Shown: positions 1 to 64,000, numbered from the stretch's first letter. The stretch: DNA of 64,000 bases from an archaeon (GCA_027343665.1 DAHWKL010000002.1:193544-257543), one strand, 5' to 3'. Notes: generated from the letters alone by a model not told the origin. Numbers and translations: made by a program.

Positions 1-417
1 GAAACCGCTCACAAGCCCTGCCATTATCGAAGGAACCTCATTGAAAACTTTTTCATAAAAGGTATAATTGTTAAAAGTTGGGGCTGTAATTTCGGAGGAG
101 AAAAGACTCACAAAAGCTGAAGGTTTGAATCTGTGCAACAATTCTCTCAGGTTTCTTACACTACGATAATCTGCTTTCAGGAGCTTTATCATAACGGCCG
201 TACGTTCATTGGCATTCGTATCAATTCCCAAGTAACCGTAAGGCTTCGGGATCCTGAAATGGTAGAGCTCATTGGATTGTCCACACCCAAAATCAATCAC
301 ACTATTAAAATTTTTATCTGAAGTTGTTATAGCTAAAACAGAATCATGAGCTTTCCTAACCGACGGTTCCAGGAGATAATCCTCGTACTGCTTGTAGAAA
401 TCATTGTTATATGCCAT
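1..417 (-). CDS. class I SAM-dependent methyltransferase (partial, runs off window start)
   Basis: Translated by hand, not in ORF track: MAYNNDFYKQYEDY...SVIDFGCGQ...YLGIDTN; motif I (IDFGCG) and motif II (GID); open to base 1. Confidence 0.7.
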   Translation of the reverse strand, partial: MAYNNDFYKQYEDYLLEPSVRKAHDSVLAITTSDKNFNSVIDFGCGQSNELYHFRIPKPYGYLGIDTNANERTAVMIKLLKADYRSVRNLRELLHRFKPSAFVSLFSSEITAPTFNNYTFYEKVFNEVPSIMAGLVSGF

Positions 418-460
418 ATGAAATTCAAAAATCAAAGATTTATAAAAATTTATATGATCC

Positions 461-1738
461 TTACTCTACCAGTCTCTTATTCAATTCACCTGCGAAATTT
501 TCGAGCATTTTTTCTTTCACAGTCGCCGGAGATGAAGCCCATTCATTATGCCCAAGAACCCAACCAAGTTTTACATAAGCAGTCTCAGGAAGCATATCTT
601 CAAGGTAGATTATTCCTGTATCAAGGAGTTCTCTTCCATTTGTATAAACAAGAGGATCAAGTCTTCCATATATAGTTTGCGGAGCAGCACATATTATGAG
701 ACCTTTTTTCTGGACTTCAGCAAGTTTTTTTGTCCAACCTTTTCTCGCTCTTGAAGTGGGAGCATGCCCAAGCCCAGACAATTCCAAAACAATTCCCTTG
801 TATCCTTTATCAAGATAATAATCCAGTATTTCCGGATCTTGCCCGGGATAAACCTGAACCAAAGCAACTTTCTCTTCAAATTTTGTATCCGTTTCGACTT
901 TATCCTTGTTTCTCATTCGATGAGAAGAGACCTTTTGGAGTTTGTCAGGAAATATCTTGGCGTAAGGTTCCGCATTTATTATCCTGAAGGCATCTCTTCT
1001 TGAGGAATGCATCTTTCTCACTTTAGTTCCCGGCATTGCATAACAGAAATCATCATTTGTTGTCGCGTGACCGACAAGCATCACTTCAGCCATATCCGAA
1101 ATCGCTGCAAGGGCAGATGCCTGAAGATTCAAATTAGCATCAGAACTTCCCCTGTCTATGCTTCTCTGGGAATAAGTCAAAACAACAGGTTTATTCAAAT
1201 TCCTAAGGAAAAAAGACAATGCCGCTGAAGTGTAATGCAAAAAATCAGTTCCGTGGGTGATAATAAGTCCGTTTATTGAAGGGTCATTCAAAATTTCCGC
1301 CGCAACCTTGGCTATTTTCTGCCAATCCTTGTAATCCATGTCTTCAGACGCTTTCATAAAAGGCACTTCAACTTTTTTCACATTGACTTTTTTAAAAAAT
1401 TCGGGATAAAACCTGAAAAGCATATCCGGCGAAGTGAGCCAGTCAACACCGCCTTTCTGAGGATTCAGTCTTGCAGCGATAGTCCCTCCGGTAATTATCA
1501 TAGCAACGTCGGGCTTTCCATCTGAACTTCCAAGCGTGAACTCTTTTTTCTCTTCATTTATTTTTTTCACAAGTTTAATCTTCAGGACATCTTTTTTGTT
1601 AAATCCTATATCATAACCATTCTCGAGTTTTAATAGGAAAGTTCCCGCTTTGGGACTCGGCAGAAGCGTTCCTTCATAAGTTTCTTTTCCCATTTCCACC
1701 TCAACAATATTCCCAAAATTATCCTCTATTTCCATCAA
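461..1738 (-). CDS. gatD: Glu-tRNA(Gln) amidotransferase subunit D
   Basis: N-terminal LKLENGYDIG domain; asparaginase motifs TGGTIA, HGTD, SQRSIDRGSSD, RKMHSSRRDAF. Confidence 0.95.
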   Translation of the reverse strand: MMEIEDNFGNIVEVEMGKETYEGTLLPSPKAGTFLLKLENGYDIGFNKKDVLKIKLVKKINEEKKEFTLGSSDGKPDVAMIITGGTIAARLNPQKGGVDWLTSPDMLFRFYPEFFKKVNVKKVEVPFMKASEDMDYKDWQKIAKVAAEILNDPSINGLIITHGTDFLHYTSAALSFFLRNLNKPVVLTYSQRSIDRGSSDANLNLQASALAAISDMAEVMLVGHATTNDDFCYAMPGTKVRKMHSSRRDAFRIINAEPYAKIFPDKLQKVSSHRMRNKDKVETDTKFEEKVALVQVYPGQDPEILDYYLDKGYKGIVLELSGLGHAPTSRARKGWTKKLAEVQKKGLIICAAPQTIYGRLDPLVYTNGRELLDTGIIYLEDMLPETAYVKLGWVLGHNEWASSPATVKEKMLENFAGELNKRLVE

Positions 1739-1774
1739 AAATTAAAACCTTGCAGGGTTAAAAAGATTTGGGAA

Positions 1775-2110
1775 TTAAAGTTCAATTAATATCATGCTTA
1801 AGACGCCCAATCCTATCCCAATTTTATTAACTAAAGATAGTTTATCACCGAAGTACAAAACCCCAACAAGAGCGATGATCACAAGATTTAAAATAGTGAA
1901 AATAGAAATTGCTTTGGATAAGTATTCGTATTTCAATGAAAAAACCTAAAAAAAAACAGTTCCTACAATGTAAAGAAATATTCTCATATAAAAAAGAATA
2001 TTTTTCCCGTTGATAGACCATTCTTTGAAGAAAATATCTCCTGCAATTTCAAGAAGAACTGCAAAAATAACTGAGCCGAAAAATAGTATTTTTATAGTCA
2101 TAGGATTCAT
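1775..2110 (-). pseudogene. SMR/DMT-family small 4-TM transporter interrupted by an in-frame TAG
   Basis: Hand translation MNPMTIKILFFGSVIFAVLLEIAGDIFFKEWS...GTVFF*VFSLKYEYLSKAISIFTILNLVIIALVGVLYFGDKLSLVNKIGIGLGVLSMILIEL; TAG at 1946-1948 (codon 55). Confidence 0.7.
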
Positions 2111-2155
2111 ACATGGAAGAGATGATTATAATTATTAAAGATTATTAAAATATGC

Positions 2156-3292
2156 TTACAGTCCGATAATTCCGATTAGAAATTCCCAAAAAACTCCGAT
2201 TATAAAAACAAACGAAATGGAAATTATTATGAACCAGTTTATAGTAACGGAATATTCAGGTTTTAGTTCACCTTTTCCTTTTGCACCTCTTATTATAAAA
2301 AGGCTCAGGATGCTGATTATACCCCCTGAGACAATCCCGCCTATCGAAAGTATCTTTGTAAATGAAAAGAAACTGAAGAAACTTATAAAAATATAAATTA
2401 AGATTGGAACTGCTGAAACTAAAACCCAAGATTTGAATTTCTTGAACCTGTCATCAAGTTCAAAATTTTCTTCAAGAGCATTCCCAAGAGAAAAATGGGC
2501 GCTGAACATCGTGAATATACCCAAAGTTACGAAGATTGATCCCAAGGCGAACGTCGCTATCTCGGGGGCATCCCTTCCGGTTATACCAATAACAATGAAT
2601 GTAAATATCAAGTATATAACAAAAGACACGAGTGAGCCGGAGATTATTACTTTTTTCATCAGACTTTTGTCTTTCCTTAGCACAAGCGAAATTTCAGGTA
2701 TCGCTTGAGCAGATTCAAGAGCAAAAAGAACAATCCCAAAAGGAAGAAGTGCATTAGAAAAATTAAAATAAGTAAAATTCGAATAATCAACCTTTCCAAC
2801 AAAAAAAATGAATATCAACGAAACTAAGAGTAGTACAATCATCACACCGTATTTTTCATATTTTTTAAGTGCCCTCGTGCCTTTCCAGAGTAAAGAAGAC
2901 ATGAAGATTCCAAAAGCTACTCCGAAAAAGATCCCATAAGAGGCACTTCCGGTTACAAGAAAACTAAAACTGTCCCCCACACCTTTTAGATAAGCGACAA
3001 TCGCGGCATAGATGCCAAAAACAAGAGCAAAATCCATCCATTTTTCAGCCCATTTTCCGACGTATTTTCTGGCGTATCCGGAAAGCTGATGTTTTTCTTT
3101 TGTCCTTAGGACAACTTCCCCGATATAGAGATTTATCAGCAAGATTATCCCTCCTAAAAAGACAAGATAAAATAATGTTATGAAAAAACCGGAAAGTGAA
3201 GTTATATGGGGAATCCCGAGAATTCCTGCACCGACACATGTCCCGACAAGGATCGCTGACGCTGAAAGATATTTTCTTGTTTTCGGATCCAT
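2156..3292 (-). CDS. aromatic amino acid permease (TyrP/Mtr, HAAAP family)
   Basis: GTCVGAGILGIP N-terminal motif, about 11 TM helices; ATG at 3292 (MDPKTRKY) preferred. Confidence 0.85.
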   Translation of the reverse strand: MDPKTRKYLSASAILVGTCVGAGILGIPHITSLSGFFITLFYLVFLGGIILLINLYIGEVVLRTKEKHQLSGYARKYVGKWAEKWMDFALVFGIYAAIVAYLKGVGDSFSFLVTGSASYGIFFGVAFGIFMSSLLWKGTRALKKYEKYGVMIVLLLVSLIFIFFVGKVDYSNFTYFNFSNALLPFGIVLFALESAQAIPEISLVLRKDKSLMKKVIISGSLVSFVIYLIFTFIVIGITGRDAPEIATFALGSIFVTLGIFTMFSAHFSLGNALEENFELDDRFKKFKSWVLVSAVPILIYIFISFFSFFSFTKILSIGGIVSGGIISILSLFIIRGAKGKGELKPEYSVTINWFIIISISFVFIIGVFWEFLIGIIGL

Positions 3293-3303
3293 ATTCACCT
3301 CTA

Positions 3304-3376
3304 CGAGCCTACTAGGAATCGAACCTAGATCTTCGGGGCCGAAACCCGATATTCTGATCCATTAAACTATAGGCCC
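3304..3376 (-). tRNA. tRNA-Arg(TCG)
   Basis: GGGCCTA/TAGGCTC acceptor, TCGGG-TTTCGGC-CCCGA anticodon arm, GTTCGATTC T-loop. Confidence 0.92.
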
Positions 3377-3494
3377 TTTTCTCATTTTGTCTGCCCACAG
3401 TTTTCAGAAGTTGCTTCCTTCTGAACTATGAGCCATTTTCTGATTAAATAAAATGCTCGGGTAGATTTAAATAATTTGAGATTTTGATAAGAAA

Positions 3495-4376
3495 ATGAAA
3501 AGGCATCATAAGATAATTTTAGGGGGATTTTCAACACTTATAATAGTTTCAATAATTGTCATAGCGATACTCCTTAATGGAATTATAATAAAGCAAAATA
3601 TAGAAAATGCGGCACTTAGCCAGCAGGTTTCGGAGTTACAAAGCAGCACAAATGGGAAAATAAATGAACTCGCTACAAGCCTCATTGAAACAAAACAATC
3701 ATTGAATAATCAGCTTGAAGGGATAAATCAGAATTTGAATTCAACAAATACAAAGCTAAGTGAACTGAAAGTTCAGTCAGGATCAGATTTTTCTGGTATA
3801 ATAAAAGAAGACCTTGGTTCTATTGTAATAATTAGGACATTGACAGAACAGGGTTCAGGATTCTTTATTGCAAACGGTTATGTTGTGACAAATGAACATG
3901 TCATAGCGTCTCCAAACGGAAATGTGTCTGAAGTCATTCAGGTCGTTACAAGCGATAATAGAGTACATACAGGAACATTAATCGGTTATATAAAAGATCT
4001 TGACATAGCCCTTATAAAAACCGATGGTGGATATAGCTCTCTGAAACTCCAGAATTCAAGTGCGGTAAATGTAGGGGAAAAAGTTGTGGCAATAGGAACT
4101 CCTGAAGGATTAAGCTTCTCGGCTACGGACGGAATCGTGTCAGCAATCGGAAGAACAATCCCCGGAACAGTCGGGACTTATATCCAAACAAATGCTCAGC
4201 TTAACCCCGGAAACTCTGGAGGGCCATTAATTGACGAGAATGGCGAAGTTGTGGGGATGAATAATTTCAAGCTTAACAATTCAGAAGGCATAGGATTCGC
4301 CCTTGAGTCTGATAAAATAAAATTAGGGGTAAACACTATAAGCCAAGAACTTATGAATGAGACTCTAATAAGTTAA
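3495..4376 (+). CDS. membrane-anchored trypsin-like (HtrA/DegP-type, no PDZ) serine protease
   Basis: N-terminal TM plus coiled coil; GSGF, TNEHV, DIA, QTNAQLNPGNSGGPL catalytic motifs. Confidence 0.9.
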   Translation: MKRHHKIILGGFSTLIIVSIIVIAILLNGIIIKQNIENAALSQQVSELQSSTNGKINELATSLIETKQSLNNQLEGINQNLNSTNTKLSELKVQSGSDFSGIIKEDLGSIVIIRTLTEQGSGFFIANGYVVTNEHVIASPNGNVSEVIQVVTSDNRVHTGTLIGYIKDLDIALIKTDGGYSSLKLQNSSAVNVGEKVVAIGTPEGLSFSATDGIVSAIGRTIPGTVGTYIQTNAQLNPGNSGGPLIDENGEVVGMNNFKLNNSEGIGFALESDKIKLGVNTISQELMNETLIS

Positions 4377-4416
4377 CAACTAAATTAATTTAAATCAATA
4401 AAATTTCAGATTAAAC

Positions 4417-5874
4417 ATGAAAGAAACTAAATCAGAGGAAGGGCTGACTGTGAAAAAAGATGAAAATTTTTCGGATTGGTTCAGTGAAGTAATAGAAAAA
4501 GCAGAGATTGTTGATCTAAGACTCGGGATAAAAGGATTCATTGTCATAAGACCATGGGGAGCTCAGATTATAGAGAATATGTTTGAGCATCTTGAAAATG
4601 AACTCCAGAGAAAAGGACACAAGCCGACATTCATGCCTTCGGTCATCCCAAAAGAAAATCTTACAAAAGAAAGCGAACACATCAAAGGATTCACTCCTGA
4701 AGTCTTTTGGCTCAAGGGAATTGGCGAAAATCAGGAACTTGCATTAAGACCCACATCTGAAACTGTTTACACTCCTATGTTCAAACTTTGGGTAAGAAGT
4801 TGGAGAGATTTGCCACTCAAGCTCTATCAAAGAGCACATGTTTTCAGACTTGACACGAAAGCTACTAGACCTCTTATCAGGGGAAGAGAATTTATCTGGA
4901 TTGAGTGCCATGATGCTTTTGAATCGAAAGAAGACGCTGAGAAACAGGTGCAGGAGGATATAGATACAACAGAAAAAGTGATGCATCAGATTTATGGAAT
5001 CCCGTTTTTTCCTATGAAAAGGCCTGAATGGGATAAGTTTGCAGGAGCAGAATATACTGTCGGATCTGATTGCTTCATGCCAGACGGAAAACTAATACAA
5101 CAACCTTCAACACACCTGATGGGCCAAAAATTCTCTAAAGCTTTCAGTGCAAAATTCAAAAATAGAAATGAAAAAGAAGAATATCTCTGGACAACAGCTT
5201 ACGGTCCAGCAGTCTCAAGAATCCTCGCTTCAGTAATCGCAACCCATGGTGATGATTCAGGGTTAATAATCCCTTTTTCAATATCCCCCGTACAAACAGT
5301 CATAGTCCCGATATTCACTGCTAAGAACAAAAATGAAATATTGAAAAAAGCTGAAGAGATAAAAAACATTCTTGAAAAAAAAGATATAAAATCTTATGTT
5401 GATGCTGATCCTGAAAAAAGGCCGGGAGAAAAATATCACGTGTGGGAATTAAAGGGCGTCCCGTTCAGGATAGAATTAGGGGAAAAAGAGATAAAAGAAA
5501 ATGAAATAACTTTGTTCACAAGGGACACAAAAAAGAAAGATAAAATGAAGATCAGTGAACTCGGAGAGATAAAAAAATTGGGTGAAGAGTTTGACAAGAG
5601 ACTCCGTGAAAAAGCCGACAAGTTCTCGGGAGGAAGGATAGTTGATTGCAATGACAGAAAGAATATCAAAAAAATAATAGAATCCGGAAAGATGGCAAGA
5701 GTAAATTTTTGCTCAACTGAAAAAGAAGGCGTGAAGTGCGCAGAGATTGTGGAAACTGAAATGGGTGGTGATGTGAGAGGAACTCTTGCAAACAAGAATG
5801 AGATTCCAAAAGGAAATTGTGTGATATGCGGCAAAACTGCATCAAAAGTGGTTTATATCGGGAAAAGCTATTGA
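4417..5874 (+). CDS. proS: proline--tRNA ligase (archaeal/eukaryotic type)
   Basis: LALRPTSET, RGREFIW, anticodon-binding domain WELKGVP, C-terminal Cys cluster ending KSY. Confidence 0.97.
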   Translation: MKETKSEEGLTVKKDENFSDWFSEVIEKAEIVDLRLGIKGFIVIRPWGAQIIENMFEHLENELQRKGHKPTFMPSVIPKENLTKESEHIKGFTPEVFWLKGIGENQELALRPTSETVYTPMFKLWVRSWRDLPLKLYQRAHVFRLDTKATRPLIRGREFIWIECHDAFESKEDAEKQVQEDIDTTEKVMHQIYGIPFFPMKRPEWDKFAGAEYTVGSDCFMPDGKLIQQPSTHLMGQKFSKAFSAKFKNRNEKEEYLWTTAYGPAVSRILASVIATHGDDSGLIIPFSISPVQTVIVPIFTAKNKNEILKKAEEIKNILEKKDIKSYVDADPEKRPGEKYHVWELKGVPFRIELGEKEIKENEITLFTRDTKKKDKMKISELGEIKKLGEEFDKRLREKADKFSGGRIVDCNDRKNIKKIIESGKMARVNFCSTEKEGVKCAEIVETEMGGDVRGTLANKNEIPKGNCVICGKTASKVVYIGKSY

Positions 5875-5982
5875 TTTCTCCGTGAGAACCATCGGGAGAA
5901 TTCATCATTAATTTAAGAGCAACAAAAGAATTTTTAAGCCGTCATCGAGAGTTCACCCTATCAAAAAAGTCTCAGGATCGGT

Positions 5983-6093
5983 CTAGTCCTCTTCTAGAAA
6001 GATCGAATTGAGTTCATCTTCCATCGCCAAGGTTCTTTCATATAATGAACCCAACTCTTTTTCCAATTCCATTTTTTCGACTTCCTTTTTCAT
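5983..6093 (-). CDS. small acidic helical protein (36 aa)
   Basis: Hand translation MKKEVEKMELEKELGSLYERTLAMEDELNSIFLEED; purine-rich coding-like composition. Confidence 0.5.
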   Translation of the reverse strand: MKKEVEKMELEKELGSLYERTLAMEDELNSIFLEED

Positions 6094-6097
6094 TTTT

Positions 6098-6247
6098 CGC
6101 GTTATTATCCACGCGATCTGAATTAAACAAGAATCATATGCTTAATTTAACTCAGCCGTGTGAATTAAATCAAGCTCAGTTTAGGAGAGTAATAACTGGC
6201 TTAAAACAATAATTCCATTTTATGGATGCTCTAAGCTTTTTACTCAT
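6098..6247 (-). ncRNA. candidate structured leader/ncRNA (possible pseudoknot) containing a 23-codon uORF (6176-6247)
   Basis: Minus-strand pairings GAGTAA/TTACTC crossed by AAGCTTAG/CTGAGCTT; hairpins AATTAAGCA/TGTTTAATT and CGCGT/ACGCG; TATA-like GTTAAAAAG about 29 nt upstream. Confidence 0.35.
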
Positions 6248-6330
6248 AAAATCTGCAGGACAATTTACTTTTTAACCTTTTTGCTTCACGAGAAGATAAA
6301 AAAATTCTAAAAAGGTTTAGATAAAATCTC

Positions 6331-7041
6331 TTAACTTCTTATGGCTATAAAAGCAAGAATGAGAGAAGCAAGAAAGATTATGATTCCCACAGCATTATTT
6401 GAAGCTGAACCAAGTGTTCCGATGGCATTACCATTCAGGTTCGACGATAAAAAGTACAAACTGAAAACAAAACCCGTGACAGCTCCTATCCCCATGACTG
6501 TTTTCTCAATACCCTTTCTCTTTTCTTGATTTTTCATCTTGCCAGCTAAAAGATAAAGATCCGTAGCGTGATCACGATCTGCCATTCTGTTAAAAAATTT
6601 AGCTAAAAGAGCCAACCCATTCGCGTCTTTTCCTTTCCTGAAATAATTTTCTGCATCCTTTAAATTATCATCTGCAGGATTATAAGATTGATGCTCACTA
6701 ACCTGCTTATAAGCATTCCGATATTTTACTACACTTAATCCAAAAAGACCATTAAGGTCATGAATCAATTCATATCCTGCTTTTGAAAAATATTTGTGTG
6801 CAAGCTCTTCTTCCCCTGCTGCCTCATAATGATAAGCTGCTTCAGCCCAATATTTCATTTTAGCTGACAAATCACCAAAAACTTCATCAAAATTTTTTCT
6901 TGTTCTTGGATTGAATAATAAATCTCTCCTTGAATTCAACTTCTTAAGGTAATGATGCTTTGCATCATTTCCATCAAAAGAATTAAGCTTCTCTTTTATC
7001 TTTTCAACACTCATGCCAAATTTGGCTTTATGCCCAACCAT
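6331..7041 (-). CDS. helical-repeat (TPR-like) protein with C-terminal 2-TM anchor
   Basis: Repeated AAYHYEAAG / AENYFRKG / ATDLYLLAG helices; two C-terminal hydrophobic segments flanking NLNGNAIG. Confidence 0.6.
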   Translation of the reverse strand: MVGHKAKFGMSVEKIKEKLNSFDGNDAKHHYLKKLNSRRDLLFNPRTRKNFDEVFGDLSAKMKYWAEAAYHYEAAGEEELAHKYFSKAGYELIHDLNGLFGLSVVKYRNAYKQVSEHQSYNPADDNLKDAENYFRKGKDANGLALLAKFFNRMADRDHATDLYLLAGKMKNQEKRKGIEKTVMGIGAVTGFVFSLYFLSSNLNGNAIGTLGSASNNAVGIIIFLASLILAFIAIRS

Positions 7042-7065
7042 CTCTTTTTTAGGGTCAGGGGCTAT

Positions 7066-8112
7066 TTAATCTTTTTTATCTTCAAGTATCTTGCCCAAGT
7101 TCTCCTCGAAAAGATCAAGCTGGTCCTCATTCATCTGAGCTCCCACAGCATCTTTATGGCCCCCGTGAGTTGCGAGTGGAATATTTTCAAGCGCCTTTTC
7201 GACTATATCACGCGCGTCTTTTCCGCGTATTGAGACATTGACGCGCGCTCCTTTAAGGAATGCTACAACGATAAGTTTTTTAGGAAATGCAAAGTTCAGT
7301 TTATTTGAAAGATCTGCACTCATACTTATCTCACCCGAGTATCTGAAAAAAAGAAGCTTTCCGGGAGAGGATTTTTTCTTGGCCTTTTGGTACAAAACAT
7401 TCATCTTTTTATCTATTACTTCAAACCTTCTGTGAAAAGAAAGATTTTCCGGGTTTTCTTCAAGTACTTCATAAGGAGTTTTTACATTCACCAGAAATTT
7501 TATCATTTTTTTCACGAGGCTTGTCCTGTCTTTTAATCCGGCACCCATCATCCTGGATATCTTTCCTATCTCAGAAAAATAAAAAATCTCAAACGGTTCT
7601 GTGGATTTTATACATAGTTCTGGATAATCTTTCATAAAATTTTCGTATTCTTTTGGAAAAAACTTATCAGCAAGGCAGCCGGCAATGAGAATCCATAAAT
7701 CAGATTTATTCCTTGTAACTTCATAACAAATTTTGGTCACAGGTTCTGAATTTCCGTCTGAAAAAAGAGGGTTATAATAATAAACTTCTCTTGGAATTTT
7801 TTCCTTGTCGCTTTCATGATGATCCACCCACACGACAGGAATATTTTTTTCTTTTGAAAGAGAGAAAAATTCATCTGAAACCCGGGGCTGGTCAAGTATG
7901 AAAATATAATCCGGGTTTATTTCATCAGTCTTACTAAAATATTCTTTTCCAAGCGGAGAAGTTTTAACCGGAACACCATAACCTTTTTTATAAAATCTGC
8001 GAAGCAGAAGATATCCGCAAAGGCCATCCTGATCGTTGTCGAAATAAAAAAGCGGATTCTGGGCTCTCTCAAGATGCTCTTTTAATTCATCAATTTCATT
8101 ATTATTTAACAT
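7066..8112 (-). CDS. DHH/DHHA1 phosphoesterase
   Basis: DNDQDG, ILD, VDHH and GGH motifs. Confidence 0.88.
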   Translation of the reverse strand: MLNNNEIDELKEHLERAQNPLFYFDNDQDGLCGYLLLRRFYKKGYGVPVKTSPLGKEYFSKTDEINPDYIFILDQPRVSDEFFSLSKEKNIPVVWVDHHESDKEKIPREVYYYNPLFSDGNSEPVTKICYEVTRNKSDLWILIAGCLADKFFPKEYENFMKDYPELCIKSTEPFEIFYFSEIGKISRMMGAGLKDRTSLVKKMIKFLVNVKTPYEVLEENPENLSFHRRFEVIDKKMNVLYQKAKKKSSPGKLLFFRYSGEISMSADLSNKLNFAFPKKLIVVAFLKGARVNVSIRGKDARDIVEKALENIPLATHGGHKDAVGAQMNEDQLDLFEENLGKILEDKKD

Positions 8113-8147
8113 TAAAAATAGAGCAAACTTCAGTATAAAAATCTAAT

Positions 8148-8247
8148 TTACAATCCTTTCCCTAAGTTAACTTTTTCCTTTCGGTTTTGTTTGAAGAAGA
8201 AAATCGCAGAAAAGTTACAATCCTTTCCCTAAGTTAACTTTTTCCTT
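8148..8247. repeat. perfect 33-bp direct repeat (8148-8180, 8215-8247) duplicating the 3' end of disA, separated by 34 bp
   Basis: ttacaatcctttccctaagttaactttttcctt occurs twice. Confidence 0.95.
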
Positions 8248-9309
8248 AAGATTGTAAATCTCTTCCCTAAAAAAGGAAAGCATGGATTCACTGCCTAAGA
8301 CTTCAAGTAACTCCTCATTGCCTGCAGCAAGTATTGCCGACAAATCATGGAAATTTCCTATCAAGAGATCTACATATCTGTCGAGCAAATTTGTTTTACC
8401 GAGAAGTCTGAGTCCTTTGGGAGAGATATTTTTATCATGAAGCTCTTCAAATAAAAGCCTTGAAATATTCATTGGCTCAAGGAGGAAATCAAAGTCCATT
8501 TTCTCAAGAATTTCCAAAGATGATGAATGGTTCGGTCCAAAATAGTCCTTCAAGATCATTTCCTCTTCTTTTTGAAGCCCCCCCATAAGCTCTTTGAGTC
8601 TCATCTTCACAATTATTCCCTCCTGACCAAGCTCGATTAAATATCTCTGAACAAGCTCCGATATTCTTTTCATGATTTCGACTCTTTGAAGAACAGAGCA
8701 TACATCATTTATCGTCGAATGCCTTCTGAGTTCTAAAGAGTTGAGTTCAGAGAGAAGTTCATCAAAAACATCCCTTTGCTTTTCCAGTATCTGAAGAGTT
8801 TCAGAAGCCCTTCTCAAAATTTCAGAACTCCTCTGAAGCTGATAACTTGAATTTCCATAATAAATTGAAATTTTATTTTTCCTCTCGGATACAGCGACAA
8901 CAATTGAATTTGTCTGTTTAGCTGTCCTCTCCGCTGCCTTGTGCCTTGTTCCGGTCTCCTTTGTGGGTATTGACACATCAGGAGAAAGAAGAGTGTTCGC
9001 ATAAAGGATGTCTTTGGCATCTTTTGAAAGAATTATAGCCCCGTCCATCTTGGCAAGCTCAACAAGCTTCTGGGCACTGAATTTGGTATTTACTCTGAAT
9101 CCTCCATCAATTAAGGGCTCAACATTTCCGTTGTCCAAAACTATAAGTGCCCCCATTTTTGCATTTAGGAAGTCATCAAGGGCTATCCTTAAACTCGTTC
9201 CTGGTGCAACCATCTTCAAAACATCCATAAAATCTTTCTCGGGAATTTCTTCCGGATTTTCCTTTGAAAAAGGAAGAAAGATTTCTTCGGGATTTTGAAT
9301 TTCAGCCAT
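8215..9309 (-). CDS. disA: DNA integrity scanning diadenylate cyclase DisA
   Basis: APGTSLR, ELAKMDGA, ETGTRHKAAERTAKQ, VSER, linker and HhH-like C-terminus. Confidence 0.93.
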   Translation of the reverse strand: MAEIQNPEEIFLPFSKENPEEIPEKDFMDVLKMVAPGTSLRIALDDFLNAKMGALIVLDNGNVEPLIDGGFRVNTKFSAQKLVELAKMDGAIILSKDAKDILYANTLLSPDVSIPTKETGTRHKAAERTAKQTNSIVVAVSERKNKISIYYGNSSYQLQRSSEILRRASETLQILEKQRDVFDELLSELNSLELRRHSTINDVCSVLQRVEIMKRISELVQRYLIELGQEGIIVKMRLKELMGGLQKEEEMILKDYFGPNHSSSLEILEKMDFDFLLEPMNISRLLFEELHDKNISPKGLRLLGKTNLLDRYVDLLIGNFHDLSAILAAGNEELLEVLGSESMLSFFREEIYNLKEKVNLGKGL

Positions 9310-9425
9310 TTTTAATCACTACTTTTTTATTCTGAAAATTAATTTTTCAGTTCTATGACAGAAAAAATCTTCACTTCTATTTAAATATTTATCTGAAAAA
9401 TGTGATAATTTGAAGAAGAATAAAA

Positions 9426-10349
9426 TTATTTGATTTTGCCAAAAGAATAACAGCCAACAGTTATATCTCTGATAGAAGGAACAGCCACACACACAAGTGA
9501 AGACCCATAAGGGTTTCCTGATTCAAAAGCTGAAACATAATTTCCGTCCTTTCTGGGAGCTAAATAATAAAGATCCCCCTCTTCAACATTATTACTTGGC
9601 AAGCCTTGAGAAGTCGATCCTCCTTTGAGAAAGCTTTGAAGTGAAATTCCGGGTGCTCTATCTTGTTTTAAGGTATTGTTATCAAGTTCTTTCTTGTATG
9701 TCGGAAGCAAATGTCCCTCTTTTATTATGCAATTTTTCTTTAGTGTCAAAATCCCCTTGGAAAAATCAAAATAGTCTTCAAGAAAAGTAGACCTTGTTTT
9801 TGCAACTGTATGCGTTTTGGAAAAGTCAAACAGGACTTTTTGCATGTATTCTGTCTTCAGACGTTCTCCGCCGACTGTGTAAATCTCCTTCCCATTAAGA
9901 CCTTCAAACAGAACTTTCATGAATTCTCTGGCTTCTTTTATTGAAGGGACCTTTTTCCCAAGATAAAGGTTAAGCTTCATAAATTCTTCCCAATTTCCTG
10001 CAAGACCAGAATCATTATCTCCTCCTATGAACCACCTTCCCATAGAATCTTGGGAAGTGTTGCGGAATTTTACTCCCATATATTTTGCAATCTCTTCAAG
10101 AGCCCTGTTATTTGGAGAGTCTTTTTTCGTAAACCTTAATCTGGCAGGACTCATGCAATAACCATTACCGAGATTTATCCAATGCTCTATGCTCGGTTCT
10201 GCAATCAGATAAGAATGATCAGGCAACCATGCCTCTTGAGGATCAACAACCTCGCTATCGCCCCCTCCGGGGTTACCAAAGCTAAACAAGCTCACAAGGG
10301 ATTTAGAAACATCCTGATTATAAACCTTTTGAAAAGGTTTTTGCAACAA
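9426..10349 (-). CDS. hypothetical protein with C-terminus resembling DPANN DGR target (CLec-like) proteins; start uncertain
   Basis: QGLP...GDLYYLAPR...VSAFESG...SLVC...P...VG C-terminal pattern. Confidence 0.55.
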   Translation of the reverse strand: MLQKPFQKVYNQDVSKSLVSLFSFGNPGGGDSEVVDPQEAWLPDHSYLIAEPSIEHWINLGNGYCMSPARLRFTKKDSPNNRALEEIAKYMGVKFRNTSQDSMGRWFIGGDNDSGLAGNWEEFMKLNLYLGKKVPSIKEAREFMKVLFEGLNGKEIYTVGGERLKTEYMQKVLFDFSKTHTVAKTRSTFLEDYFDFSKGILTLKKNCIIKEGHLLPTYKKELDNNTLKQDRAPGISLQSFLKGGSTSQGLPSNNVEEGDLYYLAPRKDGNYVSAFESGNPYGSSLVCVAVPSIRDITVGCYSFGKIK

Positions 10350-11313
10350 TTAATGGGAAGATTATAGAAGCATCGCCATAGACCTTCACATGCTTTGCTT
10401 CAGGCGCAATTTTCCCCCAACTCACAGCTTCTTCAGGAAGAGCTCCGGAATCAGATCCGTCGAACTCCTGAGCAGTATTAATATAAACTGCATAATTAGC
10501 ACCATTCCTGAACATATTGGCATTGCACAAGTGATGCTTAACAATTCCTCCGCCCAGAACGATTATCCCCGTCTTTTCAGGACCTAGAGTAGTGTTATTA
10601 ATCTTCCAGATATCTTCAGTTACATCAACTACAAAATCTGGATGATTTGATTTGAAAAAATAGATCATATCTCCAAGACTTCCATCAGTTATAGCAGGGC
10701 AAAAAACATCTATCTTGTTTTTGTTCGCCCAATAATAGATAGAGGATTTATCGTTTATCTTTTCGCCTAACTTCCATATGAGCTCAGAGGGCGTAACGAT
10801 TTTTCCGGTCTCTTTCTGCCTTTTGTAGAACTCTTCAAAAATTGGCATTATAAAATCCTCGAAATCACAATACCTTGAATTAGGAATGAAAATATTTCCC
10901 GCACGGTTTATTCCTTTTTCACGGAGAACTCTCCCGTCAGCTCTGAAATCTCCAAGCTTGAAGTCTCCCAAGCATTTTATTATGTCTTCTTCAATTCCTC
11001 CTGCGGTCGTCACAAAAACATTGACTTTTTTGTGTTCTGCAAGAAACCTTATAACCTCTCTCACACCGGAAGTCACCATATTTGAAGTATATCCCAAATA
11101 TATGAAGGCCTTGTCGCTTATCATCCCGTTTATTATCTCCACAGCTTTTGAGAAGTTGCTCGCCTGAATCCCTGTAGTAGCAAAACTGTCAAGTATCTCA
11201 CTATAATCGACTCCATGATTAAAGTCATATCCTTTTATCGGAACACCTGTTGCTTCCTCCGACTTTCTGAGGATATTACCTCTTGCAGTTTTCTCTTTCT
11301 CGCGGTTATTCAT
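10318..11313 (-). CDS. dys: deoxyhypusine synthase
   Basis: GYTSNMVTSG, TTAGGIEEDIIKC, GINRAGN, DGSDSGALPEEAVSWGK. Confidence 0.96.
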   Translation of the reverse strand: MNNREKEKTARGNILRKSEEATGVPIKGYDFNHGVDYSEILDSFATTGIQASNFSKAVEIINGMISDKAFIYLGYTSNMVTSGVREVIRFLAEHKKVNVFVTTAGGIEEDIIKCLGDFKLGDFRADGRVLREKGINRAGNIFIPNSRYCDFEDFIMPIFEEFYKRQKETGKIVTPSELIWKLGEKINDKSSIYYWANKNKIDVFCPAITDGSLGDMIYFFKSNHPDFVVDVTEDIWKINNTTLGPEKTGIIVLGGGIVKHHLCNANMFRNGANYAVYINTAQEFDGSDSGALPEEAVSWGKIAPEAKHVKVYGDASIIFPLIVAKTFSKGL

Positions 11314-11396
11314 TGAATTGAAACACCCACCCTGTTTTTAAAATTATTCTTTAGAACCACAATAATATTTTTAAAACCTCCAATCATCAAAGTCGC

Positions 11397-11588
11397 ATGG
11401 ATAAATGGTTGAAAATAACTTTAGGCTTGGCAGTCTTGGTAATTTCTCTTTATCTTATCCTGCCCGGAATGCCACTTTCTTCCTGGGGGCAAGCAGCATT
11501 GGAGCTTGTTAAAGGCGGAATCACGATAGGCATTATTTTGACAGGAATTGCATTGATAGTTCTTGGTATAAGTGAGCTCAAAAATTAG
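11397..11588 (+). CDS. small 2-TM membrane protein
   Basis: Two hydrophobic helices; TATA-like TTTAAAA about 28 nt upstream. Confidence 0.7.
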   Translation: MDKWLKITLGLAVLVISLYLILPGMPLSSWGQAALELVKGGITIGIILTGIALIVLGISELKN

Positions 11589-11624
11589 CTGATCAGGATA
11601 AAAAATCAATAGAGATTTCTAATT

Positions 11625-12275
11625 TTATTTGACAACCCCGAAAGTGTACCCGTCGCCGCCGACGTCCAACCTGCCGCCGCCGAAGTCGAAGACCAACGCG
11701 GACACTTTTGCAACATCCATACTAACAGAACCAAAACTCCAAAGATAAGGATTAGGATTATAATTTGAAGCAATTTCTGCGATTTTCTCGGCACCCTCTT
11801 CCCCATACCTTGCGACAATGTAAGGATTTTTCTCGAGCTCTTTTGGAGTCTGGCTTTCAATCTTGTAACCGAAAGGCACGAACTTCACTTTAGGGTCATT
11901 TTCATTTAATCTTTTCACGAGAGAATTTTTGTCCATAGACAACATTCCGTTGATTATTTTTGGGTCATATTCGATTATGACTCCGTTATTGATTTCATCC
12001 TTTGATTTTGGAAGATAAAGATTCCCAGTGAATTCCCAAAGCCCGTTATTCCTTAGTATGTCGAGTATTTCCAATTCGAAATTTCCTTTAGGATTTTTCC
12101 AGGCATCATAAACCAATGATGCGACCTCAGGAGAAGTCGGCCTTTTGAGCCCGTCTTTGTCGATTTGCTTAGCGACGCTTCCAAAAGTTCCCCTGAATGC
12201 AGGATACTGGAAAGTAATTTCCCCTTTTTCATGAGGGATTTTTGTCAAATAAGATTTTCCAATTTTCGCTTCCAT
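11625..12275 (-). CDS. DGR target-like protein with GC-rich variable-region-like 3' end
   Basis: C-terminus VSALVFDFGGGRLDVGGDGYTFGV encoded mainly by NNC codons (11631-11705). Confidence 0.7.
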   Translation of the reverse strand: MEAKIGKSYLTKIPHEKGEITFQYPAFRGTFGSVAKQIDKDGLKRPTSPEVASLVYDAWKNPKGNFELEILDILRNNGLWEFTGNLYLPKSKDEINNGVIIEYDPKIINGMLSMDKNSLVKRLNENDPKVKFVPFGYKIESQTPKELEKNPYIVARYGEEGAEKIAEIASNYNPNPYLWSFGSVSMDVAKVSALVFDFGGGRLDVGGDGYTFGVVK

Positions 12276-12339
12276 AGCAATTCCAAAAGGCTGAACTTTA
12301 AAAATCTTCCTAATTGTTACTTTTACAAAATTAAGACAT

Positions 12340-12963
12340 TTAAATCCCCAGAAAAATCAGTGTCCCTTCTATTATTGCAGCAATTACAAGAAGAGGTATC
12401 ACAATGAATATATACACCGATATTGACTTCTCAAAATATTCTACAAACTTTTTCCATTTATGCTTTTCAGAGATGAAAGTTGAAAATTTTATCCCGATTC
12501 CAAAGGAGATGAATATTGCTGGTAGCTCAAAGATCCCGTGAGGCAAAAGTCTCCACAAAGATAAGATCCCTTCCTGGGAAGCACTTAAATTTGAAGCGAA
12601 CCCGAGCACGAATCCGTTAAATACTGCCGAGAAAAAAGGAAATATCCCTAAGATGAAGCCAAAAAAAATCCCCATAAATCCTGACAGGGCGTTGTTGCTG
12701 AATATGAAAGATATAAGGTCTATGAGACCCATGCCTCTTGTCTGCCCGACAAGATTTTTAAAATAATCTATCAATTGTGAGCGAAAAGGTTCCGGAACCT
12801 GAACAAAAAATCCGATTAAAGTAAATGCAAAAAAAAGTATTATGACCAGATAGATATAATTTCTTGACTCTTTCACATAACTCCATGCGATTTTGTACTG
12901 CTCACCAACTGATTCTGTAAGAGTTTCTTTCTTTTTGCTTTTTTTGACAGCTCTCTTTTTCAT
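12340..12963 (-). CDS. SpoIIM (DUF95) family membrane protein
   Basis: IFSNN, NGFVLG, LLPHGIFELPA, AAIIEG. Confidence 0.9.
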   Translation of the reverse strand: MKKRAVKKSKKKETLTESVGEQYKIAWSYVKESRNYIYLVIILFFAFTLIGFFVQVPEPFRSQLIDYFKNLVGQTRGMGLIDLISFIFSNNALSGFMGIFFGFILGIFPFFSAVFNGFVLGFASNLSASQEGILSLWRLLPHGIFELPAIFISFGIGIKFSTFISEKHKWKKFVEYFEKSISVYIFIVIPLLVIAAIIEGTLIFLGI

Positions 12964-13814
12964 ATAAGTACCTGCCTTGAAAGCAGATCGATTTTGTTTG
13001 GATATCTCTTCCTTAGATAATAACCATAAGCTAAGCCGATTATGAGTCCTCCGAAATGTGCAGAATTTCCTATGGGAAGAGGGATGAAAAGCCCGACTAT
13101 AACAAGAGGGATTATTGCAAGTAGAGGTATTGCCCAGAAAGGCATTTCTATAGGAAGGGATATTCTGTACAACCGGGGATTAAAGGAAAATATTGCAAAA
13201 ATTGAAACAAAAATGTAGATTGTGAAGAAAAGACCTAAGGATGCCACAAGATTAGAATTTGGATATGCACTTCCTAAAAAAGATTCAAGAATTATCACAA
13301 ACAAAGGACCTGCAATAAGGCTTATTTTTTTATTTGGAATCAGAACTGCTAGAACACCGACAAGCCCGAAGATAGCCCCCGATGCGCCAACCCCGACATC
13401 AGAGGGATTTCCGAAAAGCTCAGCTCCAAGAGGACTTGATCCGAAAAATCCTGAAAGTATGGTGAAGACTATTCCCGCAAATATTCCGGCAATAAGGTAA
13501 AACCAAAAATATCTCCTCCTTCCGATTATTTTCTCCAAAAGCATCCCTACAAAGAAAAGAGAGATCATATTGAACAGTATATGCTCAAGACCTGCATGCA
13601 TGAACATGCTTGTCAGAAGGGTCCAAAGGTTCTGCCCCTGAAGGACAAGCGACGGCACAAGACCCACTTCATTCCATGAAAGAATCCCTGCAGAAATGAG
13701 TAGATAGAAGATTACAAAAAGAAGGACATTAGCAATTATAAGCCACCATGTAACGCTCAACCTTTCCAGAAAAGTTCTATTTCTGGGTCCTGAAACTTCA
13801 TAGACTTGCATCAT
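12960..13814 (-). CDS. rhomboid intramembrane serine protease
   Basis: WTLLTSMFMH, HILFNM, GASGAIFG, AHFGG. Confidence 0.93.
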   Translation of the reverse strand: MMQVYEVSGPRNRTFLERLSVTWWLIIANVLLFVIFYLLISAGILSWNEVGLVPSLVLQGQNLWTLLTSMFMHAGLEHILFNMISLFFVGMLLEKIIGRRRYFWFYLIAGIFAGIVFTILSGFFGSSPLGAELFGNPSDVGVGASGAIFGLVGVLAVLIPNKKISLIAGPLFVIILESFLGSAYPNSNLVASLGLFFTIYIFVSIFAIFSFNPRLYRISLPIEMPFWAIPLLAIIPLVIVGLFIPLPIGNSAHFGGLIIGLAYGYYLRKRYPNKIDLLSRQVLI

Positions 13815-13849
13815 AAAAAAATGAGAAAGAGTTATTTAAACCTTAAGGA

Positions 13850-14620
13850 TTACTTCCTTTTTTTAGATTTGACTTTGGAAATTTTCTTTGCACTTTTTTT
13901 GGAAACTTTCCCGGAGGATTTTTTTTGGACAACTCTCTTTATCTTTAGATTTTTTGATTTGCCTTTTTTTGCCTTCAACTCAAGTTTTTCTTTTTCCTTC
14001 TTTAGTTTATTCCTCTTCTTCTTATCTTCTTCCTTCTTCTTCTGCTTTTCTTTTTCCTCTTTTTTCATTTCAATGTCTTTTTTCTTATTAAGTTTCAGCT
14101 GTTCTTTTGCAATTTCTGCATTCACAACTTCAAGTTTTTCATCTATTTTACCAATTGATTTTTCAAGGTCTTTTATAAGCTTGGAGTTATCCTTTATGGT
14201 AAAAACCTGCCCACATTCATCGCATGTGAAATCCATCAGTATTGCTTGGTCTTCGCCATATTCCAATCCGCACGATTCACATACATAGAAAGTTTTAGAG
14301 TTCCTGAGTGCAATCTCACTGCGCACCTCTTTCTTTGTTTTGTCAAGATGCTCTTTTAGGAAATCCAGACATTTTAAGATTTCAAATCTCCAATAATAAG
14401 TGTACCATCCCTTCTTTTTGTCCTTTTTTCTAACTGATGAAACAAGACCGAAATCCGAAATTCTATAAAGAATATTTCTTGTCTGATTTATTGTTATCCC
14501 AAGTTTTTTCGCGATTACAAACTCGTTAATATATTTTGGCGTGTCAAGAAGGTCAACAATCCCAACAGCAGACTTTCCAACGACAGAAAGAACTACCTCT
14601 TCTAAAAGTTTATTGAGCAT
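13850..14620 (-). CDS. tfe: transcription factor E (alpha) with Lys-rich C-terminal extension
   Basis: wHTH (INQTRNILY, KGWYTYYW), zinc ribbon CESC...CDEC. Confidence 0.88.
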   Translation of the reverse strand: MLNKLLEEVVLSVVGKSAVGIVDLLDTPKYINEFVIAKKLGITINQTRNILYRISDFGLVSSVRKKDKKKGWYTYYWRFEILKCLDFLKEHLDKTKKEVRSEIALRNSKTFYVCESCGLEYGEDQAILMDFTCDECGQVFTIKDNSKLIKDLEKSIGKIDEKLEVVNAEIAKEQLKLNKKKDIEMKKEEKEKQKKKEEDKKKRNKLKKEKEKLELKAKKGKSKNLKIKRVVQKKSSGKVSKKSAKKISKVKSKKRK

Positions 14621-14732
14621 GGAGAGATTAAAAGATATTCATTAAAATACCTTTCGGTTATCTTCCAAGAATTCCTGTTTCAAGAACAAGATTTTTAAAG
14701 TGTATACTCCAATATATATTTAGAGGTGAAAG

Positions 14733-15293
14733 ATGGCATTATTTTCAAAGAAAAAAGATAACAAGGAACCCACAATTCCAAAACTTCCGGATCTTCCAAG
14801 CTTGCCTTCATTGCCTTCTAGATTCCCCGATATGAATTCTTCAGAGGACAATGAAATTCCCGAATTGCCCAGTTTCCCCACGGGGGGGGTCGGGGACAAA
14901 TTCTCAAGAGACACTATAAAAAATGCAATTTCGGGGGATGATGATGACGAACCGATAATATCTCCGGAAGAACTAGTTCCGAAACCAGCCATGATTCCTC
15001 AAAAACCAATGTCAATGGAGAGGATGAAAAAAATCACCCCCATGGAAAGACCTGAAGAAAGAGCAATTCCCAAGGAAACAGGACCGGTTTTCATAAGGAT
15101 AGACAAATTTGAAGAGGCGCTTAATATATTCAAGGAAACAAGGAAAAAGATAGAAGAGATTGAAAGTCTTCTTGGTGAGACTAAAGAAATAAAACAGAAG
15201 GAAGAAGAGGAATTGTCAACCTGGGAAGAAGAGATACAAGAGATGAAACAGCAAATAGAAAAGGTTGACAGAGATATTTTCTCAAGAATATAA
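14733..15293 (+). CDS. hypothetical protein (Pro-rich N-terminus, coiled-coil C-terminus)
   Basis: LPDLPSLPSLP low complexity; PVFIRIDKF then heptads. Confidence 0.75.
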   Translation: MALFSKKKDNKEPTIPKLPDLPSLPSLPSRFPDMNSSEDNEIPELPSFPTGGVGDKFSRDTIKNAISGDDDDEPIISPEELVPKPAMIPQKPMSMERMKKITPMERPEERAIPKETGPVFIRIDKFEEALNIFKETRKKIEEIESLLGETKEIKQKEEEELSTWEEEIQEMKQQIEKVDRDIFSRI

Positions 15294-15712
15294 TGGGAAA
15301 AAACAGAATTTCTAAAAAGGCGGATGAAGATAAAAAAAGTTCCGTTTATATAAAACTCGAAAAAGATGAGGCAATTTCAAGCAAAAAGGATATCCTTTCC
15401 TCTGAGATGAACCTTTTAAAAATAATCCAGAGCATTCAGAATTATCAGAACCTGAGGAAGGATGAACTCAAGAAAAAAAGACTCATACAGAAAAAAGCCA
15501 GGGAGGCAAGGCTAAACATCGCAAAAATTCAGATGACAATGCCTGCGCTCAAAGTTCCAAAAATGTTCAAGAGGGAAATTTCAGGGCCTGCAGAACCTGA
15601 AAATGCAGAGGAAAAAATTCATATAGATCTCTCAAGAAAAAAAGGCACTATTGAAAATCAGCTTCTTGAAATACAGGAAAAGCTAAATGAACTTCAGGGA
15701 ATGGGAGAATAA
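15293..15712 (+). CDS. hypothetical coiled-coil protein, translationally coupled to upstream gene
   Basis: TAATG overlap; VYIKLE motif similar to upstream VFIRID. Confidence 0.75.
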   Translation: MGKNRISKKADEDKKSSVYIKLEKDEAISSKKDILSSEMNLLKIIQSIQNYQNLRKDELKKKRLIQKKAREARLNIAKIQMTMPALKVPKMFKREISGPAEPENAEEKIHIDLSRKKGTIENQLLEIQEKLNELQGMGE

Positions 15713-15765
15713 CCCTGATTCTCACCCATCAAAACTCTTTAAAACCTGAAGTTTCTATAATTTTC

Positions 15766-17523
15766 ATGAACCGAACAGAACTTATCAGAAAGTATATTGA
15801 ATTTTTTAAGGGAAAAGATCATCTCGAAATTCCGGGAGCTTCTCTGATACCCGAAAATGACCCGACAGTTCTTTTCACAACAGCAGGTATGCACCCTTTA
15901 GTTCCGTTTTTAACGGGACAGAAGCATCCTCTTGGAAAAAGACTTGTTGATGTGCAAAGATGTATAAGAACAGGGGATATTGAAGATGTCGGGGATACTA
16001 CCCATCACACATTTTTTGAGATGCTGGGAAACTGGTCTTTGGGAGATTATTTCAAAGAAGAAGCGATAGAATATTCTTTTGAATTCCTGACAAAAATTTT
16101 GAAAATTCCGAAAGAACGCCTTGCAGTCAGTGTCTTTGCCGGGGATAATGATGCGCCAAGAGATGAACTTTCCGCAAAAGAATGGGAAAGACTGGGCATC
16201 CCAAAAAAAAGAATTGCTTATCTTCCAAAAAAAAATAACTGGTGGGGACCGGCCGGAGAGACTGGCCCATGCGGTCCTGATACTGAAATGTTTTATTGGA
16301 AAATCAATTCAAAAAAAGCCCCGGAAAGATTCAACCCTGAAGATGAAAACTGGGTGGAGATATGGAATGATGTATTGATGCAATACCACAAAGACAAAAA
16401 CGGGAGATATAATGAAGCAGAACAGAAAAATATAGACACGGGAATGGGAGTCGAAAGGACTGTTGCCGTCCTGAGCGGGCTTGAAGATAATTATCTTGCT
16501 GATATGTGGAAGCCGATAATAGAAAGAATAGAAAAATTATCCGGGAAAGAGTATGTTGAAAATGAAAAAACTATGAGAATAATCGCGGATCATATAAAAG
16601 CGGCCGTATTCATGATTTCTGATGGAGTTTCACCATCCAACACTGAAAGAGGATATGTCCTTAGAAGGATTATAAGAAGAGCGATAAGATACGGAAAAAA
16701 ACTGGAACTTAAAGAGTTCACTTCAAAGATTGCGGAGCCTGTTTTCAGGATTTATTCGGACTACAAGATAGCTGAAAAAAGAGTTTTAGAAGAGTTGGAA
16801 GAGGAAGAGAAAAAATTCAATGAAACACTAGAAAACGGAATAAATATTTTCAACAAACTGACAAAAGACAAAAAGGAACTTTCAGGCAAAGATGGATTCT
16901 TGCTTTACCAGTCATATGGATTCCCGTTAGAGATGATTGTTGAGGAAGCGAAAGATAAGAAGATAAGATTTGACCCGAAGGATTTTGAAGCTGAATATGA
17001 AAAGCACCAGGAACTTTCAAGAAGCCTTTCGGCAGGAAAGTTTAAATCTGGACTCATAGACAATTCTGCCGAAACAACACGACTTCACACAGCTACCCAT
17101 CTTTTGAACGAAGCTTTAAGGCAGGTTTTGGGTGACAAAACAATAGCACAAAGAGGTTCTAATATAACCCCAGAAAGATTAAGATTCGATTTTAATTTCG
17201 GAAGAAGGCTTACAGATGAAGAGATAAAAAAAATTGAGGATTGGGTAAATGACAAGATAAAGAAAGACCTTTCAGTCAGAAGGGAGGAGATGGGATTAGA
17301 AGAGGCAATGAAATCAGAGGCACAGCATGAGTTTGGAGCAAAATATCCAAAAAAGGTTTCTGTTTATACGGTGTATGATGAAAAAGATCCGGAACACTTT
17401 GTGAGCAGAGAAATTTGCACTGGTCCGCACGTAAAAAAAACTTCTGAAATAGGGAGATTCAGGATAACAAAAGAAGAATCATCATCTGCAGGCATCAGAA
17501 GAATCAAAGCTGTTGTTGAGTAA
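15766..17523 (+). CDS. alaS: alanine--tRNA ligase (short form lacking C-Ala domain)
   Basis: LFTTAGM, HHTFFEMLGNWS, GPCGPDTE, IDTGMGVER, editing HTATH...CTGPH, ends GIRRIKAV. Confidence 0.96.
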   Translation: MNRTELIRKYIEFFKGKDHLEIPGASLIPENDPTVLFTTAGMHPLVPFLTGQKHPLGKRLVDVQRCIRTGDIEDVGDTTHHTFFEMLGNWSLGDYFKEEAIEYSFEFLTKILKIPKERLAVSVFAGDNDAPRDELSAKEWERLGIPKKRIAYLPKKNNWWGPAGETGPCGPDTEMFYWKINSKKAPERFNPEDENWVEIWNDVLMQYHKDKNGRYNEAEQKNIDTGMGVERTVAVLSGLEDNYLADMWKPIIERIEKLSGKEYVENEKTMRIIADHIKAAVFMISDGVSPSNTERGYVLRRIIRRAIRYGKKLELKEFTSKIAEPVFRIYSDYKIAEKRVLEELEEEEKKFNETLENGINIFNKLTKDKKELSGKDGFLLYQSYGFPLEMIVEEAKDKKIRFDPKDFEAEYEKHQELSRSLSAGKFKSGLIDNSAETTRLHTATHLLNEALRQVLGDKTIAQRGSNITPERLRFDFNFGRRLTDEEIKKIEDWVNDKIKKDLSVRREEMGLEEAMKSEAQHEFGAKYPKKVSVYTVYDEKDPEHFVSREICTGPHVKKTSEIGRFRITKEESSSAGIRRIKAVVE

Positions 17524-17524
17524 A

Positions 17525-18607
17525 TTAATAGTTCAGATTATATTTTTTTCTTAAGCCATTCATCTGCGATTCCTGCAAGGGGTTTAAAGAACCTGAACTT
17601 TCAATCTGATTTGAAAGGCTATCAAGCAATTTTGCATCACCATAATCCGGAAGATTTCCAGAAAGGGATATTCCGTTTGAGACCATTATTATTTCGGGGG
17701 TACTTGATATCCTTTGCACAACCCCGTTATCGCCAAGATAAAGCCCCTCACTGAAAGAAATTGGGCTAGGCATAGTCGTCTCAACAAAACAATAACCTGT
17801 TCCCAGATAGCTATACTCAACAGGACATTTTATCCCAACAGCCTCATGATCTTCAGCAGGAAAATAGAAAAGAACAACTCCAAATCCCATCTGTTTTAAC
17901 ATATATGCAAGAAGTTCCGATTTCCCTTCGCAAGATCCCTGATCTTCACCCAAGACTTGGTAAGGATATCTCCCTATTCTGACCTTAGTCCCAAAAAAGT
18001 CCGTGAATCCTGATTCATTATAGGGAATATTTTGAACCATGCTTACCGCTGCTTCAGCCTGTAAATCTTTTGAGTTAGGATAAACATTTTCTATTTTGAC
18101 AACAAGCGGGCTAAGAAAACTTGCCTGTACGGGATTATTTACTTTAGCAAGTTTTATATCACTAAGCCTTGGAGTTTGATTTATTGCATAAATAGTATAC
18201 TGCGGAAGGCTCAAAAGGTAATTAAGAACTTGTTTGAAAAAACTAAAGTTGATGGAATTATTAACTCCATAAAGAGTATAATTAAAGGTTATAATTTTCG
18301 AAGAGTTTCCGTATTTTGACACACATGAAACCCCGTTAAACTGGAAATTATCCGGACACCCGCAAAAAGAGTCATTCTCTATAAGAGTCTGGTTTTCACA
18401 TAAATAAGGCTTTGTTAAAGAACATTGACCAGAGAAAGTACCATCTCCACAAAATTGATAATGATATTTTTGCGGGGATGGGGAATAAGAAAGCAGGGAA
18501 AGGATTATAACAGCTATAATCACAACAATTCCAAGGATTATATAAAAAAGTTTTGAAGAGAGAATTTTTTTAAAAAAATTTGGCTTGTCCAAAACAACTT
18601 CTTCCAT
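17525..18607 (-). CDS. membrane-anchored transglutaminase-like/cysteine protease domain protein with Cys-rich N-terminus
   Basis: TM, CGDGT..CS..C Cys module, GSCEGKS, DHEAVG, FVETT. Confidence 0.75.
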   Translation of the reverse strand: MEEVVLDKPNFFKKILSSKLFYIILGIVVIIAVIILSLLSYSPSPQKYHYQFCGDGTFSGQCSLTKPYLCENQTLIENDSFCGCPDNFQFNGVSCVSKYGNSSKIITFNYTLYGVNNSINFSFFKQVLNYLLSLPQYTIYAINQTPRLSDIKLAKVNNPVQASFLSPLVVKIENVYPNSKDLQAEAAVSMVQNIPYNESGFTDFFGTKVRIGRYPYQVLGEDQGSCEGKSELLAYMLKQMGFGVVLFYFPAEDHEAVGIKCPVEYSYLGTGYCFVETTMPSPISFSEGLYLGDNGVVQRISSTPEIIMVSNGISLSGNLPDYGDAKLLDSLSNQIESSGSLNPLQESQMNGLRKKYNLNY

Positions 18608-18663
18608 AATTAAATGAAGGGAAGTTCGTATAAAAAAGTATTGATAAATAAAAGTGCAAAAGA

Positions 18664-19140
18664 TTATTCCTTATTCCAGCCACCATTGACTTTCTCAAGG
18701 AGATATAAAAGTCCAGGCTTGAATTTTCCAACCCACTCGCTGTAAGATTCATCAATGAATTTCTTCTCTCTTTCCTTATCAGCTTCAAGTCCTATTATTG
18801 AATGCACACTTGAGAATTTCATTGCCAAGGTTATAAGCTTCCAAATTGCGTTTCTATCTTCAGTTGAATTAAAAAGTTTCGCTTCCGTCTGACCGGCAAA
18901 AAAAGATGGATTTGGCATAAGGAGGTTATTCAGGTACCCATGCCAGTCCCTGTAATGGTCGACTATTCTAGCACACAATTGCCTTGAGAATTTTTCTGAT
19001 ACGAAACCCGATGAGAGCACAAAATCTTTTATCGAAAATTCTGCTTCCAATTCATCGAAAGTAGGTTTGAATCCCAATTCTTTTCTGGACCTGGAAAATT
19101 CCTGATCAAGCTCCTTCAAAATTTCTTTTTTGTCTATCAT
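18664..19140 (-). CDS. hypothetical protein
   Basis: 158-aa ORF with TATA-like element upstream. Confidence 0.7.
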   Translation of the reverse strand: MIDKKEILKELDQEFSRSRKELGFKPTFDELEAEFSIKDFVLSSGFVSEKFSRQLCARIVDHYRDWHGYLNNLLMPNPSFFAGQTEAKLFNSTEDRNAIWKLITLAMKFSSVHSIIGLEADKEREKKFIDESYSEWVGKFKPGLLYLLEKVNGGWNKE

Positions 19141-19219
19141 GAAATTTCTTGGAAACCAAGGTTTTTAAAATTAAGGGATGACAAATGATAAGATCTTCCA
19201 AATCTTAGGTATTTCTAAC

Positions 19220-21682
19220 TCATTCAAACCAAATCCCGGGCATTCCGGGTTTTGCTTTCTTAGCGCGATCTTCGGGATCAAGTTTCATTGAATCCTTAAC
19301 TGAATAAATAAAAACTTCTTTTCCAAGACCCTTTTCAAGTTTCTTTTTATCAAGTTCCCCTATTTCAAAAGGCAGAACATAAAGGTGAACTTTTGAAATT
19401 TTTTCCCCCCGATCTTCGAGTCTTTTCATTAAAGGAAGAACATTCTCTATAACTTTTTCGTTCATATTGATCCCAGTCCCCTTACTGAGTTCTATTTCTT
19501 TAAATTCCGGCCATGAAGAAGTTGAAACCAGTCCCTTACCCCCAAGTTTTTCCCAAAGCTCTTCAGCAGTATGTGGACAAAATGGGGCTAAAAGCTTCAG
19601 AAAATCCTCAAGAACTTTTTTTCCGAGCTCATTTCCTTTTGACATTTCTTCGAAAAGCTCACGAAGCTCTATTGTAGCTTTCCTGTAATCGAAATTTTCG
19701 ATATATTCTCCTATATCCTTTATCGATTTATTAAGCTTTATCTCAATTTCCAATGGAGTTTTTCCGGTTTTAGTGTTCATGAAAAAGTCATAAACTTTTC
19801 TTATAAATCTAAAACTTCCTTGGATGCCTTTTTCACTCCAGTCAAAATCTTTATCCGGAGAAGCGACTGATACCAGAAACAGCCTGAGTGAATCAGCGCC
19901 ATATTTTTCTATAGTGTCAAGAGGATTAACAACATTTCCCTTGGATTTACTCATCTTATCGCCATCTTCACCATGAAGCATCCCTTGATGGAAAAGTCTA
20001 AGGGCAGGTTCATCAAAATTTACAAGTTCAATGTCCCGCAAAAACTTCACATAATATCTCGAGTATATAAGATGCATGCACGCATGTTCTGCTCCACCGA
20101 TGTAGACATCGGTTGGACACCAATACAAAACTTTTTTCTTATCAAATATTTCCTTATCATTATTTGGATCAGCATAGCGCAGGAAATACCATGAAGAATT
20201 CACAAAAGTATCCATCGTGTCTGTTTCTCTTTTGGCTTTTCCCATGCACCTAGGACATTTCACATTTATCCATTTCTCATTTGTCAAAAGAGGATTTCCT
20301 TCGCCAAATTTCACATCTTTGGGAAGTTTGATAGGAAGATCTTCATAATTAACTGGGACCACACCACATTTTTCACAGTGAATGATTGGAATTGGAGTTC
20401 CCCAATATCTTTGCCTTGAAATCCCCCAATCTTTCAGTCTGAATTGAACAGACTTTTTACCAAGACCTTTTTCTTTGAGAAAATTTGTAACTTCTTCTTT
20501 TGCTTTTTCATTTTCCATACCATTAAATTTTTCGGAATTTATCAGTGTTCCCTCACCTGTATAAGCTTCGGTAAGACTTCTATCATCAAGTTCAAAATCA
20601 ACCGGGTCTATCACAATTTTCATAGGAATATCATATTTTTTTGCAAATTCGTAATCCCTTTTATCATGTGCAGGCACAGCCATAACCATCCCACTCCCGT
20701 AATCAGCTACGACAAAATTACCAATATAGATAGGAACCTTCTCGTGATTAATTGGATTCAGTGCATAAGATCCTGTAAAAGCACCTTCTTTTTCCAATTC
20801 TATAAGGTCTTTCTCCGAAACGGACTTAAGCTTTTTCAAAAAATTATCCACTTCTGTTTTATGCTCCGCAGTCACTAATCTTTTCAGCTCTTTATGGTAA
20901 GGAGAAATAACCACAAAAGTCACCCCATAGATTGTATCTGGTCTTGTTGTGAAGACAGGCCACTTTTTCCCATCCACTTCAAAATCAATTTCCGTTCCGT
21001 AACTTTTTCCTATCCAGTGTTTTTGCATCTGTTTTGTTGTCTCGGGCCAATTCATATTGTCAAGGTTGTCAAGAAGTTCATCAGCATAATTTGTAAGTTT
21101 GAAAAACCATTGTTTGAGATATTTTGATTCAACCGATGTCTTTTCATGTCTCCAGCATTTGCCGTCCACAACTTGTTCATTGGCTAAAACTGTTTTACAT
21201 TCTGGACACCAGTTCACGAGAGACTCTTTCTGGTAAGCAAGTCCTGCTTCAAGCATCTTCAAGAACAACCATTGATCCCATTTATAATATGAAGGGTCTG
21301 AGGTGTCAACAACCCTTGCCCAGTCGTAAGTGAGACCCAATCTCTTCTGTTGCATAACAAAATTTTTGATTGAATTTCTTGTGTAATCCTGCGGATGCGT
21401 CCCTTCCTTTATTGCAGCATTCTCGGCAGGAAGTCCTAAAGCATCAAAGCCGATAGGATGCAAAACATTGTAACCCTGCATGATTTTATATCTAGCAATT
21501 ATATCCCCGATTGTATAATTCAATGCATGACCCATGTGAAGCCCATATCCAGAGGGATAAGGAAACATCTCGAGGGAATAGAATTTCTTTTTTTTTGAAT
21601 CTTCAGAAACATAGAAAGTTTTTTCATCAGCCCATCTTTTCTGCCATTTTTTCTCGATCTTACCAAAATTGAAATCTGCCAT
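19220..21682 (-). CDS. leuS: leucine--tRNA ligase (bacterial-type body, archaeal-like C-terminus)
   Basis: LEMFPYPSG..LHMGH, TTRPDT, DWGISRQRYWGTPIP, YIGGAEHA, KMSKS; ends AKKAKPGMPGIWFE. Confidence 0.96.
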   Translation of the reverse strand: MADFNFGKIEKKWQKRWADEKTFYVSEDSKKKKFYSLEMFPYPSGYGLHMGHALNYTIGDIIARYKIMQGYNVLHPIGFDALGLPAENAAIKEGTHPQDYTRNSIKNFVMQQKRLGLTYDWARVVDTSDPSYYKWDQWLFLKMLEAGLAYQKESLVNWCPECKTVLANEQVVDGKCWRHEKTSVESKYLKQWFFKLTNYADELLDNLDNMNWPETTKQMQKHWIGKSYGTEIDFEVDGKKWPVFTTRPDTIYGVTFVVISPYHKELKRLVTAEHKTEVDNFLKKLKSVSEKDLIELEKEGAFTGSYALNPINHEKVPIYIGNFVVADYGSGMVMAVPAHDKRDYEFAKKYDIPMKIVIDPVDFELDDRSLTEAYTGEGTLINSEKFNGMENEKAKEEVTNFLKEKGLGKKSVQFRLKDWGISRQRYWGTPIPIIHCEKCGVVPVNYEDLPIKLPKDVKFGEGNPLLTNEKWINVKCPRCMGKAKRETDTMDTFVNSSWYFLRYADPNNDKEIFDKKKVLYWCPTDVYIGGAEHACMHLIYSRYYVKFLRDIELVNFDEPALRLFHQGMLHGEDGDKMSKSKGNVVNPLDTIEKYGADSLRLFLVSVASPDKDFDWSEKGIQGSFRFIRKVYDFFMNTKTGKTPLEIEIKLNKSIKDIGEYIENFDYRKATIELRELFEEMSKGNELGKKVLEDFLKLLAPFCPHTAEELWEKLGGKGLVSTSSWPEFKEIELSKGTGINMNEKVIENVLPLMKRLEDRGEKISKVHLYVLPFEIGELDKKKLEKGLGKEVFIYSVKDSMKLDPEDRAKKAKPGMPGIWFE

Positions 21683-21735
21683 TATTTAGCTAAATAAAAA
21701 GGGTTTAATAGATTTTTGATGGAAAAACATTGGTT

Positions 21736-22776
21736 TCATTTTCCTTTCTTAATGAATTCCTTGACAATCTTCTCAGCAGGTTTTCCGAATATGCTGTATC
21801 CCTTGGGCAATGGGTCTGAGATATCCTCCCCGAAATCTGGCCTGTCTGAAGACCATACAAAAACTCCCCTTATCGTCTGAGATTTACCGTTTATTTCCGA
21901 AATTGCCTCAAGAAAATCTTTATAGACCTTGGCCTGAAGATGACTGTCTTGTATGCTCCAAGGTATATTCTTAAAAGGTAGTATGCCTCCGAACGTTTCA
22001 CTTGGCACACCGAACTCAGTTATGAAAATGGGTTTCGGATGCAAGGTTTCATAGATTTTCTTCACAAAATAAAAAGGTATTTTATTTCCAAAAGGTATTG
22101 AAGGCATAGCAGGTGCATAAAAATCTATTCCCACAATATCAATGGAAGTTTCTTTGAGCTTTTTTATGCGATCTAGATCACTCAAACTCATAAAATCAGC
22201 AGCATAAATTGTCTTCCCTTTAAACCCTGAATCCTTAAGTGAAGATGATACCATATCGAAAAAAGAGGGATTTCGATCAAGTATTTTCTCAAGCTCAGAT
22301 CCGACAATGAAATAATCAACGCTGTCATCTATCGCGACGCGGGAAAGATTATTTATGATTTTCATGTAAGACTCCGCCCATTTATTAAAATTAGAAGGAT
22401 AGAAAGCCATCCTAGACCCGTTATCTCTTGAATCTATCAAGGGCTTCAATGCTGTTTTCATTCCGAGAGATCGGCTTTCTTTTATGACTTCTTCAAGGTT
22501 TCTTATACTAAAACTTGAACTATCCTCTATAATAGAGGAATTCGCAGAGTTCTGATAATATACCGGATTGAGAGCAATTGTTTTATATCCTGATTTCGCA
22601 AGAAACTCGAGAGCACTTAGATCAGAGGAATCTACCGAGCCCCCGTTAAATTTCGTCAGATTTATGCCGATAGGAGGAAGATTACCTGAGAAAGAAGGCT
22701 TCAAAGATTGCTCCGAAGACACCAATGATAATGCGGCAAGAAGTATCATCACGGTATCCGTAAAACGCTCTTTCAT
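21736..22776 (-). CDS. secreted TIM-barrel glycoside hydrolase (GH113-like, clan GH-A)
   Basis: Signal peptide; LKPLID, VGSE (acid/base), GIDFY, KPIFITEFG (nucleophile). Confidence 0.72.
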   Translation of the reverse strand: MKERFTDTVMILLAALSLVSSEQSLKPSFSGNLPPIGINLTKFNGGSVDSSDLSALEFLAKSGYKTIALNPVYYQNSANSSIIEDSSSFSIRNLEEVIKESRSLGMKTALKPLIDSRDNGSRMAFYPSNFNKWAESYMKIINNLSRVAIDDSVDYFIVGSELEKILDRNPSFFDMVSSSLKDSGFKGKTIYAADFMSLSDLDRIKKLKETSIDIVGIDFYAPAMPSIPFGNKIPFYFVKKIYETLHPKPIFITEFGVPSETFGGILPFKNIPWSIQDSHLQAKVYKDFLEAISEINGKSQTIRGVFVWSSDRPDFGEDISDPLPKGYSIFGKPAEKIVKEFIKKGK

Positions 22777-22862
22777 CTGTTTTATAAATTTTACATTGTT
22801 TAATTATTTTTTTAAAATAAAACACCACAAATAAACTTAAAGAAAATACGCATGAATTAGAA

Positions 22863-24344
22863 TTAAAGCATTCTTCTAGTGATTTTTCTCGCAAGATATG
22901 TCAAAATGGCAAACACTACAAAGAATATCCCAAATGTTGTTAATTCAGAGGTTATTGAAGAAAATCCCAAACCAAAAAGTATGACTTTTTTGAAAGCTGA
23001 ATCTAAAGCTATTAAAGGATTGAATATGGAAAGGCTCATGAATGTGGAAGAGATATTCTCTATAGGGAATAATGTGTTCGAGAAGAAAAGAAAAACTCCT
23101 GCCGCAATCATAGAAGCAAAAATAACTGATTCCTCAGACCTGAAGACGTATCCTATGAACATGCCGACAAAAATGAAAGCTGTAAGGGATGCAAAAAGCA
23201 CGGCGGCAAGTTCAAGCGGAACAGCAAAGAGATTTACATGAAGTATAAGGTACACTCCTGCAAAAACTAGTATGAATTGTATAAGAAGTATTATTAAGCA
23301 GGTCACATAAGTCGAAATTATGAACACCGGATCTTTCGAGGGGGTCATAAAATTCCTAAAGTAAGCTTTTGTCTTTTTCTCTTTCAAAACAAATGCCGAT
23401 GAAAGAAGTATTGCACCAAAAAGTGCAATCAAAGCAAGAAGAACAGGGGTCATATAATCAATTGTACTTGAGTTCTGGTTAAGGGGTCTGACACTTATTC
23501 CTATTGGTGAAACAATGTTTTGTGCGCTTGAAATGTTTTTTGATTGGACTTTAGTCAAGATGGCATTGATGTTCCTTAAGGCAGAGGCTAAATCTCCTGA
23601 GACCCCTCCCTGGAATGAAGCAACATTTCCAAGAACAATAGAAACATTCTCATTATTGCTCTTCATTGAAGACAAGAGTGCAATTGTATTATTTATGTAA
23701 GATTTCTCATTGGAACTGTTTGCAAGAGAATAAGCAGTATTAAGATAGCTTATTGCGGTATCAAAATCGCTTACAGGGATGTTTAAACCAATAAGGGAAC
23801 TCTGACTTTGGCTTAGATCTGAAGAGGCAGAATTCAGACTTATCCTAGCTGAAGGAAGAACTGATTTAGTGAGATCTATAAGACTGATCAAATCCTGAAC
23901 CGAAGCTTCACCTTCTTTTACGGATTGGTTATATACACTATTCTCCGCATTGTTTATGAGCGTTCCTGCAAGATTAAGTCTTGAATAATCCGCATAAAAA
24001 ACGACGGAATCCCTGGTGAAATTCCCTGAAGAAGAGTTTGAAAAGATTGCACATATCTGTGATTCATCCAATTCGACAGAGTTTATGCAATCCGAAGACG
24101 AGGAATAATTCTTTATAATAAATCCGTTTTGCGAAAAGCCTGAGGCTATATTTTGAGAAAGGGTTGAAGAAGAATTGAAATGAACCCCAACGTAAACGCT
24201 AGAAAGCTGTGAAGAACTGAAAGCATATCCCGCAGCCAATATTATAATAAGAGGTATCAGGATAATTATGACTGATGAGATTTTAGATCTGAAAAACATA
24301 AGAAGATCTTTCTTCACAAGAGCAGAAAAATTTCCGAAGATCAT
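22863..24344 (-). CDS. ABC-2 type exporter permease with large Ser/Asn-rich extracellular loop
   Basis: N-terminal TM, long loop, about 6 C-terminal TMs, EKKTKAYFRNFMTP. Confidence 0.85.
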   Translation of the reverse strand: MIFGNFSALVKKDLLMFFRSKISSVIIILIPLIIILAAGYAFSSSQLSSVYVGVHFNSSSTLSQNIASGFSQNGFIIKNYSSSSDCINSVELDESQICAIFSNSSSGNFTRDSVVFYADYSRLNLAGTLINNAENSVYNQSVKEGEASVQDLISLIDLTKSVLPSARISLNSASSDLSQSQSSLIGLNIPVSDFDTAISYLNTAYSLANSSNEKSYINNTIALLSSMKSNNENVSIVLGNVASFQGGVSGDLASALRNINAILTKVQSKNISSAQNIVSPIGISVRPLNQNSSTIDYMTPVLLALIALFGAILLSSAFVLKEKKTKAYFRNFMTPSKDPVFIISTYVTCLIILLIQFILVFAGVYLILHVNLFAVPLELAAVLFASLTAFIFVGMFIGYVFRSEESVIFASMIAAGVFLFFSNTLFPIENISSTFMSLSIFNPLIALDSAFKKVILFGLGFSSITSELTTFGIFFVVFAILTYLARKITRRML

Positions 24345-25246
24345 TTTTTCCTATCGGAAGAGTAGAACTCCTCAAGTTCCTCCTTAGTAATCATATCCTT
24401 TATGTTATCATCATCGCTCCAAAAAGTCTTGTTCGAGAATTCCTCCTCTTTCTTTTCCTGTTTTTCATTTTTTATTTCAGTTTTTTTCTCGACTGACTCT
24501 TGATATGTCTTTCTCCCTTTTTTGGAGAATATTTTCCTAAAAGCTCCGTCCAAATCCCCTACATGGTATTTGTCTTTTATATCGGAGGGGGAACCATGTT
24601 CAATGATTTTCTCATTGTATAGTATAGCGACCTTATCACATATTTCTTCTGCTTCCTCAAGAAGTTGTGTTGTGAAAATTATGGTTGTTCCGTGTGAATT
24701 AATTTTCTTTATTAGTTTTATTATCTGATACCTCAAAAGCGGATCAAGATCTGCAGTGGGCTCATCTAAGATAAGAACGCTTGGTTTATGAATAAGGGAA
24801 CACGCAATATCAAGTCTTTTTTTCATGCCAAGGGATAAGTTTTTCGAAAGGATATCCTTCGCATCTATTAGATCAACGAAATGCATGAGGCCTTTTACGC
24901 GGGGTATGAGAACACCTTCCTTGACACTATAAAGATGCCCAAAATAGAAAAGATTCTCCTCCACTGTCAGGTTTTCATAAAAAGAGCCATCTTCTATTGC
25001 GAGCCCGAAAGATTTTTTTATGTTTTGTATATCCTTGAAAATGCTCCTGTTGAAATAAAGAACTTTCCCAGCAGTCGGTTTATAAAAAGAAGCTATAATC
25101 TTCAGAATCGTCGATTTACCCTCTCCAGAAGCTCCTATTATTCCCGTGATTTTTCCCTCAGGGATTTCAAGGTTAACCGAGTCAAGAACGGTATTTTTGC
25201 CGAATCTTTTTGTCACCCCATTAAGTTGTATGAGCTTATCGTTCAT
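24341..25246 (-). CDS. ABC transporter ATP-binding protein
   Basis: GASGEGKST, LSLGMKKR, ILDEPT; H-loop reads TTQ. Confidence 0.93.
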   Translation of the reverse strand: MNDKLIQLNGVTKRFGKNTVLDSVNLEIPEGKITGIIGASGEGKSTILKIIASFYKPTAGKVLYFNRSIFKDIQNIKKSFGLAIEDGSFYENLTVEENLFYFGHLYSVKEGVLIPRVKGLMHFVDLIDAKDILSKNLSLGMKKRLDIACSLIHKPSVLILDEPTADLDPLLRYQIIKLIKKINSHGTTIIFTTQLLEEAEEICDKVAILYNEKIIEHGSPSDIKDKYHVGDLDGAFRKIFSKKGRKTYQESVEKKTEIKNEKQEKKEEEFSNKTFWSDDDNIKDMITKEELEEFYSSDRKK

Positions 25247-25335
25247 GAATTATTCAGGAAAAAAGCCTTTAATAGATTTTTGATAAAGCATCCGGTTCAG
25301 GAAGATTTTAAATATATTGTTCCCTAAATCTTTAA

Positions 25336-25863
25336 ATGGAAAAAAATGAAGAATTCACTGCACACCTCCTTGGAAATAGCCTATCAAGTAACTCAAAAAA
25401 AGCTTACACCTTCCTGAAAGATAATTTCTTAGGAGAGATGAGGAACGATAAAGTGTTTTATTCAGTTTATGAAGGACTTTTCATGCTGAGAAAAAAAGGG
25501 ATGAAGATAGTCTGTGGGAAAAAACAATTGAATGAAAACGAAGCTATTCAGAAGTTCTCAAGAATAGAGAAAAATTTCCTGTTAAAGTCTAAGATTTATG
25601 AAGATCTCAGATTGAAAGGAATGGTTCTTAAATCGGGAATGAAATACGGGGCTGATTTCTCAGTATATGAAAAAGGGAAAAAACCCGGAAGAGATCATTC
25701 GTCATGGCTGCTTTCTGCAGAAAAAAGTTCGGATCAGCTAAAGATAAAAGATTTCATACTGAAGAACAGAGTAGCCAATTCAACTAAAAAAAAGACAATC
25801 CTTGCCATAGAAAATGGGGAAGGGGACATGATTTATTATGAAGTGATTTGGAAAAGATTCTGA
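25336..25863 (+). CDS. endA: tRNA-splicing endonuclease (short, single-unit form)
   Basis: KSGMKYGADFSVY, HS, RVANSTKK catalytic Y/H/K. Confidence 0.88.
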   Translation: MEKNEEFTAHLLGNSLSSNSKKAYTFLKDNFLGEMRNDKVFYSVYEGLFMLRKKGMKIVCGKKQLNENEAIQKFSRIEKNFLLKSKIYEDLRLKGMVLKSGMKYGADFSVYEKGKKPGRDHSSWLLSAEKSSDQLKIKDFILKNRVANSTKKKTILAIENGEGDMIYYEVIWKRF

Positions 25864-25904
25864 ATCTTAAAAACATTTATAATTGAACATAAATTATTCT
25901 TTTT

Positions 25905-26825
25905 ATGCCCATAAATGATGCTGAAGCCGTTAAAAAAAGAATCTTAAATTTCCTTGAAAGGAATGGGGCTAGCCTTCCGGTCCATATAGCAAAAGAAGCC
26001 GGGATGGACATGATTTTTACATCAGCTTTCCTTTCTGAATTAATTTCCCATGATAAAATAAAAGTTTCCGATATGAAAATTGGGACAAGCCCTCTTTACT
26101 TCATTCCCGGAAATGAATCCGGACTTGAAAAATTCTCGGATTATCTTAAAGGAAAGGAAAGAGAAGCTTTTAATATACTAAAAAAAGAAAATTTTCTTGA
26201 AGATCAAAGGCAAGAGCCAGCAATAAGAATCGCTCTGAGAAGTCTTAAGGATTTTGCAAAACCATTCGAAAAAGATGGGAAACTCATTTGGAGATATTAT
26301 CTAATCAACGAGGATAAATATATTACCTCACAGGAAAAAGTTTTGGGAGCAAAACCCGATATTTCAATCAAGAAAGAAGAGGTAATTAAAGAGGAAATTG
26401 AAATACCCGAGGTGTATAGGCTGGAGATTGAGGGGCCAAAAGCAGAAATTCATGAAGAAGAAATCCGCCCAAAGAAAAAAGTCCAGAAGAAGAAATCAAT
26501 ACCAAAAAAAGCAAGCAAGGAAAAAAGTGATAAATTTTTCAATAAAGTTAAAGAGTTCATTATCAAAAATGGGTTTGAGATACTAGATATATTGAGTTTC
26601 AACAAGAAAGATCTTTTATTAAAAGTGAAAAAGGATGAAAACGAAAGCATAATTGTGGCTTATAATAAAAAGAAAATAAGTGAAAAAGATCTCCTTGATG
26701 CTTACAAAAAAGCCGCAACTTACGGGCTGAATTATTCAGTATTCTCTCTTGGTGAAACGCCTAAAAAAATGAAAGGTTTGATTGACGCCATGAAGAAGAT
26801 GGATTCATTCGAAAAGATTGAATAA
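25905..26825 (+). CDS. hypothetical protein (N-terminal wHTH-like)
   Basis: GASLPVHIAK...SAFLSEL helix-turn-helix pattern; Lys-rich linker. Confidence 0.7.
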   Translation: MPINDAEAVKKRILNFLERNGASLPVHIAKEAGMDMIFTSAFLSELISHDKIKVSDMKIGTSPLYFIPGNESGLEKFSDYLKGKEREAFNILKKENFLEDQRQEPAIRIALRSLKDFAKPFEKDGKLIWRYYLINEDKYITSQEKVLGAKPDISIKKEEVIKEEIEIPEVYRLEIEGPKAEIHEEEIRPKKKVQKKKSIPKKASKEKSDKFFNKVKEFIIKNGFEILDILSFNKKDLLLKVKKDENESIIVAYNKKKISEKDLLDAYKKAATYGLNYSVFSLGETPKKMKGLIDAMKKMDSFEKIE

Positions 26826-26870
26826 TCGGCCAACAACAAGGTTTAAAAAAGGAGTTTTGTAATTCTAATT

Positions 26871-27077
26871 ATGGGAAAGATAAAATCAAAGCAGGTCAAA
26901 AGGGCTTCACACGAGCTTATGGAAAACGGGATAGAATTTCACGAAGATTTTGAAAAAAACAAGATAATTCTGGGTAAAGAGATGCCCTCAAAGAAGATGA
27001 GGAACAAGATGGCCGGTTATTTATCTAGATTTGTAAAGCACAAGAATAAAGAAGCGGAAAAATTAGAAGTCAAATAA
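26871..27077 (+). CDS. rps17e: 30S ribosomal protein S17e
   Basis: MGKIK, DFEKNK, SKKMRNKMAGY. Confidence 0.92.
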   Translation: MGKIKSKQVKRASHELMENGIEFHEDFEKNKIILGKEMPSKKMRNKMAGYLSRFVKHKNKEAEKLEVK

Positions 27078-27149
27078 GGCTGCACTCTTTTTGAAAATCC
27101 TTTTAAACTAATTGCTTTTCATAAGTTTATTAAAACAGAAAGATGTTTT

Positions 27150-27221
27150 GGCTCTGTAGCTCAGTGTCAGAGCGCTGCTCTCATGAGGCAGAGGTCGGGA
27201 GTTAAATTCTCCTCAGAGCCA
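27150..27221 (+). tRNA. tRNA with CAT anticodon (elongator Met or Ile2)
   Basis: GGCTCTG/CAGAGCC acceptor; CTGCT-CTCATGA-GGCAG anticodon arm; atypical D and T loops. Confidence 0.85.
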
Positions 27222-27329
27222 TTTTTGATAACCATTTTTGCAAGAATAGATCACAAAACACTGATAAAAAATTAAAAACAAAAATTAAATCTCTCCAACC
27301 AAAAAGATTCTTTAAGTTATTTTAGAAGT

Positions 27330-27533
27330 TTACTTTTTCTTCTTTTTAGTTGTTTTCTTTTTAGTCATTCTTCTAGCTTTTTTAACGGGCTTCATTCGAG
27401 CTGTTTTCCTTTTTACAGTCCTTCTGGACCTTGAAGACCCAGAAATTTTTTTAGATTTCATGACTGATTTTTTCTTAACAGCCCTGCCTTTCCTTACCAC
27501 TATTTTTAAACCTCTTTTTAATTTTCTTACCAA
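27330..27533 (-). CDS. very basic Lys/Arg-rich small protein (histone H1/protamine-like)
   Basis: 67 aa, roughly half K/R, TTG start. Confidence 0.6.
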   Translation of the reverse strand: MVRKLKRGLKIVVRKGRAVKKKSVMKSKKISGSSRSRRTVKRKTARMKPVKKARRMTKKKTTKKKKK

Positions 27534-27733
27534 ACTACGTTTGGTTCAGCTTGAAAAATCCATTTTTCCAAACTGTTGCAAAAATAATGATGAATTTATT
27601 TAAATATCTTTTTATTTTTCAAAAAATTCCATGGAAAAATTCAAAGGAAATTTATTTTGTCGACGGAAAAATAATTTTTTATTAATTTGATAATTACACA
27701 AAATTTTTCAAAAAATTTGTGTAAAAAGTGTGA

Positions 27734-28147
27734 TCACTCGCCCAAAACTTTTATCAAAATGTTTTTACTCCTTTCACCGTCGAACTCTGCATAGAAGATT
27801 TCTTCCCATCTGCCTAGTTCAAGCTCAAAGTTCTGGACAGAAACAACTACTTCACGCCCCATAATGGTTCTCCATAAGTGGGAAAATCCGTTATCTTCAC
27901 CAGTCAAGTGATGATGATAATTAAAATCTCGTGGTGCAAGTTTCTCTAAGAACTCTTTAAAGTCATCTATTAACCCTTGTTCATTGTCATTTATATAAAC
28001 AGATGATGTTACATGCATTGGATTAACAAGAACTATTCCGTCTTGGACTCCGGATTCCTTCACGGCTTGCCTTACCAAATCAGTAATCCTCACAAAATCT
28101 AGTTTCTTCTTGGTTTTGATGGTTATTTTTTTTGAGTATACTACCAT
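27734..28147 (-). CDS. yjbQ: YjbQ/UPF0047 family protein
   Basis: HVTSSVYIND, YHH..GEDNG.SH, LGRWEEIFYAEFDG. Confidence 0.92.
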   Translation of the reverse strand: MVVYSKKITIKTKKKLDFVRITDLVRQAVKESGVQDGIVLVNPMHVTSSVYINDNEQGLIDDFKEFLEKLAPRDFNYHHHLTGEDNGFSHLWRTIMGREVVVSVQNFELELGRWEEIFYAEFDGERSKNILIKVLGE

Positions 28148-28306
28148 TTTTTGTTAAATGACCGGCACAGCCGTGATCCGTGCCGGTCTGCCATTTCTAC
28201 AAATCGAAATGACTATGAACCGGATAAACCTCCATGATTTCATCCGCACTTGTGAACTCAGTTTTTCTTCTGCAGTATATATTTTCTTCTGAAAAGAAAA
28301 TTCTGA

Positions 28307-28378
28307 AGCGGAGGGCGGGAGTCGAACCCGCACAAATTCGCTCTGCAGGCGAACGCAGTGCCGTTGTGCCACCTCCGC
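28307..28378 (-). tRNA. tRNA-Cys(GCA)
   Basis: GCGGAGG/CCTCCGC acceptor with U73; TTCGC-CTGCAGA-GCGAA anticodon arm. Confidence 0.93.
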
Positions 28379-28487
28379 ATGAAAAAATGATAAGTAAAAT
28401 CTATTTAAAGATTGTCCTAAGAAAAGTTAGCAACTCCGAATTTTCTCAAAGCACAAGCTTTAAAAAAGAGCCTCACAAATAAATAAC

Positions 28488-28856
28488 ATGGCAAAAAAAT
28501 CCAACAGTGGAATTGAAAAACCAAAAGAAAAAGCTGAAAAACCGAAAGAAAAGATATCCCAGCCAGAATACGAGAAAAAAGTCAAGGAACTTGGAAAATC
28601 GGGTTTAACCTCTGAAAAAATAGGCCAAAAACTCAAAGATGAAGGGATACATCCAAAGGAATATTCAGGGAAAATTTCAGAAATTTTGGGAGAAACACAC
28701 ACAAACCCTGACCTGAAAAATGTAGAGAAAAAACTGGAAAGAATTGAAAATCACTATAAAAAGAATCCGCAGGATAAGAGAGCCAAAAGAGAAAAAGACA
28801 GGGTCTTCTCTCAGGCCAGAAGAATAAAAAAATATCTAGGCATGGACTTGAAATAA
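28488..28856 (+). CDS. rps15: 30S ribosomal protein S15 (S13e-like), shortened
   Basis: TSEKIGQKLKD.G, PDL...ENHYKKNPQDKRAKR; upstream of RecJ-like gene as in many archaea. Confidence 0.8.
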   Translation: MAKKSNSGIEKPKEKAEKPKEKISQPEYEKKVKELGKSGLTSEKIGQKLKDEGIHPKEYSGKISEILGETHTNPDLKNVEKKLERIENHYKKNPQDKRAKREKDRVFSQARRIKKYLGMDLK

Positions 28857-28884
28857 CGCGGATCCTTCTTTTGAAAATTGAAAA

Positions 28885-30258
28885 ATGAGGAGTGAGAATC
28901 TTGATTTGCTTTTGAAAGAAACTGTTGAGTCTTTTCTCGAAAAAATAAAAGGGGAAAATATTGAGGTTATAAGCCATTTTGACAGCGATGGTATAACCTC
29001 TGCTGCAATAATGGCCCAATCGCTAAAAAGACTCGATCAGAAATTCTCACTCAAAATAATAAAAAGCCTGACGGGAGAATTTATACATTCACTTGAAAAA
29101 GACAGGATAATCGTTTTTTTGGATCTGGCTTCCGGAAGTTTAAAAAATATCAAGGAAGCTAGACTCAAGAAAGTCTTCATAATTGACCATCATGAAATCA
29201 AAGCAGAAGACATTCCGGAAAACGTAGAAATTGTAAATCCTGAACTTTGCGAAAAACAAAAGATTTCTTCAGCTGGGCTCACTTACCTTTTTTGCAAGAA
29301 AATTGATGAAAGAAATAAGGAATTTGCAAAACTGGCTGTCGTTGGTATGATAGGAGATATGCTTGACAAAGAGATAGGCGAGTTAAACTACGGAATACTT
29401 GAGGATGGAGAGATACAGAAAAAAAGAGGTCTTTTGATATACCCCTCCACCAGACCCATAAATAAAGTCCTTGAGTTTTCTTCAAGCCCCATAATACCGG
29501 GAGTCACGGGAGACTCAATCGGGGTGTCTGAATTGTTAAGAGAATCCGGATTAAAACCAGAAAATGGAAAATATAAAAATCTGGTGGATTTGACTGAAGA
29601 GGAAATGGAAAGACTTGTGACTTCTATAATTCTCAGAAATCCAAAAAAGAAACACAAAGATCTCATAGGAGATCTTTTTTTAATTAAGATTTTTGGAAAA
29701 TTAGAAGATGCAAGGGAAATTTCAGCAAAAATAAATGCTTGTTCAAGGAATGGTAGACCGGATGTATCTTTGGGTTTTTGTTTAGAAAATCTTGAGGCAA
29801 AAAAGAAAGCCGAATCTATTCACACAAAGTATAGACAGCAACTGATAGCGGGAATAAAGTATGCACAGACTGGAGATAAGATAAGCGGAAAAGGATATGT
29901 AATAATTAATGCAAAAGACAAAATAAAAGATACAATGATAGGAACAGTATCAAGTATAATTGCAAATTCCCCGGGTTATGAAGAGGGAACTGTTATAATA
30001 GGAATGAGCTATGATGGGGGTAGGAAAATAAAGGTCTCGGCAAGAAATGTCGGAAAAGAAGGCAGAAATCTTAAAGAACTTCTTTCAGAGGTTATGGAAT
30101 CATTCGAAGGAGAAGTGGGTGGACACCACTCAGCGGCAGGATGCATAATTGATATGGATGACGAAGAAGAGTTCATAGAAAATATAAAAAAACATCTTGA
30201 GATCGAAGTTGTGAGAGTTGGGAGGGAAACAATTCCTTCTCCAGATCCCGACATTTAA
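28885..30258 (+). CDS. archaeal RecJ/GAN-like DHH exonuclease
   Basis: HFDSDGITSA, DLASG, IDHH, VGMIGD, GGHHSAAG. Confidence 0.9.
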   Translation: MRSENLDLLLKETVESFLEKIKGENIEVISHFDSDGITSAAIMAQSLKRLDQKFSLKIIKSLTGEFIHSLEKDRIIVFLDLASGSLKNIKEARLKKVFIIDHHEIKAEDIPENVEIVNPELCEKQKISSAGLTYLFCKKIDERNKEFAKLAVVGMIGDMLDKEIGELNYGILEDGEIQKKRGLLIYPSTRPINKVLEFSSSPIIPGVTGDSIGVSELLRESGLKPENGKYKNLVDLTEEEMERLVTSIILRNPKKKHKDLIGDLFLIKIFGKLEDAREISAKINACSRNGRPDVSLGFCLENLEAKKKAESIHTKYRQQLIAGIKYAQTGDKISGKGYVIINAKDKIKDTMIGTVSSIIANSPGYEEGTVIIGMSYDGGRKIKVSARNVGKEGRNLKELLSEVMESFEGEVGGHHSAAGCIIDMDDEEEFIENIKKHLEIEVVRVGRETIPSPDPDI

Positions 30259-30263
30259 AAAGC

Positions 30264-30788
30264 TCAAGCGCACCCTGAAGCTATATCTGATGTACAGATT
30301 GGAAGATTATTTATTGTATCAACAGCACCACACTGAACATTAGATATCTTTGGAGCTATCTGAACCTCCGTCGGAGTTTCTAAAAAACCATTAAAGCAAT
30401 AAGTCCTTTCGGACTCATTTCCCGGAGCCGCAACCCCTGAATTCAGATTTTTTGAGTTATAATAAGAAACATTTGTAATATTCTTGGTTGTACTAAACAG
30501 ATAAAAAGATTTGGAAGACGTCGTGCTGGAAACTGAAACTAGGATAGAATCAAGAGGAAGATCGTTTCTCGAAATAGAGATTATCGTTTCATTTGTCCAT
30601 GGATAATAACAGGTATACTCAGAATTCAGGGTAAGTTTTCCTTCAAGATTGTTGCATGAACCTGCATTGTTGAGATTAGTTCGGGTAAAATTTATTACTG
30701 CGGCCCCGATCGCCGAAGCTGCGCCAACAGTCAGTAAAATCAAAAGAACTGTGCTCACCACCTGACTTAAACCATTTTTTTGGACCAT
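30264..30788 (-). CDS. archaeal type IV pilin
   Basis: Class III signal KNG|LSQVVSTVLLILL. Confidence 0.88.
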   Translation of the reverse strand: MVQKNGLSQVVSTVLLILLTVGAASAIGAAVINFTRTNLNNAGSCNNLEGKLTLNSEYTCYYPWTNETIISISRNDLPLDSILVSVSSTTSSKSFYLFSTTKNITNVSYYNSKNLNSGVAAPGNESERTYCFNGFLETPTEVQIAPKISNVQCGAVDTINNLPICTSDIASGCA

Positions 30789-30789
30789 C

Positions 30790-31257
30790 TTAACTCAAGG
30801 AAACTTCTTTACCTTGATTTTGACATGTATAAGTTTGGTCGCCGTTTGATTTAGTTTGCCCAATCAAAACAGGGATTATTGTAAGACTTGTAGAACTGCC
30901 CAAGTCCAAAGATCCGCTATAAGTCTTGCCGGAATTCAAACCGTATTTAGGCCAATTGGAATCATTTGAACCAACAACAATTGTATCCGAAGTTCCGGCT
31001 CCGGAAAGCTGAGCTTTGAATTGATATATTGCAACATTGCCAGTATTGGAAAGATAAATCTCTCCGGGGCTTCCTGAAGAATAAGTTGCATCAAATTGAA
31101 CATTATTACAGACCAGTTCGACATTTTGCCCGTTGAATTTGGTTATGGCTTCTTGGGTTATACCTTTGAGCCATAAAAAAACTATAAGTCCCAAAACAAT
31201 GACAATAGCAACTAAAAGAACAGTAGCAATTACAGGTGACAATCCCTCTTTTTTCAT
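30790..31257 (-). CDS. archaeal type IV pilin
   Basis: Class III signal KKEG|LSPVIATVLL. Confidence 0.9.
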   Translation of the reverse strand: MKKEGLSPVIATVLLVAIVIVLGLIVFLWLKGITQEAITKFNGQNVELVCNNVQFDATYSSGSPGEIYLSNTGNVAIYQFKAQLSGAGTSDTIVVGSNDSNWPKYGLNSGKTYSGSLDLGSSTSLTIIPVLIGQTKSNGDQTYTCQNQGKEVSLS

Positions 31258-31334
31258 TTCATTTAAAGGTAATCCGCATTTTTAAATTTAGCCCCGATAA
31301 AAATTCTAGTTCAAACTATAAGATGGCGATTCTT

Positions 31335-31856
31335 TCAACCACTAAGAACAAATGACTGGGATCCATCATTATATCTGATAAGATAGTATAGATTTTCACC
31401 GGGGTAAAAAGTGAAATTGTATGAGATATTATCCACTGTTAAAGTCACATTATTTGTTCCGGAAAAGAGATAGCCTTTCTGGAAAATGCCGATGTTTTCA
31501 ACAGGAGAATTCCCTGAACCAGTATTAACACTGAGGGTTGTACCCGAAACTAGATTTCCTGATAATATAACGGCTGATGAATTTCCATAAAGGAAGAAAG
31601 TATTTTTATCAAGTCCGGTCTCATTTATGTAATATTTGGAAAAATTCAGGAATATCTCAGTCTGATTATAAGATGAGATCTGGTTGCGGGAAAAATAATC
31701 CATCAAACTGGCGATTTCTGTATTAATACTCCCTTGTTCTTCTGAGAGTTTTGGAGCTGAAGTATAAGAAATATTATTTGACAAAGTGATAAAACTTATG
31801 AAAATCGTCGCAAGGATGATCACTGCAATAAAATAAAATTGGCCTTTTTTGCTCAT
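31335..31856 (-). CDS. pilin-like protein (class III signal peptide)
   Basis: KKG|QFYFIAVIIL. Confidence 0.75.
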   Translation of the reverse strand: MSKKGQFYFIAVIILATIFISFITLSNNISYTSAPKLSEEQGSINTEIASLMDYFSRNQISSYNQTEIFLNFSKYYINETGLDKNTFFLYGNSSAVILSGNLVSGTTLSVNTGSGNSPVENIGIFQKGYLFSGTNNVTLTVDNISYNFTFYPGENLYYLIRYNDGSQSFVLSG

Positions 31857-31901
31857 ATTAACTTAATGATAAAAAGGATTTGGACTTATATAATTATTGA
31901 A

Positions 31902-32166
31902 TTGCAGGCAAGACAAATTGCAAAGAAAATCTTAAGAAAAGCTCCCTTTGAAATCCCTCAGCTTTGCGACCCGCTAAGCACCCAAGCAAATGTTTAGGGC
32001 TGCTCCGATCAAGGCCTGACCCGATTCGCAAATGCAGGATCAAAGCGGACAAAGTGTCAATGGAAAGTCAAAGACCTTTCATAAGACCTCAAAACTTTTT
32101 GTCCGTCGTCTGCCATAAAGCCCGTTTGCATATGGGAAGGGGCTGGCTTCCCGACCAAGCCTGCAA
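31902..32166 (-). ncRNA. ffs: archaeal SRP (7S) RNA
   Basis: GC-rich intergenic segment; terminal helix TTGCAGGC/GCCTGCAA; helix-8 SRP54 motif GGGTCAGGCC...GGAGCAGCCC at 31997-32022. Confidence 0.85.
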
Positions 32167-32216
32167 AAATAAAGATTAAGGAGAGTATATAAAATTTTCT
32201 TTCATCAATCCAAAAA

Positions 32217-32999
32217 TTAATAAGTATTCCAATAAACAAGCTTCCCGTAACTGTCCCTTACAAATATTGAATCTCCAGTATCTGTCCAGATGTAAGGCTC
32301 ATTCCAATCTGAAGGGACAAGAAAGACTTCCTCCCCGGGCAAGAGGATTTTTTCAGAGAAAATATAATTCTTTCGTCCTTCATCTTTTACTGACCATCCA
32401 GTCACATTCAGATTGAAATAGCAAATATTTTTCAGAACAACAAGTTGTCCTTTTGTATCCCACTTTTCAACTTCTAAACATGTATTATTTGATTTCTCAC
32501 ATAAATTTATATTTTTTTCAAGGCAATCCCGCCATGCTGATGCGAACGGGTCGTAGAAAGAATCTTTTCCCACCGGGAAATAAGTGTTGGAATACCCTGA
32601 TTCAACTGACTCTAAGTTTATATTTTCATTACCCAAAAAGATATATGCAAGTTCACGTCCATAAAGATCAGTCCTCTCACTCCCAAAAACAAGTGTGACA
32701 TTCTTTCCCTCAATTTTATTTTTTAAGAAGTTCATAGCAATGTCATGCCCCTTTTCACCAACTTCAGGCGAGTTTATCCCAAGAAATCGCACAGATTTTC
32801 CGTTTATTATCGCGGTATCCCCATCAATAACACGACTTACAAATCCTTCGTTTGGATTTTGGAAAGAATCGCTCAAAAAAGAGTCTATGATCGGATAATC
32901 AACAGTTACAACCATCAAAAATAGAATAACAAATATGAGATATTCTCTTCGCATGATGGAATGTAGGAAAAAACTTTTATAATCTTTATTCTGATACAA
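32217..32999 (-). CDS. membrane-anchored thermonuclease (SNase) plus lamin-tail domain
   Basis: RVIDGDT, VRFLGINSPE, DLYGRELAY; LTD GWSVKD...IWTDTGD; true start probably MRREY. Confidence 0.88.
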   Translation of the reverse strand: MYQNKDYKSFFLHSIMRREYLIFVILFLMVVTVDYPIIDSFLSDSFQNPNEGFVSRVIDGDTAIINGKSVRFLGINSPEVGEKGHDIAMNFLKNKIEGKNVTLVFGSERTDLYGRELAYIFLGNENINLESVESGYSNTYFPVGKDSFYDPFASAWRDCLEKNINLCEKSNNTCLEVEKWDTKGQLVVLKNICYFNLNVTGWSVKDEGRKNYIFSEKILLPGEEVFLVPSDWNEPYIWTDTGDSIFVRDSYGKLVYWNTY

Positions 33000-33002
33000 T
33001 AC

Positions 33003-33305
33003 ATGAATGAAGATTCTTTCTATGAAAAATGCTATAAAATTCTAAGGAAAGTTCCTCCAGGTAAAGTTACGACTTACAAAGATATTGCAAAATGTCTGAA
33101 CTCAAAAGCTTATCGTGCTGTCGGGACTGCAATGAACAAAAATCCTTATGCGCCTTCTGTTCCCTGCCATAGGGTTATAAATTCCGATGGAAAAGTTGGA
33201 AATTTTGCAAGTGGACAGGGAAAGAAAATTATAATGCTTAAAAAAGAAGGAATAGAGATAAAGAACGGAAAAATCAACCTGAAAAAATTCGGATATAAAT
33301 TCTAA
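33003..33305 (+). CDS. ogt: O6-methylguanine-DNA methyltransferase (MGMT)
   Basis: PGKVTTY, RAVG, VPCHRV. Confidence 0.92.
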   Translation: MNEDSFYEKCYKILRKVPPGKVTTYKDIAKCLNSKAYRAVGTAMNKNPYAPSVPCHRVINSDGKVGNFASGQGKKIIMLKKEGIEIKNGKINLKKFGYKF

Positions 33306-33365
33306 AGAACCAAAGTTCCATAACCTTTTTAAGGAAAAAATGAATCTAAACCTTATTCTTTAAAA

Positions 33366-34211
33366 ATGGATGGAATATTATTTGAGGGGGAACTCTTTGG
33401 AAAAAAAGTAAGGATTGTTCTTTATAATTTAGATCATAAAAAAGCCAAAAGAATTTTCTTCAAAGCATATAAAGAAGGGTTAAGGCTTCAAAAGATTTTC
33501 AATTTTTTTGACAAAGAGAGTGAACTCTCAGATTTAAATTTAAGAAGAAAGAGAAAAGTCTCTAAAGAACTTCTTGAGGTGATAAGAAATTCAATCAGAT
33601 TTTCCGGTATGACTGAGGGGGCATATGATGTAACCCTCGGCAAAAAAATATTGAACAGAAAGATGGGAAAAGGAGAGATCCAGGTTTCATCTTCATACAA
33701 AGATGTTGATATAAAAGAAAATCTTATCCTGCTTAAAAATGATGAAGCGTTAGTTGATTTGGGAAGCATTGCAAAAGGATTTATTACAGACAAGATGGCA
33801 GAGATTTTGAAAAAAGAAGGAGTAAAAGATTTTATTATAGATTCGAGGGGAGATATCCTTTTTTCAGGAAATATTGAACACATAATAGGAATCGCTAACC
33901 CCAGAGACAAAGGGAAAGATATTAAAAAAATAAAGATGAAAAACAAAGCTGTGGCGACTTCGGGAGATTATAATCAATATTACGGAGACTACAAAAACTC
34001 ACATATAGTGAATTCAAAAAGCATAATCTCTGCCACCATAATAGCAGATACCCTCCAAGAAGCAGATGCATTCTCAACTGCACTTTTCGTTTCTGAAGAG
34101 GCAATAAGAAAAAAGTTAATTCATGAAAATCCACAGATAAAAGTTTTTTTAATTAAAGATGACCTCGAAGCAGAGACTTACAATGGATTTGAAGAGGTGA
34201 TTTATGAATAA
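33366..34211 (+). CDS. apbE: FAD:protein FMN transferase ApbE (no obvious signal peptide)
   Basis: SELS.LN, TEGAYDVT, DLGSIAKGF, GDI, ATSGDY, HI, ADAFSTA. Confidence 0.92.
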   Translation: MDGILFEGELFGKKVRIVLYNLDHKKAKRIFFKAYKEGLRLQKIFNFFDKESELSDLNLRRKRKVSKELLEVIRNSIRFSGMTEGAYDVTLGKKILNRKMGKGEIQVSSSYKDVDIKENLILLKNDEALVDLGSIAKGFITDKMAEILKKEGVKDFIIDSRGDILFSGNIEHIIGIANPRDKGKDIKKIKMKNKAVATSGDYNQYYGDYKNSHIVNSKSIISATIIADTLQEADAFSTALFVSEEAIRKKLIHENPQIKVFLIKDDLEAETYNGFEEVIYE

Positions 34212-35520
34212 AGAGGTCAGGAAAACCTTTGGTTGGTCCGCAATAATATTCATTTCATTGATCCCCGTGTTCCTTTTGTTTTTTGCGGGTCCTGAAACTA
34301 CAGATTTTGCAGGATATTCTGGAATAACCCAGGGACTCGGAGAGATTGCAGGACTCGTAGGAATAACCATGTTTGCTCTCACATTTGTCCTTTCGACCAG
34401 AATAAAATGGATCGAAGACATTTTTGGAGGACTTGACAAAGTGTATATTGTGCACGGAATTCTTGGCGGAACAGCCCTCATATTGATTCTTTCACATCCC
34501 ATATTCTTAGTATTAAAGTATGTCCCAATATATCTTCCGTTAGCTGCAACTTATCTTCTCCCGAGCTTATACTGGGCTGTCAACTTTGGTATAATTGCAG
34601 TTTTAGGATTAATAGCCCTTCTTTTTATAACTCTTTTCACAAAAGTGAAATATCATACATGGAAATTCACTCACGAATTTTTGGGATTGGTATTTATATT
34701 CGCCGCATTGCATGCCTTTCTCGTAAGAGGAAGTATTTCAAAAGATTACATTTTTCATGGATATTATTTGTATATTGCAGTTATTTCTGCAATCGGAATT
34801 CTTGCTTTTTCATACAGTCTTTTCTTGAAAAATCGGCTTATGAAAAATGCTGTGTACTCTATATTAAAGATTGAACATAAAAAAGACATGTGGACTATAG
34901 AAATGTCCCCGGAACATAAGCCAATTGATTATAAATCCGGACAGTTTATTTTCGTAAGATTTTACAATGAAAAACTTTCAAAGGAAGCTCATCCGTTTTC
35001 TATTGCCTCAAAATCCGGCTCAAAAAATATCAGAATAATTGTAAAGGCTCTGGGAGATTTCACAAAAGATTTAGAGGAGCTAAAAGTCGGAGATAAAGTT
35101 TCCGTAGAAGGACCATATGGAAGATTCAATTTCAAAAATCAAGAAAACAAAAACCAGGTGTGGATAGCTGCAGGTATAGGTATAACTCCCTTTTTGGGAA
35201 TGGTTGAGGAACTTGAAAGTTCACCTAATTTTAAGATAGAGTTGTATCATACTGCAAAAGATCAGTCTGAATTGATAGGATATGATTTTTTATCTTTATT
35301 ATCTTCAAAATTAAAGAGCTTCAGATACATCCCTTGGAACTCAAAAGAAAAAGGAAGAAGGATAGACACAAAGGACATTTCACAAGTAAGTGGAAATCTT
35401 AAAGAGAAGGATTTTTTTCTTTGCGGACCTGAAAATTTTAAAGAAGATATGATTGAACAACTGACAAATAGAGGAATAAAAAAATCCCATATACATGAGG
35501 AGGCATTCAATTTCAGATGA
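34204..35520 (+). CDS. ferric reductase-like TM domain plus FNR-type FAD/NAD(P)H domain (bacterial NOX-like)
   Basis: Four heme His in TM helices; HPFSIAS, GPYG, AAGIGITPF, FLCGP, EEAF. Confidence 0.92.
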   Translation: MNKEVRKTFGWSAIIFISLIPVFLLFFAGPETTDFAGYSGITQGLGEIAGLVGITMFALTFVLSTRIKWIEDIFGGLDKVYIVHGILGGTALILILSHPIFLVLKYVPIYLPLAATYLLPSLYWAVNFGIIAVLGLIALLFITLFTKVKYHTWKFTHEFLGLVFIFAALHAFLVRGSISKDYIFHGYYLYIAVISAIGILAFSYSLFLKNRLMKNAVYSILKIEHKKDMWTIEMSPEHKPIDYKSGQFIFVRFYNEKLSKEAHPFSIASKSGSKNIRIIVKALGDFTKDLEELKVGDKVSVEGPYGRFNFKNQENKNQVWIAAGIGITPFLGMVEELESSPNFKIELYHTAKDQSELIGYDFLSLLSSKLKSFRYIPWNSKEKGRRIDTKDISQVSGNLKEKDFFLCGPENFKEDMIEQLTNRGIKKSHIHEEAFNFR

Positions 35521-35777
35521 GATTCAAGAAGTTAAAAACCACTGTTGCAATAGCTCTCATTATATTCATCCTTGTTATTGGGAGTATTGTTATAATTGGG
35601 CTTGTTCAAGCTGCAAAAAATCAAAATCATACCCCACAACGATTAACTGTCACAAATGTGAATCAGGCAAATTCTCCACAGGTTAATAAAAACACAAATA
35701 ACGTCCAGACACAAGTACAAACTCAGCAACAATCCCAAATTATTTTTCATCCCATGATAAGGACAATGGCTTCCTAA
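35517..35777 (+). CDS. small signal-anchored protein with Q/N/T-rich tether ending RTMAS
   Basis: ATGA overlap with reductase gene; basic N-terminus, TM, low-complexity stalk. Confidence 0.8.
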   Translation: MRFKKLKTTVAIALIIFILVIGSIVIIGLVQAAKNQNHTPQRLTVTNVNQANSPQVNKNTNNVQTQVQTQQQSQIIFHPMIRTMAS

Positions 35778-35778
35778 T

Positions 35779-36570
35779 CTAAACTTTATGGAAAGTTTCC
35801 ACTGAACCGAAATATTCTTTCCAATCACCTATCGATTCAGGTTTTTTGGAAAAAAGATGTTGTACACAGGGGGAAGTTCTGCCATCTGGATAGACCCACG
35901 CAGCTTTTAGTGTTATGCATTTTCTGTTACAGTCTGAACATCCGATCCCCCTATTTTCTTGGTGTCCGGTATATCTTCCAGATATGCTTCCCTCAGGAAA
36001 TGCTTTTTCAGCATCATTAAGAAGATTTTGGTATTTGGAATAGTCTTTATCGAAAAAGTCCGGGAAGATTTTGACCTTCAGCCCTGCGGAAATATAAAAA
36101 TCAAGGAAGTCCATATCTACATAAGTATTATTCGATGAATAAACACTTTGAATATCTGCGCCCATCCTGACTGCCCTGTCTCTTAATCTCCTATCTTTAC
36201 TGTATGCACTTATATGCATACAATCGACAATATCAATAAGCTGATTCTCAAGTTTTTTCTGGAAATACCCATTAGAAATAAGGGTAGTTCTGCAATCATT
36301 TTCTTTGGCAAATTGAAGATACGGAACAATTCCCCTGTGAAGGGTGGGCTCTCCTCCGCTGAAGTAGACCTGCAGAGGATATTTTCCCGCAAAAAACTCT
36401 GAATATGCAGTTATTGCCTTGGAAACAGTTTCATCTTCTATAAAATGAAAATCTTTATGTACTTTTTCCTGAAAGTCATTCAAACAAAAAGAGCAGGCTA
36501 GATTGCATTTATCAGTGACAAGAATCCTTAGTTTCAATTCATCTCTGTGAATCTGCTTATCAAGCTCCAT
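35779..36570 (-). CDS. radical SAM protein (MoaA/twitch-like)
   Basis: CNLACSFC, SGGEPTL, C-terminal CSDC..KC...PDG..SPC; start moved to MELDKQ because the longer ORF runs into tRNA-Leu. Confidence 0.85.
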   Translation of the reverse strand: MELDKQIHRDELKLRILVTDKCNLACSFCLNDFQEKVHKDFHFIEDETVSKAITAYSEFFAGKYPLQVYFSGGEPTLHRGIVPYLQFAKENDCRTTLISNGYFQKKLENQLIDIVDCMHISAYSKDRRLRDRAVRMGADIQSVYSSNNTYVDMDFLDFYISAGLKVKIFPDFFDKDYSKYQNLLNDAEKAFPEGSISGRYTGHQENRGIGCSDCNRKCITLKAAWVYPDGRTSPCVQHLFSKKPESIGDWKEYFGSVETFHKV

Positions 36571-36637
36571 CTTAATTTGCAAATCCAGAATCCTGCGACT
36601 TATAAATATTCTTGTGATGAGATCCTCTTTATAAAAA

Positions 36638-36721
36638 TGTGAGGGACAGGATTCGAACCTGCGTAAGGCAAAAGCCACAGGATCTTAAGTCCTGCCCGTT
36701 TGACCACTCCGGCACCCCCAC
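36638..36721 (-). tRNA. tRNA-Leu(TAA)
   Basis: GTGGGGG/CCCTCAC acceptor, CAGGA-CTTAAGA-TCCTG anticodon arm, long variable arm. Confidence 0.95.
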
Positions 36722-36856
36722 ATTATTTAAGTGCGGATCGGCACAAGACCGTCCGGCATACCCTTATAGACAAAAAAGTTAACAAGAATGAACTTAAAAA
36801 TTTACCTATTGATGAATATGAAATGTCTTTCAGATAATAAAAAATTTTAAAATGGG

Positions 36857-37657
36857 ATGGGGCTTCAAAATAAAATGAAAAATATGAGAAATCTTTTTTA
36901 TGCTCTTCTTGGATCATCAATGATCATTTCAGGATGCGCTTCAAGCAATCTTATCATGGGTATTTATAATCCAAAAAATGGATTATTTGAATCAAAGAAT
37001 ACAAGATTGGATGAAAAGGTAATAAACAGGCACATAGAAGATTTCAGCATAAAAGATCTGCAATTGTACGCTTATGCTGATTTTCTCGAAGGAATCACCA
37101 GGTTTTCAAGATTAAGGATGGGTCCTGCGGTTTATTGGGATAGTCTGATCACAGAGAGGATTGAGAATAATCTGAAACTAATAGCAAAAGTTGACACCTC
37201 AAAAGATCTATTAATAGAAAAACAATATCCCGCAATAAAGAAGGTCACATCTGAACTTGACTCTTTGTATAATGAAGATCCAAATCCAGATTATGAAAGA
37301 TTTGAAAACACTTATATCCATATCGGTAAGAACATAGATGATATGAGGGATAACACAAACCTCACACTTGAAGAAGTTCTTTCAGGTAAAGGGGGGGTCT
37401 GCTTAGATATGGTCTCAACTTATTGCCCGTTCCTTCTGTATTATGGATTCGATGCGGGATTTGAAGCAGACAGCATAATAGGCGATAAAGATTATCACAC
37501 ATGGATAAATATGAAAAACGATGAGAACGAATTTGATTTGGATCCCACCTGGTATGATAACGAACCAATTCCTCTTAAAGTAAGACTACCAAAAACAGTA
37601 ATCAATATTCCAGAAAGGCAATTAATAACAAGAAAAGAAATTCTAAAAGAAAAATAA
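36857..37657 (+). CDS. lipoprotein with transglutaminase-like Cys-His-Asp triad
   Basis: Lipobox-like ISGC; GGVCLD, YHTW, LDPTW; start may be at a later Met. Confidence 0.78.
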   Translation: MGLQNKMKNMRNLFYALLGSSMIISGCASSNLIMGIYNPKNGLFESKNTRLDEKVINRHIEDFSIKDLQLYAYADFLEGITRFSRLRMGPAVYWDSLITERIENNLKLIAKVDTSKDLLIEKQYPAIKKVTSELDSLYNEDPNPDYERFENTYIHIGKNIDDMRDNTNLTLEEVLSGKGGVCLDMVSTYCPFLLYYGFDAGFEADSIIGDKDYHTWINMKNDENEFDLDPTWYDNEPIPLKVRLPKTVINIPERQLITRKEILKEK

Positions 37658-37660
37658 TAA

Positions 37661-37894
37661 TCACTTCTTCTCTTCAAAATTCACGCCAAGCTCACTGAGT
37701 CTTGAAAGATGCAATTGCATTATTTTCTCCACATTTTGTACAATCCTCAATAGTTCTGTCCTTTCCGCCGCTAAGGTATTTAGTGCCCCTTCATGAAAAC
37801 TTATCTCTGATTCCTTACTCTTTGTTAAGATCTCTCCCTTTTCACTTCCCTTTTTTGAAAGCGCCTTTTCAAGATTATCTTTATTTACTTCCAT
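37661..37894 (-). CDS. small coiled-coil hypothetical protein
   Basis: 77 aa, GGAGG RBS upstream. Confidence 0.65.
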   Translation of the reverse strand: MEVNKDNLEKALSKKGSEKGEILTKSKESEISFHEGALNTLAAERTELLRIVQNVEKIMQLHLSRLSELGVNFEEKK

Positions 37895-38163
37895 TTTCCA
37901 GTTCCTCCTTTCAACCTTCTCTCAAGATTTATGTGCCTTCCGTATCTATTGCCTAAAGCCATCTTGGAAGATTTGGAATAAGCAGGGAAAAAATCTTTTC
38001 TTGAATAGTTCTCTCCGGAATAGGTCATATTGTAATTCAAGCGGTCCTTCTCATTGAAGAATCTTTTTTGGGATCCCACAAGATTGAAATTGAACAAAAA
38101 CTGAAAATCGCTTCTCCCAAGAACAGCCATAAACAGATAATAAATCGAAGGGAAGTTTTCCAT
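37885..38163 (-). CDS. hypothetical protein
   Basis: 92 aa, overlaps downstream start, TATA-like element upstream. Confidence 0.5.
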   Translation of the reverse strand: MENFPSIYYLFMAVLGRSDFQFLFNFNLVGSQKRFFNEKDRLNYNMTYSGENYSRKDFFPAYSKSSKMALGNRYGRHINLERRLKGGTGKWK

Positions 38164-38199
38164 ATTCTGGATAAAAAACTATGATTTTTAAAATTAATG

Positions 38200-38412
38200 C
38201 TATTTTCCTTTTTGTAGTGAGCTATAGATTAAATAGAAAAATATTCCAAAGACAGCACCCCAGATTATATTTGCGTAAAGTGGAAGTTTTGAGTGACAAC
38301 TTGTAGGATAAGTAAGAAAACAGAATATGAATACAAACTGAAGTATGAGAAACACTGCAACTGCTAAAATGGCAGAAAACGATGTCTTCAAAAAGGTAGG
38401 CTTGAAATTCAT
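38200..38412 (-). CDS. small 2-TM membrane protein
   Basis: FKPT..K N-terminus, Cys pair in loop, YLIYS C-terminus. Confidence 0.65.
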   Translation of the reverse strand: MNFKPTFLKTSFSAILAVAVFLILQFVFIFCFLTYPTSCHSKLPLYANIIWGAVFGIFFYLIYSSLQKGK

Positions 38413-38439
38413 TAGTCTAGAATGAATTTGGGGTTTAAA

Positions 38440-39363
38440 TTATTTTTTGTGGATTAATTCCTGGTAATATTTTTCAGCTTCGAGAGCTGCCTGGCAACCG
38501 GTTCCTGCTGCGGTTATTGCCTGCTTGTAAATGTGATCTTGAACATCTCCTGCTGCAAAAACCCCTGAAAGATTTGTTCTTCTTCTTTCATCCGTCTTTA
38601 CGAATCCGAATTGATCAAGTTCAATCAAACCATTAAATATATCAACATTTGGAACATGACCTATCGCAAGAAAAACACCATCAATTTTGTGATTTGAAGT
38701 CTCACCGGTCTGCGTATTTTTGATGATAACTTCTTTTAAAGGAGGTTCTCCAACAATACCTGCAATTTCAGAATTCCACATAAAGCCTATTTTAGAGTTG
38801 GATTTTACTTTTTCCTGCATTATTTTACTTGCTTTAAGTTCATCTCTTCTATGAACGATGGTCACTTTTTTTGCAAATTTGGTCAGGAAATTTGCCTCTT
38901 CACATGCACTATCCCCCCCTCCAACAACGAAGATCTCCTTGCCTTTATAGAAAAATCCGTCACATGTGGCACAAGTATGGAGACCGCGACCCTGAAACTT
39001 TTTTTCATTAGGTATGCCAAGCCATCTTGCAGAAGCTCCAGTAGAGATAATTACAACGGGCGAGGTATACTTCTCTTTTCCGACAGAAATTTCGTAACCC
39101 CCCTTAGACTTTTTGAATCCGGTAACACTCTTTTCAATGACTCTTGCGCCGAATTTTTCAGCCTGTTTTTTCATATTTTGAACCAGTTCCGGACCCATTA
39201 TCCCATCGGGAAAACCGGGAAAATTTTCAACAGTTGTGGTCAACATAAGTTGCCCCCCTTCTTCAGCTCCAGTAAAAATAAGAGGTTCGAGTTCAGCTCT
39301 TGCGGCATAGATTGCTGCTGTCCATCCCGAGACTCCTGCGCCTATAATAATCAATTTTTCCAT
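38440..39363 (-). CDS. trxB: thioredoxin-disulfide reductase
   Basis: IIGAG, GGQL..TT.VENFPGF, CATCDG, VGGGDSA, AAGD...QAITAAG. Confidence 0.96.
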   Translation of the reverse strand: MEKLIIIGAGVSGWTAAIYAARAELEPLIFTGAEEGGQLMLTTTVENFPGFPDGIMGPELVQNMKKQAEKFGARVIEKSVTGFKKSKGGYEISVGKEKYTSPVVIISTGASARWLGIPNEKKFQGRGLHTCATCDGFFYKGKEIFVVGGGDSACEEANFLTKFAKKVTIVHRRDELKASKIMQEKVKSNSKIGFMWNSEIAGIVGEPPLKEVIIKNTQTGETSNHKIDGVFLAIGHVPNVDIFNGLIELDQFGFVKTDERRRTNLSGVFAAGDVQDHIYKQAITAAGTGCQAALEAEKYYQELIHKK

Positions 39364-39442
39364 TCCAATCCAACGGAAAAATCATTTAAATATTTTTGTT
39401 AGTATTGAAGAAAACTGCTGAATTTTTGCAGTTGCGCTAAGT

Positions 39443-39976
39443 TCATGGATTGCAGCTGACATCCTCCAAAACCTGGGCGCTGCTGCAAAGAGCAAAATTT
39501 TCAGAGCTTCCCTGTGTCTCAAGTCTTGCGGGTATAATTTCAACTGAATAAATCTTTGTCCCGGCAGAAAGATTAAATATGTTGAGGGATTGCTTTCCAA
39601 GATCAAGCCCTACATTCAGATACCTTTTATTGAAAAGTATATAACTCTGCACAGTCATGCCGCTTTGATTGGCATTTTTGGCATAATAATTTGAGAGATC
39701 ATAGGTTGCAAGCGTCTGGCTTGCATTCGTAGTTGCATGAATAGTATACCCGCTTACATAGAATTTTCCGTTGTTTTCAAGAGTTATATTAAATTGGTTT
39801 GAAGTACAGTTATATGAATAACTTTTTATGAGGAGGGAAATACCATCTGGACATGAGACCGTATCGGAAGGGACATAAGTTTTAAGATAATTATACACCA
39901 AAACGCTCAAGATTATTCCAAAAGTGATAAGAAGGACATATCCTACTACTACACTTACACCTCTCTTATTTGCCAT
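39443..39976 (-). CDS. archaeal type IV pilin
   Basis: NKRG|VSVVVGYVLLI. Confidence 0.88.
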   Translation of the reverse strand: MANKRGVSVVVGYVLLITFGIILSVLVYNYLKTYVPSDTVSCPDGISLLIKSYSYNCTSNQFNITLENNGKFYVSGYTIHATTNASQTLATYDLSNYYAKNANQSGMTVQSYILFNKRYLNVGLDLGKQSLNIFNLSAGTKIYSVEIIPARLETQGSSENFALCSSAQVLEDVSCNP

Positions 39977-40054
39977 AATGAGAAAAAGCTCCCCAATTTT
40001 ATAAACTTATTTGGCGGATGTAGAAACTCTTATAAGGGAAGCCGGAGTTTAAAA

Positions 40055-40759
40055 TTGATGGAGATAGAACCAGGAGATATCCTTGTATGCACTGTTGACA
40101 AAATAGTTGGTACAGTCGTTTTTGTGGATATAGAGGGTACTGATAAAAAAGGAACAATAATTTTTAGTGAAGTTGCCGCAGGGAGGATAAGAAATCTCCG
40201 AGATTATGTAGTCCCAAAAAAAGTAATAATATGCAAAGTTCTGAGGGTAATAAATGATCATGTAGAATTGTCTTTGAGAAGGGTACGCGACAAAGAGAAA
40301 AAAGAAGCGCTCGAAAGAAGTAAATTGGAAAAAAGTTCATTAAGCATATTAAAATCAATCTTAAAGGACAGGACAATAGAATTGATAAAAAAGATAGAAG
40401 AGAAAACTTCGATACATGAATTCCTCGAAGAAGCGAAGAATGATCCAAAGGACTTGAAAAAGATTGTTGGAGAGGAAGACGCAAAGAAGATAATGGAAAT
40501 TATCATGAAACAAAAAGAGAAGAAAGTCTATCTAAAAAAAGAGATTCATTTAGTCTCAAAGAGTCCAGAAGGACTTAAAATCATAAAAGAAGTCTTATCT
40601 GAAGACGGAAAAGTCACAATAAAATATCTCGCAGCAGGAAGGTATTCAATCAATTCGGAAGGAGAGAGTTTAAAAAAAGCTGATCAGAGGATAAGAGAGA
40701 CCATTGATAGGATAGAAAAGTCCGCAAAAAAGAAAGATTTGGAATTTTCGTATGATTAA
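40055..40759 (+). CDS. eif2a: translation initiation factor aIF2 alpha
   Basis: S1 domain SEVAAGRIRNLRDYV, ELSLRRV; C-terminal YLAAGRY. Confidence 0.9.
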   Translation: MMEIEPGDILVCTVDKIVGTVVFVDIEGTDKKGTIIFSEVAAGRIRNLRDYVVPKKVIICKVLRVINDHVELSLRRVRDKEKKEALERSKLEKSSLSILKSILKDRTIELIKKIEEKTSIHEFLEEAKNDPKDLKKIVGEEDAKKIMEIIMKQKEKKVYLKKEIHLVSKSPEGLKIIKEVLSEDGKVTIKYLAAGRYSINSEGESLKKADQRIRETIDRIEKSAKKKDLEFSYD

Positions 40760-40818
40760 GCAAATATCACTAAAAAAAGATAAGAAATACTTAAATACCC
40801 TAATTTTTATAAAGAGTC

Positions 40819-41211
40819 ATGGAAAGCGCTAAGTTTAAAGTGAAGATAGTTGGAGTCATTTTTGATCCAAAAAAGAGAAAGATACTTATTGGGAAAGGAA
40901 AAGGAGAGAAAAGATACTCTTTCCTTGAAGGAAACCTTGTTCCTGAAGAAGAAATAGATAAGGAATTAAAAAGATTAACAAAGGAAAAGACAGGTTTCAT
41001 AATACACAATCTCGGAACCATTTACTCTGAGAATGCCCTTCCGGATAAAGAAGAAATTAAAATCTATTTCCTGTGCGAAGCGACTGAAGGAGAAGAAAAA
41101 AAAGGTCAAAATGTAGAAGAGCTCGTGTGGATAAAACCTTCAGAAGCAGAGAAAAAACTTGAAGTGAAATTCCCCACAAGATTAAGGGAATTCGTGACAG
41201 GATTACAATAA
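40819..41211 (+). CDS. Nudix-fold protein with degenerate Nudix box
   Basis: KILIGK...EGNLVPEEEIDKELKRLTKEKTG...EELVWIK. Confidence 0.78.
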   Translation: MESAKFKVKIVGVIFDPKKRKILIGKGKGEKRYSFLEGNLVPEEEIDKELKRLTKEKTGFIIHNLGTIYSENALPDKEEIKIYFLCEATEGEEKKGQNVEELVWIKPSEAEKKLEVKFPTRLREFVTGLQ

Positions 41212-41215
41212 TCTC

Positions 41216-41347
41216 ATGAAACTGAAAAAGTGCAAGAATTGTTCTTCATACACCTTAAAAGAAGAATGCGGGAAGTGCAGCGGAAAAACTAGCGATGCTC
41301 ATTACAAATTTATAAAGCCTGGAATGAAAAGAATTTTTACTGAATGA
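41216..41347 (+). CDS. nop10: Nop10-like zinc-ribbon protein (43 aa)
   Basis: Hand translation MKLKKCKNCSSYTLKEECGKCSGKTSDAHYKF...; conserved position after aIF2-alpha. Confidence 0.8.
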   Translation: MKLKKCKNCSSYTLKEECGKCSGKTSDAHYKFIKPGMKRIFTE

Positions 41348-41390
41348 AGCCCGGGAAAACTTATATAGAGTAGTATATTGAATTTTATGT

Positions 41391-43241
41391 ATGGATTCAG
41401 AAGACAAAAAGAGCATATTTTCGCTCCTGCAAAAAAGCAGATATTCTGAAGGTCAGACCGATCTTATAAAAAAAACTCTTGCTTATCTTGATGAGAAAAA
41501 TTCAAAAAACGTAAAGGCGATTTCTGAAATATTAAAATATCTCACTGGAATGGAAGTAGACAAAAGCGGGATCATTGCAGGACTCCTCGTTATGGATTAT
41601 GAAGATGCAGACAAAAAAAAGATAAAAGAGGATTTTGGTGAAGAAGTTCTGGAAATTCTTGAAGAAAAAACGAAGCTATCTAATATCATATCTAAATCAA
41701 AAGAAAAAAACGAGTTTACCAGGGAAGTCATTATTTCATCAGCGGATTATATAGAGTCTATAATTCTTGAACTGATAACTAAACTTGTCTTGCTAAAAGA
41801 TTCATCAGACAAAGAACTAGCAAAACTCGCTATGGAAGATTATGCACCTCTTGCTAACAGGCTTGGTTTTGAAAAGATAAAGAAAGAGATAATAAATAAT
41901 TCATTCAGGATCCTTAATCCAAAGAAATATGAAGAGATCTCTAAATTTTTAAAAATGTCCGAAAAGGAAAGAGAGAATTATATAAAAAAGACCATCGAAG
42001 AATTGAAATATTATATAGGAAAAAGCATAAAGAGCTTTGAGATAAAAGGGAGAGAGAAACAGATTTACAGCATTTACGAAAAGATAACAAAAAGGAAAGT
42101 TCCATTAAATGAACAAAAAGACCAATTTGGGATAAGGATTATAACGAATTCGGCCGAAGATTGTTATAAAGCTTTTGAAATTCTCGGGGAGAGGTACCCC
42201 GTACTTGAAGAGACGGTGAAAGACTATATAAAAGAACCAAAAAAAAATGGATATCAGTCCCTGCATTTTTGCATAAGGAAAAATGACAAAATCATTGAAG
42301 TGCAGGTAAGGACAAAAGAGATGGATGAAATAGCGGAAGAAGGTGCCGCATCACATTGGGCTTACAAAAAAATTAGCGGAGATATAAAATTTGAGAAGAA
42401 AACTGCATGGTACAAAGAACTGCTTAAGCTCAAAGACAAAAAAAGTTCGATGCTAGACGGTCTTAAGATAGGACTTTTCAAAGACAAGATTTATTGCTAT
42501 ACTCCAAAAGGGAAAATGATTCAGCTCCCGATTGGTTCGACTGCTCTTGACTTCGCTTATAGCATCCATGCCCAGATAGGAAATAGTTCTGTCGGAGCAA
42601 AAGTTAATGACAAATTTGCCCCGTTAAAAACTGAATTGAAAAATGGAGACAGTGTGGAGATTTTGACAAACAAATTTCAAAGACCAAGGAGGGATTGGCT
42701 CAAATTCGTAAAGACAAAATATGCAAAAAAGATTATAGCTAAGGAAATCAAAAAAATAGAAAATATCCCGGTCCCGAATATAAAAAATAGAGAAGAAGAA
42801 AATGAAGAGGGAATTGAAATTCCTGCGGTAATACCTGATTTCCCAAGCCATATATTAAACTTCGCAAAATGCTGCAACCCTCTCCCGGGAGATGAAATTA
42901 CGGGGATATTAAGATCTTATAAAAGGGCACTCGTGCACAAAAAAAAGTGTGAAAGAATAGGCGATGCAAGAAAAAATGAAGTAAAGGCTGAATGGAAGGA
43001 TAAATTTGAAGATCCGATAAAAGTTTTCGTCGCGACATCAGACAGATCCGGTATTCTCGCTGATATAATAAACACAATCTCAAGGAAAGGGTTCAAAATA
43101 ACAGAAGCCAATGGGAAGCTCACAGGAAATAACACTGCAGAATGCTATTTCGTGGTGTCCATTAATGAGCTTAAAGATTTAAAAGAAGTCATATCAGGAA
43201 TAAAAAAAATAAAAGATGTGAGAAAAATATGGCTTGATTGA
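41391..43241 (+). CDS. long RelA/SpoT homologue (pseudo-HD, SYNTH, TGS, ZFD, ACT)
   Basis: YAPLANRLG, GREKQIYSI, KDYIKEPKKNGYQSLH, EVQVRT, GAASHWAYK, TPKG..LP..STALDFAY, AKCCNPLPGD, DRSGILADI. Confidence 0.93.
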   Translation: MDSEDKKSIFSLLQKSRYSEGQTDLIKKTLAYLDEKNSKNVKAISEILKYLTGMEVDKSGIIAGLLVMDYEDADKKKIKEDFGEEVLEILEEKTKLSNIISKSKEKNEFTREVIISSADYIESIILELITKLVLLKDSSDKELAKLAMEDYAPLANRLGFEKIKKEIINNSFRILNPKKYEEISKFLKMSEKERENYIKKTIEELKYYIGKSIKSFEIKGREKQIYSIYEKITKRKVPLNEQKDQFGIRIITNSAEDCYKAFEILGERYPVLEETVKDYIKEPKKNGYQSLHFCIRKNDKIIEVQVRTKEMDEIAEEGAASHWAYKKISGDIKFEKKTAWYKELLKLKDKKSSMLDGLKIGLFKDKIYCYTPKGKMIQLPIGSTALDFAYSIHAQIGNSSVGAKVNDKFAPLKTELKNGDSVEILTNKFQRPRRDWLKFVKTKYAKKIIAKEIKKIENIPVPNIKNREEENEEGIEIPAVIPDFPSHILNFAKCCNPLPGDEITGILRSYKRALVHKKKCERIGDARKNEVKAEWKDKFEDPIKVFVATSDRSGILADIINTISRKGFKITEANGKLTGNNTAECYFVVSINELKDLKEVISGIKKIKDVRKIWLD

Positions 43242-43290
43242 TTGTTTTCCGATGTAATTAATTATAAATTAAAAAAATGAATACTTCAAT

Positions 43291-43698
43291 ATGATTGCAA
43301 AAAAACCGGTAATTTATGTGAAAGAATTCACCTCTGAAACGCACTGCAATGACACATCCTTTCACGGAAGCCCTAATATAAGATCATCTCAGGGAATAAG
43401 CAAAGAAGATAAAGAATTAAGGAAAGCAATCATTTCAAAATATTCTTTTAATGTTAAGAATTACTCAAAATGTAATGAGGAACATGAAGGGTTTGATGGA
43501 AGAGAACAATATACCTTCAGGATTTTTTCTGAATTTCCTGAAGGAACACAAGACAATCCTGGGACCAATGTAAAGTATAAAACTCTATTTTCAATAACCA
43601 AGTGTGGAAGCCCGCAGGATGTCAGATTAAATCGGGTTTCTGATCTTGAAGAAGAACTTTTATCAAATAAATTTGAAAAAGTGAAACTCGAAGATTAA
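43291..43698 (+). CDS. hypothetical protein
   Basis: 135-aa ORF, TATA-like TTATAAA upstream. Confidence 0.6.
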   Translation: MIAKKPVIYVKEFTSETHCNDTSFHGSPNIRSSQGISKEDKELRKAIISKYSFNVKNYSKCNEEHEGFDGREQYTFRIFSEFPEGTQDNPGTNVKYKTLFSITKCGSPQDVRLNRVSDLEEELLSNKFEKVKLED

Positions 43699-44291
43699 AA
43701 CAATGTTTTCTGCACTGAATTTTCTTTTATCTCTTTTTTAACAATTTCCATATCTTTTTCCCACAAAGGAAGAAGAGACTGTTTGTAGATTATAGCCGCA
43801 GGATGGAAAAGAGGAATGAGCTTAACTTCCATACCATTTATCTTTACAGTCCTTACTTTCCCATGAAGATTAGTGATTCCCGGTTGTTTGTCCATCTCAT
43901 CAACATTGCACCCTGAGAAGAAAAATTTTGTAGCATAATTCCCGAGCGAACATATGACTTTTGGTTTTATCTCCTTTATCTGTTCTAAAAGCCAGGGTGT
44001 ATGAGCTTTTATTTCATCAGGTAATGGATCTCTGTTTTCGGGGGGGCGGCACTTCAGAATGTTGGCAATATAAACATCTTCCAATGAAAGCCCAACTTTT
44101 TTCAAAAGTTCATCCAGGTTCTTTCCGGCCTTGCCAACAAAAGGTATTCCTTGCAAGTCTTCTTCTCTTCCTGGGGCCTCACCAACAAAAAGAATTTTGG
44201 CTTTGATATTCCCTTTCCCAATAACAATATTTGTACATCTTTTGCAGATTTCTGTCGTTTTCACAAGTCTGACATACTCTGGTTCATCCAT
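43695..44291 (-). CDS. uracil-DNA glycosylase family 4
   Basis: GEAPG..ED..G.PFVG, NILKCRPP.NR, HPA. Confidence 0.93.
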   Translation of the reverse strand: MDEPEYVRLVKTTEICKRCTNIVIGKGNIKAKILFVGEAPGREEDLQGIPFVGKAGKNLDELLKKVGLSLEDVYIANILKCRPPENRDPLPDEIKAHTPWLLEQIKEIKPKVICSLGNYATKFFFSGCNVDEMDKQPGITNLHGKVRTVKINGMEVKLIPLFHPAAIIYKQSLLPLWEKDMEIVKKEIKENSVQKTLF

Positions 44292-44339
44292 TGAAAAATA
44301 AAAACAAATCTTTTTAAATAAATTTTCTTTTGAAATTAC

Positions 44340-44918
44340 ATGGAAAGAACTTTAGTACTAATAAAACCTGACGGAGTTCAAAGAGGCCTTGTCGGAGAGA
44401 TAATAAAAAGATTTGAGAATACTGGGCTCAAGATTATCGGCATGAAAATGGTTTATGCTGATGAAGATAAAGCTTCGAAACATTATGCAGATGATGAGGA
44501 ATGGCTGAAAAGCGTAGGAGAGAAGACTCTCAGATCGGCAGAGAAAAAAGGGATAAAGATAGAAAGAACCGCCATTGAGCAAGGCCGCTGGATAAGAGAA
44601 ATGCTTATGAGTTATCTTACGATGAGTCCCCTGGTTGCGTTGGCTCTTGAGGGAAATGAGGCAGTCTCAAAAGTAAGGATGATAACAGGGCCAACTAACC
44701 CGCAAGAAGCCCTGCCCGGAACTATAAGGGGGGATTTTTCGGTTGATTCATATATGCTGGGAGATTCACTTGAAAGGCCAATACAAAATTTGATTCATGC
44801 TTCAGAAAGTCCTAAAGAAGCTGAAAGAGAATTAAAAATATGGTTCAATGACAAAGAGTTGCATTTTTTCAAAAGGGTTGACGAAGATTTGATTTACAGA
44901 AGGGGAAGCAAAAAATAA
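44340..44918 (+). CDS. ndk: nucleoside diphosphate kinase
   Basis: ERTLVLIKPDGVQR, PGTIRGDF, NLIHASE. Confidence 0.95.
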   Translation: MERTLVLIKPDGVQRGLVGEIIKRFENTGLKIIGMKMVYADEDKASKHYADDEEWLKSVGEKTLRSAEKKGIKIERTAIEQGRWIREMLMSYLTMSPLVALALEGNEAVSKVRMITGPTNPQEALPGTIRGDFSVDSYMLGDSLERPIQNLIHASESPKEAERELKIWFNDKELHFFKRVDEDLIYRRGSKK

Positions 44919-44967
44919 TTTTCGGAATCAAAACCTTTAATTAACCAGAGATTTCTTAATCTATTGT

Positions 44968-45039
44968 GTCCCCATAGTTCAACGGACAGAACATAGCGTT
45001 GCGGTCGCTAAAATCGGGGTTCAATTCCTCGTGGGGATG
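44968..45039 (+). tRNA. tRNA-Arg(GCG)
   Basis: GTCCCCA/TGGGGAT acceptor, TAGCG-TTGCGGT-CGCTA anticodon arm. Confidence 0.92.
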
Positions 45040-45314
45040 TCGAGATCATTAAAAGGAATGAATTCGCCGGAGTGTTTTACCTCAAATTCTTTCATTTGGT
45101 CTCTTCTTATAACAACATTACTTCTCCCATCGTCAAAGTATTCTTCAAGATTCTTCCCGGTCAGGAAAAAACCGTCAAGTGAAGCTATCGACTTTTCGGG
45201 TTCACACCTCGGTCTTATGTAAAGGATAGTATCATAACTGGAGTTAGGATTAGGAAGTTTTTCCCTAGAAGGATCATAAAATTTTCCAAAGAGATATAAA
45301 AACTCCTTTGCCAT
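45021..45314 (-). CDS. hypothetical protein whose 3' end overlaps tRNA-Arg antisense
   Basis: Starts 4 nt after radA stop; stop codon lies inside the tRNA T-arm. Confidence 0.55.
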   Translation of the reverse strand: MAKEFLYLFGKFYDPSREKLPNPNSSYDTILYIRPRCEPEKSIASLDGFFLTGKNLEEYFDDGRSNVVIRRDQMKEFEVKHSGEFIPFNDLDIPTRN

Positions 45315-45318
45315 AATT

Positions 45319-46347
45319 TTACTCCTTGTCCTTTATGCCGTAATTTGTCACGTAATATATCGCTTCTCCATCAGGCAAATTTGGACTATCTATAAGTTTT
45401 GCCACTCTGGACCCTTGCTTTGCACGTCTCAGATACATTCTGAACGTTGATGCATGTCCGACAATATTTCCGCCTATTGCAGTAGTTGGATCTCCAAAAA
45501 GCTGCGCAGGATTTGCCATTACTTGATTTGTAACATAAACTGCAAGATTGTGAGTTTCAGCAAGCTTCATAAGATCATGCATATACCTGTTAAGTTTCTG
45601 CTGTCTGTCCGCAAGTTGCCCTCTCCCCGAGAATTCAGCTCTGAAATGAGCGGTCAGCGAATCAACTATTACAATTTTTATTGGCTCACCTGATTTTATA
45701 AGATCCCCTACTTTTTCCAAAAGAAGCATCTGATGGTCTGAGTTGAAAGCTCTTGCAACAAGAATATTTTTCAATACCATTTCCGGATTTGCACCCAAGC
45801 CTTCAGCAATCTGCCTTATTCTCTGAGGTCTGAAAGTTCCTTCAGTATCAATATAAACTGCTTTTCCACCCGCGCCACCTTGCTCAAGAGGCAGTTGCAC
45901 ATTAACAGCAAGTGAAAGTCCAAGCTGCGTTTTCCCAGAACCATAAGCCCCAAAAGCCTCTGTTATAGCTCTTGACTCTATCCCCTTTCCACCCAGAAGT
46001 TCATCGAGATTCTTGCTTCCAGTAGTTATGTAAGACACACTCGCTCTTTTCTTAGCAAATTCCATCCCATCAGAGAATCCAAGTTCAAGAGCGCTTCTTG
46101 CCGCTTGTATTGCTTTTCTTGCGACAGCGCTCGAAACTCCCGCAGCATCCGCAAGTGCTGTCGGACTCATTACAGCAAGACCCATCATGTCAAAGACGCC
46201 TGCACTTTCAAGCTTTGCAAGTGCTGCCGGGCCTATCCCCGGAAGATCTGTAAGCTCTGGGACTTTATCCTCTTTCTTCTTTTTTGCTGATTTTTCGTCC
46301 TCATCAGAAATAGCATCTTTTATTTCATCAACTTCCTTCTTAGCCAT
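45319..46347 (-). CDS. radA: DNA repair and recombination protein RadA
   Basis: HhH LPGIGP, GAYGSGKTQ, IDTEGTFRP, VDSL, RQQKLN, TNQV, GGNIVGH. Confidence 0.97.
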   Translation of the reverse strand: MAKKEVDEIKDAISDEDEKSAKKKKEDKVPELTDLPGIGPAALAKLESAGVFDMMGLAVMSPTALADAAGVSSAVARKAIQAARSALELGFSDGMEFAKKRASVSYITTGSKNLDELLGGKGIESRAITEAFGAYGSGKTQLGLSLAVNVQLPLEQGGAGGKAVYIDTEGTFRPQRIRQIAEGLGANPEMVLKNILVARAFNSDHQMLLLEKVGDLIKSGEPIKIVIVDSLTAHFRAEFSGRGQLADRQQKLNRYMHDLMKLAETHNLAVYVTNQVMANPAQLFGDPTTAIGGNIVGHASTFRMYLRRAKQGSRVAKLIDSPNLPDGEAIYYVTNYGIKDKE

Positions 46348-46449
46348 GGATAATCAAAAAGGTTTTCATTTATAAAGTTTATAACGATTAAGAATATATT
46401 TTGAAATGCAATTTGACAAATTTAAAAATAACAGGTTCTTAGATTAATA

Positions 46450-47187
46450 ATGAAAAAGCCATATGAGAAGCTTCTGGGAAAGATAGGTGACCTTAAGATT
46501 TGGATTGTTGACGGAAAATACATTCGCGACAAGCTTAATGAAGAATTCACAAATTGCGGAGAACATTACTCATTTAGATTCATACCAAAAAATGAACTTT
46601 GGCTTGATCATGAATTCGGGACAAAAGATGAGAAATATTATATAGATTATATCCTCACAGAATATGAGCTCATGAAAAATGGCGTTCCTTATCATGAAGC
46701 ATTAAAACAGGGAGATCTTTTACAAGAAAGAGAACGTGCCAAAGAAAAAGAATTCAAAAATCTGGAAAAACTTAAAGAAAAAAGAGATTATGAACTCATT
46801 GATAAAATACACAAAAAGCTCTTAAAAGAATATAGCAATCACCTCAAAGTATGGATTGTCAACGGAAAAATAGTCCGGGATGTATTTTTTGTGGATTACG
46901 TTGAAGGAGGACACGACAAAGTTTATTCGTTCATTCCTTATGGGGAGATATGGATAGACGACGATATCTCACAAAAAGAAAGAAAGTATATCCTGCTACA
47001 TGAAGCTCATGAGAGATATTTAATGTCAAAAGGAGAGAACTACCGCACTGCACATTTTAACTCATCAAAGCTCGAGCATAGCTATAGGTTAGGGAGAAAA
47101 GGACTTGACAAAGAGCTTAAGAAAGAGCTTGAGAAAAACGATGAATTAATAAAAGAAAAAGAAGAAAAGGGGTATATGAATTACTAG
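46450..47187 (+). CDS. hypothetical protein with duplicated domain and HExxE(H) metal-binding motif
   Basis: LKIWIVDGK...FIPKNELWLD vs LKVWIVNGK...FIPYGEIWIDD; LLHEAHER...AH. Confidence 0.7.
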   Translation: MKKPYEKLLGKIGDLKIWIVDGKYIRDKLNEEFTNCGEHYSFRFIPKNELWLDHEFGTKDEKYYIDYILTEYELMKNGVPYHEALKQGDLLQERERAKEKEFKNLEKLKEKRDYELIDKIHKKLLKEYSNHLKVWIVNGKIVRDVFFVDYVEGGHDKVYSFIPYGEIWIDDDISQKERKYILLHEAHERYLMSKGENYRTAHFNSSKLEHSYRLGRKGLDKELKKELEKNDELIKEKEEKGYMNY

Positions 47188-47657
47188 CCTAAAAGATTCA
47201 AGATATTTACAAAAATTGCCTGTGAGATTAAGATTATATCTGCAACTCCAAGGATAATGAAAAGGGAATTTTCCGCTACTCCGCCTGTTTTTATGAATCC
47301 TTTGATCTTGAATTTAAAAGGGTAGAAGATTCTCAATCCTTGTTTAGTCAAGAGGTCTCCGAAAAGATGGATCCCATAACCAATAATAAATCCCAAAGAG
47401 ATTAAAGGAGAATAAAATTTTAATATCACGCCTATCAAAACGAGGAAGAAAAGGCTGTGGATTACTCCCCTGTGTTTTGTGAAAGCGGTGATTACTCTGG
47501 AAGAAAATTTCTTACCTATTTTTGAACTGTAAGAATCAATGTCCGGGATAAAAGAAGAAACAACCACAATAACAAGGAAAAGAGCAGGATTTGATACTGA
47601 TTTCATTAAGACAAGACCCGCAAGAAGAGACATGACAAAGTGGGTTCGAGAGAGCAT
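47184..47657 (-). CDS. YdjM-family membrane-bound metal-dependent hydrolase
   Basis: TH, PDID, HRGVIHS, HLFGD. Confidence 0.88.
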   Translation of the reverse strand: MLSRTHFVMSLLAGLVLMKSVSNPALFLVIVVVSSFIPDIDSYSSKIGKKFSSRVITAFTKHRGVIHSLFFLVLIGVILKFYSPLISLGFIIGYGIHLFGDLLTKQGLRIFYPFKFKIKGFIKTGGVAENSLFIILGVADIILISQAIFVNILNLLG

Positions 47658-47687
47658 TAATTCAAGAATAAAAAGAAATTTATAACT

Positions 47688-48608
47688 TTATTCCAGTTCA
47701 TCAATAAGTCTTTCCACATTGACTTCCTGAACTGAATCGACAATTAATTCTGGATTGTTGAAATAGGAGTTCATTCTCACATTTCCTCCAAACACCATCT
47801 CTTTACCAAGGAGGCCAGCTTTCTGGGCCGCAATTTTTTCAGGGTCATCATATTCTGTAAGTCCGAGTTTCTGAACCATTTCATGGAAGAGGACAGCGCG
47901 TGTACTTTCCGTACCATCATCTATTACAATGTTTAATATCGCACGCTTCTCAGTCGGAATGCCTGATGCAATCTCTTCATCCGTCGCTTTCTTTCCAGTC
48001 TCCAAATTTGCATTGAAAAATCTCGGATCAAAAGCTTGGACAATGAAAGCTCGGGTGTTCACCTTATCTCCGACATTGAATTCCTTTATGTCTTTCTTCT
48101 TGACGGGTTTCTCAATCTTGACATTCGGAAATTCTTCATCGCTGAGTTTTAATTCGGCAAAGCTCCCCATGTGAACTTCCCCCTGCCTCATGCTTCCGGA
48201 TAAAACTTCGATTGCAACGCCTTCCGTAATAGCTCCTTTCTCAATCATATCTATATGATTTATATCCCAAAGAACAAGTTTTATATTTGAAGTGTCATCA
48301 GCAACAATCATATTTACAACTTTCCCCTCCTCCCCATTCTTATTCTTGAAGGTTCTTATAGGATAAAGAGTGATAACTTTTCCGGTAAAATGGACTTTCC
48401 TCATCCCTGGGAGAAGTTCGTCTATTTTAAGTTTCTCATTGTCAAAAGAAATCCCTAATTCAGCGGCAATGACTTGGAGCGCACCTTCTCTGCTTATAAG
48501 ACCAGAAAGTTTGGAACGCTTTGCTTCAACTCTCCTGTCAATCTCCTCTTCTTCTATCCCCGATAGCTTAGATAATTTCGATAAAATCTTCTCGTAACTT
48601 CCATCCAT
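47688..48608 (-). CDS. replication protein A / OB-fold ssDNA-binding protein (DUF2240 N-terminus)
   Basis: SGLISREGALQVIAAELG, ADDTSNIKLVLW, second OB IDDGTE. Confidence 0.85.
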   Translation of the reverse strand: MDGSYEKILSKLSKLSGIEEEEIDRRVEAKRSKLSGLISREGALQVIAAELGISFDNEKLKIDELLPGMRKVHFTGKVITLYPIRTFKNKNGEEGKVVNMIVADDTSNIKLVLWDINHIDMIEKGAITEGVAIEVLSGSMRQGEVHMGSFAELKLSDEEFPNVKIEKPVKKKDIKEFNVGDKVNTRAFIVQAFDPRFFNANLETGKKATDEEIASGIPTEKRAILNIVIDDGTESTRAVLFHEMVQKLGLTEYDDPEKIAAQKAGLLGKEMVFGGNVRMNSYFNNPELIVDSVQEVNVERLIDELE

Positions 48609-48719
48609 CGCGTAAAAAATTCATCAAGCTTTTTAAGCATTTTGCAAATTTTGGAGTGATAATGAGAAATATCTTTTCCAAAAATAAAGTTTTATAAACC
48701 CTTCAGGGTTTTTTGTAAA

Positions 48720-48992
48720 ATGACGGGAGTAAACGGAGCAAAGTTCAAAATTATGCCTGATTCGCCCCAAGCAGATCTGAAAAAGATAGAAGAAAAGGCA
48801 AAAAGTGTAGTTGAAAAGTTCGGGGGGACAAACAAAGGGTATACGGTAGAGCCTATAGCCTTTGGACTCAAAGCTATTATTGCTTTCTTTTTTTACCCGG
48901 ATAACAAAAGTGTCGACGGACTTGTGGACGAATTCCAAAAAATAGAAAATGTTTCCTCAGCTGAACTTGTGGACATGAGGAAAGTTGCCTGA
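48720..48992 (+). CDS. ef1b: elongation factor 1-beta
   Basis: KIMPDSP, EPIAFGLKA. Confidence 0.9.
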   Translation: MTGVNGAKFKIMPDSPQADLKKIEEKAKSVVEKFGGTNKGYTVEPIAFGLKAIIAFFFYPDNKSVDGLVDEFQKIENVSSAELVDMRKVA

Positions 48993-49035
48993 CAACTCGC
49001 TAAATACTTATATAATCTAAATTCTTAGACCTAAA

Positions 49036-49686
49036 ATGCCTGAACTCAAAAAAGACCTTGAAAATATAAAGCAGAAATTGACAGAGCATATTAAATCAAA
49101 TTATGATCCGGAAAAAGCTGAGGAATTTCTGTCAAATATAAATTCGATGTCTGAAGAAGAATTTGTATTTTTCCTAAAAGAACAAGGGCTCATAAAAAAA
49201 GGGGACGAGAAACAACGATGCATTTTCTGCTCAATTGTTTTCGGTGATGTGCCTTCTACAAAGATAGGAGAGAATGAAAAAGCAATAGCAATCCTTGATC
49301 TCAATCCTGCATCATTGGGGCATTCTCTGATAATCCCAAAAGAACACATAGAATCACAGGAAAAAATACCGGGAGAAGCGGGGAAGCTCGCACTTGAGAC
49401 CAAAGGGAAACTTGAAAGGACATTTAATCCAAAAAAAGTGGAAATGATTGCTTCAAATATAATGGGGCATGAGATAATAAATATTCTTCCAGTATACCAG
49501 AATGAATCATTGGATTCCGAGAGAAAAAAGATGTCTCAGGATGACCTTGAAAAGATAAAAGAAACTATAGAGAAAAAAATCAGTGAGGAGGATCCTACTG
49601 AAGAAGAAGTCCTAGAGGAGAAAAAGGAAAAACCTGCTGAAGAGATAAATGAAAAAAACACCTGGCTGCCTAAAAGATTGCCTTAG
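49036..49686 (+). CDS. HIT-fold protein lacking the histidine triad
   Basis: CIFC, LDLNPASLGHSLIIPKEH; triad position reads HEIINILP. Confidence 0.8.
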   Translation: MPELKKDLENIKQKLTEHIKSNYDPEKAEEFLSNINSMSEEEFVFFLKEQGLIKKGDEKQRCIFCSIVFGDVPSTKIGENEKAIAILDLNPASLGHSLIIPKEHIESQEKIPGEAGKLALETKGKLERTFNPKKVEMIASNIMGHEIINILPVYQNESLDSERKKMSQDDLEKIKETIEKKISEEDPTEEEVLEEKKEKPAEEINEKNTWLPKRLP

Positions 49687-50714
49687 ATTCCAATTATCTT
49701 TGAGAAGTACTGGAAAAATCCTATTACATAAGAGAGGATTAGAGTTATCAAGCTGATCAAAAACACAGGAGCAAAAGCAAGGCCTCTCCTTACAAAAACC
49801 TGCTTCTTTTTTTTCAGAATTTTTATTTCTTCTTCACTTAATCCGTCCCAACTTGCTTTTATTGTTTTCCCACCCACTTTCACATCTCTATAAAGCCAAT
49901 CACCCGGAGTCAAAGCTGAAATCGAGACTTTTTTGATCATGCAAGATTCGTCGACAGATTCCAAAAAAAGATAAAAATAAGGGAAAATAAAAACAAAAAT
50001 TCCTAGATAAGCAAAAAAAGGATCGTTTAATCCCATAAAGATAAATATTACTGCAAAGATATCAAATATAATTATCAAAAACTTTTTTTCGAAAAACAAT
50101 TTTAAAAATCTACCTTTGAAGCTCTTAAAATTCTTTAAACTTAGGTAGAGGCTCATCAGAATCCCGTACAAAGAGCCGGATATAAGAAAGATTATTATGA
50201 AAAAGAACATGAATTCGAGATTTTGCAAGATTGAGGGAAAAATCGGCAAAACTGCACCAAGAGAGACCATGAGTTTCGCATCGCCGCCGGCAAATGCTCT
50301 ACCATAATTCAAAAGATTCCCAATAAGAAAAAAGATTCCCAATCCCATCAACCCTTCATAAAAAAATGAGAAACCAGGACTTGAAAGAATGGTTGGATTA
50401 GAAAGATATATCCATATAAATACCATAAAAAAAAGAGAAGCTGCAAAAAATCCCGCAATTTCTCCAGATTTAGTTCTGAAAGATGAATCAAAAAAACTTA
50501 TAAAAATCAAGATTCCGAATATTCCGAACATGCCTGCGACTAAAAATCCGCTCCCATCACCTGAGAAAAATGAGTATAAATATCTGAAAGCGAGTGCAAA
50601 GATAACAAGACTAAAATTAAGCCAGTTTGGAATTTCTTTTGTTTTAACATCAGATATTGCGGCAAAAAGGACCCACAAAAAAGCCAATACAAATAAGATT
50701 GCAACTTCTATCAT
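49683..50714 (-). CDS. prepilin peptidase (A24, PibD/EppA-like)
   Basis: SDVKTKEIPN, GGDAKL aspartate motifs; LTPGDWL; AFAPVF. Confidence 0.9.
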   Translation of the reverse strand: MIEVAILFVLAFLWVLFAAISDVKTKEIPNWLNFSLVIFALAFRYLYSFFSGDGSGFLVAGMFGIFGILIFISFFDSSFRTKSGEIAGFFAASLFFMVFIWIYLSNPTILSSPGFSFFYEGLMGLGIFFLIGNLLNYGRAFAGGDAKLMVSLGAVLPIFPSILQNLEFMFFFIIIFLISGSLYGILMSLYLSLKNFKSFKGRFLKLFFEKKFLIIIFDIFAVIFIFMGLNDPFFAYLGIFVFIFPYFYLFLESVDESCMIKKVSISALTPGDWLYRDVKVGGKTIKASWDGLSEEEIKILKKKKQVFVRRGLAFAPVFLISLITLILSYVIGFFQYFSKIIGI

Positions 50715-50745
50715 AGGTTAGATTAGTAAAAAGAGTTTATAAAAA

Positions 50746-50877
50746 TTAATTTTTACCCTCTGAAAAACTCTGAGATTTAATATCAGAACTCCTGAATCTT
50801 CCACCCAACTTGTAGGGGTGCTTCTTTTTTTCTTGTTTTTTGTCCTTCCATTTATTCCTTCTTTCTCCCCTGTCCAT
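50746..50877 (-). CDS. small basic protein (43 aa)
   Basis: Hand translation MDRGERRNKWKDKKQEKKKHPYKLGGRFRSSDIKSQSFSEGKN; TTTAAA about 27 nt upstream. Confidence 0.55.
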   Translation of the reverse strand: MDRGERRNKWKDKKQEKKKHPYKLGGRFRSSDIKSQSFSEGKN

Positions 50878-50932
50878 GAAATAAACAAAACAAACAAATT
50901 TAAATTCTTATCGAAAGAAACGAAAAAGTCGT

Positions 50933-51394
50933 TTAGTTAATCACACATTTCTGCCCTGCAGGAACGTCATTTGCGAGAGCTGTGACATCATATTTGTAAC
51001 CTGTTGCGGATGATGTTATAGTGCCATTCTTTCCGTCAATTATTATCTGGGAACATTTCAGGTTGCAATTAATCGTCGAACATTTGGGAACATTGAACTG
51101 GCTGAAAGTCGCCAAGCCTGAAAAGACATCACAAGATGATTGGACATTCACATTATATTCATTGGCACGAAGAGTTCTTGCGCCAGAGCAATAATCATAA
51201 ACATTATTTGATGAACACGCAAGACTGCAATCCTGAACAACTGTGTCTACATTGCTTGGATTCACAAGACTGCTTATGCTGCTCCAACCTGTCATGAATC
51301 CCCACACAAGAACAACTAAGATTATCAGACCAAGAATCAAGAGCACTATTGTGCTTGTGCTAAGACCCTGCCCTCTCTTGTTTTGCGATGCCAT
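50933..51394 (-). CDS. pilin-like protein, Cys-rich
   Basis: NKRG|QGLSTSTIVLLILG. Confidence 0.85.
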   Translation of the reverse strand: MASQNKRGQGLSTSTIVLLILGLIILVVLVWGFMTGWSSISSLVNPSNVDTVVQDCSLACSSNNVYDYCSGARTLRANEYNVNVQSSCDVFSGLATFSQFNVPKCSTINCNLKCSQIIIDGKNGTITSSATGYKYDVTALANDVPAGQKCVIN

Positions 51395-51447
51395 CTTCTT
51401 AAATAGAGTAAAAAATATTTATAAAACTTCCTATATCAGCAATCGGC

Positions 51448-51819
51448 TCATGGTAAGAATGCAGACGAAGGGATTTGATATTTCACAGAAAAAACAAGTA
51501 CAGGTGATCCTCCTATTATCCCTAAAAACCCACCCTGATTTTCATATTTGCTTTCAGATAAGTATTCTTTCCCACCTTGAACAGTCACATTAAAAAGAGG
51601 ATTGAGTTTTGCTGTCGGAACTTGATGTGACTCAAAGAAAAGATATTGATCCATAAAAGAACTGACATGACTAGTTGAACTTATACCTACAAAAGAGTTG
51701 CTTATATTGAAGTCTGATATGAAAAAAGTTAGGAGTGCAAAAGCACACACTGCAAAAATTCCTATAACCAGAATGGTCACCGGGAGATCTCCCTTCTTTG
51801 AATCTGTTTTTTCTGTCAT
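51448..51819 (-). CDS. pilin-like protein
   Basis: SKKG|DLPVTILVI. Confidence 0.75.
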   Translation of the reverse strand: MTEKTDSKKGDLPVTILVIGIFAVCAFALLTFFISDFNISNSFVGISSTSHVSSFMDQYLFFESHQVPTAKLNPLFNVTVQGGKEYLSESKYENQGGFLGIIGGSPVLVFSVKYQIPSSAFLP

Positions 51820-52160
51820 CTTAAACCGTAATCCAGCATGAATTGCTTTTTTGTCGCATTATAATCTAAACTGAAATTACCTCCTGCTGCCATTTTTTCA
51901 AGAGCATTATCAAGTTGGAGTTGAGATGAGCCTGGCCCTGAAGAGACATAAGTGAATAAGGATTTTTGAAGGAAGAAGTCTGTCGGCTCCTGCTTCTGCG
52001 AAGAAGTTATGCTTTGCCTGAAAGATGTTGTGACGGATTTTGTTCCCCCAAGAAGAGAAGAACCGAATATGAAAAAAATGATGATTACTAAAATAATGAT
52101 AGTTGCAACTATCCACGTCAGAGTCTCTCCCACTTGTCCTTTCGAATTTTTTTTATCCAT
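51816..52160 (-). CDS. pilin-like protein
   Basis: NSKG|QVGETLTWIVATII. Confidence 0.8.
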   Translation of the reverse strand: MDKKNSKGQVGETLTWIVATIIILVIIIFFIFGSSLLGGTKSVTTSFRQSITSSQKQEPTDFFLQKSLFTYVSSGPGSSQLQLDNALEKMAAGGNFSLDYNATKKQFMLDYGLR

Positions 52161-52686
52161 TTGTGTTTTCAGATACCTTGCTTACGACAGCAAGTATTTT
52201 TACTGTATAGATAGTCCCTGAAGAAGTTTTCATAAAAAATTCCTTATTGATGCATTGTGCAAGGTTTTGATTATTGGCTACATTTATGTTACAATCTGGT
52301 CTAAGGTTGCTATTCCCTTCCATAATCCCAAAAGAATTCGCAAAATTGCCCACCCCGTTCGAAAAGTTCACCTCAAGATAATATGGAACCTGAGTGAATT
52401 CTCCTTCGACGCTGAAATTGAGAGAACATATTTTCATGAAATTGTCACGGAAGTCCGGCCTGAAAACCCCTTCTGTTGAAAAGAGGAGAGGATTCACCTG
52501 CCCACCATAATAAATGCAGTTAGCAGCATTATCTGCAAGAATACCTGCCTCGACCTGCCTTACGTCGTAAGGATTCCCATAAAACGCGTTCACCATCAGG
52601 ACAATTCCAACTGCAACTATGACTAGAATTGCAAACCAATACACTGAAATCAGTTTGTCGCCTTTTTTTCCAATTTGCCTTCTCAT
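52153..52686 (-). CDS. pilin-like protein
   Basis: GKKG|DKLISVYWFAIL. Confidence 0.75.
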   Translation of the reverse strand: MRRQIGKKGDKLISVYWFAILVIVAVGIVLMVNAFYGNPYDVRQVEAGILADNAANCIYYGGQVNPLLFSTEGVFRPDFRDNFMKICSLNFSVEGEFTQVPYYLEVNFSNGVGNFANSFGIMEGNSNLRPDCNINVANNQNLAQCINKEFFMKTSSGTIYTVKILAVVSKVSENTNG

Positions 52687-53099
52687 GTTTTCTTAGAGAA
52701 CGTGAAAAAATAAAATCCGTTATATTTCCCGCTATTGTCTTTCTCCGGATAATATCCTGTCACATTTATATTATTAAAAAATTGATAGCTCTTGCTTTTG
52801 CCCTGATCAAGAGTGATTGTAACATATTGACCTTTAACAAGAACAACCTGATCAAAAGGAACTCCGTTTTTATTTGCAACACCAAGAGCACTTTGCATGT
52901 TTACTGTCATCTGCATCCCTGGCCTCGCAGAATCTATAAGGAGAGCAATCTCTTTTGAGTATGCATCCTCAAGGGTTGAGACGCCATTCCCCTGGTTAAT
53001 TAAAAAAATTATAAGTATAGTAAGAAAAAGGACATTAAGGAGAAGAAAAATTATATTCTCCACAAGTATTTCCCCTCTCTTCTGCCTCTTTTTTATCAT
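52683..53099 (-). CDS. pilin-like protein
   Basis: QKRG|EILVENIIFL. Confidence 0.78.
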   Translation of the reverse strand: MIKKRQKRGEILVENIIFLLLNVLFLTILIIFLINQGNGVSTLEDAYSKEIALLIDSARPGMQMTVNMQSALGVANKNGVPFDQVVLVKGQYVTITLDQGKSKSYQFFNNINVTGYYPEKDNSGKYNGFYFFTFSKKT

Positions 53100-53142
53100 A
53101 ATATAGATAGAAAAAAAGAATTAATAAAAGTTATCCTCACAA

Positions 53143-54033
53143 TTAACTTGCGGTAGTTATCTCGCTGCAATTAAGCGCCGTAAACTGTGCAGAATTGACC
53201 TGAATAAGAGACGGGGGAATATATTGATTTCCACTCGCTCCTTCGACAACAGGTGCAACAAAAACCCCTCCAAGAACACCCCCTGCAGTAGCACTACCGG
53301 CAACTGTAAGAACTCCAAGAAGGGAACCGAGACTTAATCCACCGGTAACAGGCGAGAGAACTAATGCTGTAGCAACAACTCCAGCAGCAGCTGCACCGAC
53401 CCCAATCCAACCAAGGGTACTTATTTTGTTTGTAATTCCCATCAGCGAATAATACTCTTTGGTCATATCAACTGTGCCTAAATTTCCTGAATAACTTGTG
53501 ATTCCTGTTAAACCCATATAATCTGCATAAGTCTGTCCGCTGGACATTTTTGCTGTTGAAAGATACTGGTAGAAATCTTTCATGCTGAAGTTAGTGTTTC
53601 CGCCGAAAACTTTGTACACTGAAGGATCAAAAGCTATCTGACTGCAAAGAGAGCAATAAAGATTCTTTGTTATCCCGGAACCGACATAATTTATTTTCCC
53701 CTCACCGAACATCCACCAGCAGTTTGCCATTTGGCCTGCAAGAGCTTGATAAACTGCAGTTTTGTTCCCGACTTTTATTATTATCGGTTTGGTCATAGGA
53801 GCGCAATTCCCATTAGCACTTAAACATACATATTGCCTTTTACAATCTAAGGGAAAAGCACTGGAAGGTACTATTGATGTTCCCCTTTCAACAACAGAAT
53901 TATGGCATATATTCTGGGCATTCTCTCCTCCAAGATTAAGCTTCAGTATGAAAAAAAGTATAACTGCGAAACTCGCAACTAGTATGATTATAATGACAAT
54001 TTGCTGAGTCGTGAGTTCCCCTTTATTATCCAT
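53143..54033 (-). CDS. large pilin-like protein with Cys pairs and C-terminal Gly/Ala-rich hydrophobic segment
   Basis: NKG|ELTTQQIVIII; MANCWWMFGEG; GVGAAAAGVVATAL...GGVLGG. Confidence 0.78.
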   Translation of the reverse strand: MDNKGELTTQQIVIIIILVASFAVILFFILKLNLGGENAQNICHNSVVERGTSIVPSSAFPLDCKRQYVCLSANGNCAPMTKPIIIKVGNKTAVYQALAGQMANCWWMFGEGKINYVGSGITKNLYCSLCSQIAFDPSVYKVFGGNTNFSMKDFYQYLSTAKMSSGQTYADYMGLTGITSYSGNLGTVDMTKEYYSLMGITNKISTLGWIGVGAAAAGVVATALVLSPVTGGLSLGSLLGVLTVAGSATAGGVLGGVFVAPVVEGASGNQYIPPSLIQVNSAQFTALNCSEITTAS

Positions 54034-54135
54034 TCACATCACCCCTAGACTATGAAACAAAGAGTATAATCCTAATAAAGCTATTGCAAAAATGATTATC
54101 CATATGAGGTATTTCACCATTTCATCGAGATCCAT
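54034..54135 (-). CDS. 33-aa single-TM pilin-operon protein
   Basis: Hand translation MDLDEMVKYLIWIIIFAIALLGLYSLFHSLGVM; TGATG overlap upstream, stop abuts next ATG. Confidence 0.75.
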   Translation of the reverse strand: MDLDEMVKYLIWIIIFAIALLGLYSLFHSLGVM

Positions 54136-54641
54136 CAGTTCAACACCTCTATCATTTTTCCGGCTTTAGTGATATTTACCGTTGTTCCGCCATTGCTTAC
54201 ACTTTTTATTCCAAAGGTTCCGAAACTTTTCAGATTCTGGACAGCTATACATGCACCTGTACTGTCGCATTGGCTTATTTGTGAATGTATTGTGATAATT
54301 CCAAGGATGGTACTAGGTGTATCGCATATACAAAGGCAGTCGGCTCCGGCACATAGATTTGGTTTCTGTTGGCTCCCTACAAAGCTCACAAAATTCCATG
54401 ACACGGGTGTTACATCAGGTATGGACTCACTTGCAATCGCACCATTGTTCAGTCTTGATATGATATCCCCTATCCTCCCGACAGTCGACTGGGCTTCTTT
54501 CTGATTCTGAGCGTTCGAATTTGCGTAATATATCGAAAAAAGAAGATAAACCAAAAAGACTATACATATCACTGCAAGAACTATCTTCAGGACTTCACTG
54601 GCTAAAAGCATCCCCCTTTTGTTCAAAATCTTTTTATCCAT
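54135..54641 (-). CDS. pilin-like protein, Cys-rich
   Basis: Start reassigned to MDKKILNKRG|MLLASEVLKIVLAV. Confidence 0.8.
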   Translation of the reverse strand: MDKKILNKRGMLLASEVLKIVLAVICIVFLVYLLFSIYYANSNAQNQKEAQSTVGRIGDIISRLNNGAIASESIPDVTPVSWNFVSFVGSQQKPNLCAGADCLCICDTPSTILGIITIHSQISQCDSTGACIAVQNLKSFGTFGIKSVSNGGTTVNITKAGKMIEVLN

Positions 54642-54804
54642 ATAAAATTCTCCAAAATCCTCCGACACTTGTCGGCGGCGAAAGCCCTTTGAAAAAATCA
54701 GCAACTCTTTGTCCGAAGAAAAGATACAGCCCGATTATTACTGCAATTACAACTAGGACTCCCAAAATTATTTTTATCAACTGATCAATTGTAAGCTCTG
54801 ACAT
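54634..54804 (-). CDS. 56-aa Flp-like pilin lacking a basic leader
   Basis: Hand translation MSELTIDQLIKIILGVLVVIAVIIGLYLFFGQRVADFFKGLSPPTSVGGFWRILYG. Confidence 0.75.
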   Translation of the reverse strand: MSELTIDQLIKIILGVLVVIAVIIGLYLFFGQRVADFFKGLSPPTSVGGFWRILYG

Positions 54805-54956
54805 TATGGTCCTCCGAAAAGATTTTTGAATGCTCCGATAAAAGAATCTCCATTTCCCTTAAGGAAGAAGATTGCTATCATAAGTACCACAAGGATAGCT
54901 ACAGCAATCAAGATCCATGGAAGATATTCCGAAATTATCCCTCTTTTGCTCCTCAT
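54804..54956 (-). CDS. 50-aa Flp-like minimal pilin
   Basis: Hand translation MRSKRG|IISEYLPWILIAVAILVVLMIAIFFLKGNGDSFIGAFKNLFGGP; TTTATTAAA upstream. Confidence 0.8.
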   Translation of the reverse strand: MRSKRGIISEYLPWILIAVAILVVLMIAIFFLKGNGDSFIGAFKNLFGGP

Positions 54957-55000
54957 AGAACAACCAGGGAAAAGGATTTAATAAAGTTTTTGAGAGGGTA

Positions 55001-57160
55001 TCAGCCAAGAATATTTCCGAGGACGACTGAACTTAATATTGAGAGTGAGATTATACTTATAAGAGCCACAACAAAATATAAACTCATGCCTCTCTTTAGG
55101 TTTACTCCTGTTTGATTTGTAAGTTCAAGCCTATCTTCACCTGAATCTATAGTCACAAGAGTTGAAGTCAATATGAAGGTTATCTCTATAAGATAAAGCC
55201 CGACGGCTATCTGAAGGAAATAAGGAGGGATCATAAACTGATATTGGAATATACTCAAAAGATTTGTGAGAGTTCCAAGATTAGTTGCACCTGCTGCTCC
55301 TGAAGAAAGATTATTCAAGCCCAGCATTCCGAGTATTGCTGTTATCATTGCAGCAAGCCCGACGACAATACCTGAAAGCAATGGAGCGAGAAAGGTCATA
55401 TTACTTTTCATATCACTTATAATCTCGGCGAGAAGATCTTTCAATCTCGAAGTAATCTTTTCAAGATTCTTTATGTATTCGGAAATGCTCATAAGGCTGA
55501 CAGCCGCGATTTTCAATCCTTTCTTTGAAGATTCCACAAGTATTCTCATTGAAGTCGCAATCAGGTTGGATGGAAAAAACCTTATAGCACCCCTTTTATT
55601 GTCAAAGATAGCGCCTTCAACGCTCATTCCCATCTGTCTTATGTTATAATTGACTCTTGCAAAAAATTCCCCTGATTGGAGTCCTTTGTTCGCTTCCGCA
55701 ACTTTCCCGAAAACAAGCTCGGGAGGAACACTATTTCCCAGTCTGTTTCCAAGCTGAAAAAGCGAATTATTGAATTCCCCTTCAAGTTCTTTTGTTTTCT
55801 TTCTTTCAACAATAAGCTCTTTTGTCTTTCCTGAATATGCAACTGAAAAAAATATAGCAATTGAAAGTGGGAAAAGCATGCCAAGAAGAAGAGCGCCAAG
55901 ACCAAAAGGACCTGTGACGCTAGATCCCGTTGTGACAAAATTAAATACATTCCCACTACCCAAAAATGAAAGCCCCAATTGGGAAAAAGTGAAATCGCTT
56001 GGAACTCCCAACATCGCAGGAAGAGGAGTGTATTCAAAAAGGAGGGGTATAAGGCTCAACAAAAAAAGAGGAAATGCAAGAAGAAATGCCTTCCTGTAAG
56101 GTGCATTGCTTTTATATTTTGGATAAAGGGGGTTCTTTTCAAGGAGAGCGGTTTCCCCATAACCTCCGGGACGAAGACTAAGTGCCTTGTCTGTCAGATA
56201 AAACACCATAAAGGGGATAATAAGGTTAAATAAAATTATGACATGAACATAAGTGAGAATACCCCCAAGCATTGCAGAAGCAAGAGGGATCAATGCAAGA
56301 CCAAGAGTCGGAAGAACAACACCAAGCATATAGACATTTGTCAACGGGCTCCTTACAGAATGGCTGAATGCAAGCATTTTCTCATAAACTCCATCAAGAA
56401 CGACCTGGAGGCCTTTTTCTAAAGTTGAGATTCTTCTTCCTTCATCAGGTTCAAAAAGACTTGATTCTATGAGATGGAAACTTTCAATGAACTCATTTGA
56501 GTATCCCCTCCAACTTTCAAGATAACTGTCAAGACTTTCCTTTATCGTGGAATATTTCCCTATTTCAACATTGTAGAATATTTTTTTGAAATCAAGGGCA
56601 AGAGGATAATCAAGATGTTCTGAAGCAAACTGTATCGCTTTTTCAAGATTTGATGTGTGTCTCATATAAACAACGATATAAAGTATGGCGGGGACCATCT
56701 GGCTTGAAGCCTTGAGTCTCCATTTCCTTGCAGCCCTTTCCGGATATCCATTAAGGAAAGTGAAAAGAAAAAGTCCGAAGAATATTACAAGGAAAAAGAA
56801 AAGAAGAGGGAAACTGTTTATGTCTCCGTTATTGACAAGAACTACTGCGACTGAGATCAGAAGCCCTACAAAAAAAACTGAAAGGAAACTCATTATGGAA
56901 AGGCTTGCTGCCTGCCAAGGTTCTATGGACAGATGAGCCGAATCTATTGATCTTTTTAATCTTGCTTCATCTTTAGAAGAAGGTTTGACACGAACCATAT
57001 TTCCAAGGCTGTTCGCCCACCTTTCATAAGTTGAATATTCCCTGGCGATTTCACCTTTAAACATTTCATATGAAGAACTATTTTCACCCGGAGAATTTAT
57101 CTCATTTTCTATCTTCGCACTGTATTTTTTTAAAACGTCCTGAACGCTTTGCCTTTCCAC
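55001..57160 (-). CDS. type IV pilus membrane platform protein (duplicated TadB/TadC/ArlJ-like)
   Basis: Multi-TM with two T2SSF-like cytoplasmic domains; GTG start at 57160 preceded by GAGGTG. Confidence 0.8.
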   Translation of the reverse strand: MERQSVQDVLKKYSAKIENEINSPGENSSSYEMFKGEIAREYSTYERWANSLGNMVRVKPSSKDEARLKRSIDSAHLSIEPWQAASLSIMSFLSVFFVGLLISVAVVLVNNGDINSFPLLFFFLVIFFGLFLFTFLNGYPERAARKWRLKASSQMVPAILYIVVYMRHTSNLEKAIQFASEHLDYPLALDFKKIFYNVEIGKYSTIKESLDSYLESWRGYSNEFIESFHLIESSLFEPDEGRRISTLEKGLQVVLDGVYEKMLAFSHSVRSPLTNVYMLGVVLPTLGLALIPLASAMLGGILTYVHVIILFNLIIPFMVFYLTDKALSLRPGGYGETALLEKNPLYPKYKSNAPYRKAFLLAFPLFLLSLIPLLFEYTPLPAMLGVPSDFTFSQLGLSFLGSGNVFNFVTTGSSVTGPFGLGALLLGMLFPLSIAIFFSVAYSGKTKELIVERKKTKELEGEFNNSLFQLGNRLGNSVPPELVFGKVAEANKGLQSGEFFARVNYNIRQMGMSVEGAIFDNKRGAIRFFPSNLIATSMRILVESSKKGLKIAAVSLMSISEYIKNLEKITSRLKDLLAEIISDMKSNMTFLAPLLSGIVVGLAAMITAILGMLGLNNLSSGAAGATNLGTLTNLLSIFQYQFMIPPYFLQIAVGLYLIEITFILTSTLVTIDSGEDRLELTNQTGVNLKRGMSLYFVVALISIISLSILSSVVLGNILG

Positions 57161-57226
57161 TTTACACCTCTGGATATAGAAGAGAAAAATAATTAATAAA
57201 TGTTTAGAATCTTGAATAAAAATCAA

Positions 57227-58495
57227 TTATCCAAACAACTTTGCAAGCCAGTTAAGAATCTGCTGTATTATATTCTGACTTACACACTGATTATTAACAC
57301 AGACATTTCCGCCGCACTCAAAATTATTCTCACATGCTGCATTGCTCCCAAGCTGAGGAACAAAACTCCCGTTAGCAGCGCAATATTCCCCATTCTGCCT
57401 ATAACCTATTGGAAGGCATTCACCGTTGGAAACGCAGCCTGATGTACATGACATTGTGGAAGAGTTAGTGGAATTTGAAACTTTTAAATCATTAACAGAA
57501 TAATCTATACTCACCAGTGTAGCTTCTTTATGGCCGCGAGTAATATTTTCCGATGGAAGAATTTCACCAAAAGTTACCGAAACACCAGATTTAAATTTAT
57601 AAGTGTTATTCCCATACATTTCAAGAAAGGTTGAATTTTCCCCATTGTAATTTATAATTACTCCTTTAGAGTTTATTAATCCCACTGAAAAACCATTTGC
57701 GGAACCGCCTGGCGAAAGAAGGCAGACATTATCCTCCGTAGAAGTATTGAAGCAAGAATTTACTTGTGCATAGGTAAATGCGGTGATCAACCCACCTTTA
57801 TAGCTAGAGGGTATAGAAATCCTACCAGAAGGGATCTGAGATAAATTAAAAATTGCAGTTGGAAACACGAACATCCCTGAAGGAAAGATGTAAAAGGTTC
57901 TTTGTGGCTGAATAAAATCAGAAGTCTCAACGGAATTAAGATATCCGCCAGGATAATAATTCAATGAAACATACGAAGAATTCACAGATGAAATTGAAAA
58001 GGCTTCCCCTTCATTGTCATTAATTATGACTCCAGGTGAAATAACACAATTATGTTGAGAACAAAAATTTATTGTAGAATCGGGGAGCTCACTGACATTT
58101 CTAATTGTACTTGTAGAATCGGGGAGCTCACTGACATTTCTAATTGTACATTTATTCCCATTCCAAACATAACCCGAATTACAGACATAGCAAGCATATC
58201 CTTGAGAGCATGAGTAAGAATCATTTCTCGTAGCATTTGGAGGGGGTACAAAAGCTGCAGAACCTGCCATAAGATTGACACATCCAACAGAAGTTCCGTA
58301 GACTGCGGGAGAGGGACATATAACCCCTGAAGAAGTTGCATAACCGGTTATGCTGGGAACATTGATTATCTTTCCATTGAAACTGTTCCATAAGTCCGTG
58401 AAAATATTAGCTGAAGCAAAAGAGATGGACAAAAGCACGACGACGAAAAGAACCGCAAAAATTATACTGTTGTTTTTTCTTTTCACCATCTCCAT
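57227..58495 (-). CDS. secreted Cys/Ser/Asn-rich surface protein
   Basis: Signal peptide SFASA, ITGYA, Cys modules, C-terminal CLPIGYR...CENNFEC...C and amphipathic tail. Confidence 0.75.
   Translation of the reverse strand: MEMVKRKNNSIIFAVLFVVVLLSISFASANIFTDLWNSFNGKIINVPSITGYATSSGVICPSPAVYGTSVGCVNLMAGSAAFVPPPNATRNDSYSCSQGYACYVCNSGYVWNGNKCTIRNVSELPDSTSTIRNVSELPDSTINFCSQHNCVISPGVIINDNEGEAFSISSVNSSYVSLNYYPGGYLNSVETSDFIQPQRTFYIFPSGMFVFPTAIFNLSQIPSGRISIPSSYKGGLITAFTYAQVNSCFNTSTEDNVCLLSPGGSANGFSVGLINSKGVIINYNGENSTFLEMYGNNTYKFKSGVSVTFGEILPSENITRGHKEATLVSIDYSVNDLKVSNSTNSSTMSCTSGCVSNGECLPIGYRQNGEYCAANGSFVPQLGSNAACENNFECGGNVCVNNQCVSQNIIQQILNWLAKLFG
58072..58149. repeat. perfect 39-bp tandem duplication (13 aa) inside surface protein
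   Basis: ttgtagaatcggggagctcactgacatttctaattgtac x2; TIRNVSELPDST repeated. Confidence 0.97.
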
Positions 58496-58575
58496 CCTTA
58501 TACAAAAAATAAAAACTATTTAAATATTCCTATAAAATAAAGGAATAATTTCACCGAAGACAAATGAAAAAATTT

Positions 58576-60864
58576 TCATTCCTTGAACTTCTTTATTTCA
58601 TTATTTAACCATTTCTGCCACTTTGGAAAAACCTGATCCCCCAACGGGAGCCCGACTTCATTTATGACCTCATCTGAAATCCTGTGAAAAGCATGATTTG
58701 AAAGGACATTGAACTTTGCCTCAAGTATCTCTTCTTTACCTGAAGATTTGGCAACTTTCACTATTTCATTTTTTATCTTTGACCTCAGAAGAATATTATC
58801 ATATACTGCATCCCAATTTCCAGCCCAGCCTTTCACTTTTGAAGCAATATCTTTTATGACATCGCTTTCACCATTGATGAGAGCGTCGCTTGCTTCAAGC
58901 TCATCTTTCTCGACAATATATTTCATGAGATCACTGAATCCGCCTTCTTTTTGCGGATCTTCTTTCCAATGTTTTTTTACTTCTGAAACCTGAAGAAGTC
59001 TTCTCCATGAATGGAGCCCATCAGCTGATTTTATGGGATTTGCAACTGCGATCACATCTGTAGCTTTGAACGAAGTCGCGGGAACTTCAAGATCATTCAC
59101 GACCCTATCGAAAACTCCGTAAGGTGAAGCGCCGTGTATTGTTCCGGCGACAACATTAGCTAAGGCTCCCACCCTCATCGCTTCATAAAGGGCTTTCGCC
59201 TCGACTGAACGAACTTCGCCAACAATCAGCGAACTGTCTCCAAGACGCAAAGATGTTCTTATCCCATCGTCAGCCGACACTTCCGCTCCGGATTTCAAAA
59301 GAGCAGAACGTACTTTCATCCTTAAGATATCATAATTCAATGCGCGCAGCGCCTCTACAGGAAGTTCAAGTGAATCCTCTACCGTGATTATTCTCGAATT
59401 TGGATTTATCTCAAGCATGAGGCTACCTAAAAGGGAAGTCTTTCCTGAGCTTCTTGTCCCGGCAATTAATATTGTTCTTGCTCCATCTATAAGAAAACTC
59501 AAAAGACCTGCAGCCAGGGGATTCAGCATCTTATTTTCAATGAATAAAGGAAGAGTCCAGGGAGATTCCCTGTGCCTTCTTATCGAATATGCGAGACCCT
59601 CCGGACTGAGAGGCTCCTGAATGATAGCAATCCTTGCTCTTAAATTGTCTATCTCAAGTTGCGTATCAAGTATCGGATTTGCCTCATCCAAAGGTCTTCC
59701 TGAAATCATTCTGAACTTTGCGGCCCATGAATCGGCATCTTCACGGCTTGGAAGGATATTTGTCGTGCATTCATCATAATCCTGGTGCCTGACATAAATT
59801 GGAGTTTGGGAGATCGGAGCATTGAGGGAAACATCCTGAATATTTTTGTCTTTGAGCAAAACTTCGACAAGCCCGAAACCGATTGTATGCCTTACGAGTA
59901 TCGCTGAGAGTTTCATGAGATTTATGTAATCCAACTTTATGTTTTTCGTCTGAGCAAGATCCCTTATCAAATCTTTTGATATGTTGAAAAAGACTTTCCT
60001 TGTCCTGTCAACATTCGTGAACTCTTCTGCTTTAGGCTGATGTTCTATCAGCACAACTCTGGCAAGGTTCAGAAGGGAATTTTCTTCTTCAGTGAGTGTC
60101 GATTCCGGAGGAGAAAGATGGTAAAAAAGTTTTGATTCATCTTTTTTCTTAAGGATAGCAACATTACTTATATCAAAATCATCTGTCGAAATTTCGTACT
60201 GGTCAACTATCTCAGCGTCCGTCGGGAATCCTCCAACAAGTCTCGTGAAAGTGAAATTGGGAATTATATCCGGTTGAAAGATCTTTGAGTACACCCCCCT
60301 TCCCCCAAGCGTGTAGTTGGAAAGGTAAGGCAATGAGTCCCTTATTACTTTCATGTTTTCAACAAAGCCAAATATTCTCTCAAGAAGTTTCAGGTAATTT
60401 CCCTCATCTATCTTAGATTCTCCATTAAGCCTCTGAAAAATTACCCTTTCATTGATCATAATCCTTCTGAGCTCATAATAAGAAGCTACGGGATCTTTTT
60501 TGAACATATAAAGGAATGAAAAAAGATTATTGTATCTCTTGGGGAAAAAAGACTCATCAAAAGTTACGAGCTTTTTGTGTGAGAGTACCTCTTCCTGTTT
60601 CAGGAAAAAAACATAAAGGCTGGCAATTTCAAGAAGATAATTTGTCTCCTTGAATCCGTAATTGTAATTTTTCTCGGTCACAAAAACAATCCTAGAGACA
60701 TTTGGATTTTCAATTAGGGCATCAACCGTCATTTCCATGACTTCAGGAAAGTCGGCAATGCTTGGAGGGTATGAAGAACCATTAAAATTGAAGTAAAGGA
60801 TATCTTCACCACCTTCCCTTTTGACTTCATGTGCATAAAGCTTAGCCTCTTTTTCAAATTCCAT
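58576..60864 (-). CDS. type IV pilus assembly ATPase (CpaF/ArlI/VirB11 family)
   Basis: GTRSSGKT, TVEDSLEL, SLRLGD, VGEVRS.EA, GTIHG. Confidence 0.92.
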   Translation of the reverse strand: MEFEKEAKLYAHEVKREGGEDILYFNFNGSSYPPSIADFPEVMEMTVDALIENPNVSRIVFVTEKNYNYGFKETNYLLEIASLYVFFLKQEEVLSHKKLVTFDESFFPKRYNNLFSFLYMFKKDPVASYYELRRIMINERVIFQRLNGESKIDEGNYLKLLERIFGFVENMKVIRDSLPYLSNYTLGGRGVYSKIFQPDIIPNFTFTRLVGGFPTDAEIVDQYEISTDDFDISNVAILKKKDESKLFYHLSPPESTLTEEENSLLNLARVVLIEHQPKAEEFTNVDRTRKVFFNISKDLIRDLAQTKNIKLDYINLMKLSAILVRHTIGFGLVEVLLKDKNIQDVSLNAPISQTPIYVRHQDYDECTTNILPSREDADSWAAKFRMISGRPLDEANPILDTQLEIDNLRARIAIIQEPLSPEGLAYSIRRHRESPWTLPLFIENKMLNPLAAGLLSFLIDGARTILIAGTRSSGKTSLLGSLMLEINPNSRIITVEDSLELPVEALRALNYDILRMKVRSALLKSGAEVSADDGIRTSLRLGDSSLIVGEVRSVEAKALYEAMRVGALANVVAGTIHGASPYGVFDRVVNDLEVPATSFKATDVIAVANPIKSADGLHSWRRLLQVSEVKKHWKEDPQKEGGFSDLMKYIVEKDELEASDALINGESDVIKDIASKVKGWAGNWDAVYDNILLRSKIKNEIVKVAKSSGKEEILEAKFNVLSNHAFHRISDEVINEVGLPLGDQVFPKWQKWLNNEIKKFKE

Positions 60865-60901
60865 ACTTCTTGTATAAAGGAAAAAAGGTTTATATTAATT
60901 T

Positions 60902-61303
60902 ATGCGTTGTCCTCGAAACAAATTTAAACTTGCCCTTCTCTTATCTTTCATGAAAGAAGGTGAAGGCATGATTCCTCAAAGCTCTGCTGAAATGAATTTC
61001 ATGGATCTCGAAGAAAGACAGAAAATAATAAAGGACAGACTCATTTTGATAGGACAGAATTTGATTGATTTTAAGGGAAAGTATGAAGATGAAATTATTT
61101 CCTTAAAAAAAGACATTGAAGAGTTGAAAGAAAATATGGGAAGGATAAAAGATTTCATGGAAACTGCATCTTCTGAATTTCAGAAATTCGCAAGAAAAGA
61201 CGATTTGGAAATCTTAAGAAAGCAGGCAAAAATGTTCCAACCTCTCGATTTTGCAACCAAAGAAGACTTAGAAAAATTAAAAAGCAAAAAAACCATAAAG
61301 TAA
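60902..61303 (+). CDS. coiled-coil hypothetical protein (true start probably a later Met)
   Basis: Heptads; ARKDDL / ATKEDL repeats. Confidence 0.65.
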   Translation: MRCPRNKFKLALLLSFMKEGEGMIPQSSAEMNFMDLEERQKIIKDRLILIGQNLIDFKGKYEDEIISLKKDIEELKENMGRIKDFMETASSEFQKFARKDDLEILRKQAKMFQPLDFATKEDLEKLKSKKTIK

Positions 61304-61304
61304 T

Positions 61305-62009
61305 ATGGCATTAGTAGACAGGATAACCGACTTGAAGAGACAGGGCTTGCCGGATTCGGAAATAGAAATAAGATTTAGAAATGAAGGAATTTCACCAATG
61401 GAAATAAATGATGCAATGAACCAGGCAAAGATAAAAGAAGCCGTTGCTGGAGAAGGAGATTATTCTACAAAGGGCATGACTCCTTCCATGATGGGAGATG
61501 AGGAACAGGAAGCAAATTCTGGAGACGAAGAAGTTTACAGCCCGACGCCGCCTTCTGCATATGCTGCGTCGCCTTCTCCAAAGCAGGGAAATGACTACAG
61601 AAATTACGCTTACCAGGAAAACCAAAACGGGAATTATCCTCAATATCCTGATTCGGGAGATCAGGAAGAATATTATGAAGACGGATACCAAAACGATTCT
61701 GGGTACAATCAGGGTTATTCAATGAATTCAGAAACAATGATAGAAGTCGCTGAACAGGTTTTTTCAGAGAAGATGAAAAAGATAGAAGATGACCTTAAAG
61801 TTCTCAAAGAGTTCAGAACCATATACTCTCCCAGAATTGATGACATAAACGAGAGACTCAAAAGGATTGAAAGAAGCTTTGACAAGATGCAGATGGCTAT
61901 ACTTGACAGAGTCGGATCTTTCGGACATTCAATTGACTCTGTAAAAAAAGAAGTCGAGATGGTAGAAGATTCTTTTGAAAAGATGAATAAAGAAAGAACA
62001 AAGAAATAA
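61305..62009 (+). CDS. hypothetical protein (acidic/Tyr-rich linker, coiled-coil C-terminus)
   Basis: Coupled to upstream ORF; divergent from pilus ATPase. Confidence 0.75.
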   Translation: MALVDRITDLKRQGLPDSEIEIRFRNEGISPMEINDAMNQAKIKEAVAGEGDYSTKGMTPSMMGDEEQEANSGDEEVYSPTPPSAYAASPSPKQGNDYRNYAYQENQNGNYPQYPDSGDQEEYYEDGYQNDSGYNQGYSMNSETMIEVAEQVFSEKMKKIEDDLKVLKEFRTIYSPRIDDINERLKRIERSFDKMQMAILDRVGSFGHSIDSVKKEVEMVEDSFEKMNKERTKK

Positions 62010-62018
62010 TTTTTAAAT

Positions 62019-62606
62019 TTATTTAGCAGCCATATCTTCAAAATCTTTTTTTGTGAATTTTTTTCCCTTTTTATCTCCTTTTCCGATAACTGCAAAAATT
62101 CCCCCAACAACAAGAGCAATAACAATTATCCAGCTGAGATTATCCTGAAGCCACCACCAGAAAGGCCCGCTTGTAAGGCTGCCCCAAGGAAAGACATCTG
62201 AAAAGCTTTGATAAACAATGACTAAAAATCCTATAAACACCAGCCCACCTATTACTACCTTTACAATTTTATTGTCAAAGTCCAAAAACAGACTCAAGAG
62301 GATTATAGCAACTAGAATTATAGACAATAAAACTCCCATTCTTGGGAAAATCTCGGCGAAGAAATATGAGACAAAATTGAACTGAAGAGACATCAATGCA
62401 ACAGCAAGTGAAAGTATCACTTTTATCCCCCTATTGCTTCCTATAAAATTAGTCTTCTCCAGTATTGCAAAAATAATCGCAAAGATCATAAGGAATGGAA
62501 GGACATAACTGAAAACCCCCATGTTCTGCAATTGATAAAGAAGATTTCCGACAGTTCCTCCTCCGACAATCCCGAAAGAATCCAATACAATCAAACCTCC
62601 AATCAT
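62019..62606 (-). CDS. multi-TM membrane protein
   Basis: VLPFLMIFAIIFAILEKT; paralogue of 62687-63211. Confidence 0.75.
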   Translation of the reverse strand: MIGGLIVLDSFGIVGGGTVGNLLYQLQNMGVFSYVLPFLMIFAIIFAILEKTNFIGSNRGIKVILSLAVALMSLQFNFVSYFFAEIFPRMGVLLSIILVAIILLSLFLDFDNKIVKVVIGGLVFIGFLVIVYQSFSDVFPWGSLTSGPFWWWLQDNLSWIIVIALVVGGIFAVIGKGDKKGKKFTKKDFEDMAAK

Positions 62607-62686
62607 GGAAGATAAAGAGAAAGATTATTTATATAGATTTCTGTTATTTCCTGTCACACAAGTAGAAAATTTAAAAAATAAATCGG

Positions 62687-63211
62687 TTACTTCCCGCCGC
62701 TCTTTCCTGTCGCTGCCCCAGCTCCTTTTATAGCTGCAAACACAGCAGCAAGAACCAACACAACAATCAAAAAGTTAGTCCAGAATCCTTCAGTTCCGGA
62801 GGCGAATGCCCAGTTGTAGACATTCTCAATGAAAGTCCACAAAGGTGGGAAAGCTCCTGTCGCCCAGAAAAGCGCGACAACTAAAGAGATTATGACAAGA
62901 ACTCCAAAGAATTTCAGCAATTTGCTATTGATAGTGATACTCCCATTGTTTATGAACCCCCAAAGGACAAACCCCACAAAAATCACAACAACCCCTACAG
63001 TCATGAACAAGATCAGATTATTCACAACAATGACCGGATAGATCACAGAAACAAAAATCAAAGAGACAATGAGTGAAACAAAAGCATTTATCTGAGGCTG
63101 ATTGTCTCCGAGAATTTTGGATTTCTGGAGAAGAGCATACATTATGAAGAACATCAAAAGGAACGGGTACAAAAAACTGGTAAAAAGCGAAGCTTGGAGG
63201 ATGTTTGACAT
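62687..63211 (-). CDS. multi-TM membrane protein
   Basis: LYPFLLMFFIMYALLQKSKILG; paralogue of 62019-62606. Confidence 0.75.
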   Translation of the reverse strand: MSNILQASLFTSFLYPFLLMFFIMYALLQKSKILGDNQPQINAFVSLIVSLIFVSVIYPVIVVNNLILFMTVGVVVIFVGFVLWGFINNGSITINSKLLKFFGVLVIISLVVALFWATGAFPPLWTFIENVYNWAFASGTEGFWTNFLIVVLVLAAVFAAIKGAGAATGKSGGK

Positions 63212-63215
63212 TTTT

Positions 63216-63488
63216 TTACATTACGTCTGCTTCTTCCATATCCATTTCTTGGCTTGGGAGTGCAGCTTTATTTATGATGAAAATATCGCTTATTGCCTTC
63301 ACATACTGGTGAGGAATAACTACCCCCCTTGCCCCGCCAAGAACAGAATTAAGATGAGACGCCACTTTTATTCTCCATCCGTCTATCTTGTTTTCGAATA
63401 AGTTAGCTTCCTCAATAGTGCCGAAAAAATCTCCGGCGTCCGTGTAGACCCTCTTTCCAAGAACCTCTGTGATTTTTCTTACTTTCAT
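63216..63488 (-). CDS. PRC-barrel protein (CdpB-like)
   Basis: GKRVYTDAG.FFG.I, IPHQYVKAISDIFII; start reassigned to MKVRK. Confidence 0.8.
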   Translation of the reverse strand: MKVRKITEVLGKRVYTDAGDFFGTIEEANLFENKIDGWRIKVASHLNSVLGGARGVVIPHQYVKAISDIFIINKAALPSQEMDMEEADVM

Positions 63489-63700
63489 AACAAAAAAAGG
63501 GTTATTTTTGTTTAAATAGTTTTCCATACTAAATCAAATATAATTTTTTGATGAATTTAAGCGGTAAAAATCGAAATTTTCCGAGGAGAAAAAATATCTC
63601 CTCATTAGAGTATTCCAAAATAACACAATTAAAGATCGATGCAAAAAGAGATATTTTCAAACCCAATAACCTTTATAAGAAATAAATATCTTAAATTAGC

Positions 63701-64000
63701 ATGTTCACAAGAAAAGAAATTTTTTCGATCCTGGTAATTTCGATAGTTCTGGGACTCATTATTTCCCTCGTCGAAACATTGAATATATTCCTCATGACGA
63801 CGCTTTTTGTCTTTATAGTCGTCGCTGTAAATGTGCTGGCAAAGAAAATTATGAGCTTTTTCCTTGATATAGACATAGAAGTCAAGATTTGGGAGATAAA
63901 ACAGCTCTGGGTCAAAAAGCACATGCACTTCAAAAACAGTGTGCAGGTCGGAATTTTTATCCCCCTGATAATCAAATTTGTTACTGTGGGACTTGTAAAT
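63701..64000 (+). CDS. membrane protein, site-2 protease (M50)-like without HExxH (partial)
   Basis: Hand translation MFTRKEIFSIL...VVAVNVLAKKIMSFFLDIDIEVKIW...; runs off window end. Confidence 0.5.
   Translation, partial: MFTRKEIFSILVISIVLGLIISLVETLNIFLMTTLFVFIVVAVNVLAKKIMSFFLDIDIEVKIWEIKQLWVKKHMHFKNSVQVGIFIPLIIKFVTVGLVN

Follow-up and report, generated by a model that had tools for sequence, protein, structure and literature searches.

A compact, hydrolase-dead long RelA/SpoT homologue from DPANN archaea, probably a (p)ppGpp synthetase

A long RelA/SpoT homologue (RSH) of 616 amino acids is encoded at positions 41391–43241 (plus strand) of a 64,000-nt stretch of archaeal DNA, hereafter called the window. 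The protein comprises, in this order, a pseudo-hydrolase domain, a SYNTH domain, a TGS domain, a Cys/His zinc finger and an ACT domain. We consider it rather likely that the RSH is a compact, monofunctional (p)ppGpp synthetase of type [hS], belonging to an old DPANN family, with hydrolysis carried out by a separate small hydrolase (SAH).

In the accessible sections of two reviews, (p)ppGpp is stated not to have been described in archaea and its enzymes to be rare there (PMC10249747; PMC3153485). A literature search on ppGpp and alarmones in DPANN returned one relevant paper (PMC8407392; mSystems 2021), and its Fig. S34 or the RSH census tables (bioRxiv 10.1101/575399) may list archaeal long RSHs. 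Its accessible sections report RelA/SpoT in 69.0% of Diapherotrites, 41.7% of Woesearchaeota, 21.3% of Pacearchaeota and 19.0% of Nanoarchaeota genomes, and predict these genes to have been acquired from Bacteria. The novelty presumed in the initial annotation, on the premise that characterised archaea are not known to use a Rel-type stringent response, is weaker than assumed. The presence of the family in DPANN is already in print, and the RSH described here is a hydrolase-dead, shortened variant of it. Judging from the same sections, the published DPANN genes are members of this family and occur in these archaea; a dead hydrolase, a missing helical domain, a separate SAH and an insertion site are not mentioned in them.

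All domains of the RSH were located on the plus strand by Pfam, sequence alignment, NCBIfam, an AF2 model and Foldseek. The N-terminal pseudo-hydrolase (residues 1–200; 41391–41990) is HD_4-like, with a Pfam HD_4 match over residues 40–160 (E = 7.1e-12; 45.8 bits, cut-off 27.2). It is followed by SYNTH (RelA_SpoT; PF04607; residues 220–327; 42048–42371; E = 1.7e-33; 115.7 bits, cut-off 27) and TGS (PF02824; residues 367–426; 42489–42668; E = 1.4e-19; 70.3 bits, cut-off 22.2). A shortened linker (residues 437–486; 42699–42848), recognized by length comparison and from the model, takes the place of the alpha-helical (AH) domain. The zinc-finger domain (ZFD/RIS; residues 487–535; 42849–42995) aligns with residues 605–638 of E. 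coli RelA and contains C494, C495, H516 and C520, and the ACT domain (RRM; PF13291, ACT_4; residues 544–613; 43020–43229; E = 1.3e-11; 45.4 bits, cut-off 27) completes the protein. The reading of this ORF as RelA-like with SYNTH, TGS, Cys zinc finger and ACT domains was thus confirmed by Pfam and the alignments. Its description as full-length holds for the domain set but not for the length, with about 50 residues between TGS and zinc finger vs. about 120 in bacterial Rel.

In the AF2 model (pLDDT 88.5, pTM 0.82), residues 3–210 are all-helical and match the N-terminal halves of Rel structures in Foldseek, and the ACT domain adopts a beta-alpha-beta-beta-alpha-beta fold. The top Foldseek matches of the whole model are ribosome-bound RelA, full-length SpoT and B. 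subtilis Rel. Among relatives with a solved structure, B. subtilis Rel (6yxa; E = 1e-81) matches best, together with E. coli RelA (5iqr; E = 1.4e-81). Scores fall below the cut-offs of the NCBIfam models TIGR00691 (spoT_relA; 412.2 bits, cut-off 499.2), NF008124 (RelA; 296.1 bits, cut-off 728) and NF008303 (SpoT; 289.6 bits, cut-off 947), consistent with a divergent protein of reduced length that belongs to neither of the proteobacterial subfamilies, RelA and SpoT.

The hydrolase motif is absent, as had been noted before. In the alignment, V67 and M68 of the RSH occupy the positions of H77 and D78 of B. subtilis Rel, the next Glu-Asp being retained, and the RSH has lost the N-terminal loop on which HD-intact relatives carry their first metal-binding His. 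Because the His-Asp dyad and the first metal-binding His are both missing, the RSH is of type [hS] and not bifunctional [HS]. The synthetase, in agreement with the motifs originally reported, is intact: D264 and E324 of B. subtilis Rel have D244 and E303 as their aligned counterparts, and G220, R221, K223, S227, K231, D244, R249, Y288, H292, E303, Q305 and R307 are invariant in 22 relatives. We take the equivalents of D264 and E324 to be the catalytic residues of the synthetase, and the Arg and Lys residues are presumably phosphate binders. Judged from its sequence, the RSH is probably an active (p)ppGpp synthetase. It would move pyrophosphate from ATP onto the 3'-OH of GDP or GTP to form (p)ppGpp, and would be unable to degrade this product. 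Mean pairwise identity within the window's clade is highest for TGS (72%), followed by SYNTH (64%), ZFD (62.5%) and ACT (59%), and lowest for the pseudo-HD domain (44%). The corresponding values for HD-intact short forms are 57% for HD and 62% for SYNTH.

For breakdown of the alarmone, the archaeon would rely on a distinct small HD-only hydrolase whose gene lies elsewhere in its genome. HD_4-only ORFs of 184–206 aa with intact metal and catalytic motifs were identified in six of the seven genomes of the window's clade (G001, G002, G003, G004, G005 and G144); none was found in the seventh, G101. In another genome, G202, the two are near neighbours, with the SAH gene two genes upstream of that for the RSH. 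The HD_4-only proteins of the relatives (172–206 aa) carry intact His, His-Asp and Asp motifs, as do SAHs of the Mesh1 and Mesh1-L type, but they are paired with a long archaeal RSH of type [hS] and were not found in all related genomes. The closest member to the SAH of G001 is P0238 (82% identity), located on a 453-kb contig. A tblastn search of the 64-kb window with SAHs of five relatives retrieved none (best E = 0.57). No separate SAH was found in eight of nine other genomes of the order with a dyad-less long RSH (G194, G198, G239, G027, G054, G123, G182 and G185), these genomes being of unstated completeness. The pairing of an SAH with a hydrolase-dead RSH is not general. The earlier proposal that a separate enzyme performs the hydrolysis is nevertheless plausible for the window's clade, and the genome from which the window derives may be expected to encode an SAH as well.

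To place the RSH among its relatives, a tree of 83 rows was computed by a quick search with SH-aLRT support only; the bacterial sample was biased, and E. coli RelA and SpoT were left out. Only part of the rows called archaeal bear an archaeal name from a source; for the remainder, the label was assigned from length and domain content. In this tree, the 60 short-form rows fall on one side of a branch (SH-aLRT 99) and are adjoined by 11 rows of Firmicute-like bifunctional Rel (SH-aLRT 95), so the phylogenetic check called for in the initial annotation yields a single clade beside Firmicute-like Rel. Rows with an intact His-Asp dyad diverge first within the short-form clade. The hydrolase-dead rows, 34 in number and including the window's gene, form a nested clade with a branch length of 0.69 and a support of 100. 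The dyad is kept in 67 of the 170 short forms retrieved and missing in the other 103, and it is kept in all 66 bacterial-length forms. These patterns are consistent with a single old acquisition of a bifunctional, Firmicute-like Rel by the DPANN family, which would then have shed about 70 residues from the helical domain that links TGS to the zinc finger. Later, one sub-lineage would have lost the hydrolase residues and next the N-terminal metal-binding loop.

Among known systems, B. subtilis Rel (6yxa) is the best sequence match and has the same order of HD-like, SYNTH, TGS, zinc-finger and ACT domains, and in the tree the archaeal family has bifunctional Rel of Firmicutes as its sister group. 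Unlike Firmicute Rel, the window's RSH lacks the hydrolase His-Asp, the N-terminal metal loop and about 70 residues of the helical domain (616 aa vs. 711–736 aa). With E. coli RelA (5iqr, 5kps) it shares a dead hydrolase domain beside a predicted synthetase, the assignment of hydrolysis to another protein, and aligned TGS His and zinc-finger Cys/His residues. It differs from E. coli RelA in that it falls outside the RelA subfamily, that its hydrolase was lost independently, inside the archaeal clade, and that the partner in its relatives is a small HD-only hydrolase and not a SpoT paralogue.

The linker between TGS and zinc finger has a median length of 50 residues in the 170 short forms vs. 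119.5 in the 66 bacterial-length forms, and every short form lacks about 70 helical-domain residues. PF19296 (RelA_AH_RIS) is in no short form's Pfam list and is present for the 711–736-aa proteins. In the model of the window's RSH, the linker consists of one helix (443–457) and a low-confidence loop. Since the helical domain is mostly missing, docking to the ribosome in the bacterial style is not to be assumed. The retained domains are well conserved: SYNTH, TGS and zinc-finger residues do not vary among 22 close relatives and are mostly invariant in 109 wider sequences. In the zinc finger, C494, C495, H516 and C520 are each constant in the 22, and C495, H516 and C520 also across the 109. H393 of the TGS domain, invariant in the same 109 sequences, aligns with H432 of E. 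coli RelA, which contacts the tRNA 3' end, and K511 is a basic residue at the position of RelA R629. The strong conservation of TGS, zinc finger and ACT suggests that these domains may sense uncharged tRNA or the ribosome, or else a small ligand.

Tentatively, these features could be combined into a vertically inherited DPANN circuit, in which the compact synthetase would sense uncharged tRNA on the archaeal ribosome via TGS, zinc finger and ACT, the deletion of about 70 residues would be an adaptation to the geometry of the archaeal ribosome, and the small hydrolase would reset the system. If true, this would be a stringent response in Archaea, derived from a bifunctional Rel by subfunctionalisation and independent of the proteobacterial RelA/SpoT split. 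It is also possible, though somewhat doubtful, that the RSH makes (p)ppGpp but is not switched on by ribosomes with uncharged tRNA. The helical-domain loss would then be a release from ribosome binding, and the C-terminal domains would serve for autoinhibition or for sensing a ligand or a protein, a role that has been reported in SpoT-like and some Rel enzymes. The uniform absence of the helical residues and of PF19296 from the short forms fits such an enzyme, as do forms of 410–465 aa without zinc finger and ACT in four genomes of the order. The model of the RSH is compact and agrees best, over its whole length, with full-length SpoT off the ribosome (TM 0.55, vs. 0.39 for ribosome-bound RelA), but a predicted compact state is uninformative on behaviour at the ribosome. 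Activation away from the ribosome is harder to reconcile with TGS being the most conserved domain, with the invariant equivalent of H432, and with the retained zinc-finger Cys/His residues and basic K511.

It is quite unlikely that the RSH fold serves another reaction here, be it the synthesis of (p)ppApp or the pyrophosphorylation of tRNA or a different nucleotide, or that the protein is a non-catalytic regulator. Some toxic small alarmone synthetases with the RSH fold make ppApp or modify tRNA. To our knowledge, however, these activities come from small single-domain synthetases and not from long RSHs. RXKD and EXDD are the names of two motif classes, and the window's RSH has TVKD at this position, which fits neither class exactly but is nearer the Rel type. 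It retains all residues shared with the solved (p)ppGpp-forming long RSHs, and the hydrolase that partners it in relatives belongs to HD_4, a family of (p)ppGpp hydrolases; both points argue against another reaction. The RSH also matches the PADLOC candidate defence family PDC-S33 (E = 3.2e-15). This assignment was rejected, as only the shared SYNTH region (residues 167–309) is matched; the full-length PDC-S33 match is a different, 354-aa protein of the relatives.

The RSH gene follows, on the same strand, genes encoding aIF2-alpha (40055–40759; PF07541, E = 1.8e-9; NCBIfam PRK03987, E = 8.4e-29, under its cut-off), a Nudix-fold protein with a degenerate Nudix box (40819–41211; PF00293, 27.8 bits, cut-off 21.1) and the 43-aa Nop10 (41216–41347; NCBIfam PRK13130, E = 3e-8). 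Residues 1–29 of Nop10 match profile positions 3–31 of 56, at 33.6 bits against a cut-off of 68. Pfam and NCBIfam thus support the gene order given in the initial annotation, with the score for Nop10 below its cut-off. To the right of the insertion site, a gene of the uracil-DNA glycosylase (UDG) family is encoded on the minus strand (43695–44291; PF03167, E = 2.3e-36). The intervening orf135 (43291–43698) was rejected as a part of the system, having neither a family assignment nor a counterpart among 12 related loci.

It had been proposed that the alarmone possibly targets aIF2 or other GTPases. That the alarmone system is functionally tied to aIF2, together with the Nudix gene and Nop10, through a shared operon now appears very unlikely. 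The RSH does lie only 43 nt behind Nop10, this arrangement recurs in 11 of 12 related loci, and translational GTPases are (p)ppGpp targets in bacteria; aIF2-alpha, however, is not the GTP-binding subunit. The upstream block is moreover a pre-existing context that is conserved across the order with or without an RSH. Among 30 loci of the order, aIF2-alpha adjoins the Nudix gene in 29 and Nop10 is matched by tblastn behind the Nudix gene in 27, and in 24 of the 30 best Nudix loci the block is not followed by an RSH. Across the order, 111 of 300 genomes yielded the Nudix gene, 43 a RelA_SpoT domain and 17 a long RSH. Nop10 directly abuts the minus-strand UDG gene in five RSH-less loci (L089, L090, L093, L102 and L109), which identifies the RSH as an insertion at the junction of converging genes. 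RSHs of 46% identity or less have other neighbours. A TATA-like heptamer, read from the sequence as a putative archaeal promoter, is located at 41362–41368 (plus strand), 22 nt upstream of the RSH start codon; in 9 of 11 relatives, as in the window, such a heptamer ends 20–22 nt ahead of the ATG, against a background rate of 7.6e-4 per position. The RSH is probably transcribed from its own TATA box. In the window's clade, the RSH gene was inserted between Nop10 and UDG.

The Nudix gene was also considered as an RSH-specific partner or alarmone hydrolase. Its AF2 model (pLDDT 93.7) resembles NudC/Nudt12, Ap4A hydrolase and RppH in Foldseek (TM about 0.75). The Nudix box consensus includes catalytic glutamates, among them the Glu after Arg and the Glu-Glu pair. 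The upstream gene shares the fold of the Nudix hydrolases but not these glutamates: the Glu after Arg and the second Glu of the pair are replaced in 31 of 31 aligned orthologues. With this degenerate box and a distribution far wider than that of the RSH, the Nudix gene was rejected in both roles.

The RSH is a genuine archaeal gene. The genes flanking it in the window include RadA, aIF2-alpha, Nop10 and an archaeal-type RecJ; a bacterial-type LeuRS is also encoded in the window. The GC content is even, between 0.33 and 0.40 throughout the window. A contig of 9,729 nt from another study covers positions 39000–45000 with 70 differences and 2 gaps, and the gene order is common to 11 of 12 related archaeal loci from separate assemblies, which answers both the synteny check and the concern about contamination or mis-assembly raised at the outset. 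The bacterial origin of the family and bacterial-type genes such as the LeuRS might suggest contamination by bacterial DNA, an assembly chimera or a relic in decay, but this is exceedingly unlikely given the independent contig, the synteny, the even GC content, the upstream TATA-like box and an intact 616-aa frame with constrained domains.

The value of these observations is tempered by the published presence of the family in DPANN, by the lack of a cultured host and by an RSH activity predicted from sequence. One archaeal lineage nevertheless supplies a clonable HD-intact form, a hydrolase-dead form and the matching small hydrolase. The independent loss of the hydrolase, together with a separate hydrolase, parallels the division of labour between RelA and SpoT, and the deletion of the helical domain amounts to a natural experiment on the parts needed in a long RSH. 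Such proteins offer a way to ask whether Archaea synthesize alarmones and possibly also couple starvation sensing to the ribosome.

The RelA/SpoT homologue (RSH) of the window is encoded by an intact ORF of 616 aa (41391..43241, +). Four Pfam domains were identified in the protein: HD_4 (residues 40-160; E 7.1e-12), RelA_SpoT (residues 220-327; E 1.7e-33), TGS (residues 367-426; E 1.4e-19) and ACT_4 (residues 544-613; E 1.3e-11). Among solved structures, it best matches B. subtilis Rel (6yxa, E 1e-81) and, next, E. coli RelA (5iqr, E 1.4e-81). In the alignment to 6yxa, V67/M68 of the RSH stand opposite Rel H77/D78, and the subsequent Glu-Asp is retained. D244 and E303 are aligned with Rel D264 and E324, H393 in the TGS domain with RelA H432, and C494, C495, H516 and C520 with the zinc-finger Cys/His residues. 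The functional meaning of these Rel and RelA residues (H77/D78, D264, E324, H432 and the zinc-finger Cys/His) is that given in the literature on the family. AF2 models the protein with high confidence (pLDDT 88.5, pTM 0.82), placing one helix (443-457) and a low-confidence loop at the position of the bacterial helical domain. The model's best Foldseek matches are ribosome-bound RelA, full-length SpoT (TM 0.55) and B. subtilis Rel. The genes for aIF2-alpha (40055..40759, +), a NUDIX-family protein (40819..41211, +) and Nop10 (43 aa; 41216..41347, +) lie upstream. The ORF, its domains, the residue alignment and these upstream genes confirm the initial annotation of a synthetase-only RelA-like protein at this place.

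The possibility that the RSH gene is a contaminant or a mis-assembly is ruled against by its flanks, by an even GC content (0.33-0.40 throughout the window), by an independent contig and by synteny. The window also encodes RadA (PF08423, E 6.5e-90), an archaeal-type RecJ and a FlaI-like ATPase, and bacterial-type genes sit beside such archaeal genes. One of them is the leucyl-tRNA synthetase (19220..21682, -), which is of bacterial type (TIGR00396, 925 bits vs a cut-off of 548). A 9,729-nt contig from a different study's run spans 39000-45000 unbroken; the two sequences show 70 differences and 2 gaps. The organism occurs in mine-drainage and sediment samples. Scanning species-representative genomes retrieved 55 RSH loci, 43 bacterial and 12 archaeal by title (Nanoarchaeota, Pacearchaeota, Woesearchaeota or archaeon). 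Eleven of the 12 archaeal loci have the window's order of aIF2-alpha, Nudix, Nop10 and RSH, with RSH identities of 48 to 70%, and a uracil-DNA glycosylase gene (UDG, -) followed by NDK comes after the RSH in 10 of these 11. In the twelfth (46% identity), the RSH is flanked by different genes. The RSH is thus an archaeal gene and no artefact. In one relative (L005, 13434..15941, -), the RadA match is broken in two, with about 1.45 kb between the pieces, which may reflect an intein or insertion in its radA.

Among 300 genomes sampled from the archaeal order of the window's organism, the Nudix gene was detected in 111. Among the 30 best Nudix loci (L083-L112), aIF2-alpha adjoins in 29, Nop10 was detected in 27, and an RSH follows in only 6. 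Nop10 stands directly against UDG (-) in five RSH-less loci (L089, L090, L093, L102 and L109), indicating that the RSH was inserted into an older aIF2-alpha/Nudix/Nop10 block. The proposal that the RSH is linked to aIF2 finds no support, since this block mostly occurs without an RSH. A TATA-like heptamer ends 22 nt upstream of the RSH start codon, and a similar heptamer ends 20-22 nt before the start in 9 of 11 relatives despite divergence of the spacer around it. Per position, such a heptamer has a background rate of 7.6e-4; as the loci are related, the chance estimate derived for the conserved box is indicative. The RSH probably has an independent archaeal promoter, with a transcript that is leaderless or has a short leader. 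The window carries a 135-aa ORF (43291..43698, +) between the RSH and UDG that belongs to no Pfam or NCBIfam family. tblastn gave no match to it in the 12 related loci, in which RSH and UDG nearly adjoin. It is either a strain-specific insertion or no gene.

The Nudix protein is confidently predicted to adopt a Nudix fold (pLDDT 93.7), with TM of about 0.75 to NudC/Nudt12, Ap4A hydrolase and RppH. Two Nudix-box glutamates are substituted in 31/31 orthologues, so the earlier label "pseudo-Nudix" is a fair one. This degenerate-box gene between aIF2-alpha and Nop10 recurs across the order and is conserved above its neighbours (57-84% identity in the clade of the window's nearest RSH relatives). 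A role in binding nucleotides or RNA ends is conceivable.

The best 120 RSH protein matches listed are 516-671 aa in length, share 35-70% identity and are archaeal wherever the source gives a name. Alignment of the family displays a gradient: the farthest members have the full metal-binding loop and the His-Asp, Glu-Asp motif, in intermediate members Tyr-Gly or His-Gly replaces His-Asp, and the window's closest relatives have additionally lost the N-terminal loop. A search seeded with the HD-intact P0103 extended to Rel proteins of Firmicute type, 711-736 aa long, which contain PF19296 (RelA_AH_RIS), a domain present in none of the short forms. Among 236 fetched proteins, a nearest-match sample and no census, the stretch equivalent to that between W436 and H487 measures 46-53 residues (median 50) in the 170 proteins below 680 aa and 117-137 residues (median 119.5) in the 66 longer ones. 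His-Asp is kept in 67 and lost in 103 of the short forms, and is kept in 66/66 long forms. RSHs of 410-465 aa at L073, L074, L075 and L079 (genomes G185, G123, G182 and G054) stop after TGS and have no zinc finger, ACT or His-Asp; these ORFs are not truncated by contig ends.

A quick maximum-likelihood tree of 83 rows sampled the short forms (60 of 170), the long forms (11 of 66) and the bacterial loci (12 of 43). The search behind it was short, branch support is SH-aLRT only, the outgroup was chosen by us, E. coli RelA and SpoT are not among its rows, and the archaeal labels rest partly on architecture. In this tree, the 60 short forms lie on one side of one branch (SH-aLRT 99) and the 11 Firmicute-like rows adjoin them (95). 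The earliest branches among the short forms are HD-intact. The hydrolase-dead clade of 34 rows is set on a long branch (0.69, support 100), with the window's RSH at its tip.

Across 22 close relatives, no variation occurs at the synthetase residues, the TGS His or the zinc-finger residues, and most of these positions remain invariant across 109 sequences. In the window's clade (P0001-P0018), mean pairwise identity is highest in TGS (72%), followed by SYNTH (64%), the zinc finger (62.5%), ACT (59%) and the pseudo-HD (44%); HD-intact short forms have 57% for HD and 62% for SYNTH. In the window's clade, the hydrolase domain is relaxed and the other domains are not.

HD_4 was detected in 31 and RelA_SpoT in 43 of the 300 sampled genomes. 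In the genomes of five related loci, the HD_4 search recovered the RSH's own domain in four (it was missed in G003) and a separate HD_4 ORF of 184-206 aa in all five, with intact His, His-Asp and Asp motifs. Small alarmone hydrolases (SAHs) were surveyed in 18 long-RSH genomes (17 from the sample plus G004; completeness not given). A separate SAH was found in 6 of 7 genomes of the window's clade (not in G101), in 1 of 4 of the next full-length hydrolase-dead group (G202, two genes upstream of the RSH), and in none of G027 (0/1), the 410-465-aa forms without zinc finger and ACT (0/4) and the HD-intact forms (0/2). On these counts, the separate hydrolase envisaged in the initial annotation has good support in the window's clade, but does not hold as a general rule. 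In G202 (L077, 7513..10676, -), an intact 179-aa small HD hydrolase is encoded on the same strand as the hydrolase-dead RSH, with a 175-aa ORF between them; the two may form a make-and-break cluster. Another protein of 354-365 aa, encoded at L069 (1291..2355; G005) and in about 22 more genomes of the order, has a weaker RelA_SpoT match and a full-length match to the PADLOC candidate defence family PDC-S33 (E 8.2e-119). These archaea thereby have RSH-fold genes of two unrelated kinds, and this second kind is absent from the 64-kb window.

Absence of long RSHs is listed among archaeal features (Atkinson et al., 2011; PMC3153485), (p)ppGpp has not been described in archaea according to a 2023 review (PMC10249747), and a 2021 survey found RelA/SpoT in four DPANN phyla, at 19-69% of their genomes, with a predicted bacterial origin (PMC8407392). 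The presence of the RSH family in DPANN is already published. The missing helical domain, the stepwise archaeal hydrolase loss, the separate SAH and the RSH insertion site were not found in the passages covered of the literature on DPANN (p)ppGpp and RSHs. The RSH of the window is a real archaeal protein under constraint, a compact long RSH with a dead hydrolase. It is most likely a (p)ppGpp synthetase, and the (p)ppGpp made by this compact enzyme would be broken down by a separate small hydrolase.
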